58,336 nt of DNA, from positions 1-58,336 of IMG/VR virus record IMGVR_UViG_3300028196_000015; one strand, given 5' to 3'. Position 1 is the stretch's first letter, and each line of letters begins with the position of its first letter. The notes under the pieces are model-generated. The model had not been told where the DNA came from, ran no database searches, and worked only from the letters and a program-made list of their open reading frames with translations. This document shows positions 1 through 58,336 of the stretch, in pieces. The position numbers were made by a program, and so were the translations under genes. Source of the DNA: a virus. Taxonomy: Duplodnaviria; Caudoviricetes.

Positions 1-48
1 TTTAATTTCGTTTTTATTTAATTTTTGTTGCTTAGAAGGAAGTGTCAT
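1..48 (-). CDS. 5' part of a small hypothetical protein (runs off the window)
   Basis: ATG at 48-46 reads MTLPSKQQKLNKNEIK, open to the window edge; a TAAATA late-promoter-like box lies upstream (~85-90). Confidence 0.5.
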   Translation of the reverse strand, partial: MTLPSKQQKLNKNEIK

Positions 49-134
49 GACATCTTTACTGGTTCTCTAAACAGTCTAACATAGATTTTGTTGAAACCCT
101 GACTTATTTAGATTATCTTCAGATTTATATAATC

Positions 135-356
135 TTACTCAGTAATTGGTCCCCAGGTTCCACTATCACCTTCTGCTCTAGATTCTAGTTTATCTAGTAT
201 ATCTTCAAATGATTGAAGATGTTCAATTTCTTGAATTACTTTTGCAATGCTAGTACAAACGAGTGGACGTTCTTGTCTAGCAGCAAATGCAAGTGCATTC
301 CTAAGATGAGATTCTGCTTCTTGGAGTGATGCTTCAACGGATTTGCTAAGTGCCAT
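135..356 (-). CDS. conserved cyanophage hypothetical protein
   Basis: 73-aa ORF in the co-oriented gene array; TAAATA just upstream. Confidence 0.8.
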   Translation of the reverse strand: MALSKSVEASLQEAESHLRNALAFAARQERPLVCTSIAKVIQEIEHLQSFEDILDKLESRAEGDSGTWGPITE

Positions 357-364
357 AATAAAAT

Positions 365-904
365 TTATTTAACTGGATATTTTTGGGTTTCACCAACCCG
401 ACGTTTTGTTACTGTTTTGCCATTATCAGGTGATTCGTAAACCCACCCTCTTTCATAAGCAAGTCTTGCGGGATCATTCCTAGAAATCTCACTATTGGGA
501 GTCCATTCAAAACCACCGTTTTCTTTAATTATCTTAAGTTCAGAGTCTAAGTTTTTTTGTTGAAGATTATCTAGAATAGCACGTTCACGTTTATATTCAC
601 GTTCGTTATCTTCAAACTCTTGTTCTTTCTCCTTTCTGAAGTGTAAAAGATTATTTACAGGTTTTTCATTAAAATTGAATCTCCCCCCACTTTTAAGATG
701 TGCCATTAAGTCTGCACAATATCCCATTTTTTCTTCATGATACTGACGTTCTTCTTCCACAACATTAAAGATTGTATCAAATACTTCTCTTGCTGTTGCA
801 CCACAGTTAATTGAATCATGAATATGATCTTCTAACCTGGAAAGAGAGTAATCTTTGTATTCTGTACTATTCTTCGTATCCATTTTCTCTGATGTAGTCA
901 TCAA
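365..904 (-). CDS. hypothetical protein
   Basis: 179-aa ORF, tightly packed with neighbours. Confidence 0.75.
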   Translation of the reverse strand: MMTTSEKMDTKNSTEYKDYSLSRLEDHIHDSINCGATAREVFDTIFNVVEEERQYHEEKMGYCADLMAHLKSGGRFNFNEKPVNNLLHFRKEKEQEFEDNEREYKRERAILDNLQQKNLDSELKIIKENGGFEWTPNSEISRNDPARLAYERGWVYESPDNGKTVTKRRVGETQKYPVK

Positions 905-1052
905 GTGCCTCCTCTATCATAATCTTGATTTCTTCAGATGTCAACTCATTTAACCAAGTCCAATTAGGATCTTTGGAGTCCCACTTGAGACTAAAAGACC
1001 CATCATCATTTCTTTGAATATCCAGAGTATCTAATTTTAATTGATTTTCCAT
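867..1052 (-). CDS. hypothetical protein
   Basis: 61-aa acidic ORF. Confidence 0.7.
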   Translation of the reverse strand: MENQLKLDTLDIQRNDDGSFSLKWDSKDPNWTWLNELTSEEIKIMIEEALDDYIRENGYEE

Positions 1053-1054
1053 AA

Positions 1055-1258
1055 TTATTCTTTGAATAGGGGACTATTGTTTTTATTGAAATCTTCTATT
1101 TCTTTAACTTTATCTTTAATTTCTTCCATACATGGTTTACAAAATGCTTGGAATTGGTTTTCGTTTATTCTAGTAAAATTTTCTTCATTTAAATCTTTTA
1201 CTGTTTGGCACTGAGCACATAATAATTGCTTGTACTCAGTGCTTTCTTGATTTTCCAT
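1055..1258 (-). CDS. hypothetical protein with possible Zn-binding CxxC...CxxC
   Basis: CAQC and CKPC motifs in a 67-aa ORF. Confidence 0.65.
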   Translation of the reverse strand: MENQESTEYKQLLCAQCQTVKDLNEENFTRINENQFQAFCKPCMEEIKDKVKEIEDFNKNNSPLFKE

Positions 1259-1283
1259 TTTTACATAAACATTTCTTTATATA

Positions 1284-1463
1284 TCAACAGTCATCTTTTT
1301 TAAATAGTTTACGACATTTTTTTACCTCTTTAAGTTCATCTTTAATCATTTGATATGCATCTTCAGCAGTCAATTTTTTTGCCATCTCCATAGCAGTAAT
1401 AATTTCTACTCTAGTACCAAAATGTTTAAGTGCTTCTTCAAAACAGTTTAGTTCTTCATACAT
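1284..1463 (-). CDS. small cyanophage hypothetical protein (59 aa, below the ORF-track cut-off)
   Basis: Manual translation MYEELNCFEEALKHFGTRVEIITAMEMAKKLTAEDAYQMIKDELKEVKKCRKLFKKDDC; overlaps the talC stop. Confidence 0.75.
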   Translation of the reverse strand: MYEELNCFEEALKHFGTRVEIITAMEMAKKLTAEDAYQMIKDELKEVKKCRKLFKKDDC

Positions 1464-2106
1464 GATTTACACTATCCCAATCTTTTTGGAAGATATCTAA
1501 TCCACTATCCGTAAGGACGTGGTTATACATTTTATCAAACACTTTAGGAGGCATAGTTGCAACTTCACTTCCTGCAGCAAAGCACCTAGAGACGTGATGA
1601 ACGTCACGAAGTGATGCAGAAAGAACGTTAGTTCTTACAAAGTGCTCTCGATAAGTACCACTAATAGCCTGCACCAACGCAACTCCAGAGAAAGAGTTGT
1701 CATTACAACGTCCAACAAAAGGTGACACATAAGTTGCATCAGCTTTTGCAGCAAGAATAGCTTGTGCTACAGAAAATACTAGGGTTACGTTTGTAGTAAA
1801 CCCGTCTCCTCGCAAAGACTTACATGCTTTAAGACCTTCCACAGTACATGGAACTTTAATAGTAACATTAGACAGTTCCTTGAATACCTGAGCTTGTTCA
1901 ATCATCTCAGGAGCAGTATCTGCAACTACCTCAGCAGAGATAGATTCAAAGTGAGGGAACTCACCAGCAATACGTTTAATTACGTCTACAGGGTCTCCTC
2001 CACTCTTTAGAATAAGTGATGGGTTAGTGGTGACACCATCAATTAGTCCAGTTTGATCTCTTTTTCTAATTTCATCAAAATCGGCAGTATCTAGAAAAAT
2101 TTTCAT
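1456..2106 (-). CDS. talC: transaldolase (TalC/MipB family, auxiliary metabolic gene)
   Basis: IFLDTA, GVTTNPSLI, Schiff-base Lys in IKVPCT, TNVTLVFS, YVSPFVGR; Glu in SAEVV and Phe in SPF favour transaldolase over FSA. Confidence 0.97.
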   Translation of the reverse strand: MKIFLDTADFDEIRKRDQTGLIDGVTTNPSLILKSGGDPVDVIKRIAGEFPHFESISAEVVADTAPEMIEQAQVFKELSNVTIKVPCTVEGLKACKSLRGDGFTTNVTLVFSVAQAILAAKADATYVSPFVGRCNDNSFSGVALVQAISGTYREHFVRTNVLSASLRDVHHVSRCFAAGSEVATMPPKVFDKMYNHVLTDSGLDIFQKDWDSVNHV

Positions 2107-2109
2107 AAG

Positions 2110-2880
2110 TTAAGAGTAATTGTTTACTATTTTATCATGGACAGGACTGAGTGATCTTATCCGTCCGTATTTATTGACATGTATATTTGCCTCTTTACCT
2201 GTAAATTCCTCATATGCATTTATAAACATTCCAAAATAGTGCCAATGCTCAGGTGGAATATATTGCGGAGACAGACATACAAAAATATGGTCAAAACGTA
2301 CTTTATGGATATTTTCTTCTACCTCTCCCCTTTTATGCATATAAAATTCACCTTTCATTGTATCATGAACATATTTCCATCTATCTTGGTCTAACGAAAA
2401 CTCTACATTAGGGTTATGAATCCAAAGGAAACTTGATAATTTCTTTTGAATATGCAACCATGCTCCCCAATTACCTTCATCTAGCATGTGTTGGTTTTCA
2501 ATAAAGTAATATTCTTTTGCAAAACCTTCATATCCCTCACCATTCTCCCCATATTGTCCATTAAGAAAATCATCATGATGATCAATATGATATAAATCTA
2601 TATCAGTATATTTTTCTTTTTCTAGTTCATATAAAATAGCATCATGCTCATATCCGAAAGAAGCAGAATCACACGTTTTAATTGCTTTTAAAAACGTATT
2701 AAAAACAAACATTAAATTTGCTTGATCAATATTATATGTTCTTTTAGTGTCCTCTGAATCCTTGAAATATGATTCCATTTTCTTCCACCTTATGGTGGGA
2801 TTGCTATCATACAACATTGAATTATAAAAATTAATGTCTGGCCACATTATATAATCTAAATCAATACTTAATACATTCAT
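2110..2880 (-). CDS. UPF0489-like / arginase-deacetylase-fold metallo-protein
   Basis: SIDLDY, HIDHHDD, EGNW and CLSPQY motifs; start placed at MNVLSIDLD (ORF track extends it to 2931). Confidence 0.55.
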   Translation of the reverse strand: MNVLSIDLDYIMWPDINFYNSMLYDSNPTIRWKKMESYFKDSEDTKRTYNIDQANLMFVFNTFLKAIKTCDSASFGYEHDAILYELEKEKYTDIDLYHIDHHDDFLNGQYGENGEGYEGFAKEYYFIENQHMLDEGNWGAWLHIQKKLSSFLWIHNPNVEFSLDQDRWKYVHDTMKGEFYMHKRGEVEENIHKVRFDHIFVCLSPQYIPPEHWHYFGMFINAYEEFTGKEANIHVNKYGRIRSLSPVHDKIVNNYS

Positions 2881-2921
2881 AATCAATAATAAATTTGTCT
2901 TTAAGGTGCTAATGAATGTCA

Positions 2922-3449
2922 TCATACCCAATTTGGTTTGCGGGATTCGTCACGAAGATAATTAGATGCAACCCAAGGTTTGCTGCTAATGTACATTTTA
3001 TAAGCAGTAAAAGTATCAATGCTTGTGTCAAGTTTAAACTCATCAGGCATTGCACGGGTAAAGTTCTCAGCAAGAGTATGGCAGGTTATTGCTTTATCAG
3101 CATGTTTATGAAAAATTTTCTTTGCTTCAAATAAGGTTTTAGCACAAGAATGGATTTTATTATATCTGTGATAATACTCAGAAGAGAGAGCACATCCATG
3201 CTGAATTAACCATGCAAGGTTGTAATGGTTTTTTGCTGCCCAAATAGTACATGGATGATTACGAAAGGCACCTTTTTTAGTGCTATATGGGTCACCATCT
3301 TTTTTATGAATTTCACCCCAATTTAGATACCACTCAGAGTAAATGATAGAAATCATTTGACAGCACTCCAAAGGCATTTTCACAACATGTTTATCAGGAA
3401 GAACTCTTGCAGATTGCGTAGGATTATCTGAAGTAACAAAGATGTTCAT
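2922..3449 (-). CDS. pyrimidine-dimer DNA glycosylase / endonuclease V-like protein
   Basis: MNIF...LPDKHVVKMPLECCQM, NHPCTIW and HGCALSSEYYHRYNKIH motifs typical of the DenV-related phage family. Confidence 0.75.
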   Translation of the reverse strand: MNIFVTSDNPTQSARVLPDKHVVKMPLECCQMISIIYSEWYLNWGEIHKKDGDPYSTKKGAFRNHPCTIWAAKNHYNLAWLIQHGCALSSEYYHRYNKIHSCAKTLFEAKKIFHKHADKAITCHTLAENFTRAMPDEFKLDTSIDTFTAYKMYISSKPWVASNYLRDESRKPNWV

Positions 3450-3673
3450 AATGTAAGTTGAATAATTTTAGATAAATCTATAGTAGCAAAGAAAGATTGC
3501 AGTGCAACAACATCCCATACTTTAATTTTAATAGCAAAAGGAAGCATTAACAATCCTCCTATAAGTCTAAACCAACATCCCAATAATACATCGACATATA
3601 ATAAAATAAAATAACCTGCTAAAAGAAGGAAACTCCCAATAATTCTAAGACTTGTTGGTGACAGTTTTTTCAT
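3446..3673 (-). CDS. small membrane protein
   Basis: 75 aa with about three hydrophobic segments. Confidence 0.75.
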   Translation of the reverse strand: MKKLSPTSLRIIGSFLLLAGYFILLYVDVLLGCWFRLIGGLLMLPFAIKIKVWDVVALQSFFATIDLSKIIQLTL

Positions 3674-3980
3674 TATTCAAATCTTTTAGATGATTAGGTT
3701 CATGTGGTCTATCCATGGGTTGAGACTTGGTGTCATCATTTCTAGATAAATTTTTGATTACAATGAACGCATCCTTATTATATTTGCGGTGTCCAAGTGG
3801 GGATGCCCACTTCTTATTATAACCCTCTGGTTGAACGATGCCAGAGACTACTGTACCACCAACTTCAACTGCAATATCATCATTAGCATCCCATCCCAAT
3901 TTTTGTGCTACTGATTTCATTTGTTCAAAAATTGACGGTTCAGTCATGACTCTCTCATCAGGTTCAAGATTTCCGGTCAT
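3645..3980 (-). CDS. cyanophage hypothetical protein
   Basis: 111-aa ORF, start coupled to the upstream stop. Confidence 0.75.
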   Translation of the reverse strand: MTGNLEPDERVMTEPSIFEQMKSVAQKLGWDANDDIAVEVGGTVVSGIVQPEGYNKKWASPLGHRKYNKDAFIVIKNLSRNDDTKSQPMDRPHEPNHLKDLNNEKTVTNKS

Positions 3981-4132
3981 TTACCAACTCCATAATCAGG
4001 TGCTTTCAATTCTAATTCTGCAATATTTTTCCAAAGTTTTTTCATTGCAGCAGTTGTTTCGGGTGTTTCTTCCCAAGACCATTCTTCTTGACGACCTTTA
4101 CTATCAACCTTTTTATAAGTTTTTTTAGTCAT
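3977..4132 (-). CDS. small hypothetical protein (51 aa)
   Basis: Manual translation MTKKTYKKVDSKGRQEEWSWEETPETTAAMKKLWKNIAELELKAPDYGVGK; ATGA overlaps at both ends. Confidence 0.7.
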   Translation of the reverse strand: MTKKTYKKVDSKGRQEEWSWEETPETTAAMKKLWKNIAELELKAPDYGVGK

Positions 4133-4398
4133 AGTTTTCCACTAACTACTCCAGAGTTTACCACACGGGTATATAGATGTAAAGTACCATCCTGCTCACA
4201 CTTAAGATGCCAACGTGTCATACTAGTAACACTCTCTTTAGTACCACCTGTAAGCATTTTACGCCCCTCTTTAGTCATTGTTGAATACAATCCATATCTA
4301 GTTTCCCAGACATAAAAAACATCATCAACAAGTTCAGCACTATCAGGTAATCCTCTTTCTTTGCATATAGAAAATTGGTCTTTTTCTTGTTCAGTCAT
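4129..4398 (-). CDS. cyanophage hypothetical protein
   Basis: 89-aa ORF ending VVSGKL. Confidence 0.75.
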   Translation of the reverse strand: MTEQEKDQFSICKERGLPDSAELVDDVFYVWETRYGLYSTMTKEGRKMLTGGTKESVTSMTRWHLKCEQDGTLHLYTRVVNSGVVSGKL

Positions 4399-4404
4399 AG
4401 TTCC

Positions 4405-4635
4405 TCAATTACGTTTGGTACACCAATAACCACCGTTAGGTTTGTCAGCACAAATATACACGTTTACTCCACTATCATTCCAATGTTTAATGGCATTTGC
4501 CACGATAGCAGTGTTAGTGACCATATAAGCAACAACAATAAGGGTGCGTATGCTAGCAATAATATCTGCTTCTCGGTTATTTCGTCCATCTTTTTGTCCT
4601 AGTGCTTTTGCCCAAATTCTCCAGGCACTTTTCAT
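4405..4635 (-). CDS. small membrane-associated hypothetical protein
   Basis: WRIWAKALG...one hydrophobic helix...HWN. Confidence 0.75.
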   Translation of the reverse strand: MKSAWRIWAKALGQKDGRNNREADIIASIRTLIVVAYMVTNTAIVANAIKHWNDSGVNVYICADKPNGGYWCTKRN

Positions 4636-5078
4636 TTTTTCTTTACCATTTTGTATTCAGTTTTTTTAAACCCCATCCGTTCAACATACTTTAAAGCATA
4701 AAACTCATCAGTAAAAGAACAAATTTTTAAATTTGAGAACTCTTTACCTTCCATATGAAACAATCGTACAGGAAACATTTCATATGGAAATTTTTTTAGT
4801 TCATCTTTAGGTACTTTAAGTTGATTTGCCAAAGTTGGTTTCCGTACTCTTGATGTTTTTTTCTTTTTTCTACTTGTCGGTTTAGTAGGAGTTTTTTTAG
4901 TTGTTGCTGCTTTGCCAGTACTACTTGTTATTTTCTTGGTATTTGGAGATTTGTTAGTGGTGGGAGTTGATTTAGCACTGTTAGTTTTCTTTGGAGTTGC
5001 TGATTTTTTAACAACAGGTTTTTTAGGAGTAGTTGCTGGTTTTCTCCCCCTTGTTGGTTTCTTCTTTGGTTCAGTCAT
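4632..5078 (-). CDS. hypothetical protein with Lys/Thr/Pro-rich basic N-terminal tail
   Basis: ~85 aa of K/T/S/P low complexity followed by a globular FPYEMFPVRL domain. Confidence 0.75.
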   Translation of the reverse strand: MTEPKKKPTRGRKPATTPKKPVVKKSATPKKTNSAKSTPTTNKSPNTKKITSSTGKAATTKKTPTKPTSRKKKKTSRVRKPTLANQLKVPKDELKKFPYEMFPVRLFHMEGKEFSNLKICSFTDEFYALKYVERMGFKKTEYKMVKKK

Positions 5079-5383
5079 TCATCATCCACCAAATCTTTTA
5101 CTTTATCAAACACTTCATCTATTGGATAAGTTTTTACTTTACCACTATCAATATCATCTACCATTTGCATTAGATGCTCAAGAAATGCTTTAGGATAAAC
5201 ATCGTCCTCACCAAGAGTTTGCCAAAACCATTCTCTACATTCTGTGTATTTGTCATCATAATCAAGCACAGTATATCCATCATAGTTTGATGTCATAAGA
5301 TCTGCCCAGATGTTGAATGCATGTTTAATATTTTTCCATCCAGTCACCCAACAATGACCCATCCAATACTCATACCAGTTCAT
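5075..5383 (-). CDS. cyanophage hypothetical protein (Trp-rich)
   Basis: 102-aa ORF directly downstream of a promoter. Confidence 0.8.
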   Translation of the reverse strand: MNWYEYWMGHCWVTGWKNIKHAFNIWADLMTSNYDGYTVLDYDDKYTECREWFWQTLGEDDVYPKAFLEHLMQMVDDIDSGKVKTYPIDEVFDKVKDLVDDE

Positions 5384-5413
5384 AAGTAGCGGTCAGTTTG
5401 TTTTCCTATAGTC

Positions 5414-5470
5414 ATTATACAACAAAAATCCACTCTCATGGTGGAGAAGTGGACAGTTTACTGGGTGGTC
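5414..5470 (-). promoter_or_regulatory. promoter with TATAAT and upstream C(A/G)-N10-TG-N-C motif (site A)
   Basis: Minus strand GACCACCCAGTAAACTGTCCAC (5470-5449), 29 nt, TATAAT (5419-5414); no TTGACA. Confidence 0.6.
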
Positions 5471-5512
5471 TAAATGGACAGTCACGACATCCAGCACCGC
5501 AACATCCTCTAC

Positions 5513-5737
5513 TCACACGAATGCCCCCTTTACTAAAGAAAAGCATACTGAATTAAATTTACCGCACATACCTTTCAAAGATATTTTTGTGTGCTGAGAG
5601 TGTACTTCCACATTGTCAATAATATACTCACTATCCACTATACACGGTGGAAAATCATTATTACCCCATCTTTGTTGCTCTAAAGTACATCCAAGATACT
5701 TTACGGTATCTCCTACTTCAAATATTGAATTATCCAT
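5513..5737 (-). CDS. cyanophage hypothetical protein
   Basis: 74-aa ORF, GDTVKYLGCT...QRWGNND...FNSVCF. Confidence 0.75.
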   Translation of the reverse strand: MDNSIFEVGDTVKYLGCTLEQQRWGNNDFPPCIVDSEYIIDNVEVHSQHTKISLKGMCGKFNSVCFSLVKGAFV

Positions 5738-5854
5738 ATTTAATTTTAGTGGTTAAAACTTAAATTAGTTATCATATTGTCATTATGTCCATAAGTACCA
5801 GTTGGTATAATATTATGCGAAAAAACACTTTTTACATCAAAGAACATCTAATTA

Positions 5855-6052
5855 TTATTCTTTAGTCATTTCAACTTTTCTTTCTTCAGTAAAGAGATGC
5901 TTTACTTCATCAAAAAGAGGGAGGTCTTCACGCACAAACAAATCCATAGCACCGAGGATTGCTTTTACGTCATCAATAGATTCAATTTTATTTGCGTCCA
6001 AACCCCAAAAAGTTTGCACTTCAGTTTCGTTTGCCATGTTTTTTAATTTCAT
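5855..6052 (-). CDS. hypothetical protein
   Basis: 65-aa ORF (start may be the second Met). Confidence 0.65.
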   Translation of the reverse strand: MKLKNMANETEVQTFWGLDANKIESIDDVKAILGAMDLFVREDLPLFDEVKHLFTEERKVEMTKE

Positions 6053-6105
6053 TTTGTTTAATATACTAATTAATTTATATCATTTTGTCAAGTGGGTTTT
6101 CCACA

Positions 6106-6339
6106 CTAAAACATTCCCGATTCATTCATATAATGAAGTGTATCATGCATGTTACCAAGATGTTTGGCACCAATAGCAACCTGAGGATATGTTGCCTCAG
6201 GTCCAAACTCTGCTTCAAATTCTCTTTTAGTAAAGTGTTCGTTGAGGTTATACTCATGAAACTCTCCACCCATTGACTTAAGTAGTGCTGCGATACGATC
6301 ACACTCTTGACTACCGTTAGAATAGATTACTGCTTGCAT
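6106..6339 (-). CDS. glutaredoxin-like protein (degenerate active site)
   Basis: IYSNGSQECDR in place of CPYC; TYPQV cis-Pro loop and HLGN; similar to the ORF at 55525. Confidence 0.75.
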   Translation of the reverse strand: MQAVIYSNGSQECDRIAALLKSMGGEFHEYNLNEHFTKREFEAEFGPEATYPQVAIGAKHLGNMHDTLHYMNESGMF

Positions 6340-6530
6340 GTGTCTTCTTTGTAGGTAATAGTTATTTGTTTATATACTTCATCTCGATTGTCACTGTTAT
6401 ACACATTACAACGTTCAATCTTAGCATCCAATAGTTTCTCAATATTATTGAGTTGCCATTCAGCAGCATACTTCTTAAATCCATCGTCCATCCAAGACTT
6501 ATTTGATCCTGGTGTGTTAAAATCATCCAT
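6327..6530 (-). CDS. hypothetical protein
   Basis: 67-aa ORF coupled to the purS stop. Confidence 0.7.
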   Translation of the reverse strand: MDDFNTPGSNKSWMDDGFKKYAAEWQLNNIEKLLDAKIERCNVYNSDNRDEVYKQITITYKEDTCKQ

Positions 6531-6805
6531 TATTCAATACCTGGTGGAAAAGTTTCAATCTCAGTCAGTTCGTAGTCCCAGTCTTCCATGACTGTGTTAG
6601 CAAGGAATCTATCAGATAGCATTTCTAACTCTTTCTCAGCATACTCTCTGCTCTCTGCTTCCAACCAAACATCAATGACCTTACCCAATCTGAGTTTCTT
6701 AATATTCAACTCAGACATTCGTTTACAGGCATCTCTCACGGCATTGCCTGGTGAGTCATCCACCTGTGATCGTAGTCGGATGAATACTAATGCTTTAAAC
6801 TTCAT
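6530..6805 (-). CDS. purS: phosphoribosylformylglycinamidine synthase subunit PurS
   Basis: VFIRLRSQVDDSPGNAV, LRLGKVIDV and LANTVMEDW match the PurS signature. Confidence 0.9.
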   Translation of the reverse strand: MKFKALVFIRLRSQVDDSPGNAVRDACKRMSELNIKKLRLGKVIDVWLEAESREYAEKELEMLSDRFLANTVMEDWDYELTEIETFPPGIE

Positions 6806-7101
6806 AATGTTCTCTCTAATCGATTTTCTGCTTGGTCAGGGAAGTCTCTAGGACGACTATCTAAAGCATTATCAGTTTTAGGAGAACCTTCATTCGCCTT
6901 CATCGTATGCTGATAGTTTGGTCGTGGATATCTAATAATAAATGGGTCGGGCATCCAATAGGTTACTTGCCATTCTTGGTCAGGACATAACTCAAGGTGC
7001 TTCTCTACACTATGACAGAAACTACCGAGTTGAATGTATCCATCGTGAGTGATGCATCTGCCATTGCCAGCATCAACTAGGAACATCATCTTGCTACTCA
7101 T
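6802..7101 (-). CDS. cyanophage hypothetical protein
   Basis: 99-aa ORF with ATGA coupling. Confidence 0.75.
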   Translation of the reverse strand: MSSKMMFLVDAGNGRCITHDGYIQLGSFCHSVEKHLELCPDQEWQVTYWMPDPFIIRYPRPNYQHTMKANEGSPKTDNALDSRPRDFPDQAENRLERTL

Positions 7102-7208
7102 AGCACTTCTTGCTCTGGGTTTAAATTCTTTACGAATTGCACGGGATCTTTTTCAGACTTATGGACCCAATGATATCGCACCATCTCGTAAATGGTATCC
7201 CATGTCAT
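7098..7208 (-). CDS. small hypothetical protein (~36 aa)
   Basis: Manual translation MTWDTIYEMVRYHWVHKSEKDPVQFVKNLNPEQEVL fills the gap; stop overlaps the next ATG; start uncertain. Confidence 0.5.
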   Translation of the reverse strand: MTWDTIYEMVRYHWVHKSEKDPVQFVKNLNPEQEVL

Positions 7209-7221
7209 CACACAGACATAA

Positions 7222-7536
7222 TCAGTCTCTTTGTCTCCAGTCATCAGGTTTGTCTCTCATAAACCAATCTTTAATATCGTCAGCACTATCGAATCCCCTT
7301 TTATGATTAGATGGGTCGGGATCACCTAGTCCCATCCTATTCATAAAATCGTCTATACTACCTTCTTCAATATCTTGTGCTGCTTGTCTTCGTGCTTTCT
7401 GTAACCAGTCCCTAGCAAGTGTATGTGACTTAGCAAGTTTCTGTACCCAGACCATATCATCTAGTTTGACTTCTTCTTTATTTGCAATCTTTTTACAAAT
7501 AAACTCTAGTCGAAGTCTGTATTGAGTAGATAACAT
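7222..7536 (-). CDS. conserved cyanophage hypothetical protein
   Basis: MLSTQYRLRLEFICKKI...DWRQRD. Confidence 0.8.
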   Translation of the reverse strand: MLSTQYRLRLEFICKKIANKEEVKLDDMVWVQKLAKSHTLARDWLQKARRQAAQDIEEGSIDDFMNRMGLGDPDPSNHKRGFDSADDIKDWFMRDKPDDWRQRD

Positions 7537-7537
7537 A

Positions 7538-7732
7538 TCATTCTCGTAATTTGTGTTCTAGATCTTCAAGTCTATGATATTCTGCATGTGCTCGTTCTTG
7601 ACGATCACAGACGATATTAAGAATATCATCCATAATTATATCATTTTCAACATAATCATCAAGGTACTTGTCAACTGCCTCTTTTAAGTATCTATACCTA
7701 TGCCATTCTTGTGAATATGGTTTATAGTTCAT
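7538..7732 (-). CDS. hypothetical protein
   Basis: 64-aa ORF. Confidence 0.75.
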   Translation of the reverse strand: MNYKPYSQEWHRYRYLKEAVDKYLDDYVENDIIMDDILNIVCDRQERAHAEYHRLEDLEHKLRE

Positions 7733-7752
7733 AATAAAGATGTGTGTGTGTT

Positions 7753-8001
7753 TTATTTAGTTTTTTTGTTCAAACGTTCTCTAATTTGTTTTGCCATTTT
7801 CATAGACCTTCTCCAAATAAAATATTTTACTATTGGATTTGAAGGATCATTTTTCAACCACCAAATGATTCTTTTTATTCTAACTTCAGTTAGTTCTGAA
7901 GCATATGCAATGGCTTTTATGATATTAGGATCTACAATTGAAAAGTACAAAACAAATCCAATTACAATTAACCAAAAAAATTGAGAAGACATCAGTGCCA
8001 C
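7753..8001 (-). CDS. small membrane-anchored hypothetical protein
   Basis: N-terminal hydrophobic helix, basic C-terminus. Confidence 0.7.
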   Translation of the reverse strand: MALMSSQFFWLIVIGFVLYFSIVDPNIIKAIAYASELTEVRIKRIIWWLKNDPSNPIVKYFIWRRSMKMAKQIRERLNKKTK

Positions 8002-8189
8002 CTTAAGGTTTTAAGATAGTTAAGAACGTCTTGCCTTACACCCATCAACTCATGATAACATTTTTGATTATGAGCACATTGTCTAAGTGCTGAGTCTGGT
8101 TTAATTACAGACTCAATAAAAATATCAAGACCACGATTCCATTTTTCTTTTTCAGAATCATTATCTTCAATACTATTTTGATCTTTCAT
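7992..8189 (-). CDS. cyanophage hypothetical protein
   Basis: KWNRGLDIFIESV...LRQCAHNQKCYHELM. Confidence 0.8.
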   Translation of the reverse strand: MKDQNSIEDNDSEKEKWNRGLDIFIESVIKPDSALRQCAHNQKCYHELMGVRQDVLNYLKTLRWH

Positions 8190-8213
8190 AGTAATTTTAA
8201 TAGTTTTTAGTAT

Positions 8214-8471
8214 TCAGCATAGATAGTCCTCATGAATTTCCCAGTCAAGATCTTGCTCATTGATATATTCAATAAGTTCATCTTCGGACAATGGGATATT
8301 ATCATTTTCACCAATATAGAATCCCGATTTACATACACCAGGTCCATATTCAGGGGGGTCAAATCGAGTTGCTGCCCTAATAATTCGGGAATCTTCGACT
8401 ATTGCTATTACAGTAGCATACCCATCATCATCTATATCAAAATTGTAGATTAAAGTTACTTCACTAGTCAT
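8214..8471 (-). CDS. acidic hypothetical protein
   Basis: 85-aa ORF, DPPEYGPG motif. Confidence 0.75.
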   Translation of the reverse strand: MTSEVTLIYNFDIDDDGYATVIAIVEDSRIIRAATRFDPPEYGPGVCKSGFYIGENDNIPLSEDELIEYINEQDLDWEIHEDYLC

Positions 8472-8474
8472 GAA

Positions 8475-8624
8475 TTAATACCCATGCTTAGAAATCATTT
8501 GTTCCATTCTATCTTCTCTATATTCTTCCTCATCTTCTTCTATAGAATCATATAGAATACTGGTATAATATTCATAAATGAAATCCGCATCAGTATCTAA
8601 GTAGAAATTGGAAAAATTAGACAT
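8475..8624 (-). CDS. small acidic hypothetical protein (49 aa)
   Basis: Manual translation MSNFSNFYLDTDADFIYEYYTSILYDSIEEDEEEYREDRMEQMISKHGY. Confidence 0.6.
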   Translation of the reverse strand: MSNFSNFYLDTDADFIYEYYTSILYDSIEEDEEEYREDRMEQMISKHGY

Positions 8625-8682
8625 TAGAGTAAATGAAAAGGGTTGAGGACTTTACTATATATTCAAAAAATCAAAAGGGCAG

Positions 8683-9774
8683 TCACCCCTCTTGATTTGT
8701 CTGTGTTTGCTCAAATTCAGCATCGATTTTGTCATATAGTTCAACAAACGTTGATTTAGTTTCATCATCGAAACGATTAAGACACACTTTGATTGCTTTG
8801 TCCTTTTTACCGAAGATAGAATATGCTTTGATAATATGAACAAGGCGACGAGTACTGATTACTTCATCAATACCACCATCATTAAAAGTTTTGCGAATAA
8901 TATCAGACCAATTACATAGATGTGCAATGAAGTCAGTATGCTCACTAACCATAGGAATTTTAAGAGACTCTGCAATTTTAGTCAAGATTTTAGTCTCAGT
9001 AGCAACAGTTGGATATTGTTGCTCAAACGTTACTGGGAATCTTTCAAGGAATGCTTCGTTGAGCACATTAGTTCCAATAAATCGTCCGTCGTCGGAACCT
9101 TTACCCTTAGTGTTTGCGGTTGCGATGACATTGAAACCTGCACTGGGACGAACAAACTGTCCAATTTTTTTGAGGAAGACTCCATTTCCTTCTAGAACAG
9201 ACTGAAGACAGAGGATTTTGTTTGATGCCAGGTCGATTTCATCCAAAAGGAGGATTGCACCTCGTTCGAGTGCTTCGATGACTGGACCATTGTGCCATGC
9301 AGTATTCCCATCAACAAGCCGGAAACCACCCACAAGGTCATCTTCATCTGTTTCAATAGTAATGTTTACACGAATTAGTTCTCTTCCAAGTTGAGCACAT
9401 GCTTGCTCCACACCAAACGTCTTGCCATTACCAGAAAGACCAGTAATGAACGTAGGATAGAACATATTAGACTGAATAACCTTTTTAATATCCGTGAAGT
9501 TCCCGAACGGGACAAATGTGTCATCTTTATCAGGAACAAGGTTCATTTCTTCCCGTTCGGGAACAGGAATAGCAGCAGGTGCTTCATAGGTTTGCTCAAG
9601 TTCTTGAACAGTTGATTCAAGATTCCACTTACCACGTCCAACTTTATATTGTTGAAGATATTTAGAAAGAGTTGCGTAAGATGTATTCATTTCCGATGCA
9701 ACCATCTTCACAGCATCAGCACCAAATTCAGTACCATAGTTTTGCTTGAGGATAGTCAGTGCGTGTTCGGTCAT
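8683..9774 (-). CDS. cobS: CobS-like MoxR-family AAA+ ATPase
   Basis: Walker A GLSGNGKT, Walker B LLLDEID, ATANTKGKG, LNEAFLERF, ISTRRL. Confidence 0.92.
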   Translation of the reverse strand: MTEHALTILKQNYGTEFGADAVKMVASEMNTSYATLSKYLQQYKVGRGKWNLESTVQELEQTYEAPAAIPVPEREEMNLVPDKDDTFVPFGNFTDIKKVIQSNMFYPTFITGLSGNGKTFGVEQACAQLGRELIRVNITIETDEDDLVGGFRLVDGNTAWHNGPVIEALERGAILLLDEIDLASNKILCLQSVLEGNGVFLKKIGQFVRPSAGFNVIATANTKGKGSDDGRFIGTNVLNEAFLERFPVTFEQQYPTVATETKILTKIAESLKIPMVSEHTDFIAHLCNWSDIIRKTFNDGGIDEVISTRRLVHIIKAYSIFGKKDKAIKVCLNRFDDETKSTFVELYDKIDAEFEQTQTNQEG

Positions 9775-9797
9775 GGGGTTTGTTTGATTACCTTGTA

Positions 9798-9854
9798 ATT
9801 ATAGGGCAGAATGGGGCAGAATGGGAGGCAGAGTGGTCACCCCCTGAACTGGTC
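9798..9854 (-). promoter_or_regulatory. promoter with TATAAT and upstream motif (site B), upstream of cobS
   Basis: Minus strand GACCAGTTCAGGGGGTGACCAC (9854-9833), 29 nt containing repeated TCTGCC units, TATAAT (9803-9798). Confidence 0.65.
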
Positions 9855-9870
9855 AGTTCGTGGGCAGGTC

Positions 9871-10053
9871 TCACTCAGGGACCATCTCAACAATCGATTT
9901 AGTATATCCCGTGATAGGGTCATGAATAGTTTTCATTTTATGAGTGAATCCAGGAATTGAGGTCATTTCCATTTTCATTCCCTTCATTCCAACATGAAAG
10001 TTTTGACCATTACTAAAAGACTTATCTTTGATACTAAGAACTGTGTTATACAT
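9871..10053 (-). CDS. hypothetical protein
   Basis: 60-aa ORF between the CobT-like gene and cobS. Confidence 0.55.
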   Translation of the reverse strand: MYNTVLSIKDKSFSNGQNFHVGMKGMKMEMTSIPGFTHKMKTIHDPITGYTKSIVEMVPE

Positions 10054-10086
10054 AATTAAATTTTATTGATAAAAAAAATAGCAGAA

Positions 10087-12255
10087 TCAGGCAATAAGTT
10101 CAACAAAAGAACCAAGCATTTTTTTGTTGGTCTTTTTCCTCTTAAGCATTTTAGTAAATGCAGACTTAATTTGTGCCTTAGTTGCATCTTCAGGAACATT
10201 GAATTCTTCATCCTGAGCAAGAGAAGATGCAGCAACCACATTGAACTGGTCAAATCCAGTGTCTTCAAATTGAACACAACTTTGCTTTCTGTAGATAGCA
10301 GAAACCTCATCATAAGAAGAATTTCCAGATCCATACCAGCTCCAGCAAGTACGGAAATCCCGAGAAGGAGTGATACGGAAGTTGATTAAATTTACTGTAG
10401 AAAACTTATCCTTAAGAGTTTGTAAAAGAATCTTTGCATACTTAGGGAAATTATCATACTCAAATGGTGCATAAACACGACCAGTCTTCCTATCACGAAT
10501 AGTTGTACGATTCCTTCTAGTAAAACCAACATACTTGTGGTCAGGGTCACGATATGAAGTACGTTCAACAGTAATTGCATTCTGATAACCTTCACCATCA
10601 GTGAGAAGAACAACATTTACTTTTTGAAGTTTGTTCTTCTTTTGAAACATCGGAATAACTTCATGCATTACCATCAAAGTTTCACCCAAAGGAGTTCCCG
10701 AAAGTTCCAAATGTGGAGGAGCATATCCACGATGATACTGATAAGAGTATGCAACAGCCCAGATATTCTTCAGTTGCTCCTCAAGAACACGATTGTTAGT
10801 GCTGCTAGTAAAGTAATTCATCAAACGAAAGGATTCTTCTGGGGCAATAATTCCAGCAACCTTTTCATAAGTAGGGAGATGATCTTTCTGATGATTAATG
10901 TAAGAAGAAGGGTCCATAGTGAACGCATAAACCTCAAATGGAATGTTCACTTTACGGCAGAACCAAACTAGGTTCAGAAGTTGCTTGTAAGCATCTAGAA
11001 GGAAGTTACCCATAGAACCAGACCAATCCATAATAAAAATTAGTCCATGGTTTTTGCCGTCAGGAATGACAGAAACTTTCTTGAATAGATCTTCATTGTA
11101 CTTGTAACTATGAAGTTTAGATGTATCAAGGACACCAGTACGAGCAACAGAAGAACGAGCATATTGATCAGCAGACTTTTTACACTCAAACTCCTTTACA
11201 AGATAAGAAACTTCTTTCTCTGCACTTTTCTTGTACTTAGTATACTCCTGACAAGCAAATTCAAAATACTCCTTGATGTATTGATTATCAATATTATAAT
11301 AAGCAGTTGCTGCCTGGTGAATATAGTCGTTAGGAATAATTGTATTGTCAAGATTCCACTTAGGAAGTTCAACATAGGTTGTATCAGAAGCATTCCTATT
11401 CACCAATTCTTGTGCTTTTTCATCAAAAGAACGAGAAGTAGTTGACTTCAATTCATCATTTCCATCTCTTGAAGGGGATGTTCCACCACCACCAGAAGAT
11501 TCCTTAGAAGTAGTATCAGAAGACTCATTTTCCGAGTCAGAATTATCAGATTTACCTTGACCTTGAGAAGAATTATCATTTTTCTCCTGAGTATTTTCGG
11601 AAGAATCGTTTTCTTCACTATCACCTTCAGTGTCTCCATTATCATCAGAGTTGGATTCATCACTGGTCCCAGAAGGGAAAGGAATATTAGAAAGTTGTTC
11701 TTTTTTCTTATACTTTACATATTCTACAATTTCCCGAGAAAGATTCAAAACATCTACAAAAGATTCAGTCTGAATTGCACGGGTCAAAAACTCGTTCTCT
11801 TCGTCAGAAAAAGCAATGTTATGAAATGCACCAATTTTATAATAAAGATTGATACGATCAATGAAAGAAAGTTCATCAAGGTTTTCCTCATTAGTAGAAA
11901 AGAAATCCTCAGTATTCAATTCATTATAACCGTTGTAAAAAGTTCTAGAAAGACCAGGATACTTTTGTTTCATAAGACGTTCAACACGAACATCTTCTAG
12001 GACATTTACAAAATCCATAGGAACTTCAGGATAATCGATAGTCCAATCGATATTATCAGTAAAAAGAGCATGGCCAACTTCATGACCAACAAGGAGGTCA
12101 TAAACAATTGGAGATGCTTTATCCCAAGTAGGAAGAACCAACACACGACGGTCAACATCAAAGGATGCAGTTGAAACTTGCTTATGCTCAATAATGAGAT
12201 TTTCAGTTGCCAGACATTTGGCAAGAGAACCTTTGACTTCTAGGTTGACAGACAT
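10087..12255 (-). CDS. CobT-like protein: N-terminal HExxH metallopeptidase-like domain, acidic linker, C-terminal VWA domain
   Basis: GHEVGHALFT and NVLEDVRVE; S/D/E-rich linker; MIDAS motif DWSGSM, GTP and LTDGE. Confidence 0.85.
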   Translation of the reverse strand: MSVNLEVKGSLAKCLATENLIIEHKQVSTASFDVDRRVLVLPTWDKASPIVYDLLVGHEVGHALFTDNIDWTIDYPEVPMDFVNVLEDVRVERLMKQKYPGLSRTFYNGYNELNTEDFFSTNEENLDELSFIDRINLYYKIGAFHNIAFSDEENEFLTRAIQTESFVDVLNLSREIVEYVKYKKKEQLSNIPFPSGTSDESNSDDNGDTEGDSEENDSSENTQEKNDNSSQGQGKSDNSDSENESSDTTSKESSGGGGTSPSRDGNDELKSTTSRSFDEKAQELVNRNASDTTYVELPKWNLDNTIIPNDYIHQAATAYYNIDNQYIKEYFEFACQEYTKYKKSAEKEVSYLVKEFECKKSADQYARSSVARTGVLDTSKLHSYKYNEDLFKKVSVIPDGKNHGLIFIMDWSGSMGNFLLDAYKQLLNLVWFCRKVNIPFEVYAFTMDPSSYINHQKDHLPTYEKVAGIIAPEESFRLMNYFTSSTNNRVLEEQLKNIWAVAYSYQYHRGYAPPHLELSGTPLGETLMVMHEVIPMFQKKNKLQKVNVVLLTDGEGYQNAITVERTSYRDPDHKYVGFTRRNRTTIRDRKTGRVYAPFEYDNFPKYAKILLQTLKDKFSTVNLINFRITPSRDFRTCWSWYGSGNSSYDEVSAIYRKQSCVQFEDTGFDQFNVVAASSLAQDEEFNVPEDATKAQIKSAFTKMLKRKKTNKKMLGSFVELIA

Positions 12256-12279
12256 CTGATGTGCTTCTGAACTCCCTGT

Positions 12280-12336
12280 ATTATGGCATAAAAAAGGGGG
12301 GTCATCACGCCCCCTCAGACACTAATAAAACCGTCT
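12280..12336 (-). promoter_or_regulatory. promoter with TG-C-CATAAT and upstream motif (site D)
   Basis: Minus strand AGACGGTTTTATTAGTGTCTGA (12336-12315), 29 nt, CATAAT (12285-12280). Confidence 0.5.
12290..12316 (-). terminator. rho-independent terminator
   Basis: GAGGGGG-CGTGATGA-CCCCCC followed by TTTTTT on the minus strand. Confidence 0.7.
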
Positions 12337-12387
12337 ACCACCAAAGACGGGTCTTGGTTCTCAAAGATACAAAGAAACCTCAAGACA
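12290..12387 (-). ncRNA. candidate ~100-nt structured small RNA
   Basis: Bounded by a sigma70 promoter and a terminator; hairpins GTCTT...AAGAC and CCGTCT-TTGGTGGT-AGACGG; no credible ORF. Confidence 0.5.
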
Positions 12388-12392
12388 AGTAT

Positions 12393-12421
12393 ATAGTATC
12401 ACTGAATCTTGAGGTTGTCAA
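12393..12421 (-). promoter_or_regulatory. sigma70-type promoter
   Basis: TTGACA (12421-12416), 17 nt, TACTAT (12398-12393). Confidence 0.75.
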
Positions 12422-12423
12422 TG

Positions 12424-12453
12424 TTGACAAATATAATGGTTTTTTAGTAAAAT
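12424..12453 (+). promoter_or_regulatory. possible divergent sigma70 promoter (antisense to the adjacent ORF)
   Basis: TTGACA (12424-12429), 18 nt, TAAAAT (12448-12453). Confidence 0.45.
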
Positions 12454-12623
12454 CACTCTGTTGGGTTTGAAGATTCCTCTAGTTCATTAAGAGCTTCTAA
12501 TGCACCTTGTACTTTTAAGAATTGTTCTTTTTTCTGGTTGAATTCAGTTTCAAGTTCAACTAGTCTATCACGGAGTTCTTCTGCATTTTTAGTCAGAGTC
12601 TCCTTCATTTTTGTGGCATCCAT
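12453..12623 (-). CDS. small coiled-coil protein (56 aa), possible fibre assembly chaperone
   Basis: Manual translation MDATKMKETLTKNAEELRDRLVELETEFNQKKEQFLKVQGALEALNELEESSNPTE; TAAATA box upstream; immediately follows the fibre gene. Confidence 0.7.
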   Translation of the reverse strand: MDATKMKETLTKNAEELRDRLVELETEFNQKKEQFLKVQGALEALNELEESSNPTE

Positions 12624-12661
12624 AGTGTTATTATTATAAAATTACTACAAATTTATTTATA

Positions 12662-15600
12662 TCACCAGTTTTTGGTTGTCTTTGGACCAACATAATATGC
12701 TTTGATAACAGGGAGCAATCCAAGATAAGGATTTCTCAAATCAACCTGAGTTTGACCACCATCTGCATCACCACCACTTTGACCAATTTGATGGTTGTGT
12801 ACGTCATACGTACTTACTGTAGTAGTATGATTATGTTTTCCCTCTTCATTTATATTATGAGTATGCTGGGCATCTTGCTGGATTTGTAACTGATGCGTGT
12901 GAGTTCCACCTGTTTCAGTATTAGCAGGGTGTCCATGTCCACCATCACCCCCAATCTCGTGGGCATGTTTTGCCTTCTCACTAGTTGAACCACCATGTGA
13001 ATGACCATCATGTTTAGACAAAGTTATCGGGTGATCATGAGCAGATGTTGGTTGCACTTCAACAGCCAATGGGTGTGTATGTGATCCGTTTTGAGTAGTA
13101 CTACCACCATGGTTATGTTTTCCATTCTGTTCTATAGTAAGCTGGTGACCATGGCTACCCTCTTGCCCTAGAGTAACACCAGGCTTGTTCTCTGCAGTCG
13201 AATGTTTAGAAAAATCACCAGAACGTTCCCTGTCCCCATCACCACCTTGACCATTAACTTTTTCTATACCACCGTGAGTATGATTATTAACTGTTGCCTG
13301 ATGATTGTGTAGTCCATCAGCAGCAGCAGTTCCTGGGTGACGATGGTAACCATTTGAATTCATTTGTAACTGATGCTGGTGTCCATCATGGTTTCCTATT
13401 GAAGCCGCAACTGGGTGGTCATGTGCTGCGGCATCTCCGATTTCGCCTGTATGTATGTGTTGTCCATTTTCTTGTGTCTGGAAATTATGTTTGTGATATC
13501 CACTAGAACCAGTAGCAGAGGTATGATCATGGTTGTCAACTGGTCCAAGTTGAACTCCATGGTTGTGCCCAGTATGCTGTGTTATACGTGAGTTGGTATT
13601 ATTATGATCATGCTTACCAGACGCATCATTATTATGATCATGATAACCATTTGAATTAAGATTCACATTATGACTATGTTTTCCATTCTGGGTCAAAGTG
13701 TGAGTATGTGCTGGAATATCTCGTAGGCTCATACTATGAGTATTTGCACCACCAGTTTCACCAACATCATAATTACTACCACCAGCACCACCCATTGGGA
13801 CTCTGTTCATTAGATTTGGAAGTGTTCCTTTAGTGCTTCCGAAAGTTTTATCTAATAAATTGTGTAGATAAGTATAGTCTGCTGTTTTTCCTTGGATTGA
13901 TCTAACACCAGAATTGACTACACCACCATTACAAACAAGGTATCCTTCTGGTGCAGTAGAAGCTGCAAAGTAATGAACAGAACCAATTGGTGGTTCTTGC
14001 TGCATCCACATCCACTCAACACCAAGAGTTTTACTACTATTTGCAACTAATACTTGGTCATTAGTACCAACATCAAGCATCTCTGCTCTATTCTGCTCTT
14101 TACCAACAGCTAATTGTCCTTTTGCTGTCCATCCTTCATCGTCAAGGACCATACCTTGACCACCAAGAGCAACAATGTGGCAGGATTGACCTGCTAATGG
14201 TGCTCTGATAAACTGAATTTTTGATTGATATGTTAAAGGAGATGTGCTCTGAATTGGAATAATATAATCAGCATCGGGTTCCAATAAAGTATCGTCATTT
14301 AGATATACAAGTAAGTTTGCAGCACCTTCAGGTGTAAATGCAACACTGTCTGGAGAAAATAAGTTGAATGTTTTCTTACTGCCATTAAACTGTGATGCAA
14401 TAGACAAAAGTCTGAATGAATTACCTTTTGGATAAGCAGTTAATGTAATTGGTGGTTGAGGAACATAAGTTAAAGTATTAACCAAATCTTGAAGTTGAAT
14501 TATGGTATCACTACCATCTGCTCTTAAGAAGTTTGACTGTCCGTTTGTTATACCACCATTGGTCTTAATGAATCTCCTAGCATTTAAATCATTTTTAAAT
14601 TCAGAATCACTATTAACACATAATCCTTGACCGATTGAAACGTTCTTAGCAATACCAACACCACCATCAAATTGAACAGCACCTGTATTAACATTGCATA
14701 ATGTATTGTTAGTAGTTTTACCGAAAACAGTAGTACCATCAATGGTGACGTTATCCTTTAATGTTAATTCACCTTCAATTGTAACGGTACTATTGAATAC
14801 TGCTGGTCCAATTTTTCCACAAACATAAAGATTCTTAGCAATCCCAACACCACCAGCAACTCGTAAAGCACCAGTTGTGCAAGAAGTTGATTCTCTAGTT
14901 CCTCTTAATAATACAAAACTCGAACTTGTACTATTACCAATATTAATTGAAGTTGCATCTTGGAATGCATTTAGTGTTGTTACACTTGAATTCAGTAAGT
15001 TAAAAACTCCTGTTGTTGGAGTAGTAATATCATTTCCACCAACATCTAAGTCACCTAAGATACTAGTATTACCACTAGTATCAATCTTTAATTTTGTTTC
15101 ACTTGCTCTATCAAAATCTTCACTTCCTGCAGCAGTTGTTGTTGATGGGTTTGCAAGTTTCCAAGAATTTCCATCACTAGCATCGATACCAGAATACCAA
15201 CGAATATTTCCATTATTTTTTGATCTATGCCAAGAGAGAACAGCATCACCGTTTCCTTTCTGGTCTATTTTTAAGTGATTTCCGGCAAGTTCTGTACCAC
15301 TATTATTTTGTTCAAAGTGAAAATGTCCAAGTGGTGTAATATGGAAGTTTTGATTAGTACCGACAGTAAATTTAATGTCAGCACCAGAATCTAGTGCTTC
15401 AACAGTTAAAGTAGTATTTTCTCCCCTCTTTGCAACTCTTGCATCTCCATTAGAGAAAGCATCAATTGTAAAAGTTCCATCACTATAGATATCATCACGG
15501 GTATGTAATGCTAGTTTTGCAGACCCAGAAGTATTACCAATGCCCAAATCAAAATTAGCACTATCAGTTCCAACATTAATTGTTTTGATTTCTAACTTAG

Positions 15601-18600
15601 CACTAATGGCAGTACCAATACCCAAATCATCTCTAACACCCCAAGTTTGATAAACATTCGCATTTATATTGGAAAGAATTTGTAAATTATCTTCAATTCT
15701 TACAACACCATTTCTATCATTAGGGTCACTATCTAATACTAAAGCACCACTTCCAGAAAGTTTGGTTATTGCATTATCATTGAAAATACCAATGTTAATG
15801 TTACCAAATCTACCACCAATTCCATAAACGTTAGATATGAAATCAACTCTACTAGTAAATGTAGAGAAACCAGTAACTTCTACATTGTGGAACTCTTGAG
15901 TTCCACCTTCGCAAAGAATGGTTCTATAACGTAAATTTCCAAGGTCATCTATAGCTTCATTAGAAAATCTTCCAGTTCCACGTACTAGAATATCATCAAA
16001 GGTCACATCACCTAAAGATTGTGGTTGGTCAAGTGTTAATGCACCTGTTATTTGAACATTCTCTAAAATCGTTTGATCACTTACATTTAATCTTACTAGA
16101 TTTTCTGGAGTATTGACATTACCGATACCAAGATGATCAATCATCAAAGTCTTTTCATCGGCTTTTTCACTAATAAATCCCCATGGTTTCCACTGACTGT
16201 CTATGTAGATATAACCAGCATAACCATCAGTTGGATTTGAAATTAGAGAAATATCACCAGGTGCTTTTGCACTAAACGTTGGAGTAGCAATACCAACTGT
16301 TATTAATTTTGCTTGGGTTACATTTCCCTTAATATATAAATTTTTAGTTTCAATTCCTAACTCAGATGTATTAGTTACCTTATTTGTAAAGTTTACTGGA
16401 CCATAGAACTGTGATGTTTGATTAGTATTCTCTCCACCCTCAACAGTAATTCTTCTTCTTACTAGAAGTTCATCAAAAATTCCACTTGAAAGATTGTTAT
16501 TTTCCCCTTCAGCATCATCACCAGTATACGTAATAACAGGTGCATCAACTACACTCTCCTCACCAGTTGCTGAACTTAGTTTCTTGCTTCCAGAGAAGAA
16601 TTCACCAAGGTCATTCATACCAGTATAAACAACTGAACCACCCCGTTGTTCTTTTGACTGGGACTTAAGAACTTCTTGCTCAGAAAGAATTCTATTTTGC
16701 TTCTGAGGCATACCTGTTGAGTAGTTACCAGGACCAAATCCGAGATACTCGAAAGTATGACCAGATGCTCTCATGAAAGAAGGTCTTCTCAATTCTGAAG
16801 GAATTGGAGCAACCTTTCTTGCTAATGTATTTGCAAGTGCAGTAGTTTTAAATGTTCCAAACTGTCCACGAAGAACAGTAAATGGATTGGAAGAACCAGA
16901 AATTCTTACAATTTCATTATTAATTTGATAGTATTCACCCCTAACTATTGAATCTGGGTCACTGAAACTAATTGTAGTTCCTGCATTATTGAAGGAAGTA
17001 TCTACATAATTAGTCTTTTTATCATATATTGTTACTGCTCTTGATGCAATATTTTCTTCTCCTCTACCAAGAATCTTTCCATTTGCTGCAAAAATTTTCC
17101 TTACTACTTTACCAGTTGAAGAAGTAGCAGTGGAACCTGCTCCCAAAAGTTGAACAGTAAATGTAGTTAATCCAACAATATCTTTAATTATGAAATTGGA
17201 ATCAAATGCAGATAATCCAGTTCCTACAATGTTTATATCATTTCCAGAAAATAAACCATGAGAATTGGATGTGGTAATTGTTGTAATACCAGACTTTATG
17301 TCTGATAATTCTAATGATGAAACTGAAGAAACATTACCAGATGGAATTACATAACCCAACTCACCACTACTATTTGGGTCATTAGTACTAATTCCTAAAG
17401 GAGCACTTAGTTCAATTATTTTTGCCGATGGAATATTTGAAATTTCAAAGGAATTATTTAAATCATTAACATAAAAACCATTTACTTCAATGGAATCATT
17501 ACTGTTATCATTAATTGCTGTAACAGTTACAGTAGAGTTTATTACTCCCCCAGGAACACTTAATGTATCACCAACTGTATATGCAGAACCATAATCCAAA
17601 AGTTGAATATTTGAAATTGAACCAGTAGCATCGGTAGTTACTTTTACAGTAGCACCTTCACCATTTGAAGAAATTGCTGCTAGTTTTACAGAATATAAAG
17701 TTGCTGATGGCTGGTAACCAGAACCAGGAAGGAATGTTAAAGTCTTAATTGAATTTAAATTATGCTCTACGTCTGTATAGACAGTAATATTGGAATTATT
17801 AACTCCTGATAAATCTAGTTGAGTTACTGCATATCCAACTTTAGTTCCCTTAATAAAATAATCAACACCTTCTCTAGTAACTGAATGACGTTTGTCATCA
17901 GTGATTACATCACCAATGACCTTCAAGTCGGCATAGCTTACTGCTGATTTTGGGTTAGTATTTAAGTTATCTCTATCTTGTTGTGGATATAGATTTCTTA
18001 CGTCCTGTGAGAATTGCTTTTCATATAAATTATAACCAACAGTAGATACTGGAGATACTGATGAATTTAAACAAATTAAGTGATATACACCATCTTGTCC
18101 ATCATCACCAGGAACATGTTTTTTAACTTGATTTACACGGTAGATGAAGTATGACTCTTTATACTCATCTCTTGAAACTACTGGTAATGCTTCTCTTTGT
18201 TGCCTGGTATTCCTTAAGTCAATATCATTTGTAAATGTACCAGGTTCTACTTTTACACCATCAGTAATATATTGGAATTGCTTACTATTGATGATATTTG
18301 TAACAGTGTAAATTCCATTAAAAGTAGAGACAATACCTACAGAAAGTGGATTATTTGCACTTCTTATTTTCTGTAACTTTACTTCATCACCTTCAATAAA
18401 ACCATGAGGCAATTCCGTCGTTATAGTAATAACTTGTGAACCAGCAATTACTGGTGCTGAAATTGCATCAACGATAACTCTTTCGTTTCTTAAATCCTTT
18501 GTGCTAGTTAAAACATCGTTTGTAAACGAAACACTAGTTATGCCAACTGTCTTTGATTCTTGAACTACATATCCTGCTTCAGGTGGTTTGGCATTATCGT

Positions 18601-21019
18601 ATTCTTTGGGGATTACATAACGTAATCTATATACTTTATCATCAATAGAACGATTATCTGCTTGCCTTCTAAAGAAAGCTGCTGACGATTCCTCACCCAA
18701 TGTTACACTACCAGTAGTGACAATTGCCGTGTATATTTCGTTTATTGAACCATCATTAGAACTTATTAGATACCAATTATTTTCTACAGTATCCCATTGT
18801 ATTGGGTGACCAAGTTGACCAGGAATTTTATCTGATACTCTACTTACAATTTTTAGTATGCCACCATTATTATTAATTCCTAATACTGGTGTATCTGATA
18901 CGGCATCATTTAATGATTGTGCAAGTTTTAGCTGATTTGGGCTTAGTCCACCACCAGTAATAGCATAGTATATTCCTTCATTATCTAAACCATCAGGAGT
19001 GTTGGCAGTATCACTGAAAACTCTTACTCTTTCACCGTTGAGAAACTGGTGAGTTTCCGTTAAATTAATAATATTATTGGAAATTAAGTTTTGTCCATTA
19101 GTTCTACTTACTTCATACTCTTTTCTTGCAGATGCACGTTCCCCGAAAGGAACAGGCATCAAAATAGGTGCAGTATATGTTGTCTGTGCTGTACCTACAG
19201 TAATAGTTAGATTGAGAATATCATTATCTCTAGCACCAATTCTAAAACCATCAATTTGATATGGTGGAATTGTATCTTCATTATTCTGGTCGAAAATATA
19301 AAGTCTTGACGTATCTACTGAGTTAATTGTTTTCTCTACATCAAGAGATAACCAGTTGACTGAATTTTCTTCACCAACTAGACCTCTTGGAGGAATAATG
19401 TGTGTAATATAACCAACATCATCTCTATCAAAAGATTCTGGTTTAAAACTAACTGCCTCTAATGATGTATTACCGAAGTTGGAGTTGGAGTTTGTGATGG
19501 ATTGGTCTCCACCAGTTTCTGCAACAAAGTGCTTTGCAAAACCAATAGCAAAAATTGAAACACACTGAATGAATGCATTATTTGAACACTTAACGTGGAA
19601 GTTTTCCCATCCTGGTTTAAATATTGCTCTCGAATTTGTATGTAATGGTTTTGATAAACTATTTGTAGGAAGAGTATTTTCTTCATAGAAAGTTCCCTCA
19701 TCATAAAGTATAAATGCATTATTATCTTTCTGAAGGCTAACGCCTGTGAACTGAGCGGTAACCATTGACTTGAATCCAGTGGCTTTGCTACCATCAGCGT
19801 GCATACCGTTCATACCAAAAACTGATCTCAATGAACAGTTAAAGATATATGGTGATGCAGAACTTACAGTATCAGAACCAACTGTAACTGTTGCAGTATC
19901 AAAGAATCCTACAGCAGGTAAGAAATCGAGAGGTGTCTGGTTAGCAATGTATTTAAATGTACTAACACCAACAACATCACTTACAGTAAACGAACCATTG
20001 TATGATTCACCATCTACAGTTACACCACTAACAAGGAATGGACTATCAACATATAAATTATGTGGGAAGGTATCACCAGTTAATTTATTTGAAGTTGTTA
20101 CTGTAATTTCATTTAAATCACCAGTTCCATTACCATTACCTGCTTTAATACTACTGATTCCCAATGGGTTAGCATCAAGAGAACCAACAATTCTAAATTC
20201 ATCTACAGAAGGCTCGAAATCTTCATTGACTGGATAGTCACCAAGACCTCTACCAGTAATGTCACCATATGCCTTTGCGACCTTGAAATAATACATATCA
20301 AGGTCTGATAGGTATGTCTGGTAATTAGCCAGAGCAACCATATTTACACCATCACCATACTCAAAGCAAGTAACTTTATGGTGTGAGTAATTTGGAGCTA
20401 CTTGAGTTCCTGAATAGTCTTTATAAACAGTTTTTGATGGATCTGCATCAAAAATACTAAATGCAGTAAAATAACAAGTACCTGTTACGTTAAGAATACT
20501 TGTGGCTTCGATATTATCGTCTTCTGGATCTGGAACATATAATGGACGAATTTTGGTTTTTCTTAGGTCTAAACCAATAATTGAAGTACCTCTAGGTAGT
20601 ATAGCACCACCACTTATAGAGTTATACTTAAATAAGTCATTATTAGGATTCAGAATATCAAAGTTAGTTACTTCATTAAATTCTGTTATTGTAGTTTCTT
20701 CCCAAGTATCTGGTGCCGTTCTTCTTTTATATACTGCTGCCCCATCTATCTCTTCTATAGAATATCCAGGTCTATTATCAATATAGTGTGTTCCAGGATA
20801 TACAAGAATTGTTGTTCTATCAATTTTATCATTGTTTTCACCTCTCTGATATGAAAATCTTGCTGCTTCAATCAGAGCTCTTTGGATTGTTTTAAATGGT
20901 CTAGTGAGAGAATTACCTTGGTTTTCAAAACTATCTGTAGCATCAAAGTCAGATGGATTTACATATAGTATATTACCTTCAGCATTCTTCAGAAAATTCT
21001 CTAGTCTTGATAATGGCAT
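12662..21019 (-). CDS. giant virion structural / tail fibre protein with C-terminal tail-collar domain and HxH needle
   Basis: 2785 aa; N-terminus MPLSRLENFLKN typical of cyanophage virion proteins; beta-helix-like motifs, GGVGIAKN fibre repeats, collar motif PIGSVHYFAASTAPEGYLVCNG, 24 HxH motifs; TAAATA upstream. Confidence 0.88.
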   Translation of the reverse strand: MPLSRLENFLKNAEGNILYVNPSDFDATDSFENQGNSLTRPFKTIQRALIEAARFSYQRGENNDKIDRTTILVYPGTHYIDNRPGYSIEEIDGAAVYKRRTAPDTWEETTITEFNEVTNFDILNPNNDLFKYNSISGGAILPRGTSIIGLDLRKTKIRPLYVPDPEDDNIEATSILNVTGTCYFTAFSIFDADPSKTVYKDYSGTQVAPNYSHHKVTCFEYGDGVNMVALANYQTYLSDLDMYYFKVAKAYGDITGRGLGDYPVNEDFEPSVDEFRIVGSLDANPLGISSIKAGNGNGTGDLNEITVTTSNKLTGDTFPHNLYVDSPFLVSGVTVDGESYNGSFTVSDVVGVSTFKYIANQTPLDFLPAVGFFDTATVTVGSDTVSSASPYIFNCSLRSVFGMNGMHADGSKATGFKSMVTAQFTGVSLQKDNNAFILYDEGTFYEENTLPTNSLSKPLHTNSRAIFKPGWENFHVKCSNNAFIQCVSIFAIGFAKHFVAETGGDQSITNSNSNFGNTSLEAVSFKPESFDRDDVGYITHIIPPRGLVGEENSVNWLSLDVEKTINSVDTSRLYIFDQNNEDTIPPYQIDGFRIGARDNDILNLTITVGTAQTTYTAPILMPVPFGERASARKEYEVSRTNGQNLISNNIINLTETHQFLNGERVRVFSDTANTPDGLDNEGIYYAITGGGLSPNQLKLAQSLNDAVSDTPVLGINNNGGILKIVSRVSDKIPGQLGHPIQWDTVENNWYLISSNDGSINEIYTAIVTTGSVTLGEESSAAFFRRQADNRSIDDKVYRLRYVIPKEYDNAKPPEAGYVVQESKTVGITSVSFTNDVLTSTKDLRNERVIVDAISAPVIAGSQVITITTELPHGFIEGDEVKLQKIRSANNPLSVGIVSTFNGIYTVTNIINSKQFQYITDGVKVEPGTFTNDIDLRNTRQQREALPVVSRDEYKESYFIYRVNQVKKHVPGDDGQDGVYHLICLNSSVSPVSTVGYNLYEKQFSQDVRNLYPQQDRDNLNTNPKSAVSYADLKVIGDVITDDKRHSVTREGVDYFIKGTKVGYAVTQLDLSGVNNSNITVYTDVEHNLNSIKTLTFLPGSGYQPSATLYSVKLAAISSNGEGATVKVTTDATGSISNIQLLDYGSAYTVGDTLSVPGGVINSTVTVTAINDNSNDSIEVNGFYVNDLNNSFEISNIPSAKIIELSAPLGISTNDPNSSGELGYVIPSGNVSSVSSLELSDIKSGITTITTSNSHGLFSGNDINIVGTGLSAFDSNFIIKDIVGLTTFTVQLLGAGSTATSSTGKVVRKIFAANGKILGRGEENIASRAVTIYDKKTNYVDTSFNNAGTTISFSDPDSIVRGEYYQINNEIVRISGSSNPFTVLRGQFGTFKTTALANTLARKVAPIPSELRRPSFMRASGHTFEYLGFGPGNYSTGMPQKQNRILSEQEVLKSQSKEQRGGSVVYTGMNDLGEFFSGSKKLSSATGEESVVDAPVITYTGDDAEGENNNLSSGIFDELLVRRRITVEGGENTNQTSQFYGPVNFTNKVTNTSELGIETKNLYIKGNVTQAKLITVGIATPTFSAKAPGDISLISNPTDGYAGYIYIDSQWKPWGFISEKADEKTLMIDHLGIGNVNTPENLVRLNVSDQTILENVQITGALTLDQPQSLGDVTFDDILVRGTGRFSNEAIDDLGNLRYRTILCEGGTQEFHNVEVTGFSTFTSRVDFISNVYGIGGRFGNINIGIFNDNAITKLSGSGALVLDSDPNDRNGVVRIEDNLQILSNINANVYQTWGVRDDLGIGTAISAKLEIKTINVGTDSANFDLGIGNTSGSAKLALHTRDDIYSDGTFTIDAFSNGDARVAKRGENTTLTVEALDSGADIKFTVGTNQNFHITPLGHFHFEQNNSGTELAGNHLKIDQKGNGDAVLSWHRSKNNGNIRWYSGIDASDGNSWKLANPSTTTAAGSEDFDRASETKLKIDTSGNTSILGDLDVGGNDITTPTTGVFNLLNSSVTTLNAFQDATSINIGNSTSSSFVLLRGTRESTSCTTGALRVAGGVGIAKNLYVCGKIGPAVFNSTVTIEGELTLKDNVTIDGTTVFGKTTNNTLCNVNTGAVQFDGGVGIAKNVSIGQGLCVNSDSEFKNDLNARRFIKTNGGITNGQSNFLRADGSDTIIQLQDLVNTLTYVPQPPITLTAYPKGNSFRLLSIASQFNGSKKTFNLFSPDSVAFTPEGAANLLVYLNDDTLLEPDADYIIPIQSTSPLTYQSKIQFIRAPLAGQSCHIVALGGQGMVLDDEGWTAKGQLAVGKEQNRAEMLDVGTNDQVLVANSSKTLGVEWMWMQQEPPIGSVHYFAASTAPEGYLVCNGGVVNSGVRSIQGKTADYTYLHNLLDKTFGSTKGTLPNLMNRVPMGGAGGSNYDVGETGGANTHSMSLRDIPAHTHTLTQNGKHSHNVNLNSNGYHDHNNDASGKHDHNNTNSRITQHTGHNHGVQLGPVDNHDHTSATGSSGYHKHNFQTQENGQHIHTGEIGDAAAHDHPVAASIGNHDGHQHQLQMNSNGYHRHPGTAAADGLHNHQATVNNHTHGGIEKVNGQGGDGDRERSGDFSKHSTAENKPGVTLGQEGSHGHQLTIEQNGKHNHGGSTTQNGSHTHPLAVEVQPTSAHDHPITLSKHDGHSHGGSTSEKAKHAHEIGGDGGHGHPANTETGGTHTHQLQIQQDAQHTHNINEEGKHNHTTTVSTYDVHNHQIGQSGGDADGGQTQVDLRNPYLGLLPVIKAYYVGPKTTKNW

Positions 21020-21093
21020 TTTATTACAACTAATAATACTTTATCTTAACTTATTTATCAATGCAGATAATAAACTTTATTCTAAACACAATA

Positions 21094-21165
21094 AGCCTCT
21101 GACAAGATTTGAACTTGCGACCTGAGCTTTACAAAAGCCCTGCTCTACCACTGAGCTACGGAGGC
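21094..21165 (-). tRNA. tRNA-Thr(TGT)
   Basis: GCCTCCGTAGCTCAGTGGTAGAGCAGGGCTTTTGTAAAGCTCAGGTCGCAAGTTCAAATCTTGTCAGAGGCT; anticodon TGT; one C-A mismatch in the acceptor stem; CCA not encoded. Confidence 0.93.
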
Positions 21166-21168
21166 ATA

Positions 21169-21242
21169 CGGGATTGATGGGACTTGAACCCACGACTTCC
21201 TGCGTGACAGGCAGGCGCTCTAACCAACTGAGCTACAACCCC
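21169..21242 (-). tRNA. tRNA-Asp(GTC)
   Basis: GGGGTTGTAGCTCAGTTGGTTAGAGCGCCTGCCTGTCACGCAGGAAGTCGTGGGTTCAAGTCCCATCAATCCCG; anticodon GTC; CCA not encoded. Confidence 0.95.
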
Positions 21243-21243
21243 A

Positions 21244-21507
21244 TTAATCAGTAGGCATTGCCTCTGGATTTTCTAACTCTAAATCAAAAATTAGTGGATG
21301 ACACTCTTCCATAATTAAATAACTTGAACACCTGTACATATCATCAGAATCATAGGAAATATTATCCTTTGCTTCTATTAAAACATATGGATCATCTTCC
21401 ATTAATGTAGTTAAATTATCAAAAGTAAATGGCATACCGTTTATGAAATACATATCAACTACGATTCCATTATGAAAGCAATAATTTGACGTGATTTTGT
21501 ATGTCAT
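21244..21507 (-). CDS. conserved cyanophage hypothetical protein
   Basis: MYFINGMPFTFD...YLIMEECHP. Confidence 0.8.
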   Translation of the reverse strand: MTYKITSNYCFHNGIVVDMYFINGMPFTFDNLTTLMEDDPYVLIEAKDNISYDSDDMYRCSSYLIMEECHPLIFDLELENPEAMPTD

Positions 21508-21544
21508 AATACAACTATGTTGTTTGTATTTATTTTAAACCACT

Positions 21545-21739
21545 TTACTCATAATTTGGAGGATTATACTTTAAAAATTCCCAAAAAGTTAATTTCATTT
21601 CTTTTTCAGTCATTCCACAATGAGTTGCTGCCATAGGAAGATTCATTTTAGAATAAAAAAGACTTTCATTTGCCTCTTTTACATTTTGAGGAGTAGTTTT
21701 TACTTTTTTTTCTGGATGTACTTTAATTTTTCCAATCAA
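21545..21739 (-). CDS. cyanophage hypothetical protein
   Basis: VKTTPQNVKEAN...MNLPMAATHCGMTEKEMKLTFWEF; probable TTG start after AGGAG (ORF track start 21802). Confidence 0.65.
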   Translation of the reverse strand: MIGKIKVHPEKKVKTTPQNVKEANESLFYSKMNLPMAATHCGMTEKEMKLTFWEFLKYNPPNYE

Positions 21740-21903
21740 ATCAAAATTTCTCCTTTTAATTCTGCAAGTTTTGCTTCTGCTAATGCCTGAACACAGGTCC
21801 AATAAAGTTCACCACTAATTGGGAAGTTTTCAGAACAAAAATATTCTGCAGTATCTTCATGCAACTCAGTCAGGTGATTGAGTGAGTCTCTAGAAATATT
21901 CAT
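21736..21903 (-). CDS. small hypothetical protein (55 aa)
   Basis: Manual translation MNISRDSLNHLTELHEDTAEYFCSENFPISGELYWTCVQALAEAKLAELKGEILI; downstream of promoter site C. Confidence 0.7.
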   Translation of the reverse strand: MNISRDSLNHLTELHEDTAEYFCSENFPISGELYWTCVQALAEAKLAELKGEILI

Positions 21904-21925
21904 GGTAGGATTAATTCACTTATAT

Positions 21926-21982
21926 ATCATAGCATGGATGCGGACATTTGCCAAAAGATATGTGCCAGTCAATTAATTGGCA
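21926..21982 (-). promoter_or_regulatory. promoter with TG-C-TATGAT and upstream quasi-palindromic motif (site C)
   Basis: Minus strand TGCCAATTAATTGACTGGCACA (21982-21961), 29 nt, TATGAT (21931-21926). Confidence 0.6.
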
Positions 21983-22536
21983 AAATATGAAACCGTTTCA
22001 GTATCAAAGTCTATAATTGACCTTGCCACTCGTTGTCCTTGTGTCTGTGCGTTTTGGGTCTGGAATTGAATTGTATTTATGAATGATCGTGCTGCAGGGA
22101 AAGTGTTTGTTGCAGTGGGATTTTCCCAAGAGACACCAGACTTTGCCATACTACCACCCTGATAAGCATCCATATTAACGACAATTGGATTCACACCAAT
22201 TGTATAATACCAAAAACCACGCATATCAACTTCTATTTCAGTAATTGTAGGATATACACTAAAAAGTGCTGACCTATCAATGTATATCATTTCTGTTCCT
22301 GTTCCTGTATTGTCACCTGCCCAAAATGCAACATCAACTCCATTGACAGTAAGTCTATCTTGAGCACCCCACCCCAAATATCCAGGAACAATTGGATTTA
22401 AGAATCCAAATCGGATATCTAAGTCAGAACCATCACTGACCGTATAGTTGAATACAAAGTAATCGCCATAGATAACCCCAGGGTCACGAAAGTCAGCAGT
22501 CTTGAAGTTTTTATATAAACCAAATGAAACAGGCAT
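21973..22536 (-). CDS. putative virion/fibre-associated beta-sandwich protein
   Basis: 187 aa, aromatic/Gly-rich, SDLD and GDNTG motifs; last gene of the structural run. Confidence 0.65.
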   Translation of the reverse strand: MPVSFGLYKNFKTADFRDPGVIYGDYFVFNYTVSDGSDLDIRFGFLNPIVPGYLGWGAQDRLTVNGVDVAFWAGDNTGTGTEMIYIDRSALFSVYPTITEIEVDMRGFWYYTIGVNPIVVNMDAYQGGSMAKSGVSWENPTATNTFPAARSFINTIQFQTQNAQTQGQRVARSIIDFDTETVSYFAN

Positions 22537-22545
22537 AATTTAATA

Positions 22546-24864
22546 TTAACTAAAGTTGAGAGATGATGTTCCGTAAACTCTAATTGCTCCTGTTGAGTCT
22601 TTAAGAAGAGCAAAACTTAGAATATCTTCATTGTTTGTTGGGTTTGGTGCAATACCACCCGGCCAACGCACACCACCAGAAACAACAGTACCGTTAATAC
22701 TGCATTGCTCACCGTATGTGATTAAAGAATCTGAATCTACAATTATAGTTATTGTGGTTGCCTTAGAAGTTTCTGTATTGATTCCAGTAAATGCCCATTC
22801 AGAAACTGTCGTTGTCAGGAATCCAACTGCAATAGTTGATGATGAAACGTCAACTGTTAACTTTCCGGCACCATTTGGAACAAATTCATTAGTAAAATCA
22901 CCAATGATATTTTCTGTTACTGCACCCTCGAAGTGGGAATAACCAGAAAGTCTTACATCACCTGCAAGATCTAATGAAGATCTTGGTGTTGTAGAACCAA
23001 TACCAACTTTATGATTGATATCTACGATAATATCACCTTCAAATTCACTTCTACCTTTTACTAATAGTTGTGAACTATAATCACTTGCTACTGTGGTTCC
23101 AATACCAACCTTACCATCAGTCTTCCAAATATTTTCATTAACATCTTTTTCCCAGTTTGATGCAATATAAATTTCACCATTTTCGTATAATGTTCCAGTG
23201 AAATTAATATTACCATTAACATCCACATTAAACTGAGGAACTGTGTTTCCTACTCCCAGATAATTGGAAGAGGGATTATAAACTAAGTTACCATCATCAA
23301 CTTGAGGAGTTCCTGTATCATCTACAGTCTCCGTAAACATTACATTGAATAATTGGTCTGTGGAGTTACCAAGAATACTTACAGATGCAGCAGCACCAAC
23401 AGTAACATTTTGTGCTGGAGACCACCTTGCTGGATTTGGACCTTGTGAGGTTAAGACTTCACCGGAAACACCTCTTCCATTAGTTGTATAAATTAATCCT
23501 TTGAATTGAACATCACCATTAACATCCAATTCATATGCAGCATCAGTTTTAATTCCTATTCTATTGGAAACTGAAATATCAGTTGCTGCGATGCTTGCAA
23601 CACTTAATGTATTTGCAATTGAAATATTTCCTGTTCCCCCACCTTCTAGGTTGACATTAATTGCAGTGAGATTTGCAATAGTTGCTACTCCAATATAACC
23701 GTATGTTACAGTTGAAATACCAACAGTTGCAATTCCTACAGTTGAAAACTCAACATCTTCACTTGTAATATCTGCAGTTGAAATGGTTGCTACCCCAATA
23801 TTTGCATCAACAGCATGAACATACTGAATAGTTGCTACTCCAATATTTGCATTAGTTGTAGTTGTATATCCAATAGTAGCATAGTCTATATCTGCGTCAA
23901 AAATACTGGTAATACCAGAAAAACTCTGATTAATTGACTTTAACTCAGTAATAGTTGCCAAACCAACACTAGAGTATGTGCCAACTTGACGATAGAATGT
24001 AGATACACCGGTTATATGTTCATCTTCTGTTTCAAATACTGTTGACTCTAATGTTGTGGAAGTAGTTACTCCCGCATTAATGTAATCAACATTAAATCTT
24101 GTGCTAATTAGGGAATCAATAAGTGATGTATTAACACCAGTAGCATCAGGAGCACTTATTGTATTTACGTTGATATATCCTGCTCTTAACTTCCCTAACT
24201 TACTGAAAGTTGCTTCATCATCACCCGGACGAAGAGTTGTTGCGCCGGTAATTGCTTCTGGATTTCCAATAAAAGCATTTGCTTTTACTTTCCCTTCTGA
24301 TCCTATTCCAGAAACGTGCAATCTCTCTGTTGCTACAGTTGTACCAAATCCAACGTTACTTACATCTGCATGATAAAAGAGTTCGGGGACTTCTTCTAAG
24401 AATCCATCTGCCCCTTTCATTTGGAACTGCCCAAGGTCACCTTCAGCAGCACTATCAATAACAATTGTTGCAATACCCGTTTGTTCAGATGATGACGTAC
24501 CAACATATGCTACTGATACACCAGCACCAACAAAGTCCAAAGTAAAGAAACTACTTGCTGAACCAACAAGAATTCCTTCGTCTCTAACAGTTATAGCACC
24601 AGGAACTGCACCCAACCCAAGTCCAGAAAGTGCATTAGTCGGAACCCAGTATCTACTTGGACCAAGTGCCGTCCCACCATATGATGCAAGAATATATGCA
24701 TCACCTTGAGGAAATGGTTTTGCCCCAATTGACGATGGTCCTATTATTGGATCACCAAGGTCTGGTTCTGTCTCGGGTAAACTTAGATACTGATATCGAC
24801 TAGTCGATAACCCATCTTGAGCAATTTTTATAACTCTTTTACTTTGAAATTCAGGTACGCTCAT
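22546..24864 (-). CDS. tail fibre-like virion protein
   Basis: 772 aa; repeated GIAT/GVAT units, VGIGTT-P and LDVxG fibre repeats; C-terminal V-W-PGG-P domain. Confidence 0.8.
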   Translation of the reverse strand: MSVPEFQSKRVIKIAQDGLSTSRYQYLSLPETEPDLGDPIIGPSSIGAKPFPQGDAYILASYGGTALGPSRYWVPTNALSGLGLGAVPGAITVRDEGILVGSASSFFTLDFVGAGVSVAYVGTSSSEQTGIATIVIDSAAEGDLGQFQMKGADGFLEEVPELFYHADVSNVGFGTTVATERLHVSGIGSEGKVKANAFIGNPEAITGATTLRPGDDEATFSKLGKLRAGYINVNTISAPDATGVNTSLIDSLISTRFNVDYINAGVTTSTTLESTVFETEDEHITGVSTFYRQVGTYSSVGLATITELKSINQSFSGITSIFDADIDYATIGYTTTTNANIGVATIQYVHAVDANIGVATISTADITSEDVEFSTVGIATVGISTVTYGYIGVATIANLTAINVNLEGGGTGNISIANTLSVASIAATDISVSNRIGIKTDAAYELDVNGDVQFKGLIYTTNGRGVSGEVLTSQGPNPARWSPAQNVTVGAAASVSILGNSTDQLFNVMFTETVDDTGTPQVDDGNLVYNPSSNYLGVGNTVPQFNVDVNGNINFTGTLYENGEIYIASNWEKDVNENIWKTDGKVGIGTTVASDYSSQLLVKGRSEFEGDIIVDINHKVGIGSTTPRSSLDLAGDVRLSGYSHFEGAVTENIIGDFTNEFVPNGAGKLTVDVSSSTIAVGFLTTTVSEWAFTGINTETSKATTITIIVDSDSLITYGEQCSINGTVVSGGVRWPGGIAPNPTNNEDILSFALLKDSTGAIRVYGTSSLNFS
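23677..23852. repeat. intragenic direct repeats encoding (ANI)GVATI
   Basis: aatagttgctactccaatat at 23677 and 23827; variant aatggttgctaccccaatatttgcat at 23782. Confidence 0.75.
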
Positions 24865-24869
24865 TTTAA

Positions 24870-25226
24870 TTATTGATTAAATGTTTCTAGGATACTAGTT
24901 ACAAATTTTAAATTATCATCACTACTTGAACTAATAGAAATGGTATCGGATGTTTCTAATACCAATTTACCTGCAAGAACGTTAGCAGTATCATTAGGTA
25001 GAATTGTAAAATCTTTTAGTAGTTCTGTAGTTACTGTTCCAATTCCAGCAACGTTTCTATTATGATAGAAACTGAAAGTGTGTGGTGCAGAATCTATATT
25101 AGCAACCTGTGCTAAAAGAGTAACACCAACAAATCCAACTGGTGCTTCATATACAACTTCAGTCGAAATACCAGCTACTTTAGTAACTGTCCTAAAATTA
25201 TTAACCGCAGCGTTTGCAATAGCCAT
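24870..25226 (-). CDS. small virion structural protein
   Basis: 118 aa, Y-AP-G...LAQVAN...GKLVLETSD...SILET pattern of cyanophage virion proteins. Confidence 0.75.
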   Translation of the reverse strand: MAIANAAVNNFRTVTKVAGISTEVVYEAPVGFVGVTLLAQVANIDSAPHTFSFYHNRNVAGIGTVTTELLKDFTILPNDTANVLAGKLVLETSDTISISSSSDDNLKFVTSILETFNQ

Positions 25227-25245
25227 TTTTTTTTAAATACTCCTA

Positions 25246-28200
25246 TTAGTCTGTTAGTGCTAGGATGAATGGTGTCATCGTTGTGAATAGTGCTTTAGTG
25301 AAATCTCTACCAGAAATAGAACCAGTTGACTGATTGATAATAATTCCATCACCGATTCTAAAATTACCTGCTTGGTCTGTGCTTGTGAAAACAACAGAAC
25401 CACCATTATTTTGAACAACTTCGTTTTCTTGTATAGTTACACCACCTTGTGCAGGTCGTGCTCCATTAATGTCGTTGCCAGCACCAATAAATTCAAAAGC
25501 ATGAGATGAAGTAAGTTGTAAACTTAATCTCGACAAGAATGCTGTACTACCAGCACTTACTGTATTATTTAGGTTCTGTGCTAAGGATACAGTAGATAAA
25601 CCAGAAACTGGTTTTGTTGCTTCAAGAATTGTATAATAAATTGGTTCCATAGCAGTTGCGGAAGCAGTTGCAGTCGTTCCTGCACCTGTAGGTCCAGCAA
25701 TTGTTATATTTGGTGCTCCAATATATTGTGTTCCATTGGTAACAACATTAATTTCAATAACAGAACCATTCTCTATAGTTGCAGTTGCCTGTGCTGTAAT
25801 ACCATTAGGTCCAGTGGGTGCATCAATCGTTATTCTTGGTGGAACATCATAACCAGAACCACCATCAGTTACTTCAATAGTCTCAAGAATTTCATATAAA
25901 GTATCGAAGTAAAGTGCTTGACCATCATATGGTCTTTGTGTTCCTACACCAGAGATTTCAATAACATTCTGTCCTCTTGATGCTTCTGCATTTACTTCAC
26001 CGGTATATCTGTATATTGACTTAGATAATGGACCACCAACACCTTCAGAAACAAGACCAAAAGTACCAAATGATGAGTTGGAGTTGGTTAAATCACATTG
26101 ACCACCAGCCTCAGTATAAATTGCAATGTCGGTACAGATAGTGAAGATAGAAACTAACTGAGCATATGCACCATTAGTAACAGAAACTCCGATACCACCT
26201 TGATTGTATTGGGTATAGGAGTCAACTGACATTGAACCAGTGACACCAATATCATCTTTATCACCAAGTTCTGCATCAAAACCGTTAATCCTCATTCCGA
26301 TACTCTTTGGAATAAAGTTTGTGCAGTTTCTAATATAAGGACCTTGTGTAATTGGTCCAACACCAGGTGAGAATGATGGATCATTTGGAATATTACTTCC
26401 AGCACCATTATTGCCAGGATATGTGGTATTGATACCAACACCTAGAATTGAGGGACCATTATTAATAATTAGATTGATTCCACCAATGCAAGAATAAATT
26501 GCTGAAACCACATTAGTGCATCCACTTGGATGATTGTTCATCCCCGTGGATGAATCTGCTTGAATTGATAAATCTCTAACTTGAGTATATTCTGACTGAT
26601 AATTAATTCGTTTTTGTACTTCTCCACCAGATGAATATGTATGTGGAATTGTTGAAAGTCCAGTATTTACTTCAAATTGATTTGTATTTCCTACACCTAA
26701 GACTTCAAATGTATATCCATAATTTCCACTTGGATAGTAATAAGTTCCAACTCCAGTTGAGCAAGTAAATCCTAAACCACTTAGAGTTACAATATCACCA
26801 GTTTGTAATCCATGACCAACAGAAGTAATCGTTGTTATTCCAGTTACACCATCATAATATGCTTGGATAACTGGGGTTGTAGCACCATCTGTTTTTCCTG
26901 CCCAATGTGAATTATTAATAATGGAACGACATACACCTGCTGCATATGTTAAAGCATCCATAGTTTCTGTCTTAACTCCAACAATATGCTGAAGTGCATC
27001 ACCACTATAATAACTTAAACCAGCACCAACACATCTTGAGTTTCCTCCTCTAGTGATGTCATGCATTACTGCTTTCAGAACATCCTTTACATCATCTCTG
27101 CAATTTTGAGAATCATCTGGATTTCCCTGTGCATCAAGAACTTGGAATGGTGGGTCTTGATAATCAGTGCTAGTTAAATATCCTACAGTTTCATGTGCAA
27201 TAAAATCAATATTATTACGAATTAATCTTGCCCCATCAAAGAATGCATTACCAGCAACTCCTAGTAATGGTTGGAATGCAATAACAGCAGCACCATCTTG
27301 TGCTTCTTGTCCTTGGAAACTTAAATCTGTAATATGACAAGCATTATTTACATAGAATAAATCGTTGGCAGGATTTAGAGGACTAATTATACAGTTACGT
27401 AATTCTGCACCTTCTACAGCAACATTACGTCCTAAAATGATTGGATTATCTTCTACGTAAATTCCAGGGAATACTTTAATAGTATCACCTTCTTCAGTAA
27501 TTAATGATGCTGATTTTACTGTTCTCTTAGTATCACTTTCACTTAAACCAGAGTTTGCATCATCACCACCTTGCGAAACATAAATTGTTTTTCCAACTGG
27601 TTTAAATGCCGAAATAGTTACCTGTCCCTTTCCATTGGATGGACTTAAGGTAACACCAATACCAGCAACAATTGTTGTAACAATTCCACTTAAGAATTCA
27701 CCACCACCTACAAACTGTGCTGCTGTTACAACACCAGTTACATTTAGGTCATTAAAAGTAGCACCTTCAAGAGCAGAAAAGTCAATATTTGAGAATGTAG
27801 CAACACCTGAAACTCTTAAGTCTTGAACGGTAGAACCAGCAGAAATATTAATACCATTAGTAACATCTACTCTACCGACTAATGTACCAATACCATTTGT
27901 CTCTAAGTTTTCAAAGAAATCAATTCCTAATGCTTCTTGTAATGCATCTTTAGTAAACTCATCAATACCAGCAATATTTCTTAATTCTGCAGAACCAGTT
28001 GAACCGATACCAATAACTGTCTCTGAACCAACACCAATTGCTCCAAAAGTTCCAAATCCAGTTACAGTTAAAAATTCAGTTTCAATACTTGGAGCAATAA
28101 TTGAACCAGCACTGTCTTGGAAAATAACAGTATTAAAAATAGCAGTTCCAGCAACTGCTACATTAGTGAAATTTGCTTGACCTGATGAATATAACTCACC

Positions 28201-29019
28201 AACAGTAGAAAATCCAGTTACATTAAGTGAATTTAAATTTGAAATATCTAATGAAGTAAGTAAAGTATCTCTTGTATTGCTATCAATAGCACCTAAGTTA
28301 CTAATTAATGTTGGGGTAATGTCACCAACAGATATAGTAGCAACCCCCAAATTTCCAGAAATATAAGCATCTCCTTCGACATGTAAATTCCACTGTGGTA
28401 ATGCTGTTCCTATACCAAAACTGATAGTTTCAGGGATGTAAGTCAGTTCAAGTGAATCTGTAAATACACTTGTATCTGTTCCAGTGAACTTAACAAAAGT
28501 TAAATATTGTACATCAACATCATCGGTATTCTCTTGAGTACTAATTGAAACCGCAGCACCAACAGATGCAAATGCGGTTCCAGTAATATCAATATCATAA
28601 GCACCAGTTAACCTCTCTGATGGGATAATACCATCAGTAATTCTAGAAGCATCACTTAAAGAATTTGAAGTCTCTGCAATACCAGTGATATTGGCATCAT
28701 ACGTTCCATCCAATCTTGCTCTGGGAACTATCCCCCCACTCATATTATCTGCATTTGTCAATGCATCTGCTGATGCAACAGATACATTATAAAAACCAGA
28801 TAGTCTATCCGAAGATACAGTACCTGATATTATATTATTGGCACTTGCTAGTACTGTTGCAGTCGTAGCAGTACCAACCAAATCACCTTTAAATTGATTT
28901 GCCGTAACTGTGCTTGCCCCAACAATTCCACTGTCAGATAGATTTAAATTATCACCAGGTTGTATTTCCTGTATCTGACCAGATTGAGAATTTGCTATTA
29001 ATGGATATCTATCTGCCAT
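25246..29019 (-). CDS. large virion structural protein (fibre/spike with beta-helix module)
   Basis: 1257 aa; MADRYPLI N-terminus, repeated G-V-S-RL-G-Y units, IYVS-GDD-N-G...IKVFPGIYVE, TNSNSSFG. Confidence 0.82.
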   Translation of the reverse strand: MADRYPLIANSQSGQIQEIQPGDNLNLSDSGIVGASTVTANQFKGDLVGTATTATVLASANNIISGTVSSDRLSGFYNVSVASADALTNADNMSGGIVPRARLDGTYDANITGIAETSNSLSDASRITDGIIPSERLTGAYDIDITGTAFASVGAAVSISTQENTDDVDVQYLTFVKFTGTDTSVFTDSLELTYIPETISFGIGTALPQWNLHVEGDAYISGNLGVATISVGDITPTLISNLGAIDSNTRDTLLTSLDISNLNSLNVTGFSTVGELYSSGQANFTNVAVAGTAIFNTVIFQDSAGSIIAPSIETEFLTVTGFGTFGAIGVGSETVIGIGSTGSAELRNIAGIDEFTKDALQEALGIDFFENLETNGIGTLVGRVDVTNGINISAGSTVQDLRVSGVATFSNIDFSALEGATFNDLNVTGVVTAAQFVGGGEFLSGIVTTIVAGIGVTLSPSNGKGQVTISAFKPVGKTIYVSQGGDDANSGLSESDTKRTVKSASLITEEGDTIKVFPGIYVEDNPIILGRNVAVEGAELRNCIISPLNPANDLFYVNNACHITDLSFQGQEAQDGAAVIAFQPLLGVAGNAFFDGARLIRNNIDFIAHETVGYLTSTDYQDPPFQVLDAQGNPDDSQNCRDDVKDVLKAVMHDITRGGNSRCVGAGLSYYSGDALQHIVGVKTETMDALTYAAGVCRSIINNSHWAGKTDGATTPVIQAYYDGVTGITTITSVGHGLQTGDIVTLSGLGFTCSTGVGTYYYPSGNYGYTFEVLGVGNTNQFEVNTGLSTIPHTYSSGGEVQKRINYQSEYTQVRDLSIQADSSTGMNNHPSGCTNVVSAIYSCIGGINLIINNGPSILGVGINTTYPGNNGAGSNIPNDPSFSPGVGPITQGPYIRNCTNFIPKSIGMRINGFDAELGDKDDIGVTGSMSVDSYTQYNQGGIGVSVTNGAYAQLVSIFTICTDIAIYTEAGGQCDLTNSNSSFGTFGLVSEGVGGPLSKSIYRYTGEVNAEASRGQNVIEISGVGTQRPYDGQALYFDTLYEILETIEVTDGGSGYDVPPRITIDAPTGPNGITAQATATIENGSVIEINVVTNGTQYIGAPNITIAGPTGAGTTATASATAMEPIYYTILEATKPVSGLSTVSLAQNLNNTVSAGSTAFLSRLSLQLTSSHAFEFIGAGNDINGARPAQGGVTIQENEVVQNNGGSVVFTSTDQAGNFRIGDGIIINQSTGSISGRDFTKALFTTMTPFILALTD

Positions 29020-29069
29020 TAGATGTTTGATTACTTTTTTCCATATAGTATATAGGTTCCAAAGTTAAA

Positions 29070-30791
29070 TCAGTTTTCGTAATTGGAATAATTTTTATTT
29101 CTTAAAACACTCAATCTCTCTTTAATATCTTTAATATCGTCTCTAAGGGATGCTGCTGCTTGAAGTAAAGACCAAGCATATAATTGCAGTCTATCTTTTT
29201 CTTCTTTTAGTGGTCTAGAATCATTTGTTATAACAACAGTTGGTGGTTTGTACTTTGCAATAGCATCAGATAAGTCATCCAAAGCATCATTAATATCATT
29301 GTCATATCCACTACATCCAGATACTCCAGATGGTGGTGAAGAAGTATAACCATATGTTGATGTTTGCTGTGTCCCACCAATAGTTACTTTCGTTCCTAAT
29401 GTTGCATATTGTGCTAGTCCAGGAATAACTTGACTATATTGATTATAAGTATTGGATGTTAGTGTAGGCCACTGCTCACTACCAACCCAATAATCTGCTC
29501 TTCCAGCACCAACCTCTGGTTCTTCAACTGCAGGAATTATGAGGTCATCACCTGAACGGCTAATTCTTATTTCTTCAGATGCTGCATATGGATTCCATGT
29601 TCCAGAAGTTGGACATCCATTACTTGTATACTCAACACTATGACCTGCACCAAGATTTCCAGCACCTCGTTCTGTAATTACTGAAATTTTTTCTGGTGAA
29701 TATGGGTTTGAAACTGGATTGAAATTTCCTACACGGTCATCATCATCGTCAACATCAATTACATAAAATCTTTCACTTGTTGCAAACCCACTTGAAACAG
29801 TTGAAAGATAAAAACCAACTGTTTCTGTAACAAAACCTACTCTAAAAGAACCTTCTGGGAAAGCATCAATAGCAGGTTTATCTATTGTTAGTGTTGGTAC
29901 AGTAATAGTTGAAACACTTAGAACACCATCTGCATTGTAATAATATAGTTCATAGTCATCTGTGCCAAATCCAGTAATAACACTATATCCATCAGCAGAT
30001 AAGTATTCACCATACCCAACAGTGGCACCAGAACCAATCGGTTCTAGTAAAATCATTCCAGTAGTTAAAATGTCACTATTACCTCCTCCAAAATGATAAA
30101 ATGTATTGCTACCAGTACTAATACCACCAATGATTGAAGTATGAATTCCTATAACATCTGTTGTTCCAATACTTACAATTTCTGGTAAATTTCCAGGTTG
30201 AAATACTTGAGGAATATCTAAGTCATCTGTAATAACATTTCCAACTTTAATTTCTCCTGGAGCTTTTGGATTTTCATCACCAAACTGCTCTTTACTCATT
30301 CCAACTGCTAAATCACCAGAATTTATAAATCCAATAAAATCACTTATTAATTCTGCACCATAATCTCTATCCATTGGCCTTTGCCAATATTTTATTCCAT
30401 GATAGTTAGTATGACCATAAACACCTGAATCACTATTGCATTTTCCTGGTCCACCATCCACTACAACTTCATAAACTTGATAATTTTCTGAACTTTGTAA
30501 TCCACCTTGACCGTAAGAATTTACAGTATAATCATCAACTAATTCCCACTTCAAGTTCGTTCTACAACCAGCATTAAATCTATCATCATACGATTTCTTA
30601 ACATTATCTACAGCATCATTAATTCTCTCTAAGTTTTGTGCGCCATCTCTGTCCATGTTGACAATGACATCTAAAACCTCATCAATTTGAACATCAATTA
30701 AGATTAATTGGTCTAATACTGCATCTTTTTGTTTTTCTTTACTTTCTAAATCCTCTTCTAATCTCTCAATGATACGTTGAACTGCAGACAT
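29070..30791 (-). CDS. virion-associated hypothetical protein with N- and C-terminal coiled coils
   Basis: 573 aa; heptad-like ends flanking a Gly-rich beta region; TAAATA upstream. Confidence 0.7.
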   Translation of the reverse strand: MSAVQRIIERLEEDLESKEKQKDAVLDQLILIDVQIDEVLDVIVNMDRDGAQNLERINDAVDNVKKSYDDRFNAGCRTNLKWELVDDYTVNSYGQGGLQSSENYQVYEVVVDGGPGKCNSDSGVYGHTNYHGIKYWQRPMDRDYGAELISDFIGFINSGDLAVGMSKEQFGDENPKAPGEIKVGNVITDDLDIPQVFQPGNLPEIVSIGTTDVIGIHTSIIGGISTGSNTFYHFGGGNSDILTTGMILLEPIGSGATVGYGEYLSADGYSVITGFGTDDYELYYYNADGVLSVSTITVPTLTIDKPAIDAFPEGSFRVGFVTETVGFYLSTVSSGFATSERFYVIDVDDDDDRVGNFNPVSNPYSPEKISVITERGAGNLGAGHSVEYTSNGCPTSGTWNPYAASEEIRISRSGDDLIIPAVEEPEVGAGRADYWVGSEQWPTLTSNTYNQYSQVIPGLAQYATLGTKVTIGGTQQTSTYGYTSSPPSGVSGCSGYDNDINDALDDLSDAIAKYKPPTVVITNDSRPLKEEKDRLQLYAWSLLQAAASLRDDIKDIKERLSVLRNKNYSNYEN

Positions 30792-30834
30792 AATATTATG
30801 TTCTAAAAAATCTTTTTATAATGGTATTTATTTC

Positions 30835-31518
30835 TTATAATTGCTTCCATTGAGATGGGTGGGTGCATCCTTGGTGGTGCTTATAAAATTCTGGTTTAAG
30901 TGTAACTCTTAAATCACCAGCAATTGCACATCGTTCATTTACTCTTGGAATTGTCTTTTTTGTGTGATGATAAGTTCCTGTTGGCATTAATAATACTGTT
31001 CCCTCATGTGGGGTTATGGTATAATGGTTGCAATTAAATTTATTAAACCCAGTCATAACATTATGTTTGTCCGCAACATCAAACCATCCCTGACATACTT
31101 GGTTATGATTATCATCTGGCACTCTGCTTACAACGAATTTATCGGAACTGTCGTCAGTATTTAAGTAATATACAAAACTTATATTTGCTTCATTGTGTTT
31201 ATGAAATGCTAATGATGGAGTAGTGTTATCACGATGATATACCACCCAAGATTTTACAATATGATAATCCATCAAATTATAATCAATTTCAAGAACTTCT
31301 AGATATTCATTTAATGCTTCTTTTAGTGAAATAAAGAAATCAGAATATTCTTCTTTTAGATGTACAAAGATTCTAGAAGATGCTTCTGGAGATTCGTATT
31401 CATATCCATTAAACCAATATTGTTTCAAACTTTCAAAATGTTTTTCCTTGAATTCAGAATGACATTTTATTTCAGTCTGATGAACTGCTAAGGGAAAAAT
31501 CTCATGCGTTTTTCTCAT
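30835..31518 (-). CDS. 2OG-Fe(II) oxygenase (TIGR02466-like)
   Basis: IFP start, SW, HxH (FHKH), ISFVYYL, P-EG-VLLMP, HH, R-I-G. Confidence 0.8.
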   Translation of the reverse strand: MRKTHEIFPLAVHQTEIKCHSEFKEKHFESLKQYWFNGYEYESPEASSRIFVHLKEEYSDFFISLKEALNEYLEVLEIDYNLMDYHIVKSWVVYHRDNTTPSLAFHKHNEANISFVYYLNTDDSSDKFVVSRVPDDNHNQVCQGWFDVADKHNVMTGFNKFNCNHYTITPHEGTVLLMPTGTYHHTKKTIPRVNERCAIAGDLRVTLKPEFYKHHQGCTHPSQWKQL

Positions 31519-31529
31519 ATCATATCATA

Positions 31530-32402
31530 TCATAACTTATATTCACTATTATCTCCTGGATAATCTTCTGGTGTCAACCCCTTGTATTCTGGAATATTTT
31601 TAGCAACATCTTTTCTTTCAGCAGTTATTGTATAGTAACAATCAATCTTTGAACCAGTATTATTTTTTATAATTATAGTTTGACCCCACTCTATCCTATC
31701 AAAGTACAATTCCTGATGCATTTTAATCGGAGTCAATTGAACTCCTAAAGTCTCCATATCAACCAACCCTTTCCAATAATCAGGTATTTCTATTTTATTA
31801 TTATTGGTGAGTCTTCCTCTAAAATAAACTTCTGCTGCTGGTCCTTCAAGGCAAACGTAACGTAATCTATGATCTTTTTTAGTGGGATGTAAAATATCAA
31901 ATGGTTTTTTAGAAATTGCAATTGCATAAGTTGCATTTAATGTAGATGCTGAAGAAATCCAATCAACTGCCGTTCCAGTTCCACCAACAACTAAGGCACC
32001 ATGAACAAATCCATTTGCATTATCAATAGATGTTCCATTTCCTATATTAATAGCATTTTTTAAGTCAACACCATTCTTCAAACTCAATGCATTCTTAATT
32101 GTGGTTCCCAACTTTGTTGTTAATCCAGTAAATGTACTAATAGCAAATACATTTAATGTTCCGATGATATTTGTAATTCCAGTTACTTCCAATGATGCGG
32201 GAACTGATAGACCAGGGAGAGGTGGTCCAATCATTACTGTTGCTCTAGCAAGACCAACTTGTAGTGTTGCACCGCAATAAACTGGCCCATTTAAAACTGC
32301 TGTACCTGGAGTAACTCTACCAGTACCAGTTAAGAATGAAGTATCAACTTGTCCTACAATAAGTTTATCCCCTACTGTAGAAATTGAAGAAAGGGCAGGC
32401 AT
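31530..32402 (-). CDS. virion protein with C-terminal intramolecular-chaperone/autoproteolytic-type domain
   Basis: Gly/Thr-rich beta-helix-like N-part; SKKPFDILHP...RLRYVCLEGP...IPDYW...VQLTPI...AERKD. Confidence 0.7.
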   Translation of the reverse strand: MPALSSISTVGDKLIVGQVDTSFLTGTGRVTPGTAVLNGPVYCGATLQVGLARATVMIGPPLPGLSVPASLEVTGITNIIGTLNVFAISTFTGLTTKLGTTIKNALSLKNGVDLKNAINIGNGTSIDNANGFVHGALVVGGTGTAVDWISSASTLNATYAIAISKKPFDILHPTKKDHRLRYVCLEGPAAEVYFRGRLTNNNKIEIPDYWKGLVDMETLGVQLTPIKMHQELYFDRIEWGQTIIIKNNTGSKIDCYYTITAERKDVAKNIPEYKGLTPEDYPGDNSEYKL

Positions 32403-32404
32403 AA

Positions 32405-32962
32405 TTAACCACCTATAATTTTCAAGAATTTTTTGAGATTTCCTAAACTATTCAGAAGTTGTCCAATAAATGAACCTTGGAATATATCAACCAAAGAAGC
32501 ACTAGACTGCTGAACACCAGCTGCTGATTCTACATAGTTACCCAGTAATGATGTAGAATTAGTTGCAGCAATATCAATATTTGTTCCTCTTACTCTACTT
32601 GCAGGAGCATCCATTTCAACGATTTTTCCTGCTTGAATGGTTACTTCACCATCACCTGCCTCACCCATTATACGAATACTCTTTGCTTTTAATGTAATTT
32701 GACCATTTGGTGCTTCAAGAACAATATCACCATTTTTTGCAATTATTGACTTTGCTGGTTCAGCTGCCTGCGAATTGAGACCACAAACTTCTATTGAATT
32801 TTTTAGAACAACATCTGATTTATCACCATCTTGATAATAAGTAAATCCAGTAGCCTCATCAGTAATGACAGAATAAGAACATTTCTTCCCACCAATTATC
32901 GTTCCAGCTTGAACTCTGTATCCAAAACCTTGTTGCCACCATTCCTTTTCTTGTTCTGCCAT
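32405..32962 (-). CDS. baseplate spike-associated protein (gp5 C-terminal beta-helix-like)
   Basis: Repeating I-A-NG-I-L-A beta-strand pattern; directly downstream of gp5. Confidence 0.6.
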   Translation of the reverse strand: MAEQEKEWWQQGFGYRVQAGTIIGGKKCSYSVITDEATGFTYYQDGDKSDVVLKNSIEVCGLNSQAAEPAKSIIAKNGDIVLEAPNGQITLKAKSIRIMGEAGDGEVTIQAGKIVEMDAPASRVRGTNIDIAATNSTSLLGNYVESAAGVQQSSASLVDIFQGSFIGQLLNSLGNLKKFLKIIGG

Positions 32963-32991
32963 TTAATATATAAACTAGTTTTCTTTATTTA

Positions 32992-35900
32992 TTATACACA
33001 ATCGACATAAGAAACAACACCAACTTGGTTGAATGTTCTAACCTTTGTATATAGTGGAGTATATTTGAGAATTGGATATATAGATGCACCATCACCAGTA
33101 TTGGTAATTATTTCTACAGTGGGATATTCTGAAAATCTAGAATTACAGGTAAGAGAAGTTACTCCAATTATAGAACCATTAGGTGCAAGTATTGGAGTAT
33201 ATGAACATGGTCCCATCACAACCCTATCACCAGAAGTATATCCAATACCTGGAGTTACTGGAACGACAGATGTAATTATACCAACACTAGTAGTTCCGAC
33301 ACCTACTGGTTTATCGATTAATGGAATACTGACTGAATCTTTTCCATTATTCAACGATAAAAATAAAATATTATTTTCACTTGGGAAGTTATCTTCAAGT
33401 GTTTGAATTTGTAGTGTACTTATGTTGGATTGTACAATAAACTCTCCTTGTAATTTAGTACCTGAAGCCAAATCATCTGGAGTTACACCACTGATAGTAT
33501 ATCCAACTTTTTCACCATCATTTATGTTTTTCGTAGACAATGTAACATTGAATGATTCACCTTCACTAACTCTAGGTTTATCACTAGACAATTTGTAAGT
33601 GCCACCGGGAACTATAGGTTCTCTTTTATTAGTTAACGGAATCTGAATTGAACTCCTTCCATTATTCAGTGTTAATCGAATAACTTTATCTTCTTCTGAA
33701 TCATTTATTATAGTTTTAATTAATACTTGACTTTTATTTGAATTAACAACGAAGTTTCCAGTTAAAGAACTTTCAGGAGATAAATCACCAGAATTTACAC
33801 CACTAATTGTGTATGAAACTCTTTGTCCATCATCAAGGTTAGTTGTTGATAGAGTAATTAATACATTCTCACCTTTAAGAAGAGTTGATTTATCACTAAC
33901 CAGTTTATACCGAACACTATTAGGGTCAGGGTCTGGAGTGGGTCCAGGTGTTGGTTCAGGAGTTGGATCTGGATCTGGGATTGGTTCTGGAGTTGGTGGT
34001 TCGGGGGGTTGTGGGTTTATATCTCTAATAGTAACCGATGAAAATGCTTTTCCATTATTTAAAGTCATCCTCATGACTTCAACTAATTCATTTAATGAAT
34101 CTATAACAGTTTTAATCGTAACAGTTGCTTGTCCATCATTTCCGATAGTAAAGAAACCAAGAGTTTTTCCACCTACAACATCATTATCAGATATTCCCGA
34201 TAGTGAATATCCAACTGAAGTATTACTGGGTACATTAGTTGTTTTTAAAGTAAATGTTACGGATTCTCCTTCATCTATAGAAGTTTTAGATGCACTAAGA
34301 GTATATGTAGCATCTATTGGTGACGGTGGCTCTGGAGGTAGAGGTGGATCGGGTATTCCTGGTGGGGTATCTGGGTCAATAGGAATCGGAGGAGGTGATG
34401 GTGGTGTAACAGGAGTCGGACCGGGGGGATCAATATCAGGAGGTGTAGGGGGTTTAGGAGTTGGCCCGGTACTTCCACCACCCGGAGGAGGTGGTGTAAC
34501 ACCTGGTGGTGACTCACTAGGATCTGTTGGTTCTGGTACTAGTAAAGGAGTAGCCACATCATTTACAAACACTAAAGTATTTGCAACTAATGTTCCATCT
34601 TTATCAAAAAGATTAAAGAACATTGTTTCAACTGCTTCTGGTTCACTATCTTGTTTTACTTTGATAATCAAAGATGCAGTATTATTGTTAATGTTAATTT
34701 TTTTATTTAATTTTTTTAAATTAATATCACTTAAATTAATATCACCAGTAATATCATATTCCAATTTTGTACCATCAGGAGTATTTGTCGTATTAATAGT
34801 AAACTCTACAGTATCACCTTCAAATACTGTATATTTGTTTGCTGTAACAAGATACGTTGGAGGTGGTGCTAAATTTGTATAATCACCTTTACAAAATCCA
34901 GTCCCTGCATTAATAACATATATTCCACTAATAGTTCCATTTTCTATATTTACACCAAGTTCTGCTCCAGTACCATGATTTGTATTATCAATTATTGTTG
35001 CACTTGGTGCTTTTGTATATCCTTTACCTGCATTAAGAACTTCAACTGTTAAAATTGAACCATCATCAGCAACAATAGGAACTGCTGCTGCTTGTACACC
35101 ATCACCATATATTCTAATTTCTGGTGGTATACATATTGCTGCCTTTATTCCTGGTGGTAGTGGTGTTATGCTGTCTTGTTTTGATGGATTAATTGCTTCT
35201 CTAGAACAATCTCTAAATGGTGAATTTCCAGTATAACCAAATAATGAAGTAAAACCCATTGCTTCGTCAATAGATTCATTGACACCTTTAAGAAGATCTA
35301 ATTTACTTAATGTTCTTGCCCAACTATCTTTATAATTGCTAAGTGGTCCAGTCAAAGGACTCCATGTTGATGCGGGCTGGCACTTTAATTGATCGCAACC
35401 TATGAAATTTAAAATCTGCTGTGCAACAGAAGATACCTGACTCAATACACTACTAATCTGAGATAATCCACCCAATAACCAGTCAAGTCCAGACATGACT
35501 GGTTCTAGTATATCATCAAGAAGTTCCATCATTTTTCCAAGAATACCAGCAGTAAACTCCTCAGCAGCACAAAGAGGTGCATTGATAACTCTACCAACCA
35601 TATTTGTTAGTAGATTTTCAATAAATTGTAAGAGTTTTGGTAATAAATTTTCAAATAAACAAAAGATAATATTGATGATATTTTTTGTTGCTTCTGCTAC
35701 TGGAGGATGTTGTGGTAATGGTAAAATTTTTGCAATAAAATCTCTAAACAGTGATGTTACGAGGTTTATAATTGCACCTCTCATATTATTGACAATGAAT
35801 TTCACAACGCCAGCAATTCTGCTTGCAAACCCCTTTATTGATTGTGCAATATCAACAAATGTATTTGTAATTGGGTCAATATAACTTCCTTGGAATTCTT

Positions 35901-36675
35901 GTATGACAGAAATAAATCCAATAAAGTCGTTCAATATACTGGAAATTTTTCCAATCAAATTATCATTACAACCATTTTCTCTAACTATCTTGACTGTAGA
36001 TAAAATTGCTGCATGTTTAGCAGATGCTTTATCTTCTCTTGTTAGTTTATCTGCACCAGGGACTGTAGTTGTATCTCCTTCAGGAGTTGTGGGTTCTGAT
36101 TCAGGAGATGGTATTTTGCCAGGAGTTGCACTAGAACCTGCATTTGGCAATGGGTTTGGTGATGTATCTGCACTTCCTTGTGTGACAGTGCTTAATGCTT
36201 TTTGCTGTGTTGGTCCTTGAACTAATTTTCCTCGACTGGCACTAAATGGTTTTAGTTCGTCTTTTATAGATTCTAATGGAAAACTACCAACACTTTCATT
36301 TCTATGAATACAACCAACAACTACTGGTTGCTGTGCTTCTTCACCATCAATAAAAAATCCGAAGGCAGTTTCTCCACCAGTTAAACGCAATGTTTGACCA
36401 ACACCACCCTGAGCAGCACCATCAGCACCAGTTGTCATTACATGCGCCCAAGGCAAGTCGTTATCAGGCAATACCTCCCTATCAAAAGGATGATACCCAA
36501 TCACTCTTACTTTACATCTATATGCCCAAGCAGTTCCTAATGGATTTTCAACAGATAATGTGTCTGGGTCGGTCATTTCTGTTCTCCAAACAGCTGCTGG
36601 AGCAATTTGACCTATCCACCAAACAAATCCGTCTTTTCCAATAAAATTGGATTTTAGTAAAGAACCTTCAATCAT
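32992..36675 (-). CDS. gp5: baseplate hub protein gp5 with inserted Calx-beta/Ig-like repeats and Pro-rich linkers
   Basis: Gp5 OB-fold signature FVWWIGQI, RCKVRVIGYH, DLPWA, GFFIDGEEAQQPVVVG; ends YVDCV. Confidence 0.88.
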   Translation of the reverse strand: MIEGSLLKSNFIGKDGFVWWIGQIAPAAVWRTEMTDPDTLSVENPLGTAWAYRCKVRVIGYHPFDREVLPDNDLPWAHVMTTGADGAAQGGVGQTLRLTGGETAFGFFIDGEEAQQPVVVGCIHRNESVGSFPLESIKDELKPFSASRGKLVQGPTQQKALSTVTQGSADTSPNPLPNAGSSATPGKIPSPESEPTTPEGDTTTVPGADKLTREDKASAKHAAILSTVKIVRENGCNDNLIGKISSILNDFIGFISVIQEFQGSYIDPITNTFVDIAQSIKGFASRIAGVVKFIVNNMRGAIINLVTSLFRDFIAKILPLPQHPPVAEATKNIINIIFCLFENLLPKLLQFIENLLTNMVGRVINAPLCAAEEFTAGILGKMMELLDDILEPVMSGLDWLLGGLSQISSVLSQVSSVAQQILNFIGCDQLKCQPASTWSPLTGPLSNYKDSWARTLSKLDLLKGVNESIDEAMGFTSLFGYTGNSPFRDCSREAINPSKQDSITPLPPGIKAAICIPPEIRIYGDGVQAAAVPIVADDGSILTVEVLNAGKGYTKAPSATIIDNTNHGTGAELGVNIENGTISGIYVINAGTGFCKGDYTNLAPPPTYLVTANKYTVFEGDTVEFTINTTNTPDGTKLEYDITGDINLSDINLKKLNKKININNNTASLIIKVKQDSEPEAVETMFFNLFDKDGTLVANTLVFVNDVATPLLVPEPTDPSESPPGVTPPPPGGGSTGPTPKPPTPPDIDPPGPTPVTPPSPPPIPIDPDTPPGIPDPPLPPEPPSPIDATYTLSASKTSIDEGESVTFTLKTTNVPSNTSVGYSLSGISDNDVVGGKTLGFFTIGNDGQATVTIKTVIDSLNELVEVMRMTLNNGKAFSSVTIRDINPQPPEPPTPEPIPDPDPTPEPTPGPTPDPDPNSVRYKLVSDKSTLLKGENVLITLSTTNLDDGQRVSYTISGVNSGDLSPESSLTGNFVVNSNKSQVLIKTIINDSEEDKVIRLTLNNGRSSIQIPLTNKREPIVPGGTYKLSSDKPRVSEGESFNVTLSTKNINDGEKVGYTISGVTPDDLASGTKLQGEFIVQSNISTLQIQTLEDNFPSENNILFLSLNNGKDSVSIPLIDKPVGVGTTSVGIITSVVPVTPGIGYTSGDRVVMGPCSYTPILAPNGSIIGVTSLTCNSRFSEYPTVEIITNTGDGASIYPILKYTPLYTKVRTFNQVGVVSYVDCV

Positions 36676-36681
36676 TTTTTA

Positions 36682-36909
36682 TCAATCTTCGTAAACTAAA
36701 CACTCTGGCTCTGATGGGTTAGCATCACAGTAAAGTTCCAATGGAGTTGGATCATGATGATCACCTCCATCAATATCTGCTTTATGATTTTCTGCATACT
36801 CTTCTAATTCATGCAGTTCTGTTTCAATGTGCCGACGTTGTTGTGGAGATATAGTTGAGTTGTCTAAAATCTCTTTATCAACTTTGATATGCTTTTCGAT
36901 ACTTTCCAT
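36682..36909 (-). CDS. cp12: CP12 Calvin-cycle inhibitor (auxiliary metabolic gene)
   Basis: C-terminal CP12 motif LELYCDANPSEPECLVYED. Confidence 0.92.
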   Translation of the reverse strand: MESIEKHIKVDKEILDNSTISPQQRRHIETELHELEEYAENHKADIDGGDHHDPTPLELYCDANPSEPECLVYED

Positions 36910-36918
36910 ATTTACCTC

Positions 36919-38241
36919 TTAGTTAGATTTGCCATATACTCCGTAACTATCTCTAATAAGTTTTAAAGTAGTTACCATTTGATTACCTTCTATGTGGTGC
37001 CTTAATTGACTTATCAAGTAATTTCCACTTTGTTCGGGTTCAATATTACTAGAACCACCTCTAATTTCAGGAAATTCACAATATATAAGATCACCCGCCT
37101 TCAAAATAATATTACATGGTACTGTCATATTTAGGGACTGAGTGAAGAGTAAATTGTATCTTGCTGCTGCTTTTGCCATATCTGCAGGATCTCTTCCTGA
37201 TGGGGTTGAAATGTCCTCAGTATTATCTAGAACACCAGTATCGGCAATTCTTACCATCTGTCGAGTCCATCCTTCACCCAATTCTTCTGATAATGCAATA
37301 TCATTATCAGTCCCCAAAGTTAACTTAATTTGTTCTTTTAATTTGTAAATATATGTTTTACAAATTCCATTATAGTAATCATAGAAGTATGTTTTATTTA
37401 CATACATACCTACTCTTAGTGATTTTAACAAATCAATATTTTTTTCAATACCATAATTTAAGATTCTAAATTGAGGTTTAGTATCATCATATGATGTTGC
37501 TCCTGTGTAAGTATAACTCTGAATCTCCGTATTGTCAGCTGACCCAGAACCAATTTGTGTGTTTGAAACCAAACTTTCTATACTTTTAAAGTTAAATCCA
37601 TCTTTATTCTCCCAGAAAAAGAATCCAGCAGTTCCTTTTGCTTCACCTTCTGTACTTCCATCACCAGCATTTCCCCCACCACTATCTTCTGCTACTATTG
37701 GTAACCCCTTTGTTCCCAACCAAGTAAGAACTCTAAATGGTTTTCTTATGTTTCCTATAAAACTATATGAATTAGAAGTTTGTTCAATATTTTCTGATTC
37801 ATATTTTGTCGTCCCCAAATCTTCTTCCAGTATCTTCTCTACTGTAGGTTTTAGATTACCTGTATATTTTCTTAAACACCTTGATTTTTCATTATTTATT
37901 CCTTCATATGAAGTGAAATGAATAGTGAAGTATTCATTAGTATCTCTAGGATTAATATTACTAACTTTAAATACATACATTGAGTATTCCTCGTCCAATG
38001 TAAATTCACCACTAGCAGTTTCAACACTAAATACAAATTTTTCACCTCCCCTAATGGGTAGAGAATTATATAATGATGTTGTATTAACAACTGTTACTGA
38101 CATGGTTACACATGGAGATAAAATATCCTCATAGTAATCAGAATGGATAATTAAATTGGATATATCAACTTCCGTCTCTCCATCTAGAGATGTTATGACG
38201 GCATAATTAAATTGTAAACCACTTACTGCTTCGTTTGCCAT
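36919..38241 (-). CDS. baseplate hub protein (gp27-like, inferred)
   Basis: YYEDILSP, LPIRGGE, FFFWENKDGFNFKSIE, L-AGD-I, SGNYLISQLRH, LIRDS; position between gp5 and the lysins. Confidence 0.6.
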   Translation of the reverse strand: MANEAVSGLQFNYAVITSLDGETEVDISNLIIHSDYYEDILSPCVTMSVTVVNTTSLYNSLPIRGGEKFVFSVETASGEFTLDEEYSMYVFKVSNINPRDTNEYFTIHFTSYEGINNEKSRCLRKYTGNLKPTVEKILEEDLGTTKYESENIEQTSNSYSFIGNIRKPFRVLTWLGTKGLPIVAEDSGGGNAGDGSTEGEAKGTAGFFFWENKDGFNFKSIESLVSNTQIGSGSADNTEIQSYTYTGATSYDDTKPQFRILNYGIEKNIDLLKSLRVGMYVNKTYFYDYYNGICKTYIYKLKEQIKLTLGTDNDIALSEELGEGWTRQMVRIADTGVLDNTEDISTPSGRDPADMAKAAARYNLLFTQSLNMTVPCNIILKAGDLIYCEFPEIRGGSSNIEPEQSGNYLISQLRHHIEGNQMVTTLKLIRDSYGVYGKSN

Positions 38242-40448
38242 TAGGTATCGTTTAGATTGGTTAAGAATATCTTTTTCATTAAACTATTTACCAAAGAAGT
38301 ATTGGAGGATGGAATAGGAATTAGTTGCTGAGAAGAACCTCCCCCACCAGATATAGAAGGTGCTCCACCCACACCACCAGAAGATGATGTGCTTGGTAAT
38401 GTTATAGGTACAATTTTAACTCCAGAACCTGGTTTATCATAAGATGGATAGTGTCTAATACTTTCTGGTGTCCTTTGTAGTCCTTTTGAATCTAATTCAA
38501 ACCCACCTATAGCATTGGGGTCTATTTGTCCTTTTGGTACTGCTGTTCCGATGGCAGTAGATAAACTTTCAATAAACTCATCAAATTTTTTGGTTTGTGT
38601 AAAATTCTTCCCATAATGCTTTTCCCAATCAACCATAACACCAAGTTCAACTAATGCTGTGGGTGATGCAGCACCAGCATTTACTGTTGCATTTCCCTGA
38701 GTGCTTGTTCTAAAACTTCCAAGTTCGGGATTGGAAGATGAAAATTCACTTAACGCAGTATTGATAGGTGCGGCAATATTTGAATCTTCATCGTCTCCAG
38801 GTCTTGTTATGGTCATGAATCCCGTACTTCCTTTGGCATCAAAATGAAGTGGTAAAACTCGAACACCCTTTTTAGATTGCGATTTGATATACTTATCATA
38901 TGCTTGATATGAAGAAAATGACTCTGGTTTTACAATAGCAACATTATATCCTTTTGCTTCTAACTTTGCTTTTAATTTTTCTGCAGCAGGATCTTGATGC
39001 TCACGTTCTCGACCATCAGCACCAGTTGATCTAGATTGTTCAAAAGATGTTTTGGCATCAGTATCTGGAAATTTTCCAGATAAAGAAGATGGAACATGGT
39101 CCAAAGGAATAATAATATCATGTGATCCTTTAGAAGAAATACCTGCCATTTTCTCTTTTTTAACCACATCTGGTGATGATTTTGAACCATATGCCCCATG
39201 ACCCACAAATGCTTGTGTTCCTGCAATTCTTCCTTGAACACCAAATCCATTAGATATTTCCTTAACATTTTTTATTCCAGGAATTGCAGTTCCTTTTGGT
39301 GCTGCAATATCAATTCCAGCATGAGAACTACCAGATTTTCTACTCACATGAGCATTCTGCTCTTGCTCGATATATTTCTGCAATGTTGCATCATCTGGTG
39401 GATTATCAGGATTTACGTTAATTTGTGCATTAGTAAATGTAAAAGGTATCTTTCTTGACAACAAATTCTTAGCAATTTTATACGCACCTTTCCTAGCAGC
39501 AGGAAAACCTTCTGGTTTACCATAAAGTTCATGATCTGGTCCAATATGAAAATGGTCACCACGAGAATCTCCAGTATTACCTTGTATAAAAGTATTTTCT
39601 CCTTCCAATCCTTTATGTAGATTATCGAGCATTGATGATTGGGGGTTTTCTGAAGGTGGTGCTTTGGGTAATAGTCCAAACCCAGTTAAAAAATTAGTGA
39701 ATTGATCGGAAAATCCTTTAAATGATCTCAAAAATCCGTCATAAGCATTTTTATCTTTTATATCTTTTAGAGAGTCTTTTTGTTCTTGTATGGACTCTGT
39801 TGTCACATCATCTTGTTTATTTTGTGTTGCTTCATACACTCTATCACCAACAAAACCTCCTAAAAAATCACCTGCCATACTACCCACAACAAATCCGAGA
39901 CCAGGAACAGGTATAAGTGCCTGTCCAATCATCCCTCCAAGTATTCCACCAGCAAGAGCTCCACCAGCACCTGCTGCTGCTTCTCCCATACTTTCCCCCT
40001 CCATCAATCCAGTAGCAAAATCAAGTCCTGCAAATATTGAATTTAAGATACCAATAGACTTTAACGGACCAAATTTTATTTTTGAACCAGAAAATTTAGG
40101 TTTTTTTGGTTTTCCTGATGGTTTTTGGGGTTTTCCTGTTGTTCCTTTTTGTGGATACATGCCCCCAAGTAAACCAGCGGTGTCTACGGCACCCGATGCG
40201 AAATTACTCAGTAAACTACCAGGATTACCAAATAAACCACCAACATTTAAATTTTGTAATTCCTTTATCTTTCTCTTCTTTGGAAGATTTATTGCATCCA
40301 AAGCATTTTTTTCTCTGTCAATTAATAGAGAAAATGATTCATAATCTTGCTGCATTTTTGGCAGTTCTCTTTTAGTTCTGCTATTGAATGCGGCAATATT
40401 ATTAAATGCCGATACTAATGGTGATGATACTGCTTTTGCTTTTGCCAT
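38241..40448 (-). CDS. baseplate/tail-associated murein hydrolase (M23-like plus Amidase_3 domains)
   Basis: Gly-zipper GGALAGGILGG; GNTGDSRGDHFH and HAGIDIA (M23 Zn ligands); IIIPLDH...E...LPLHFD...ALVELG (N-acetylmuramoyl-L-alanine amidase). Confidence 0.75.
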   Translation of the reverse strand: MAKAKAVSSPLVSAFNNIAAFNSRTKRELPKMQQDYESFSLLIDREKNALDAINLPKKRKIKELQNLNVGGLFGNPGSLLSNFASGAVDTAGLLGGMYPQKGTTGKPQKPSGKPKKPKFSGSKIKFGPLKSIGILNSIFAGLDFATGLMEGESMGEAAAGAGGALAGGILGGMIGQALIPVPGLGFVVGSMAGDFLGGFVGDRVYEATQNKQDDVTTESIQEQKDSLKDIKDKNAYDGFLRSFKGFSDQFTNFLTGFGLLPKAPPSENPQSSMLDNLHKGLEGENTFIQGNTGDSRGDHFHIGPDHELYGKPEGFPAARKGAYKIAKNLLSRKIPFTFTNAQINVNPDNPPDDATLQKYIEQEQNAHVSRKSGSSHAGIDIAAPKGTAIPGIKNVKEISNGFGVQGRIAGTQAFVGHGAYGSKSSPDVVKKEKMAGISSKGSHDIIIPLDHVPSSLSGKFPDTDAKTSFEQSRSTGADGREREHQDPAAEKLKAKLEAKGYNVAIVKPESFSSYQAYDKYIKSQSKKGVRVLPLHFDAKGSTGFMTITRPGDDEDSNIAAPINTALSEFSSSNPELGSFRTSTQGNATVNAGAASPTALVELGVMVDWEKHYGKNFTQTKKFDEFIESLSTAIGTAVPKGQIDPNAIGGFELDSKGLQRTPESIRHYPSYDKPGSGVKIVPITLPSTSSSGGVGGAPSISGGGGSSQQLIPIPSSNTSLVNSLMKKIFLTNLNDT
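38463..38527. repeat. 65-bp direct repeat, copy 1
   Basis: 61/65 identical to 40682-40746; encodes IDPNAIGGFELDSKGLQRTPE. Confidence 0.9.
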
Positions 40449-42565
40449 TATCCGTCAACAATATTGTAAGTTAGTTTTGAATACATGGTTAAAAAGTTTT
40501 CACTATCACCAGATGCTAACTGTGGAACTGTTGGTCCTTCATTTTTACCTGGAAGAATAGTAGGAGAACCCCCTCCAGATGCTTGCTGTTGTGGTGCCGC
40601 ACCAGACAAATCTATTGGAACAACACTTGACGACCCACCACCAGAATCTGATGGTATTGGTTGAGATATTGATTCTATTTGTTCTGGTGCCCTTTGTAGT
40701 CCTCTTGGATCTAATTCAAACCCACCTGTAGCATTGGGGTCTATTTTTGCAACTGGAAGTTTTCCAATTTTACCACCAGGACCAAAGAAATAATTTCCTC
40801 CAGGACCTCTTCTCTTACCCTGTCCAGGATATCCTCTAAATGAAATTAAATCACTAACATAGTCACGAGATTGTGCTGCTACTGCAGTATTATTTTTGAA
40901 TTGCTTTAACACATTTGATGCCTGTGCTGCATTACCGGGTTTTCCGATAAAATCAGAAAAGTTTTGTATACCACCAGTACCACTAGTTAGTTCTTTTATT
41001 TTTTTAATTCTTTCTTCTGGTGTTTTTCCAAGTTTTGCTTTTATTGGACCATATACATCTTCTGCATCAGGGTCTTTACTTGGAATATCATATATCATTG
41101 ATGATATTGGAGTAAACTGTTCTCTCTCAGTCATCTGTCCAAATAAATCACCATAAGGTGTGAGTGGATTATCAACACGATTTAACGCTACTTGCATAAC
41201 ATCTGCTTGATTTTGTAATCCAGTTGCTTCTAATGTTGATGCAACAGCAGCCAGATTCTCACCTGCTACTGTAGAACCAGTAGTATCTCCTGTTGGTGTT
41301 GCTACTGGTGGTGCTGGTGATGGGTCATCATTTCTATCTTTACCTAAAAATCCAGATATCGTTCCAGCAAATCCATCAACAATACCTTTTAATGAATCAA
41401 GGAAATTAAATTTTTGATTTTCTTTTTCTTTTTGTATCTCGGGTTTATTTTCCAATGCATTTACTGCTCCAGCTCCACCAATCACCGCACCACCAACTGC
41501 TAATGGAGCTAGCAGTTTCCCTAGACCACGAGATCTACCACCTCTAGGTTTTACTTTACTTGCTGATTTACGTGGCATATTAACATCAAGATTAATACCA
41601 CTACCTCTACCTGAAGATGCTTTTGGTAGATTTGATAATTGTGAAACAATTTTAAATAAGGTTTGCCTTACTAACTTAGCAACCTCAAAACTTTCAGTAA
41701 ATGAAGTAACAAGATTCTTTAAATTTTTTCTTAATCCATCAACATTCTTTTTATTTGCAAAGAACTGTAAGAAACCTAAAGCATTATTATATGTGTCTAA
41801 GAACTTATCTAAAATATTTGTTGGTTTAGACGCATCAATATCTTTTATTTTCTTTTGATAGTCACCTGTTAATTTTTGTACTATGTTTGTTGTTTCTTGC
41901 CGTACATTTTTTAGAGTATTCTGAACTTGGGTTACTTGGGAACCCTGTGATTGTCTAACTTGCTGTATCTGAGTACTTAATCCTGCACCAACATCTGTTA
42001 TCTTTTTATCAACATTTCTATTCGTGATATTAGTTGACTTAGCAATCAACTGATTCACTTGGTTCATAATATTCTTTGGACCCATATTTCCACCTAAGGG
42101 GTCCTTAGTTTTTGATTCCTTTACTGAATCAATTTGTTTTTGTAAATCACCAGATATATTCTGAATTAATTTATTGTTTTCTTTGGTAATATTTTTAACA
42201 GAGGTTTGTAAATTCGTTATATTTGATTCTCTTCTCTCAACAATATTTCCTACTTGTCTAACTATTAATTTATTATTATCTTTTATTTTGTCACTAACTG
42301 TTCTGTTAACAAGGTTAGTGACGTTTTGTATTGCACTATTAAGTTCATTTTGTATATTACTAGAAATTGTATTAACAATAGAACTTATATCTGGATTAAC
42401 TGCCTTTACCGTTGCCTTCTGAAAACCAACATTTTGCTGCCCAGCAGCATCTACTACAGAGTTCTCAATTGGTGAACCACCAGTAATAAACTGCTGAAAT
42501 GAATCAAGACTTGCAGGTGGATTACCTGTAATTGCTTCTGGATTTATAGGTGGTCTAACGGGCAT
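40448..42565 (-). CDS. tape-measure/baseplate-like coiled-coil protein with SleB-like (Hydrolase_2) lytic transglycosylase domain
   Basis: Long Q/N-rich helical N-region; STLEA...QADVMQVALNRV...EQF; FRG and GGNYF motifs. Confidence 0.7.
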   Translation of the reverse strand: MPVRPPINPEAITGNPPASLDSFQQFITGGSPIENSVVDAAGQQNVGFQKATVKAVNPDISSIVNTISSNIQNELNSAIQNVTNLVNRTVSDKIKDNNKLIVRQVGNIVERRESNITNLQTSVKNITKENNKLIQNISGDLQKQIDSVKESKTKDPLGGNMGPKNIMNQVNQLIAKSTNITNRNVDKKITDVGAGLSTQIQQVRQSQGSQVTQVQNTLKNVRQETTNIVQKLTGDYQKKIKDIDASKPTNILDKFLDTYNNALGFLQFFANKKNVDGLRKNLKNLVTSFTESFEVAKLVRQTLFKIVSQLSNLPKASSGRGSGINLDVNMPRKSASKVKPRGGRSRGLGKLLAPLAVGGAVIGGAGAVNALENKPEIQKEKENQKFNFLDSLKGIVDGFAGTISGFLGKDRNDDPSPAPPVATPTGDTTGSTVAGENLAAVASTLEATGLQNQADVMQVALNRVDNPLTPYGDLFGQMTEREQFTPISSMIYDIPSKDPDAEDVYGPIKAKLGKTPEERIKKIKELTSGTGGIQNFSDFIGKPGNAAQASNVLKQFKNNTAVAAQSRDYVSDLISFRGYPGQGKRRGPGGNYFFGPGGKIGKLPVAKIDPNATGGFELDPRGLQRAPEQIESISQPIPSDSGGGSSSVVPIDLSGAAPQQQASGGGSPTILPGKNEGPTVPQLASGDSENFLTMYSKLTYNIVDG
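40682..40746. repeat. 65-bp direct repeat, copy 2
   Basis: 61/65 identical to 38463-38527; encodes IDPNATGGFELDPRGLQRAPE. Confidence 0.9.
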
Positions 42566-42737
42566 TGTTTTGCTGTTGTTGTTTTAACTGTTCCTCTTCA
42601 ATATGCTGCTTCAAAAGTCCAACATAAACATCTCTTTCCCAAGGAATCATACTTTCTACCTCAGTCAAAGAATATTTATGAAACTGTAGCAAAGCAAAAT
42701 TTATTCTATAGTATGCCTCAAGATCCATATGAGACAT
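42555..42737 (-). CDS. gp51: baseplate hub assembly catalyst gp51
   Basis: YYRINFALLQFHKYSLTEVESMIPWERDVYV. Confidence 0.9.
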   Translation of the reverse strand: MSHMDLEAYYRINFALLQFHKYSLTEVESMIPWERDVYVGLLKQHIEEEQLKQQQQNNAR

Positions 42738-42739
42738 AA

Positions 42740-43471
42740 TCAGCCGAAAAAACTCGTTAATCCCTCCAACGTAACTGTATTTAACACACCAGTTTTAGGA
42801 TTCTTTACTGATATTGTGTGAGAAAGTTTTGGCATGGTTTGAAAAAACTTTTCAATTTCTTTAAATTGTTCTGAAGTTAAACCTTCAACAAATTCTAAAA
42901 GTTCTTGCTGCGTACAATCTGCACCAGCCCATGCTTCTTCTGCGTTAAAAACAGTATCAATACATGATGCAATAATATTAAATGACTTTTCAATATTACT
43001 TTCATCCTGAACATCATTAAAATCAAAATTATTTTTAATAAATTGATCTAATGATGGATACTTCATTCTCATTATTAAATCAGAACCCAAATTAATGTCA
43101 GGATTGTGATTTGTATCTTTATGAACTTTTACTTCATCAACAAACACAGTTACTGGAACTTGTGTGTTGCTATCATCATCATAACATGTAACTAAAAGAT
43201 CAATTGATTCACCTACAGATTTTCCTCTAACATTTAAGAAAATATATTCAATATCAAATGTTGGCAATTCATCTACTTTAATGTCTTTTGTTAAAATGCA
43301 CTCAGATAATACCTGTTTAATTGCATTTGTAATTTGCATTGCATCTCTTGTTTCTAATGCAATAATTAATACTTTTTCTTCTCTAACTAGAAATGGTCTG
43401 TATTTAATCTTTTTTTCGTTAGATGGTAATTCCAACTCATAAGTTGGGGTAGATATTTTTGGTAAAGGCAT
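42740..43471 (-). CDS. gp26: baseplate hub subunit gp26
   Basis: MPLPKI-TPTYEL-LPS, YRPFLVREEK, FDIEYIFLNVRGKSVGE, LEGL-SFF. Confidence 0.92.
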   Translation of the reverse strand: MPLPKISTPTYELELPSNEKKIKYRPFLVREEKVLIIALETRDAMQITNAIKQVLSECILTKDIKVDELPTFDIEYIFLNVRGKSVGESIDLLVTCYDDDSNTQVPVTVFVDEVKVHKDTNHNPDINLGSDLIMRMKYPSLDQFIKNNFDFNDVQDESNIEKSFNIIASCIDTVFNAEEAWAGADCTQQELLEFVEGLTSEQFKEIEKFFQTMPKLSHTISVKNPKTGVLNTVTLEGLTSFFG

Positions 43472-43500
43472 AATGTTTCAGTAAACTTCAGTAAAATTAT

Positions 43501-44325
43501 TTAGAATAGATTTCCAATTGCATTAAATATGTCGTCAAAGGTTGGAGTTATATTTCCAGTTGGTAGGGTTGATACATTACCACCATGCTTTTCATAAACA
43601 TATCTAGAGTATGAAAACTCAACAGTAACTTTTGTTATTGTGGAACCTTCATATGATAATGGAATTGCTGATATATTTGTTGGAAATGCATCAATTAGTC
43701 TATATGTTATTGTTGGTACACTTTGTAAGTTTTCACCCCCTTGTGATGGATTTTGTCTGAAATTCCTTTCAAATTTAACTATTGAAATAATTCTCTTATA
43801 ACTATCAGGATATCTCATCCTGAAAAATTGATTTCTATCTTTTTGATTGCCAAATCCTCTTGCTGATGGTGCTACTGGTCCATTAGAAGATTGTAACGGG
43901 TTTATATAATTCATCCATTCTTCAAATACTCTCATAATTTTATAGTCATTATCAATATAAAATGTTAATTGAACAGGAGCAAAAATTCTTCTTGTCGGAA
44001 ATCTTTCTATTACACCCTGACGAGAACCCATTTCCTCTGCAACATCAAAAGTTGCTCCTGGAATTACTGCTTCGGCACAGAAAAAATCATAATAAGTATT
44101 CATTGCTGCATCAATAGTTATACCACTTTGTTGCATCCAATCTAATAAATCATCACCTGCACTACCATTTCCCAGATGCAATGCAACTTTAAATTGACTA
44201 CTAAAAGATACGTTACCTAGTACGTCCATCCCACCAGCAAGTGTGAGACCCCCCTCATTTCTGGGAGTGGTCATCTTCATATATAATGGACCTAAATCTG
44301 GTTGTCCAGCGTTTTGATCTGCCAT
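43501..44325 (-). CDS. tail tube initiator / gp54-like (gp19 fold) protein
   Basis: C-EA-IPG, LTFYID, FEEWMNYI, LIDAFPTNI, VTVEFSY; divergent from gp4. Confidence 0.7.
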   Translation of the reverse strand: MADQNAGQPDLGPLYMKMTTPRNEGGLTLAGGMDVLGNVSFSSQFKVALHLGNGSAGDDLLDWMQQSGITIDAAMNTYYDFFCAEAVIPGATFDVAEEMGSRQGVIERFPTRRIFAPVQLTFYIDNDYKIMRVFEEWMNYINPLQSSNGPVAPSARGFGNQKDRNQFFRMRYPDSYKRIISIVKFERNFRQNPSQGGENLQSVPTITYRLIDAFPTNISAIPLSYEGSTITKVTVEFSYSRYVYEKHGGNVSTLPTGNITPTFDDIFNAIGNLF

Positions 44326-44334
44326 TTATAAATA
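44324..44334. promoter_or_regulatory. T4-type late promoter within a palindrome between divergent genes
   Basis: TATAAATA on + (44327-44334) inside the perfect palindrome ATTTATAAAT (44324-44333). Confidence 0.7.
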
Positions 44335-44362
44335 TGTTTTATAGAAGATTCCTATACTATGT

Positions 44363-44830
44363 ATGCCACATAAAGACGACTCTGGTTATAGACAAGGCAA
44401 ATTTAAACCACAAAAACCAGAAAAATATAAAGGTGACCCAACAAAAATTATTTATAGGTCATCATATGAATTAAAGTTTATGCGATATTGTGATTTGACT
44501 GAAAGTGTAAACGAATGGAGGTCTGAGGAGTTTTTTATACCATACCGTTCACCTTTAGATAATAAGTTTCACAGGTATTTTCCAGATTTCTTTGTGAAAT
44601 ATAAAGACAAAAATGGAACGATAAGAACTATGGTTGTAGAAATCAAACCACAAAAAGACTTAAAAATGCCTGAACAAAAACCTAAACGTAAAACAAAATC
44701 TTGGGCTTATAGTGTAAAAACTTGGGCAGTTAATCAGGCAAAATGGGAAGCAGCAAAAGAATGGTGTGCTGATAGAAAATATGAATTTAAAATACTTACC
44801 GAAAAGGAGTTGGGAATAAAACTAAAATGA
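44363..44830 (+). CDS. gp4: head completion nuclease gp4
   Basis: GKFKP-KPEKYKGDP, YRSSYE, W-SEE, RYFPDF, VEIKP, NQAKWEAA, FKILTE. Confidence 0.93.
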   Translation: MPHKDDSGYRQGKFKPQKPEKYKGDPTKIIYRSSYELKFMRYCDLTESVNEWRSEEFFIPYRSPLDNKFHRYFPDFFVKYKDKNGTIRTMVVEIKPQKDLKMPEQKPKRKTKSWAYSVKTWAVNQAKWEAAKEWCADRKYEFKILTEKELGIKLK

Positions 44831-45027
44831 ATAACGAAGAAAATGAATATGACTATCAAGTAAATTTAACAATAGAAGATATACGTCTTCTACAACATTG
44901 TGTCCAGGAAACACTCAAGTATTGGCCAGGTTCTCCTGCTAGACCCGCCGATGAACAAGAACACTTATGGTATATGAGAGATTCTCTTTTCAGAATAACG
45001 ATGGATTATAATTTTAATAAAGGATAA
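44827..45027 (+). CDS. hypothetical protein
   Basis: 66 aa, WPGSPARPADEQEHL motif; ATGA coupling. Confidence 0.75.
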   Translation: MNNEENEYDYQVNLTIEDIRLLQHCVQETLKYWPGSPARPADEQEHLWYMRDSLFRITMDYNFNKG

Positions 45028-45030
45028 AAT

Positions 45031-45528
45031 ATGATCGCTGAAACTATTAATAAATCTGCTGGTAAAAAATTTAGAAGTGGTAGTTGGTGGACAAATGCCC
45101 TCATGAATGAACTTCTAAATTATCAAAATAAAGATATTAGCCAGTCAGATACTGGATTTATTATTCCTGGTGATCTTGTATTTTTCATGTACTCAGCAAA
45201 ATATCCACAAAAATACCTCTACTGGGATATGCATCCATTATCATTCATAGTAGATGTAAGTCCAAGAGGAGGTAGTTTTACTGGAATTAATTTACATTAC
45301 CTAAATCCACAATATAGAAAAGGATTTGCAAAATCCCTCATAAATAAAACAGGAATAACTAATGCACCTAAAAAGACTATACATAAATATCTTTTCACTG
45401 GTGTAATGAGTGATTTAATGAAAGTTCCCAAATCAGAATGGGGTGAAGTATCGATATTACCTACCGAATCTTTTGTAAACAAAGATGGTAGAAAAGTACC
45501 TAAGTACAGAGTTTGGGACGCACCTTAA
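45031..45528 (+). CDS. gp2: DNA end protector protein gp2
   Basis: PG-L-FFMYSAK, YWD-HPL, GINLHYL, HKYL, EW...LPTE-F. Confidence 0.85.
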   Translation: MIAETINKSAGKKFRSGSWWTNALMNELLNYQNKDISQSDTGFIIPGDLVFFMYSAKYPQKYLYWDMHPLSFIVDVSPRGGSFTGINLHYLNPQYRKGFAKSLINKTGITNAPKKTIHKYLFTGVMSDLMKVPKSEWGEVSILPTESFVNKDGRKVPKYRVWDAP

Positions 45529-47007
45529 ATGGCATATCTAATTGTAGAAGATGATTTACATACATGTCCAACTTGTGGACCTTTTGGTATTACTTTAGGA
45601 TTAAGATATGACCCAGTAACGGGACAATATCAACTAAAAGAAGAAGGACTAGTTGGATACGATACTCCATTAACTGCCATATTTTATCAGGATGGTACTT
45701 GGACTATGGATGCTATCCAAGACCCACAATTATTTGAAAATGGTGATGAAAACAAACCAACACCACTAACACAATCTTTAAGCACATCACTAAGACAAAA
45801 AACTCAACAAGCACATGTAGCAATAGGTGGTAATGCTGGTGGTCATAATCTTCATCCAACTGCACAAGTATCTCAACATACTGCTGTACCAGGAGTTTTA
45901 AATCAATTTCCTGGCACAGATCCAGGATTAGCAGGACCAATCCTGGATTTACTTCCAGGAAACGTAATAGAACCAGAAGGTAATACAGACCCAACTCAAA
46001 CACCAGCACCAAATGTAACCCCTGATAAATCAACACAAGGTGGACTTGGTTTCGCATTCCCGTTAAAATACCCTTTAGATGTTCTAGAAACGCAGCAAGA
46101 TTTCCTAAAAATAGAACAATTTGAATTATTAAAATCTGGTGATATTGGTGTTTTTGGAGACCCAGGAAGTGTAGTAAAGGATGGGTTAGTACCACTTGGG
46201 GGAAGGCAGAAAGAAACTAAAGGAAGACTTTATTTGCCAATTCCAAATAATGCGGCAGATAGTAATGCAACTGCATGGGGTGCAGATCAAATGAATAATT
46301 TGACTGCTAGTGTAGTTGCGATGACAAGTCAAGACATAAAATCAGGAATATTTAATGCTTCAACAGCAGCTGGAGTATTATCAGCAGGACTGCAGCAGGT
46401 TGCTGCTATTAATCCAGCACAGGCAATAGCAATTGGACGTGTTGTCAAACAAGCTGGTGGAATGGATGCAGTACAAGGTCCACTTTTACAGCAAGTACAA
46501 AGTATGATAACATCTGCATTATTAAAACAGGCATCTTTCGATGTTCCTGCAGAGCAAATACTAGCAAGAAGTGGAGTTGTTCCAAACTCAAATCTCGAGC
46601 TTTTATTCAGTAATGTGACATTAAGAGAATTTACCTTTTCTTACAGAATGAGTCCAAGAAGTGATCGTGAAGCACTAGAGGTCAGAAGAATAATACACTT
46701 CTTTAAAAAAGGAATGGCAGCAAAGAAAACATCTGCAGCAGGTGCTTTAAATGCCGGAACATTTTTAAAAAGTCCAAATGTATTTGAATTGGGATATAAG
46801 ACAGGAGGAGAATCTAATGACATTATTGGTATGAATAAGTTTAAACTGTGTGCATTAACAAATTTTGCTGTTAATTATTCACCAGACGGACAATTTTCTG
46901 CATATGAGGAAGGTCAACCAGTATCTTATAATATTGCAATGTCATTCTCTGAACTTGCACCAATATACGAATCAGATTATACAGATTCATCAACTGTAGG
47001 TTTCTAA
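45529..47007 (+). CDS. gp48: baseplate tail tube cap gp48
   Basis: LKYP, LYLPIP, NSNLELLF, LREFTFSYRMSPRS-REA, FL-SPNVF, CALT, FSEL-PIY. Confidence 0.88.
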   Translation: MAYLIVEDDLHTCPTCGPFGITLGLRYDPVTGQYQLKEEGLVGYDTPLTAIFYQDGTWTMDAIQDPQLFENGDENKPTPLTQSLSTSLRQKTQQAHVAIGGNAGGHNLHPTAQVSQHTAVPGVLNQFPGTDPGLAGPILDLLPGNVIEPEGNTDPTQTPAPNVTPDKSTQGGLGFAFPLKYPLDVLETQQDFLKIEQFELLKSGDIGVFGDPGSVVKDGLVPLGGRQKETKGRLYLPIPNNAADSNATAWGADQMNNLTASVVAMTSQDIKSGIFNASTAAGVLSAGLQQVAAINPAQAIAIGRVVKQAGGMDAVQGPLLQQVQSMITSALLKQASFDVPAEQILARSGVVPNSNLELLFSNVTLREFTFSYRMSPRSDREALEVRRIIHFFKKGMAAKKTSAAGALNAGTFLKSPNVFELGYKTGGESNDIIGMNKFKLCALTNFAVNYSPDGQFSAYEEGQPVSYNIAMSFSELAPIYESDYTDSSTVGF

Positions 47008-47008
47008 A

Positions 47009-47857
47009 ATGTCTTACTTCTCTAATTTACCAAATGTACAATATCAGCAAAATCCAAAAGGCAATGGTTCTTTAAATGATTTTTCCACTGTTAAAAATTT
47101 ATTTAAAAGACCCAAAGTAAGAACGGATATATTTAATAATATAACAAACTTCCAAAAATATGAAATACAAGATGGTGATAGACCAGATACACTAGCAAAA
47201 AGATTTTATGGTGATTCCAGTTTGGATTGGGTTATAAAAATATCCAATAATATAATTAATTTAACTGATGAGTGGCCATTAAGTAATGAGTCATTAAATA
47301 ATTACATGCTTGATAAATATGGAAGTGTAGAAAAACTAGCAGAAGTTCATCATTACGAAACAATAGAATTTAAAGATTCATTTGGAAGAATGGTTATACC
47401 TGGTGGTCTTAAAGTAGACACATCTAAAAGTGAAACTGTAGTGACTAATACTAATTCAAACTCATATTTTACCAGTTCATTTCCAAGTCCAAAAGCAAAT
47501 ACAGTAGTTAGTGTAAATCTAAATCAAAAAGTCGTAGTATATAATAGATCCGGTGGAGCAAGAGATTATAATATAACTAATATTGACACAAATACATCAT
47601 TTCTAGAGATATCATCACATGGGGATAAAAATAATCTTATTGGAATAAATATATTAAATAATTTAGAGTCTTGGCCAACAGGCTGGGGTGGTAATTTGAC
47701 AGTTTTCTTAAGAGATGGATCTGATTTCACCATTTCTATTGATGACGTTATATTAGATAATAAAGTGAGAATACCAGCAAGATTATTTGAATTCACTGGA
47801 ACTATAATTGATGGTGTCTTACAACCAACTTTTAACTTTACAAGAGAAACAGAGTAA
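47009..47857 (+). CDS. gp53: baseplate wedge subunit gp53, N-terminal part plus extra domain
   Basis: MSYFSNLPNVQY, VKNLFKR, LysM-like GDRPDTLA-RFYGDS-LDWVI, EWPL, VHHYET. Confidence 0.85.
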   Translation: MSYFSNLPNVQYQQNPKGNGSLNDFSTVKNLFKRPKVRTDIFNNITNFQKYEIQDGDRPDTLAKRFYGDSSLDWVIKISNNIINLTDEWPLSNESLNNYMLDKYGSVEKLAEVHHYETIEFKDSFGRMVIPGGLKVDTSKSETVVTNTNSNSYFTSSFPSPKANTVVSVNLNQKVVVYNRSGGARDYNITNIDTNTSFLEISSHGDKNNLIGINILNNLESWPTGWGGNLTVFLRDGSDFTISIDDVILDNKVRIPARLFEFTGTIIDGVLQPTFNFTRETE

Positions 47858-48148
47858 ATGAACTTTCCTAAACCAGGCATGAAAGTCTTCATTGAAGAAG
47901 ATGGTCAGATAGTAGAATATTTAACCCCCAGTGGTCAAATTGAAACGATCAAAAGTCGTATAAAAGCAGTAACAAATCAAGAATATGAGATACAACAAAA
48001 TGATAAAAAAAGAACTATCAATATAGCCAAACCAGCATTTGCTGGATTGTTTATAAGGGATTTGAGAGATATGATGTTTTATAAAAAGTCTTCTCAAAGA
48101 ATTGATAAAAAAACAAAAAGAGGATTCAACGAAAGAACTGGAAATTAG
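47858..48148 (+). CDS. gp53: baseplate wedge subunit gp53, C-terminal part as a separate in-frame ORF
   Basis: VTNQEYE---ND-KR-I---KP...D-MFYKKSSQ resembles the gp53 C-terminus; same frame after a single TAA. Confidence 0.7.
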   Translation: MNFPKPGMKVFIEEDGQIVEYLTPSGQIETIKSRIKAVTNQEYEIQQNDKKRTINIAKPAFAGLFIRDLRDMMFYKKSSQRIDKKTKRGFNERTGN

Positions 48149-48185
48149 AAAACCCCCCAAACGAAAAATTTGGGGGGCATTTTTT
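48149..48185. terminator. probable bidirectional rho-independent terminator
   Basis: CCCCCCAAA-CGAAAAA-TTTGGGGGG hairpin flanked by A- and T-tracts between convergent gp53 and gp32. Confidence 0.8.
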
Positions 48186-48227
48186 GGACCTTTTTTGTAA
48201 AAAAAGATCAATTTTGAAAACTCTTAC

Positions 48228-49190
48228 TCAACTCTCAGCAAGTTTTTGGAAATAAGAGAGAGCATCATCTTCATCCTCATCATTACTATTGGATGACGAA
48301 GCAGTGATGTCTGGAGCATTAAAATCACTAGTTGAAGAAGATGTCGTATTGTAAGAAGATGCTTCGGAGAAGTCACCCTTACGTTCACGTTCCCATTGAC
48401 TTTCTTCTTCTTCTTGAGATTCTTGGTCTTGGAACTTTGGAGTCGCTCTAGTATTTCCAAGAACAAGGTCAAGACGTTTCTTCAATAGATCATAAGACTT
48501 AAACTGATCTGGTGCAACAAAATCTTGCAAGTTGTACAGTTTATTATAAAGAGATTCTAGTGCATCATCATCACCTTCAAGCAATGCCGAAGTACGTGCA
48601 AATTCAGACGAATCGTAATTCCAGTAACCTGCAACCTTCTTCAACTTCAGTTTGAAGTTAGCACCTTCCCAGAAATCAAATGGGTTGATTGGTTCATCAT
48701 CATCAAACTCAGGTTGCATAGCACCCATAATTTTATCAAAGATTTTCTTTCCGAATTTATACAGAAATACCCGTCCTTCGTTCTCGGGGTTAGCAGGGTC
48801 CTTAACAACATAGATGTTGGCATAGTAGGACAGTTTACGTTTTTGCTTACGTGCTTCGTCCTTATCTGCATCTGACCCAGAGTTCCACAGAACACGATTG
48901 TGTTCAGATACAGGATCGGTTTGTCCAAGAGTTGTCAGAGAGTTCTCAATGTACCAACCACCAGGTCCTTGGAAAGCATGAGACCATACTTGTGCCCAAG
49001 GGAGTTCACTGCCTTCAGGTGCAGGTAGGAATCGGATGACGGCAGAACCTACACCACTCTTGTCCATTACAGGTTTCCAGAGTCTATCATCACCCTTGGA
49101 ACCGTTAGAATTCATTTTTTCGACTTGCTTCACCAGTTTCTCGGTGAGGCTACCCATGCGGGATTGTTTTTTAAGGTCAGAAAAACCCAT
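48228..49190 (-). CDS. gp32: single-stranded DNA-binding protein gp32
   Basis: DDRLWKP, AVIRFLPAP, HAFQGPGGWYIENSLTT, KRKLSYYANI, FDFWEGANFKLK, NYDSSEF, acidic tail. Confidence 0.96.
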   Translation of the reverse strand: MGFSDLKKQSRMGSLTEKLVKQVEKMNSNGSKGDDRLWKPVMDKSGVGSAVIRFLPAPEGSELPWAQVWSHAFQGPGGWYIENSLTTLGQTDPVSEHNRVLWNSGSDADKDEARKQKRKLSYYANIYVVKDPANPENEGRVFLYKFGKKIFDKIMGAMQPEFDDDEPINPFDFWEGANFKLKLKKVAGYWNYDSSEFARTSALLEGDDDALESLYNKLYNLQDFVAPDQFKSYDLLKKRLDLVLGNTRATPKFQDQESQEEEESQWERERKGDFSEASSYNTTSSSTSDFNAPDITASSSNSNDEDEDDALSYFQKLAES

Positions 49191-49272
49191 TTGTATTCTC
49201 CGTATTTTTAGTATTGGATGTGTGTGTCGTATTGACTTATTAATTATAGCAGAAAGGGGTCCTAGTCGTCAA
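49191..49272 (-). promoter_or_regulatory. gp32 promoter and repetitive leader
   Basis: TTGACG, 18 nt, TATAAT with extended TG (49272-49243); the leader has four AATAC copies at 9/9/18-nt spacing. Confidence 0.65.
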
Positions 49273-49594
49273 GGTTTTTCTCAAGTGTGTCTATTTGAGA
49301 CTCAAGTATATCAAAAAACTCATTTACACTAGAACCTTCAGGGAGTCCAAAAATCTTAGCAGAATCTAGAATATTATTTCTTAGTTCTACTGCTTCTGGA
49401 TCATCGGAGAGAGATAACCTAAAGATGAAATTTTTCTGTTTTTCAAGAAATTCTCTCATTAAATTTAGATGCTCTTGCTTTCCTGAACTATTTTCAAAAG
49501 GGATAGTTAGTAACTGTTCAAATATTTTTTGTTGCAATTTATCAAGTTCCATTACAGATTCTCTGACTACTTCTGAATCAAAAAATCTACTCAT
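49262..49594 (-). CDS. DUF1825-like conserved cyanophage protein
   Basis: FFDSEVVR...LEKQK-F-FRLSLSDDPEA. Confidence 0.7.
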   Translation of the reverse strand: MSRFFDSEVVRESVMELDKLQQKIFEQLLTIPFENSSGKQEHLNLMREFLEKQKNFIFRLSLSDDPEAVELRNNILDSAKIFGLPEGSSVNEFFDILESQIDTLEKNLDD

Positions 49595-50181
49595 AGTACT
49601 ATCTCCTTTAAAATATTTTTACATTTGGACTCATCAATATTTAGGAAAGGTTTATATTTCTTAATTCTTAAACTTATAGTCTCCCATATAGGATCATTGA
49701 TATTTTTATCAAATCTTTTTACATATCCTAAAATATTATCAAGTATAACCATTGTTTCTAACGTAATAGCATTTTGTAAATGCTTTCTCAGTATATCTGG
49801 ATGTTGATTTGGTTTGCATTCAAAAATAGTATTAAGGTTACTTTTAGAAATAAAAACCTCACTTTCTGTTTTAAACATATAAGTGAGGCTTTGCATTTTT
49901 TTTAACCAATTAAGATAATTTTTTTCACCATTGGCAATAATTTCACCTATCCAAAGCCTTTCTGGATCATCACATTCAACAAAGTTAGCTACAAAATATG
50001 CTTTGATTTCTTCGTCAGACTTTTGTCTAGACATTTTTTCAAAGAAGTATCTATCTTTTCTTTTATGAAATGAAGTTACAGATGCTCTAGATTTTCCACA
50101 GTATTTAAAATAATCATAACTTGACTTTGTGAAGTGATTCTTCATTGCCAAGTATGTTTTGTAAACATCAAAAGGGGTCAC
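49591..50181 (-). CDS. gp59: helicase loader gp59
   Basis: Y-TYLAMKNHFT--YDYFKY-GK, F-KRKDRYFF, I-LET, KY-PFL. Confidence 0.9.
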   Translation of the reverse strand: MTPFDVYKTYLAMKNHFTKSSYDYFKYCGKSRASVTSFHKRKDRYFFEKMSRQKSDEEIKAYFVANFVECDDPERLWIGEIIANGEKNYLNWLKKMQSLTYMFKTESEVFISKSNLNTIFECKPNQHPDILRKHLQNAITLETMVILDNILGYVKRFDKNINDPIWETISLRIKKYKPFLNIDESKCKNILKEIVL

Positions 50182-50183
50182 GA

Positions 50184-50438
50184 TTAAAAGTTCAAAGTTG
50201 CTCTACTAGTTTTCTTAAGAAAATTCAATTTAGTTGCCTCACACTTAAGTTTTTCTTTAAGTGGTTTTGACATCAATTTAGGAACTGATTCAATCTCAAT
50301 TTTATTTTCTTCGCAATATGTAACTATTGCGTCGATGTAACTAGTCTTTGAAACTTTTACAATGCTTTCAATATCTTGAGCAAATTTTTGTGGACATAAA
50401 AATTTATCTTTAATTGCGTCTTTAATATTTTTGTCCAT
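50184..50438 (-). CDS. gp33: late promoter transcription coactivator gp33
   Basis: KFAQDIE, YIDAIV-YCEEN-IEIESVPKL-SKPLKEKLK-EA-LNFLK; start placed at MDKNIK. Confidence 0.88.
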   Translation of the reverse strand: MDKNIKDAIKDKFLCPQKFAQDIESIVKVSKTSYIDAIVTYCEENKIEIESVPKLMSKPLKEKLKCEATKLNFLKKTSRATLNF

Positions 50439-50439
50439 A

Positions 50440-51126
50440 TTAATTGGTTTTGCTATCAACAAATTCTCTAATGTATTCGACGAGAAGTTTAATATACTTC
50501 CCTTTGTCATATTCTTCATAGACTTCACACTCTCCATTTTCGCAGGCCATAATAATTACAAGTTTTTTGACAGGAATTTCTGTCATTTCGTATAGCATAC
50601 AAGCATATGCTGCTGCTTGAACAAAATAATTTTCAATCCATTCTACTGGTTTTGGTTTTTTAGAAGTCTTAAAGTCAATGATGGCCAGTTCAGGTTCACC
50701 ATTTTCCCCAGTATATTCTGCAATGCAATCTACTGTTCCAGCAATTCCTAACACGTCACTATAAAGTGAATTTTCAATCGCATGGATATTATTTATTTTA
50801 TCCAGTTCTTTTTTTGCAATTTTAAATAGATAATCAGATAAAGGTTGTACTTTAGGTAACTCATTATTAAGCAGATAATTTTCTGCAAGAGTGTGCATGT
50901 CAGTACCACGACTTGTAGATTGTTTGGTTACTTTATTAGCTTCTGCTTCACCAACTCTTTTTCTCCAATCAATAAAAATCTGACGATTATAATGACTAGT
51001 AATTGAAGTAATAGATACAAGTCTTTTTACATTTTCCGCTCCAGGAATTTTATAGAACCTAACTCCGTCAATAGTTTCTCTTTCTAATCTAGGAAGATTT
51101 AAATCAATATGATTAAATTTATACAT
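50440..51126 (-). CDS. PD-(D/E)XK exonuclease (Cas4-like/RecB-type)
   Basis: SITSI, RGT-MH, E-LYS, AGTVDCIAE, IIDFKTS, YFVQ-AYA. Confidence 0.85.
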   Translation of the reverse strand: MYKFNHIDLNLPRLERETIDGVRFYKIPGAENVKRLVSITSITSHYNRQIFIDWRKRVGEAEANKVTKQSTSRGTDMHTLAENYLLNNELPKVQPLSDYLFKIAKKELDKINNIHAIENSLYSDVLGIAGTVDCIAEYTGENGEPELAIIDFKTSKKPKPVEWIENYFVQAAAYACMLYEMTEIPVKKLVIIMACENGECEVYEEYDKGKYIKLLVEYIREFVDSKTN

Positions 51127-51883
51127 TCAAATTTAGTTCTATTTTTGCAGTTAGATATTCTTTAACTAATCCTGAACGAACAATATCATCAAGACCAAAT
51201 TCAATTATATCAAAAGATGGCATTTTTCTCAAGATTGACATAAAATCACTAATACCATTTCTTTCATTAGTTTTAAGTAAGTCACTCTGCGATGCATCAC
51301 CACAGAACATAATCTTAGAATTTTCACCAACACGAGTAATTATACTATCAAGTTCATGAAAATTCAAGTTTTGAAATTCATCAACAATAATAATAGAATT
51401 ATCTAGAGTAGTACCACGAACAAAAGAAGTACTCCAAAACTTAATTGTTTCTTGTTGTTTGAGATTGCCATATAGCATCTCAAAGTCAGTTTCGGTAGGA
51501 AGTTGGAACATATACTTTACCATATTCTTATACGGAATTTGGTAAATGTCTGCCTTGTCTTCATGGTCACCAGGAAGAAAACCAATTTCTCTTGTGGCAA
51601 CTAAAGAACGAATGACATAAATTTGTTCATATGGACTGATTTCATCCATCACTTCATGTAATGCTTTGTATAAAGTAATAAATGTTTTTCCAGTTCCTGC
51701 TGCACCATAAGCAACAATATTTTTACCTTCACTATAAGAATCAAAAAGTTTTGTCTGATTATCAGTCAAAGGCTCAATATTGAGAAGAAGATTCTTATTT
51801 AATGGCTTCTTCTTTTTCATTTGCTTAACCGTCATGCCAACTCCAATAGGTTGGTCACTTGTTCCTCTTTTTTTTCTAGCCAT
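51119..51883 (-). CDS. phoH: PhoH-like ATPase
   Basis: GAAGTGKT, IGFLPG, RGTTL, VDEFQN, TRVG, GDASQSD, DIVRSG. Confidence 0.95.
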   Translation of the reverse strand: MARKKRGTSDQPIGVGMTVKQMKKKKPLNKNLLLNIEPLTDNQTKLFDSYSEGKNIVAYGAAGTGKTFITLYKALHEVMDEISPYEQIYVIRSLVATREIGFLPGDHEDKADIYQIPYKNMVKYMFQLPTETDFEMLYGNLKQQETIKFWSTSFVRGTTLDNSIIIVDEFQNLNFHELDSIITRVGENSKIMFCGDASQSDLLKTNERNGISDFMSILRKMPSFDIIEFGLDDIVRSGLVKEYLTAKIELNLNV

Positions 51884-51884
51884 A

Positions 51885-52130
51885 TCAAATTTTAAGGTTT
51901 CTTGCTCCAGGTTGCTGAGATGCTTTTTCTAACACCTGATTCCAACCTGGTTTGTTTTGAATAAGTTTGTTTTGCCAATCACCAACCTCACCAAATCCTG
52001 GTGAATTATATGGAGTATAATATCGTTCCCATTCAGGATTGTCAATTTTCCACTGGTCCCATTCATGAACACTCATCTTCACGTCTTTAGTTTCACCAGT
52101 TTCAATATGCTTTACAGGATAAGTTGCCAT
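51885..52130 (-). CDS. conserved cyanophage hypothetical protein
   Basis: MATYPV...W-DNP-W...PGWN-VL. Confidence 0.8.
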   Translation of the reverse strand: MATYPVKHIETGETKDVKMSVHEWDQWKIDNPEWERYYTPYNSPGFGEVGDWQNKLIQNKPGWNQVLEKASQQPGARNLKI

Positions 52131-52155
52131 TCTTTATAAATTCATACAAAAATAT

Positions 52156-52791
52156 TTAGACCCACTCCAGTGCCTCTGCACAGACAGGAAACTGACCAGA
52201 AAAGATGCACTTGCACTCATTAGCAATATCCATATGCTCTTTCTGTGTTCCATTGGCAGACCTCAGATCGATATAATGGATCCATGACCGAACTGAGCCT
52301 GTCATATAAAGTTTAGTCCCCACTGCCAAAGGAAGCACAAATCGAGCACATTCCTTTGCAATACCTTCATCAAGCATTTTTTGATACAATTCCATACCTT
52401 TGGAAAAATGATCTTGCATCAACATTTCAAATTTCTGTACTGTGAATGGATCAATATCATCAATACTATTCTGTCTGTTCTTTGTATCTTGTCTACGAAG
52501 TTCTGGTAGAGCAATCTTATCACCAAGCAGAGATGAGTCTGCATATCTTTGTGAAAATTCTTGATATGTAAATGAACGGTGGCGCAATATTTGAGCTGCT
52601 AGTCCCCTGGTGGTCTCAATCTCAAGAGTCATGAATGCTTGCTCAAATACAGACCAGTGATTGTGCTTGATACAATACTTCAGTAGTCCTGCCACATTTG
52701 GATTCTCTTGATTATTAGGATTACTCACACGGGCAACATATCCCATATGCTTTTCTGCATCAGGGGTAGCACTAATAAGTTTTACATTCAT
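52156..52791 (-). CDS. thyX: flavin-dependent thymidylate synthase ThyX
   Basis: HWSVFE, ThyX motif RHRSFTYQEFSQRY, KECARFVLP, RSWIHY-LR, QKEH. Confidence 0.96.
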   Translation of the reverse strand: MNVKLISATPDAEKHMGYVARVSNPNNQENPNVAGLLKYCIKHNHWSVFEQAFMTLEIETTRGLAAQILRHRSFTYQEFSQRYADSSLLGDKIALPELRRQDTKNRQNSIDDIDPFTVQKFEMLMQDHFSKGMELYQKMLDEGIAKECARFVLPLAVGTKLYMTGSVRSWIHYIDLRSANGTQKEHMDIANECKCIFSGQFPVCAEALEWV

Positions 52792-52952
52792 TGTCCAAAT
52801 CCTTTTTTCTGTGTATTTTCTAAGTTTGCAATTTCTTGCTTTAAAATTCTTAATTGAGATTTAATTTCTCTAATTTTTTCTTCATCATACAAATGATCTT
52901 GTTTAACAAGACGTTCTAACATCTTAATTAATTCTTTTCCTTTACTTGTCAT
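52788..52952 (-). CDS. small hypothetical protein (54 aa)
   Basis: Manual translation MTSKGKELIKMLERLVKQDHLYDEEKIREIKSQLRILKQEIANLENTQKKGFGQ; stop overlaps the thyX ATG. Confidence 0.7.
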   Translation of the reverse strand: MTSKGKELIKMLERLVKQDHLYDEEKIREIKSQLRILKQEIANLENTQKKGFGQ

Positions 52953-53493
52953 CAGTTTCAACCTCTAGTTTATATGCTAATGTTACTCTCAAATCATTAA
53001 AGTTTTTTGATACTGGTTGTGCATGATGAAAAATAGTTGAATCAAAGTATACTGCACTATTTGGAAATGGAAAGAATATTTTACTATCAAATCCAAAGTC
53101 AAATGCTGTTCCACCTGCCCAATTTTTTTCCCACTTTGTATTACAATACATTAAAAGAGTTCTTGAGTTATCATGAAAAGCATCTGGATGCATATATCCC
53201 TGTTGTCCATAAGTTTGACCATTAAAGTAAACTCGTTCTAGGGATATCTTTTCTTGAGTTAATTTATATATTTTTTCTTTTATTAAACTAAACAATTCTT
53301 CTGTGAAGAATTTTTCTTTATTAAGATCACACATCCAATGGGTTTCCATATTCTTAGTTGCCATAGAAGAACCAGTATACTTCCATGATAAGTGATAATC
53401 ATAATTACAATTTATATTATCAATTATATTAATAATATTTTCAAAATGTTCTTTTGATACAATATCTTTAATATGCAATATTTGGTCTTTCAT
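52942..53493 (-). CDS. 2OG-Fe(II) oxygenase (prolyl-4-hydroxylase-like)
   Basis: HxD (HPD), TLLMY-N-W--W-GGT-F, distal H, R-TLAYK. Confidence 0.82.
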   Translation of the reverse strand: MKDQILHIKDIVSKEHFENIINIIDNINCNYDYHLSWKYTGSSMATKNMETHWMCDLNKEKFFTEELFSLIKEKIYKLTQEKISLERVYFNGQTYGQQGYMHPDAFHDNSRTLLMYCNTKWEKNWAGGTAFDFGFDSKIFFPFPNSAVYFDSTIFHHAQPVSKNFNDLRVTLAYKLEVETDDK

Positions 53494-53498
53494 TGCAA

Positions 53499-53663
53499 TT
53501 AGTCTGGATAACCATCATCATTAAATACTTCATCATAATCTCTCATTGATGGACCTTTATATGCCGTATCGTATGCATTTACATCAGAATATACTTCAGA
53601 TTTTAGACCATCAACGAGCAACTCTAAATTTCTTACAATTAATTTTAATTTTTCTTTGTCCAT
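53499..53663 (-). CDS. conserved cyanophage hypothetical protein
   Basis: MDKEKLKLIVRNLELLVDGLKSEVYSD...DDGYPD; start placed after the promoter. Confidence 0.75.
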   Translation of the reverse strand: MDKEKLKLIVRNLELLVDGLKSEVYSDVNAYDTAYKGPSMRDYDEVFNDDGYPD

Positions 53664-53683
53664 AATAACTATCTTCTCACTCA

Positions 53684-53724
53684 ATTTTACACAAAAAATG
53701 GGAGGTTGTCAATAAACCTCCCAT
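53684..53724 (-). terminator. terminator overlapping a sigma70 promoter
   Basis: ATGGGAGGTT-TATTGAC-AACCTCCCAT-TTTTT; TTGACA (53712-53707), 17 nt, TAAAAT (53689-53684). Confidence 0.8.
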
Positions 53725-53748
53725 ATTTCAATTAATTGTTACAAGTAA

Positions 53749-53916
53749 TCACTTAGTATAAAGACGACCACGATAGCAGAATGTACCGTGTGTTTCCTTA
53801 CTCTCTACACAACGTGTCGAGTACTCAACACCACGATATGAGGTGTGAGTAATCTGTGCGTCGTGCAAAGCAGATGCTTTATTAATCTGCTTCTTGATGA
53901 TGTTTAGTGTGTTCAT
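53749..53916 (-). CDS. DUF4278-family small protein (two YRG motifs)
   Basis: Manual translation MNTLNIIKKQINKASALHDAQITHTSYRGVEYSTRCVESKETHGTFCYRGRLYTK; AGGAG RBS at 53928-53924. Confidence 0.85.
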   Translation of the reverse strand: MNTLNIIKKQINKASALHDAQITHTSYRGVEYSTRCVESKETHGTFCYRGRLYTK

Positions 53917-53978
53917 TTGGTTACTCCTGAAGTTGGGTGAAAATTAACCTTCTCTCGTTTCCGAGGATCCGTGTTTTC

Positions 53979-54208
53979 CCGTTCCTTCAGTCGTGTGCGT
54001 CCCATGGATAACACTCAGGTGAAGATTCCTTTACGGTTTCTATCAACTCTACCTTGAAAGCATTTGAGATATTCTCGTTTGCTTTCATCCTCAGGATAAT
54101 TCCATCGGTTTGTTGGCAGGTGAGTGTTGTATAGAATAATAGTTCTAACATAGGATGAACGGCTCCGTTCCTACGACTTACTTGCGTCCTCCTTACGGGG
54201 GATGAACG
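53979..54208 (-). ncRNA. glutamine riboswitch-like RNA (glnA / Downstream-peptide class), twin aptamer
   Basis: Two CGUUCAUCC...GGACGCA...GGAACGG units, AAGUAAG and GAAG E-loop strands, upstream of a YRG/DUF4278 peptide. Confidence 0.8.
53987..54151 (-). CDS. 54-aa protein embedded in the riboswitch
   Basis: MLELLFYTTLTCQQTDGIILRMKANENISNAFKVELIETVKESSPECYPWDAHD; two Cys; GGAG upstream. Confidence 0.7.
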   Translation of the reverse strand: MLELLFYTTLTCQQTDGIILRMKANENISNAFKVELIETVKESSPECYPWDAHD

Positions 54209-54216
54209 TATGGTAT

Positions 54217-54245
54217 AGTCTACCACTAATATTTATGTATGTCAA
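54217..54245 (-). promoter_or_regulatory. sigma70 promoter with nested late-promoter box
   Basis: TTGACA (54245-54240), 17 nt containing ATAAATA, TAGACT (54222-54217). Confidence 0.75.
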
Positions 54246-54256
54246 GGTCTACACAC

Positions 54257-54291
54257 AAAAAAATTGGGAGGAATTTCCCCCCCCCAATTTT
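54257..54291 (-). terminator. rho-independent terminator
   Basis: AAAATTGGGGGGGGG-AAAT-TCCTCCCAATTTTTTT. Confidence 0.75.
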
Positions 54292-54295
54292 GAAT

Positions 54296-54559
54296 TTACT
54301 TTTTCTTTTTATTTTCTTTTGGTTGTATACCCCAAAGTTTGGGATTTGCTCTTCCCTCTGCTTGAGTCATATTTATGAAGTCTTTTTTATACTTATCATA
54401 ATATTCATCAAAAATATCAGATGTCTTTCCTGCCATTACAATATCAAATTTAGATATCTCACCTTGTAAGTACTCTACCAAATAAGCATTATTAGGTAGA
54501 GATTTATCTTGTGCCATTGTCGGATCACAATCACTTTGGATGACCTTAATTCCTTTCAT
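54296..54559 (-). CDS. conserved cyanophage hypothetical protein
   Basis: DCDP...LP-NAYLVEY...IFD-YYDKY...EGR-NPKLWG. Confidence 0.8.
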   Translation of the reverse strand: MKGIKVIQSDCDPTMAQDKSLPNNAYLVEYLQGEISKFDIVMAGKTSDIFDEYYDKYKKDFINMTQAEGRANPKLWGIQPKENKKKK

Positions 54560-54577
54560 TAATACCTCAATTTAAAT

Positions 54578-55141
54578 TTAACTGCGACCACCCCAACGAA
54601 TATCTGGATATGCTTCACTAGCAATTTCTTTAGTTATTTTATATTTTTCTTGGAGTCTTTTGTCTTTACATAGACAAATAATTTCTGCTTCAAGTGGGTG
54701 GAGTCCCTTGAGCAGATCAATAAAAATAGACTCTCTTCTTAGAGATGAAAGTGCATCATTACCACCTTTAATAAAATTATAAAACTTAGTATACTCGGTT
54801 CTAATTGTTGTATACTTTGTATCAGTAGCACCAAGAGAACCAGATTCTCCCATCTTTTCAACAGCAGTTTCAATCTTGCTTGAGATTGAATCGTTATCAT
54901 CTTCAAAATAAGGAACTTCACCGGGAGGAAGAATAGAAATCACACTCTCATCGAAGTTCCAAATAAATAGTGCCTTCAAAGATGGATGATCATACTCTTT
55001 CAGGAGTTCAATCTTTTTTGCTTTTGACCTTGCCTTAGAGGCAAGGTTTAGAACTTCAAAAGATAATGGATTGGGGGGTAGTTTAGTAGGAGCATTAGTT
55101 GTTGTCCTCTTCTTCCTCGTCGTTGTCATAATTGTTTTCAA
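54578..55141 (-). CDS. conserved T4-like phage hypothetical protein
   Basis: WNFD-SV-S-LP-GEVPY, LRRE--FI-LL-GLHP-EAE, AYPDI-WGGRS. Confidence 0.8.
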   Translation of the reverse strand: MKTIMTTTRKKRTTTNAPTKLPPNPLSFEVLNLASKARSKAKKIELLKEYDHPSLKALFIWNFDESVISILPPGEVPYFEDDNDSISSKIETAVEKMGESGSLGATDTKYTTIRTEYTKFYNFIKGGNDALSSLRRESIFIDLLKGLHPLEAEIICLCKDKRLQEKYKITKEIASEAYPDIRWGGRS

Positions 55142-55319
55142 ATCGTACTGCTAAAATTTCATCTGGTAGAACATTTCCGTTCTCATCAAACATTTCTGGA
55201 TGCATATAAACCGGTTGAGTTTGGTATACATGATCTTTTGCTAACCATCCTACCACAACACCAACTAATAAAAATAAAAATGGTAAAATACAAAAAATTG
55301 CTATTTCTGCTGCTAACAT
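55095..55319 (-). CDS. small membrane protein
   Basis: TM helix then HPEMFDENGNVLPDEILAVRFEN. Confidence 0.8.
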   Translation of the reverse strand: MLAAEIAIFCILPFLFLLVGVVVGWLAKDHVYQTQPVYMHPEMFDENGNVLPDEILAVRFENNYDNDEEEEDNN

Positions 55320-55338
55320 GGTTCTTACCTCCGAGAGT

Positions 55339-55524
55339 CTAATCTTTTTTTACTATTAAAAAAGAAAATTGAATTCTGACTTCTCTTTTTAGAAGAGAAA
55401 TCACTTTTGAAATCTCAAATCCGTTGTGACTTGGTTCCGAAACTTGCTTTCCCCTCCTATTTTTAAGTAATAACTCTACACCTCGGTTAACCTTCGGTGC
55501 TTCTGATTTATTTATCGAAGACAT
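55339..55524 (-). CDS. cyanophage hypothetical protein
   Basis: NRGVELLL...ISLLKREV. Confidence 0.7.
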   Translation of the reverse strand: MSSINKSEAPKVNRGVELLLKNRRGKQVSEPSHNGFEISKVISLLKREVRIQFSFLIVKKD

Positions 55525-55767
55525 TCAGATAATATTATTTTCGTGAAAGTATTTTACTGCTTCCGTACAACCACCAATATTTTCATCATTAAAGATGATT
55601 TGAGGAAAAGTTGTACCAACTCCAAACTCCGAGTAAAACTCATCCCGAGTAAAGGTTTCATCTAACTCGTTTAGTGTATATGGAATTTCTCTTTGGTCAA
55701 GGATTGATTTAATCTTGTCACAATATGGACAACCATCACGACTGTAAACGATAATACTGTTGCTCAT
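55525..55767 (-). CDS. nrdC: glutaredoxin
   Basis: GCPYC active site, TFPQI, IGGC. Confidence 0.92.
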   Translation of the reverse strand: MSNSIIVYSRDGCPYCDKIKSILDQREIPYTLNELDETFTRDEFYSEFGVGTTFPQIIFNDENIGGCTEAVKYFHENNII

Positions 55768-56144
55768 GTTACTGTATTCCTCCTTGGTTTATACTTAACT
55801 AAGTTTAGATCTGTTGTTAAAAGTTGTCTCTGCCATCTAATTATGGCATCATATCTTTCTTTTGTAAAGAATTTTTGTTTAGAAAACCATTGCTCCCAAT
55901 TTTCGTGTGCTTTACTGTGATTGCAACTTGTACAAGCACATAATACATTAGTAATATGGTCATTTCCACCTTTGCATTGTGGAACTATATGGTCAATAGA
56001 TAATGGTTTAGATTTTGTTCCGCAATAGGCACACTTGTTATTCCATTTATCTTTTATAGAATTCCTCCACAGTCTTTTTGCTTCATTTGGTGAACATGTA
56101 TGTAAATTATACAAGAAGTCTTGTGGTGAATTTAAAATTTCCAT
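55764..56144 (-). CDS. HNH endonuclease
   Basis: CAYCG, SIDHIVPQCKGG, NVLCACTSCNHSK. Confidence 0.9.
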   Translation of the reverse strand: MEILNSPQDFLYNLHTCSPNEAKRLWRNSIKDKWNNKCAYCGTKSKPLSIDHIVPQCKGGNDHITNVLCACTSCNHSKAHENWEQWFSKQKFFTKERYDAIIRWQRQLLTTDLNLVKYKPRRNTVT

Positions 56145-56147
56145 AGA

Positions 56148-56176
56148 AGTCTAGTCTTAGTTGGAGTACTTGTCAA
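56148..56176 (-). promoter_or_regulatory. sigma70-type promoter abutting the HNH start codon
   Basis: TTGACA (56176-56171), 17 nt, TAGACT (56153-56148); ATG only 3 nt further on. Confidence 0.6.
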
Positions 56177-56188
56177 CTCACTGGGTAC

Positions 56189-56230
56189 AAAAAACCCCAA
56201 GCATCCGAAGAGTACTTGGGGGTTTTTTTT
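56189..56230. terminator. rho-independent terminator, probably bidirectional
   Basis: Minus strand A8-CCCCCAAGTACTC-TTCG-GATGCTTGGGG-T6. Confidence 0.85.
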
Positions 56231-56276
56231 ATTAGTATCCCGTTCAATCAACATAAAGAATGATTTAACTTGAAAA

Positions 56277-56284
56277 TATTTATA
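56277..56284 (-). promoter_or_regulatory. T4-type late promoter
   Basis: Perfect TATAAATA on the minus strand in an intergenic region. Confidence 0.65.
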
Positions 56285-56310
56285 ACTAAAAATACCTTAA
56301 GTGTATCTCA

Positions 56311-56865
56311 TTACTCCAATGCATCAAGATATGATAGTACATAATGTCTTCCTGCTCTCAAAAATAATTCACCAAATACATCAGTTAAATTTTCAACAAC
56401 CCAGTCAAATTTTGCATTAATTTTATCACGACCAAGAACAACAAACTGTGCCAACGATTGTGCATAGAATTCCATCATTGCATCATCATCACCTTGCTTG
56501 AATCCTCTGATGTAAATATCACGAACTTTATTTAAAGCATCAATTATAGAAGAGTCACACTCAATCACTCTTCCATCTGGCAATTCCAACTCCTTTGTTT
56601 TGATGAAGGTCATGGAGGTCTTCATGCATAGTCTTGTCTGCTCTAGGTCCAGTGCCCATGGTTCCTCGTCCCTGAAAGCATACTGAACGCATCCATTGGT
56701 GCATTCTATTGCACGAATCAATGCCACACTGTCAAGACCTTCCTCGGTCTGCTCAGACCAGAAATCAACATACTCATTAACCCATTTTTGAAACTTAGGA
56801 TCATCCGCATAGTCTCTCATGTATGGGACATTATTCAATTTAGTAAAATCAATTGTTAGATTCAT
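56311..56865 (-). CDS. hypothetical protein
   Basis: 184-aa ORF with no recognised motif. Confidence 0.75.
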   Translation of the reverse strand: MNLTIDFTKLNNVPYMRDYADDPKFQKWVNEYVDFWSEQTEEGLDSVALIRAIECTNGCVQYAFRDEEPWALDLEQTRLCMKTSMTFIKTKELELPDGRVIECDSSIIDALNKVRDIYIRGFKQGDDDAMMEFYAQSLAQFVVLGRDKINAKFDWVVENLTDVFGELFLRAGRHYVLSYLDALE

Positions 56866-57452
56866 AATCGTAAACTCTTTTTGTATTTTGTATTTAAACT
56901 AATTACGCACCTATCACCTTTCTCTTCATCTGTTTCATGCTCTAACCAACTTGGAAATAAGTATAATATACCAGGTGTTGCAGGAAATTTCATACCACCA
57001 GTAGAATATTTTGATTTCTTATCCACATATATCTCAGTCATTCGATAAGGATGTAGGGGATTTCTGAATATCAAAGGTACTGTATTTTTTTCAGTCTTGA
57101 CATAAAATGAACCACTAACAACACTATCTTCATGTCGATGAAGACGTACCCTTTTCCCTTTCTCCATTTTATTATGCCAACTATCAGTAATAATTAATGA
57201 GTCAACTCCCAATTCTTTTGAATAATCATCAACACATTCCGTTATTTGATGACATAATGTAAATAAAAGATTATCATATAAAACACTTTTACCTTTGTTA
57301 TAACTTGAACGTGAACCACTCAACAAATAGTTAGAATCAGTGTCAAATTTTTTTAACGTATCATATACACTATCTAAATCAACATCCAATTTATAAACAC
57401 CAAAAGGTATAGGAAACAATTGTAGTACTTGCTTACTTAATTCATTTCTCAT
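56862..57452 (-). CDS. 2OG-Fe(II) oxygenase (TIGR02466-like)
   Basis: LFP-P, SW-N, HRH--SVVSGSFY, G-LYLFPSWLEH, R-VIS-N. Confidence 0.85.
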   Translation of the reverse strand: MRNELSKQVLQLFPIPFGVYKLDVDLDSVYDTLKKFDTDSNYLLSGSRSSYNKGKSVLYDNLLFTLCHQITECVDDYSKELGVDSLIITDSWHNKMEKGKRVRLHRHEDSVVSGSFYVKTEKNTVPLIFRNPLHPYRMTEIYVDKKSKYSTGGMKFPATPGILYLFPSWLEHETDEEKGDRCVISLNTKYKKSLRL

Positions 57453-57636
57453 CTTTTAAATACTTTTGTTCATTTTCATATATTTTAATTTCACCAGTTT
57501 TTAATTTCCATGCATATTCTAATTCTGGAATTAACCATTCATGAACTGGAAGACAATACTGCCAATTAACTGGTTGAATACAATTCATTATAACAACAGA
57601 CCAGAATGCTGTCACGTAATTAATTACTGTTGTCAT
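57442..57636 (-). CDS. cyanophage hypothetical protein
   Basis: FWSVV-MNCIQPVNWQYCLPVHEWL. Confidence 0.75.
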   Translation of the reverse strand: MTTVINYVTAFWSVVIMNCIQPVNWQYCLPVHEWLIPELEYAWKLKTGEIKIYENEQKYLKDEK

Positions 57637-58336
57637 TATCCATCAAAATTAGTTAAATCTATATCTCTCTTTAATAGATAATTTTCTAACAGCCATTGAC
57701 TAATATCCCTATCATACATATTCAAATCTTGACTGATTTTAGTGAAAGAATCTGACCCCCACATTCCAGATAAAAAATGCATACATTTAACATTTTTCAT
57801 TTCTTCTTTATTATTATATGTGCTAATGATAGGATTATAGTTTTCATAAGGTAGTTCTTGAACTTGCTTGAGAAGTAAGGGGTTATCTTCCCTTATATGA
57901 TTAAACAAAATTGGTCCGGTTACAGTTAAAACATACTTATTAAATGCTTTATGATTAATATCTCTAATTATTGTATAATGTCTATATCTTTCTATCAAAT
58001 AATCTACAACATCTAACCAAAATGTTTTTTTGGGAGTAGAGACATATAAAGAATTTTGAAAATATTCAACCATGTCTGTTTTAGCACATGGTGATCTAAC
58101 TATAGCTATGTCTTTTGTAATATCATTATAAAAATTTTCGTAACAATAATAATCCATATCTTTATAGAGTCCACCATACTCATACATCAAACACAATCTA
58201 AACATGTCCAATTTCATTATATGAAATGGGAGAGCATTATAAACTAGAAAATATTTTTCAAATTTTTCCTCAATAAAACAATCTATTTTTTCATCATCCC
58301 ACATAATGTGCTCATATTCTCCTTGTGGATAATTAA
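57636..58336 (-). CDS. GT32-family (DxD, mannosyltransferase-like) glycosyltransferase, 5'-truncated by the window
   Basis: W-D, D-FR--LMY-YGG-Y-DMD, TGP; the frame stays open to the window end (..NYPQGEYEHIMWDD). Confidence 0.82.
   Translation of the reverse strand, partial: NYPQGEYEHIMWDDEKIDCFIEEKFEKYFLVYNALPFHIMKLDMFRLCLMYEYGGLYKDMDYYCYENFYNDITKDIAIVRSPCAKTDMVEYFQNSLYVSTPKKTFWLDVVDYLIERYRHYTIIRDINHKAFNKYVLTVTGPILFNHIREDNPLLLKQVQELPYENYNPIISTYNNKEEMKNVKCMHFLSGMWGSDSFTKISQDLNMYDRDISQWLLENYLLKRDIDLTNFDG

What the first reader, a model, noticed from the sequence alone, without database searches (positions are those of the whole stretch)
53979..54245. Interlocked twin glutamine aptamer that encloses an entire protein-coding gene
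Seen (minus strand, from a promoter with both sigma70 and late boxes): CGUUC(54208-04)-A-UCCCCC-GUAA-GGAGGA-CGCAAGUA-AGUCGU(54178-73)-AG-GAACG(54170-66)-GAGC-CGUUC(54161-57)-A-UCCUAUG(54155-49)-[ORF]-CAUGGGA(54006-00)-CGCAC-ACGACU(53994-89)-GAAG-GAACG(53984-80). UCCUAUG/CAUGGGA gives 7 bp and AGUCGU/ACGACU 6 bp across the ORF, bringing AGUA opposite GAA as in the glnA-class E-loop. The parts can fold as two tandem aptamers, or as an outer aptamer sharing P3 with an inner circularly permuted aptamer (GAACG-GAGC-CGUUC hairpin). Either way a 54-codon ORF forms the P2 loop: its AUG is in the P2 stem, its GGAG RBS in the linker and its UGA in the P3/E-loop strand. Inference: ligand binding and translation of the inner ORF are mutually exclusive, giving a cooperative glutamine-dependent toggle between the inner 54-aa protein and the downstream DUF4278 peptide, i.e. 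a phage nitrogen-sensing two-output switch. Glutamine riboswitches in cyanophages are known; I do not recall this gene-in-aptamer topology being described. This is the best candidate for an undescribed system in the window.
Basis: partly seen in the sequence, partly recalled or inferred. Interest (0 to 1): 0.88.

Follow-up and report, generated by a model that had tools for sequence, protein, structure and literature searches.

The report
Nested twin glutamine riboswitch enclosing a gene
A marine cyanophage carries a glutamine-sensing RNA switch built from two interlocked sensor domains, with a small protein gene sitting inside one of its stems, and this layout is shared by hundreds of related phages that standard RNA annotation misses.

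Summary
On the minus strand, 54208-53980 contains every consensus element of a glutamine-I (glnA) aptamer. Its P3 helix encloses a second P1/P2/CGC module, and the stem-loop of that module (P2') holds a real 54-codon gene.

Evidence for the nested fold:
- It is the predicted minimum-energy fold (z -2.96).
- It is supported by covariation: inner hairpin G-C 129 / C-G 19 / unpaired 0; cross-ORF P2' pair C-G 97 / U-A 34 / U-G 14 / G-C 2 / unpaired 0.
- In ORF-less relatives, Rfam scores the outer aptamer at 38-44 bits (cut-off 35). The simple tandem fold breaks a pair in 19 sequences.

The ORF is under purifying selection (pN/pS 0.23-0.27). Its last five codons are frozen by the RNA.

Relatives show that the ORF is cargo in a compact twin RNA. 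Some have no ORF, some carry ORFs in both P2 stems, and one lineage has a symmetric twin with two E-loops.

CU(G/A)AAG, which contains the ORF stop codon, pairs with (C/U)UU(C/U)AG overlapping the Shine-Dalgarno of the DUF4278-like gene (6/6 pairs in 222 of 226).

Ligand binding, two-site cooperativity and the reciprocal toggle are untested inferences. I found no description in seven literature searches.

The parts
54260..54291 (-). Intrinsic-terminator-like hairpin ending the upstream gene (phrog_485)
54217..54245 (-). Sigma-70-like promoter TTGACA-17-TAGACT (10/12, TG before -10). The transcript would start a few bases before box 1.
   Evidence: TSS is inferred
54204..54208 (-). Box 1, CGUUC: 5' strand of outer P1
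54187..54202 (-). P2 hairpin of the outer aptamer. Hypervariable in relatives, with a covarying base.
54179..54186 (-). CGC strand plus AAGUA (J2/3, 5' half of the E-loop)
   Evidence: invariant in 224 unique loci, partly by how they were selected
54173..54178 (-). P3 5' strand, AGUCGU
54157..54170 (-). Inner hairpin P1': box 2 GAACG, loop GAGC, box 3 CGUUC. The first loop G is the candidate linchpin G. GGAG at 54166-63.
   Evidence: G-C 129 / C-G 19 / 0 unpaired
54149..54155 (-). P2' 5' strand, UCCUAUG, containing the inner start codon
53987..54151 (-). Inner ORF, 54 aa plus stop; phrog_504. Predicted as three short helices with two conserved Cys.
54000..54006 (-). P2' 3' strand, CAUGGGA
53995..53999 (-). 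Second CGC strand plus AC (inner junction). Lies inside the codons for D-A-H.
53989..53994 (-). P3 3' strand, ACGACU
53985..53988 (-). GAAG, 3' half of the E-loop. The ORF stop codon UGA is 53989-87.
53979..53984 (-). Box 4, GAACG (3' strand of outer P1), plus the following G (linchpin position)
53985..53990 (-). CUGAAG: 5' strand of the alternative (anti-Shine-Dalgarno) helix
53924..53932 (-). CUUCAG (53932-27) overlapping the Shine-Dalgarno AGGAG (53928-24) of the downstream gene
53749..53916 (-). Downstream gene, 55 aa; phrog_545; weak DUF4278 match (IF17-like)
53698..53724 (-). Terminator-like hairpin after the downstream gene

Best explanation
The locus is a glutamine-I (glnA-type) riboswitch of T4-like cyanophages in a nested 'twin' form.

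Shown:
- The outer aptamer is box 1:box 4 P1, P2, CGCAAGUA, P3, GAAG.
- Its P3 helix encloses a second module made of an inner hairpin (box 2:box 3), a bulged A, P2' and a second CGC strand. This module repeats the nucleotides that form the glutamine pocket in solved structures.
- A small protein gene is inserted in the loop of P2'. Its AUG lies in the P2' 5' strand. Its last five codons and its stop codon are the P2' 3' strand, CGC, the P3 3' strand and the E-loop.
- CU(G/A)AAG can instead pair with (C/U)UU(C/U)AG, which overlaps the Shine-Dalgarno of the DUF4278-like gene.

Inferred:
- Without glutamine, the anti-SD helix forms and damps translation of the downstream gene. With glutamine, P1, P3 and the E-loop lock, the SD is freed and the gene turns ON, as described for cyanobacterial gifB.
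- The roughly 10 nt upstream of the inner AUG are box 3 itself, a strand of a ligand-dependent P1-type helix. Glutamine should therefore lower initiation on the inner ORF, giving reciprocal control.
- A ribosome that finishes the inner ORF must unfold both sensor cores and the anti-SD helix. That would reset the switch.
For: Family membership of the outer aptamer:
- All consensus elements are present.
- In ORF-less compact relatives, Rfam RF01739 aligns the outer aptamer with a 38-48 nt insertion in P3. Scores are 43.6, 42.9, 40.3 and 38.4 bits (cut-off 35) in 4 of 6 loci.

Nested fold:
- It is the MFE of the window.
- It is the MFE of the 426-nt S-TIM5 form (z -2.98).
- The box 2/box 3 junction pair is G-C 202 / C-G 22 / mixed 0 in 224 unique loci, and G-C 129 / C-G 19 / unpaired 0 in alignment A1.
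- The tandem register leaves 19 unpaired in each P1.

Cross-ORF P2':
- Fourth pair: C-G 97, U-A 34, U-G 14, G-C 2, unpaired 0 (1 gap).
- The first four pairs have no unpaired cell.

Inner core:
- The first loop nucleotide is G in 224 of 224, and CGC is kept in all, including ORF-less forms where no codon constrains it.
- The one varying P1' pair corresponds to C5:G36. That pair, together with U4:A37, is the only part of the pseudoknot region not >97% conserved in glutamine-II.
- The L200-type lineage has AAGUA and GAAG in both units, plus two 8-nt segments that pair with each other at 6 of 8 positions but not with themselves.

Coding:
- pN/pS is 0.27 (38 CDS) and 0.23 (50 CDS).
- The last 15 nt show no synonymous change, while one nonsynonymous N/H site varies.

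Expression platform:
- All 6 pairs form in 222 of 226 unique leaders: G-C 114, G-U 65, A-U 46, A-C 0, plus one A-G row that looks like a mis-parse.
- Fisher p = 1.9e-17, not corrected for phylogeny.
- The helix is in the MFE of 10 of 11 full leaders.

Switch polarity and DUF4278 association come from passages of Klähn 2018, PMC6212724.

Spread:
- 360-409 of 50,697 phage records share the locus.
- 153 of 172 protein-anchored IMG/VR loci have the complete twin.
Against: - No ligand-binding or expression data exist here.
- P1, P3 and most junction nucleotides are invariant, so they give no covariation. Part of that invariance comes from my selecting loci by motif.
- The box 2/box 3 flip could be a single event spread by recombination.
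- In the window type, the inner junction lacks an E-loop (A-A/C-A and CG in place of AAGUA and GAAG). The inner P1' is capped by a loop of only 3-5 nt (3-4 nt in 223 of 224). Whether a glutamine pocket can form there is uncertain.
- Modelled SD accessibility changes little between the free and aptamer-enforced ensembles: it rises to 0.40-0.55 from 0.33-0.36 in 6 leaders and is unchanged or lower in the other 5 of 11.
- Five identical-looking contigs lack unit 1 entirely yet keep the ORF and the downstream gene. The full twin is therefore dispensable in some phages.
- GGAG upstream of the inner AUG is missing in 27 of 224.
- The window itself scores only 28.5 bits in Rfam. The outer aptamer cannot be scored across a 190-nt insertion.
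Confidence: 0.6

Rival explanations
1. A single ordinary glutamine-I riboswitch with an inert insertion. Only the outer aptamer binds glutamine. The inner hairpin/P2' module is a structural spacer left by an old duplication, and the ORF is a passenger tolerated in a variable loop with no regulatory link to the switch.
For: - Rfam treats the inner module as a plain insertion in P3.
- P2-type hairpins are hypervariable and tolerate long insertions.
- The inner junction has no E-loop in the window type.
- The ORF cargo differs between phages.
- A canonical single aptamer precedes the same gene family in L218.
Against: - A spacer need not keep CGUUCA, the UCC/GGA base, CGC, GGAACG and a loop-initial G. 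All are kept in 224 of 224 unique loci, and in ORF-less forms.
- The AUG sits at the same place in the stem in P2' and, in the double-ORF class, in P2.
- The symmetric L200-type has full E-loop halves on the inner side.
Confidence: 0.22
2. A dynamic register switch. Box 1:box 2 plus box 3:box 4 (tandem register) forms in one state, for example co-transcriptionally or without ligand. Box 1:box 4 plus box 2:box 3 (nested register) forms in the other. The exchange itself is the regulatory event for the inner ORF.
For: - Both registers give the same number of pairs in most loci.
- The 50-nt nascent transcript is predicted to pair box 1 with box 2 before box 3 exists.
- Unit 1 alone scores 28.5 bits, and 42-45 bits in the L200-type, against RF01739.
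Against: - In 22 of 224 unique loci, the tandem register has a mismatch at the junction pair of both helices while the nested register stays perfect.
- There is no covariation specific to the tandem register.
Confidence: 0.12
3. Two independent tandem glutamine riboswitches of the kind already counted as 'doublets', each folding on its own.
For: Tandem glutamine aptamers are common: 157 doublets in Sherlock 2022, PMC9481103 passages. True doublets occur in viral contigs, such as L190 and L207.
Against: - Neither unit has its own P3 hairpin.
- Unit 1 lacks GAAG and unit 2 lacks AAGUA in the window type.
- Covariation favours box 2:box 3.
- The spacing between units is 3-5 nt, against 6-9 nt in true doublets.
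Confidence: 0.04
4. Not an RNA element. The conservation reflects only the protein-coding sequence of the small ORF and its neighbours.
For: The 3' elements overlap codons of the ORF.
Against: - Synonymous sites in the last 15 nt never vary, while a nonsynonymous site does.
- S-WAM1-type ORFs stop before this segment, yet the RNA is kept.
- ORF-less forms keep all elements.
- The 5' elements are non-coding.
Confidence: 0.02

Closest known systems
Glutamine-I riboswitch (glnA RNA, Rfam RF01739)
   Same: - P1 CGUUC/GAACG, bulged A, P2 hairpin, CGnAAGUA, P3, GAAG E-loop, and a G after GAACG.
- Sits upstream of a DUF4278/IF17-like gene.
- Probably a translational ON switch.
   Different: - P3 encloses a second aptamer-like module instead of a short loop.
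- A protein gene sits in a stem-loop.
- The window scores below Rfam's cut-off, so annotation misses it.
Tandem ('doublet') glutamine riboswitches (Weinberg 2010; Sherlock et al. 2022)
   Same: Two copies of the P1/P2/CGC core in one leader, with the potential for a steeper dose response.
   Different: - Known doublets are described as side-by-side complete riboswitches.
- Here the two cores are nested, share one P3, and the inner one is circularly permuted.
Glutamine-II riboswitch (Downstream-peptide motif, RF01704)
   Same: - The same ligand pocket nucleotides.
- No E-loop is needed, and the GGAACGG strand is supplied from a distant segment. The aptamer can even be split into two RNAs (Huang 2019 passages).
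   Different: A different fold (H-type pseudoknot). The window scores only 20.6 bits.
ORFs housed in loops of structured RNAs (homing-endonuclease ORFs in group I intron loops); long-range RNA pairing that couples translation of neighbouring genes in RNA phage MS2 (both recalled, not checked here)
   Same: A coding sequence lies inside a helix-closed loop of a functional RNA, and ribosome transit must open a long-range helix that affects another gene's start.
   Different: Those RNAs are ribozymes or viral genomes, not metabolite sensors. I know of no riboswitch aptamer with a gene in its stem-loop.
Tandem glycine riboswitch
   Same: Two homologous aptamers for one ligand, one expression platform, and inter-aptamer contacts.
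   Different: The glycine aptamers are serial, not nested or permuted, and contain no ORF.

Membership tests
Glutamine-I riboswitch (RF01739), outer aptamer | P1 formed by CGUUC and GAACG | tested here: met
   Box 1 at 54208-04 with box 4 at 53984-80. C-G/G-C/U-A/U-A/C-G in 143-147 of 148 rows. The 2 'unpaired' rows are my own mis-parse of L398 and L349.
Glutamine-I riboswitch (RF01739), outer aptamer | P2 hairpin after a bulged A, with covarying stem | tested here: met
   Hypervariable hairpins that keep pairing. Third pair: C-G 105, U-A 12, A-U 8, U-G 1, 6 unpaired.
Glutamine-I riboswitch (RF01739), outer aptamer | CGnAAGUA ... GAAG E-loop flanking P3 | tested here: met
   CGCAAGUA at 54186-79; GAAG at 53988-85; P3 is 6 bp in the window. 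P3 shows no covariation: 144 G-C and 4 G-U at one pair, the rest invariant.
Glutamine-I riboswitch (RF01739), outer aptamer | Score at or above Rfam's gathering cut-off (35 bits) | tested here: inconclusive
   Window: no hit at gathering; 28.5 bits for unit 1 only. The outer aptamer cannot be scored across about 190 nt. ORF-less relatives score 38.4-43.6 bits in 4 of 6. 0 of 10 ORF-bearing loci were detected.
Glutamine-I riboswitch (RF01739), outer aptamer | Selective binding of L-glutamine | not testable with these tools
   Needs in-line probing or ITC.
Glutamine-I riboswitch (RF01739), outer aptamer | Association with a DUF4278 (IF17-like) gene | tested here: met
   Downstream ORF: PF14105, 20.1 bits, E 8e-4 (below the Pfam cut-off of 25.3), and phrog_545. 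The P-TIM40 homologue is annotated as DUF4278.
Glutamine aptamer core, inner (permuted) domain | CGUUC + GGAACGG helix, bulged A, P2 base, CGC strand, linchpin G | tested here: met
   All are present and conserved in 224 unique loci. The loop always starts with G. The only varying pair is the one that also varies in glutamine-II.
Glutamine aptamer core, inner (permuted) domain | E-loop or equivalent turn joining the CGC strand to the GGAACG strand | tested here: not met
   The window type has A-A/C-A and CG in place of AAGUA and GAAG. The feature is met only in the L200-type lineage.
Independent tandem glutamine riboswitches | Each unit has its own complete P1, P2, E-loop and P3 hairpin | tested here: not met
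   Unit 1 lacks GAAG and the P3 3' strand. Unit 2 lacks AAGUA and the P3 5' strand. The tandem P1 pairs are broken in 19 of 148.

The most novel reading that the evidence does not exclude
A two-site, domain-swapped glutamine sensor in which the ligand-dependent P1 helices also serve as the 5' leaders of small-protein genes embedded in the P2 stems.

- Glutamine would shut off the embedded gene or genes and switch on the IF17-like gene, giving reciprocal outputs from one RNA.
- Ribosomes finishing an embedded ORF would erase the sensor and unmask the downstream Shine-Dalgarno.

This would be a class of riboswitch architecture that interleaves coding and sensing. It would also mean riboswitches are common, not rare, in cyanophages.
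Probability: 0.3. Interest if true: 0.92.

Novelty: new variant of a known kind. Interest (0 to 1): 0.8.

Why it matters
**Riboswitches in phages.** Phages are thought to use riboswitches rarely. McCown 2017 reported only two glutamine aptamers in cyanophage genomes (passage). This locus occurs in 360-409 of 50,697 phage records and in hundreds of viral contigs. Covariance-model annotation misses it because a gene interrupts the aptamer.

**A new way to build a riboswitch.** The architecture has three unusual features:
- a nested, circularly permuted second core that shares P3 with the outer aptamer;
- protein genes inside aptamer stems;
- a stop codon inside the E-loop/anti-SD strand.

**A testable model.** It could show how translation and metabolite sensing interact on one RNA. 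It could also show how cyanophages read host nitrogen status while expressing a likely glutamine-synthetase inhibitor.

**Ready material.** The compact 86-96 nt ORF-less twins are ready-made constructs for binding stoichiometry and structure work.

Tried and rejected
**Dead ends**
- Rfam at gathering threshold on the window found only two tRNAs.
- Function of the inner protein: no Pfam family; PHROG families of unknown function only; the AlphaFold model (pLDDT 81.2) had 0 Foldseek matches in the PDB; the protein atlas was unavailable.
- Common origin of the three ORF families: profile-profile comparison gave E-values of 1e-4 to 1.5e-3 and probabilities of 17-57%. This is suggestive only, and I make no claim of homology.
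- Host genomes: the only pattern the tool would accept (14 specified bases) returned 120 capped hits from unrelated bacteria. None had the twin context. This says nothing about whether cyanobacteria carry the twin.
- Expression: RNA-library runs held only small shares. Contigs of relatives from metatranscriptome libraries cover parts of the locus (for example 53965-54193 and 53804-54004). They cannot show transcription, ends or strand, so I draw no conclusion.
- SD accessibility modelling was equivocal.

**Ideas considered and dropped**
- That the 'no box 1' class had lost the outer aptamer. Box 1 lies 207-239 nt upstream (about 212 nt in most), with an ORF in P2.
- That the 3' conservation is protein-driven.

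**Literature**
- Seven searches found no description of a gene inside a riboswitch aptamer or of nested glutamine aptamers.
- Ames & Breaker 2011 and Ren 2015 are not held.
Weinberg 2010's additional files and Sherlock 2022's lists could mention such arrangements.
- I saw passages only (find mode) of PMC2864571, PMC9004378, PMC6212724, PMC6698751, PMC9481103, PMC9964418, PMC9602691 and PMC5473149.

**Ascertainment and dropped rows**
- Loci L296-L415 were fetched by an exact junction motif, and my parser required the boxes, so the invariance of J2/3, P3 and the boxes is partly selection.
- Alignment A1 used the window plus 147 of 177 usable unique loci (178 unique frames, one not usable).
- Two rows (L398, L349) were cut at a CGTTGA inside the P2 loop by my own regex.
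Full report
**What is in the window**

On the minus strand, a terminator-like hairpin (54291-54260) ends the upstream gene. A sigma-70-like promoter (TTGACA-17-TAGACT, 54245-54217) follows. The elements then read, in order:

- box 1 CGUUC (54208-04), a bulged A, and a P2 hairpin (54202-54187);
- CGCAAGUA (54186-79);
- AGUCGU (54178-73), then AG;
- box 2 GAACG (54170-66), loop GAGC, box 3 CGUUC (54161-57), then A;
- UCCUAUG (54155-49);
- a 54-codon ORF (AUG 54151-49, UGA 53989-87);
- CAUGGGA (54006-00), then CGCAC;
- ACGACU (53994-89), GAAG (53988-85), box 4 GAACG (53984-80), then G.

After a 63-nt spacer comes a 55-codon gene (53916-53749) and a terminator.

**Rfam**

At gathering thresholds the window has no glutamine hit. 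In E-value mode, only the first half is found: RF01739 at 28.5 bits against a cut-off of 35, with P3 collapsed, and RF01704 at 20.6 bits. G000 is the 58-kb viral fragment itself, and the same single sub-threshold hit is all it has.

**Conservation**

- The locus matches 409 (701-nt query) or 360 (351-nt query) of 50,697 phage records. All are Synechococcus/Prochlorococcus cyanophages. In many of the listed records similarity starts at 54210, in others at 54188, and in most it ends at 53978.
- The inner ORF has 259 relatives in IMG/VR, of which 80 were kept.
- More distant Kyanoviridae (S-RIM8, S-B64, S-RSM4, S-WAM1, P-TIM40) keep the same RNA ends around a different or strongly diverged small ORF. 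That ORF type has 162 relatives in IMG/VR, and the P-TIM40 type has 6.
- In the protein-anchored sample (L004-L175), 153 of 172 loci have the complete set of elements. Five lack unit 1. The rest are contig ends or variants.

**The ORF is cargo in a compact twin RNA**

I ran a motif-anchored scan of viral contigs (120 loci, capped). The classes were:

- 75 loci like the window;
- 30 with the P2' ORF but no box 1 within 110 nt;
- 7 compact forms without any ORF, in which P2' is a simple, covarying hairpin;
- 6 incomplete;
- 2 unparsed.

In the 'no box 1' class, box 1 turned out to lie 207-239 nt upstream (about 212 nt in most), directly after a promoter. A 65-77-aa (mostly 66-aa) ORF fills P2. 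Its AUG is in the P2 5' strand and its stop is in or next to the P2 3' strand (27 unique loci, including phage S-TIM5). ORFs can therefore occupy P2', or both P2 and P2'.

A further lineage (L200, L420, L435, L437) has CGGAAGUA and GAAG in both units. It also has two 8-nt segments that pair with each other at 6 of 8 positions and cannot pair with themselves. With that shared helix, canonical geometry requires box 1:box 4 and box 2:box 3, which makes two complete aptamers, the inner one circularly permuted. A canonical single aptamer precedes the same downstream gene family in L218.

**Which fold**

- *Thermodynamics.* The MFE of the 234-nt window RNA is exactly the nested fold: -63.6 kcal/mol, z -2.96, matched by 1 of 200 shuffles. 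The 426-nt S-TIM5 RNA gives the nested fold with both cross-ORF helices, z -2.98.
- *Rfam on compact forms.* RF01739 aligns the outer aptamer with a 38-48-nt insertion in P3 at 43.6, 42.9, 40.3 and 38.4 bits in 4 of 6 loci. The other two scored 30.9 and 30.1 bits for a single unit.
- *Covariation.* In 224 unique parsed loci, box 2/box 3 are GAACG/CGUUC in 202, CAACG/CGUUG in 22, and never mixed. I then aligned 148 sequences (A1): the window plus 147 of 177 usable loci.
  - The nested structure pairs 97.1% of cells, against 29.7-52.3% when slid. 0 of 500 shuffles reach its covariation score. The inner junction pair is G-C 129 / C-G 19 / unpaired 0.
  - The tandem register leaves 19 unpaired cells in each of its two P1 helices.
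- *Cross-ORF P2'.* The four core pairs are never unpaired. The fourth is C-G 97, U-A 34, U-G 14, G-C 2. Pairs 5-7, present in the window, are optional.
- *Limits.* P1 and P3 are essentially invariant, so covariation neither supports nor contradicts them, and my motif-based selection contributes to that invariance.

**Is the inner domain a second sensor?**

In the solved structures, as described in passages of Huang 2019, glutamine contacts:

- the C1:G and G2:C pairs of the CGUUC/GAACG helix;
- the G of the CGC strand lying in its groove;
- a long-range pair made by the G that follows GAACG.

The junction-side pairs are the least conserved part of the pseudoknot.

The inner domain keeps CGUUC, the A, the UCC/GGA base of P2', CGC, a G before and after GAACG, and a loop that always begins with G (224 of 224). 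Its only variable helix position is the junction-side pair. These features persist in ORF-less forms and in S-WAM1-type loci whose ORF stops earlier, so they are RNA constraints.

Against a second pocket: the window type has no inner E-loop, and the inner helix is capped by only 3-5 nt (3-4 nt in 223 of 224). I rate a second functional site as somewhat more likely than not. It is not shown.

**The ORF**

- It is under purifying selection: pN/pS 0.27 (38 unique CDS of 53 codons) and 0.23 (50 unique CDS of 64 codons). Variation is concentrated at third positions.
- In the last 15 nt, no synonymous site varies, while the Asn/His first position does.
- It has no Pfam family. It belongs to phrog_504, and the S-RIM8 type to phrog_13397.
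- Invariant residues are C12, E35, C47, A52 and D54.
- AlphaFold2 predicts three helices, mean pLDDT 81.2, with no PDB match.
- The three ORF families share a layout: hydrophobic N-terminus, Cys, about 35-40 residues, Cys. Profile similarity is only weak.

**Expression platform**

CU(G/A)AAG comprises the last two bases of P3, the E-loop GAAG and the ORF stop codon. It is complementary to (C/U)UU(C/U)AG, whose last G is the first G of the downstream GGAG.

- All six pairs form in 222 of 226 unique leaders.
- At the variable position there are G-C 114, G-U 65, A-U 46 and A-C 0, plus one A-G row that looks like a mis-parse. Fisher p = 1.9e-17, uncorrected for relatedness.
- The helix is part of the ligand-free MFE in 10 of 11 full leaders. 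The aptamer-enforced state is 0.3-11.9 kcal/mol less stable by secondary structure alone.
- Modelled SD exposure changes only modestly.

This matches the published logic for gifB: an ON switch in which glutamine binding melts an inhibitory duplex (Klähn 2018 passages). The downstream protein is phrog_545 with a weak DUF4278 match (20.1 bits, E 8e-4, below Pfam's cut-off of 25.3).

**Inferred mechanism**

- Glutamine stabilises the nested fold, frees the SD and turns the IF17-like gene on.
- Each embedded AUG is preceded directly by a CGUUCA box, a strand of the ligand-dependent helix. In the double-ORF class, box 1 is practically the whole 5' leader. Glutamine should therefore depress initiation on the embedded ORFs.
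- A ribosome terminating at the inner UGA covers CUGAAG and box 4. It must therefore open both cores and the anti-SD helix.

None of this is shown. The rivals are an inert insertion, a dynamic register exchange, and independent tandem units. I list them with probabilities in the Rival explanations section.

**Comparison with the literature**

- Tandem glnA RNAs are known (Weinberg 2010). Sherlock 2022 counts 157 doublets and 4 triplets and treats them as pseudo-cooperative complete riboswitches.
- McCown 2017 found only two glutamine aptamers in cyanophage genomes and concluded that phages rarely use riboswitches.
- Other phage papers mention the riboswitch only in passing or in other contexts.
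- Seven full-text searches found no nested or permuted glutamine aptamer and no gene inside an aptamer.
- Ames & Breaker 2011 and Ren 2015 were not available, and supplements were closed.
- At Rfam's gathering score, 0 of 10 ORF-bearing window-type loci are detected. In the symmetric type, 3 of 3 are detected, through unit 1 only.

**Verdict**

It is a member of the glutamine-I class by its outer aptamer. The nested twin topology, the genes inside the P2 stems and the stop-codon/E-loop/anti-SD overlap are, as far as I could check, undescribed. The structural description is well supported. The regulatory logic is a reasoned inference that simple experiments on the compact forms could settle.

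Noticed in passing
window 21094-21165 and 21169-21242 (-): Two adjacent tRNA genes (64.5 and 73.2 bits), typical of T4-like cyanophages.
   Followed up: no
window 53911-53916 vs 54202-54207 (-): The downstream gene starts AUGAAC, which is complementary to GUUCAU of box 1 and box 3. In the ligand-free MFE of the 308-nt leader, box 1 pairs with this start codon. Among 230 unique leaders, 171 start ATGAAC and 14 start ATGAAT. This could be a second masking of the start codon, or simply a conserved Met-Asn.
   Followed up: partly
L058, L059, L061, L064, L067 (about 735-775): Five near-identical contigs lack unit 1. An upstream gene's stop codon is followed directly by box 3 and the ORF. This looks like a deletion or recombination between the repeated CGTTCATCC boxes.
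   Followed up: partly
L200:671-960; also L420, L435, L437: A symmetric twin lineage with full E-loop halves in both units, an 8-11 bp cross-ORF P2' that covaries between loci, and a different expression platform: a hairpin directly after box 4.
   Followed up: partly
window 53954-53965 (-): An extra small hairpin (CUCG-GAAA-CGAG) is inserted in the spacer between box 4 and the SD. It lengthens the spacer, measured to the end of the start codon, to 59-71 nt, against 34-44 nt in most relatives.
   Followed up: no
L306:1021-1116: A PhotoRC-II RNA (RF01717, 57.1 bits) lies on the same viral contig as a compact twin.
   Followed up: no
window 53684-53724: A terminator-like hairpin that reads on both strands overlaps a strong promoter-like site (TTGACA-17-TAAAAT, 11/12) for the next gene, phrog_878.
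   Followed up: no
L011, L034, L038 (box 2 region): A variant inner hairpin reads CAACC-GUUC-CGUUG. It pairs only as a 4-bp stem with a 6-nt loop, or with a C·C mismatch.
   Followed up: no
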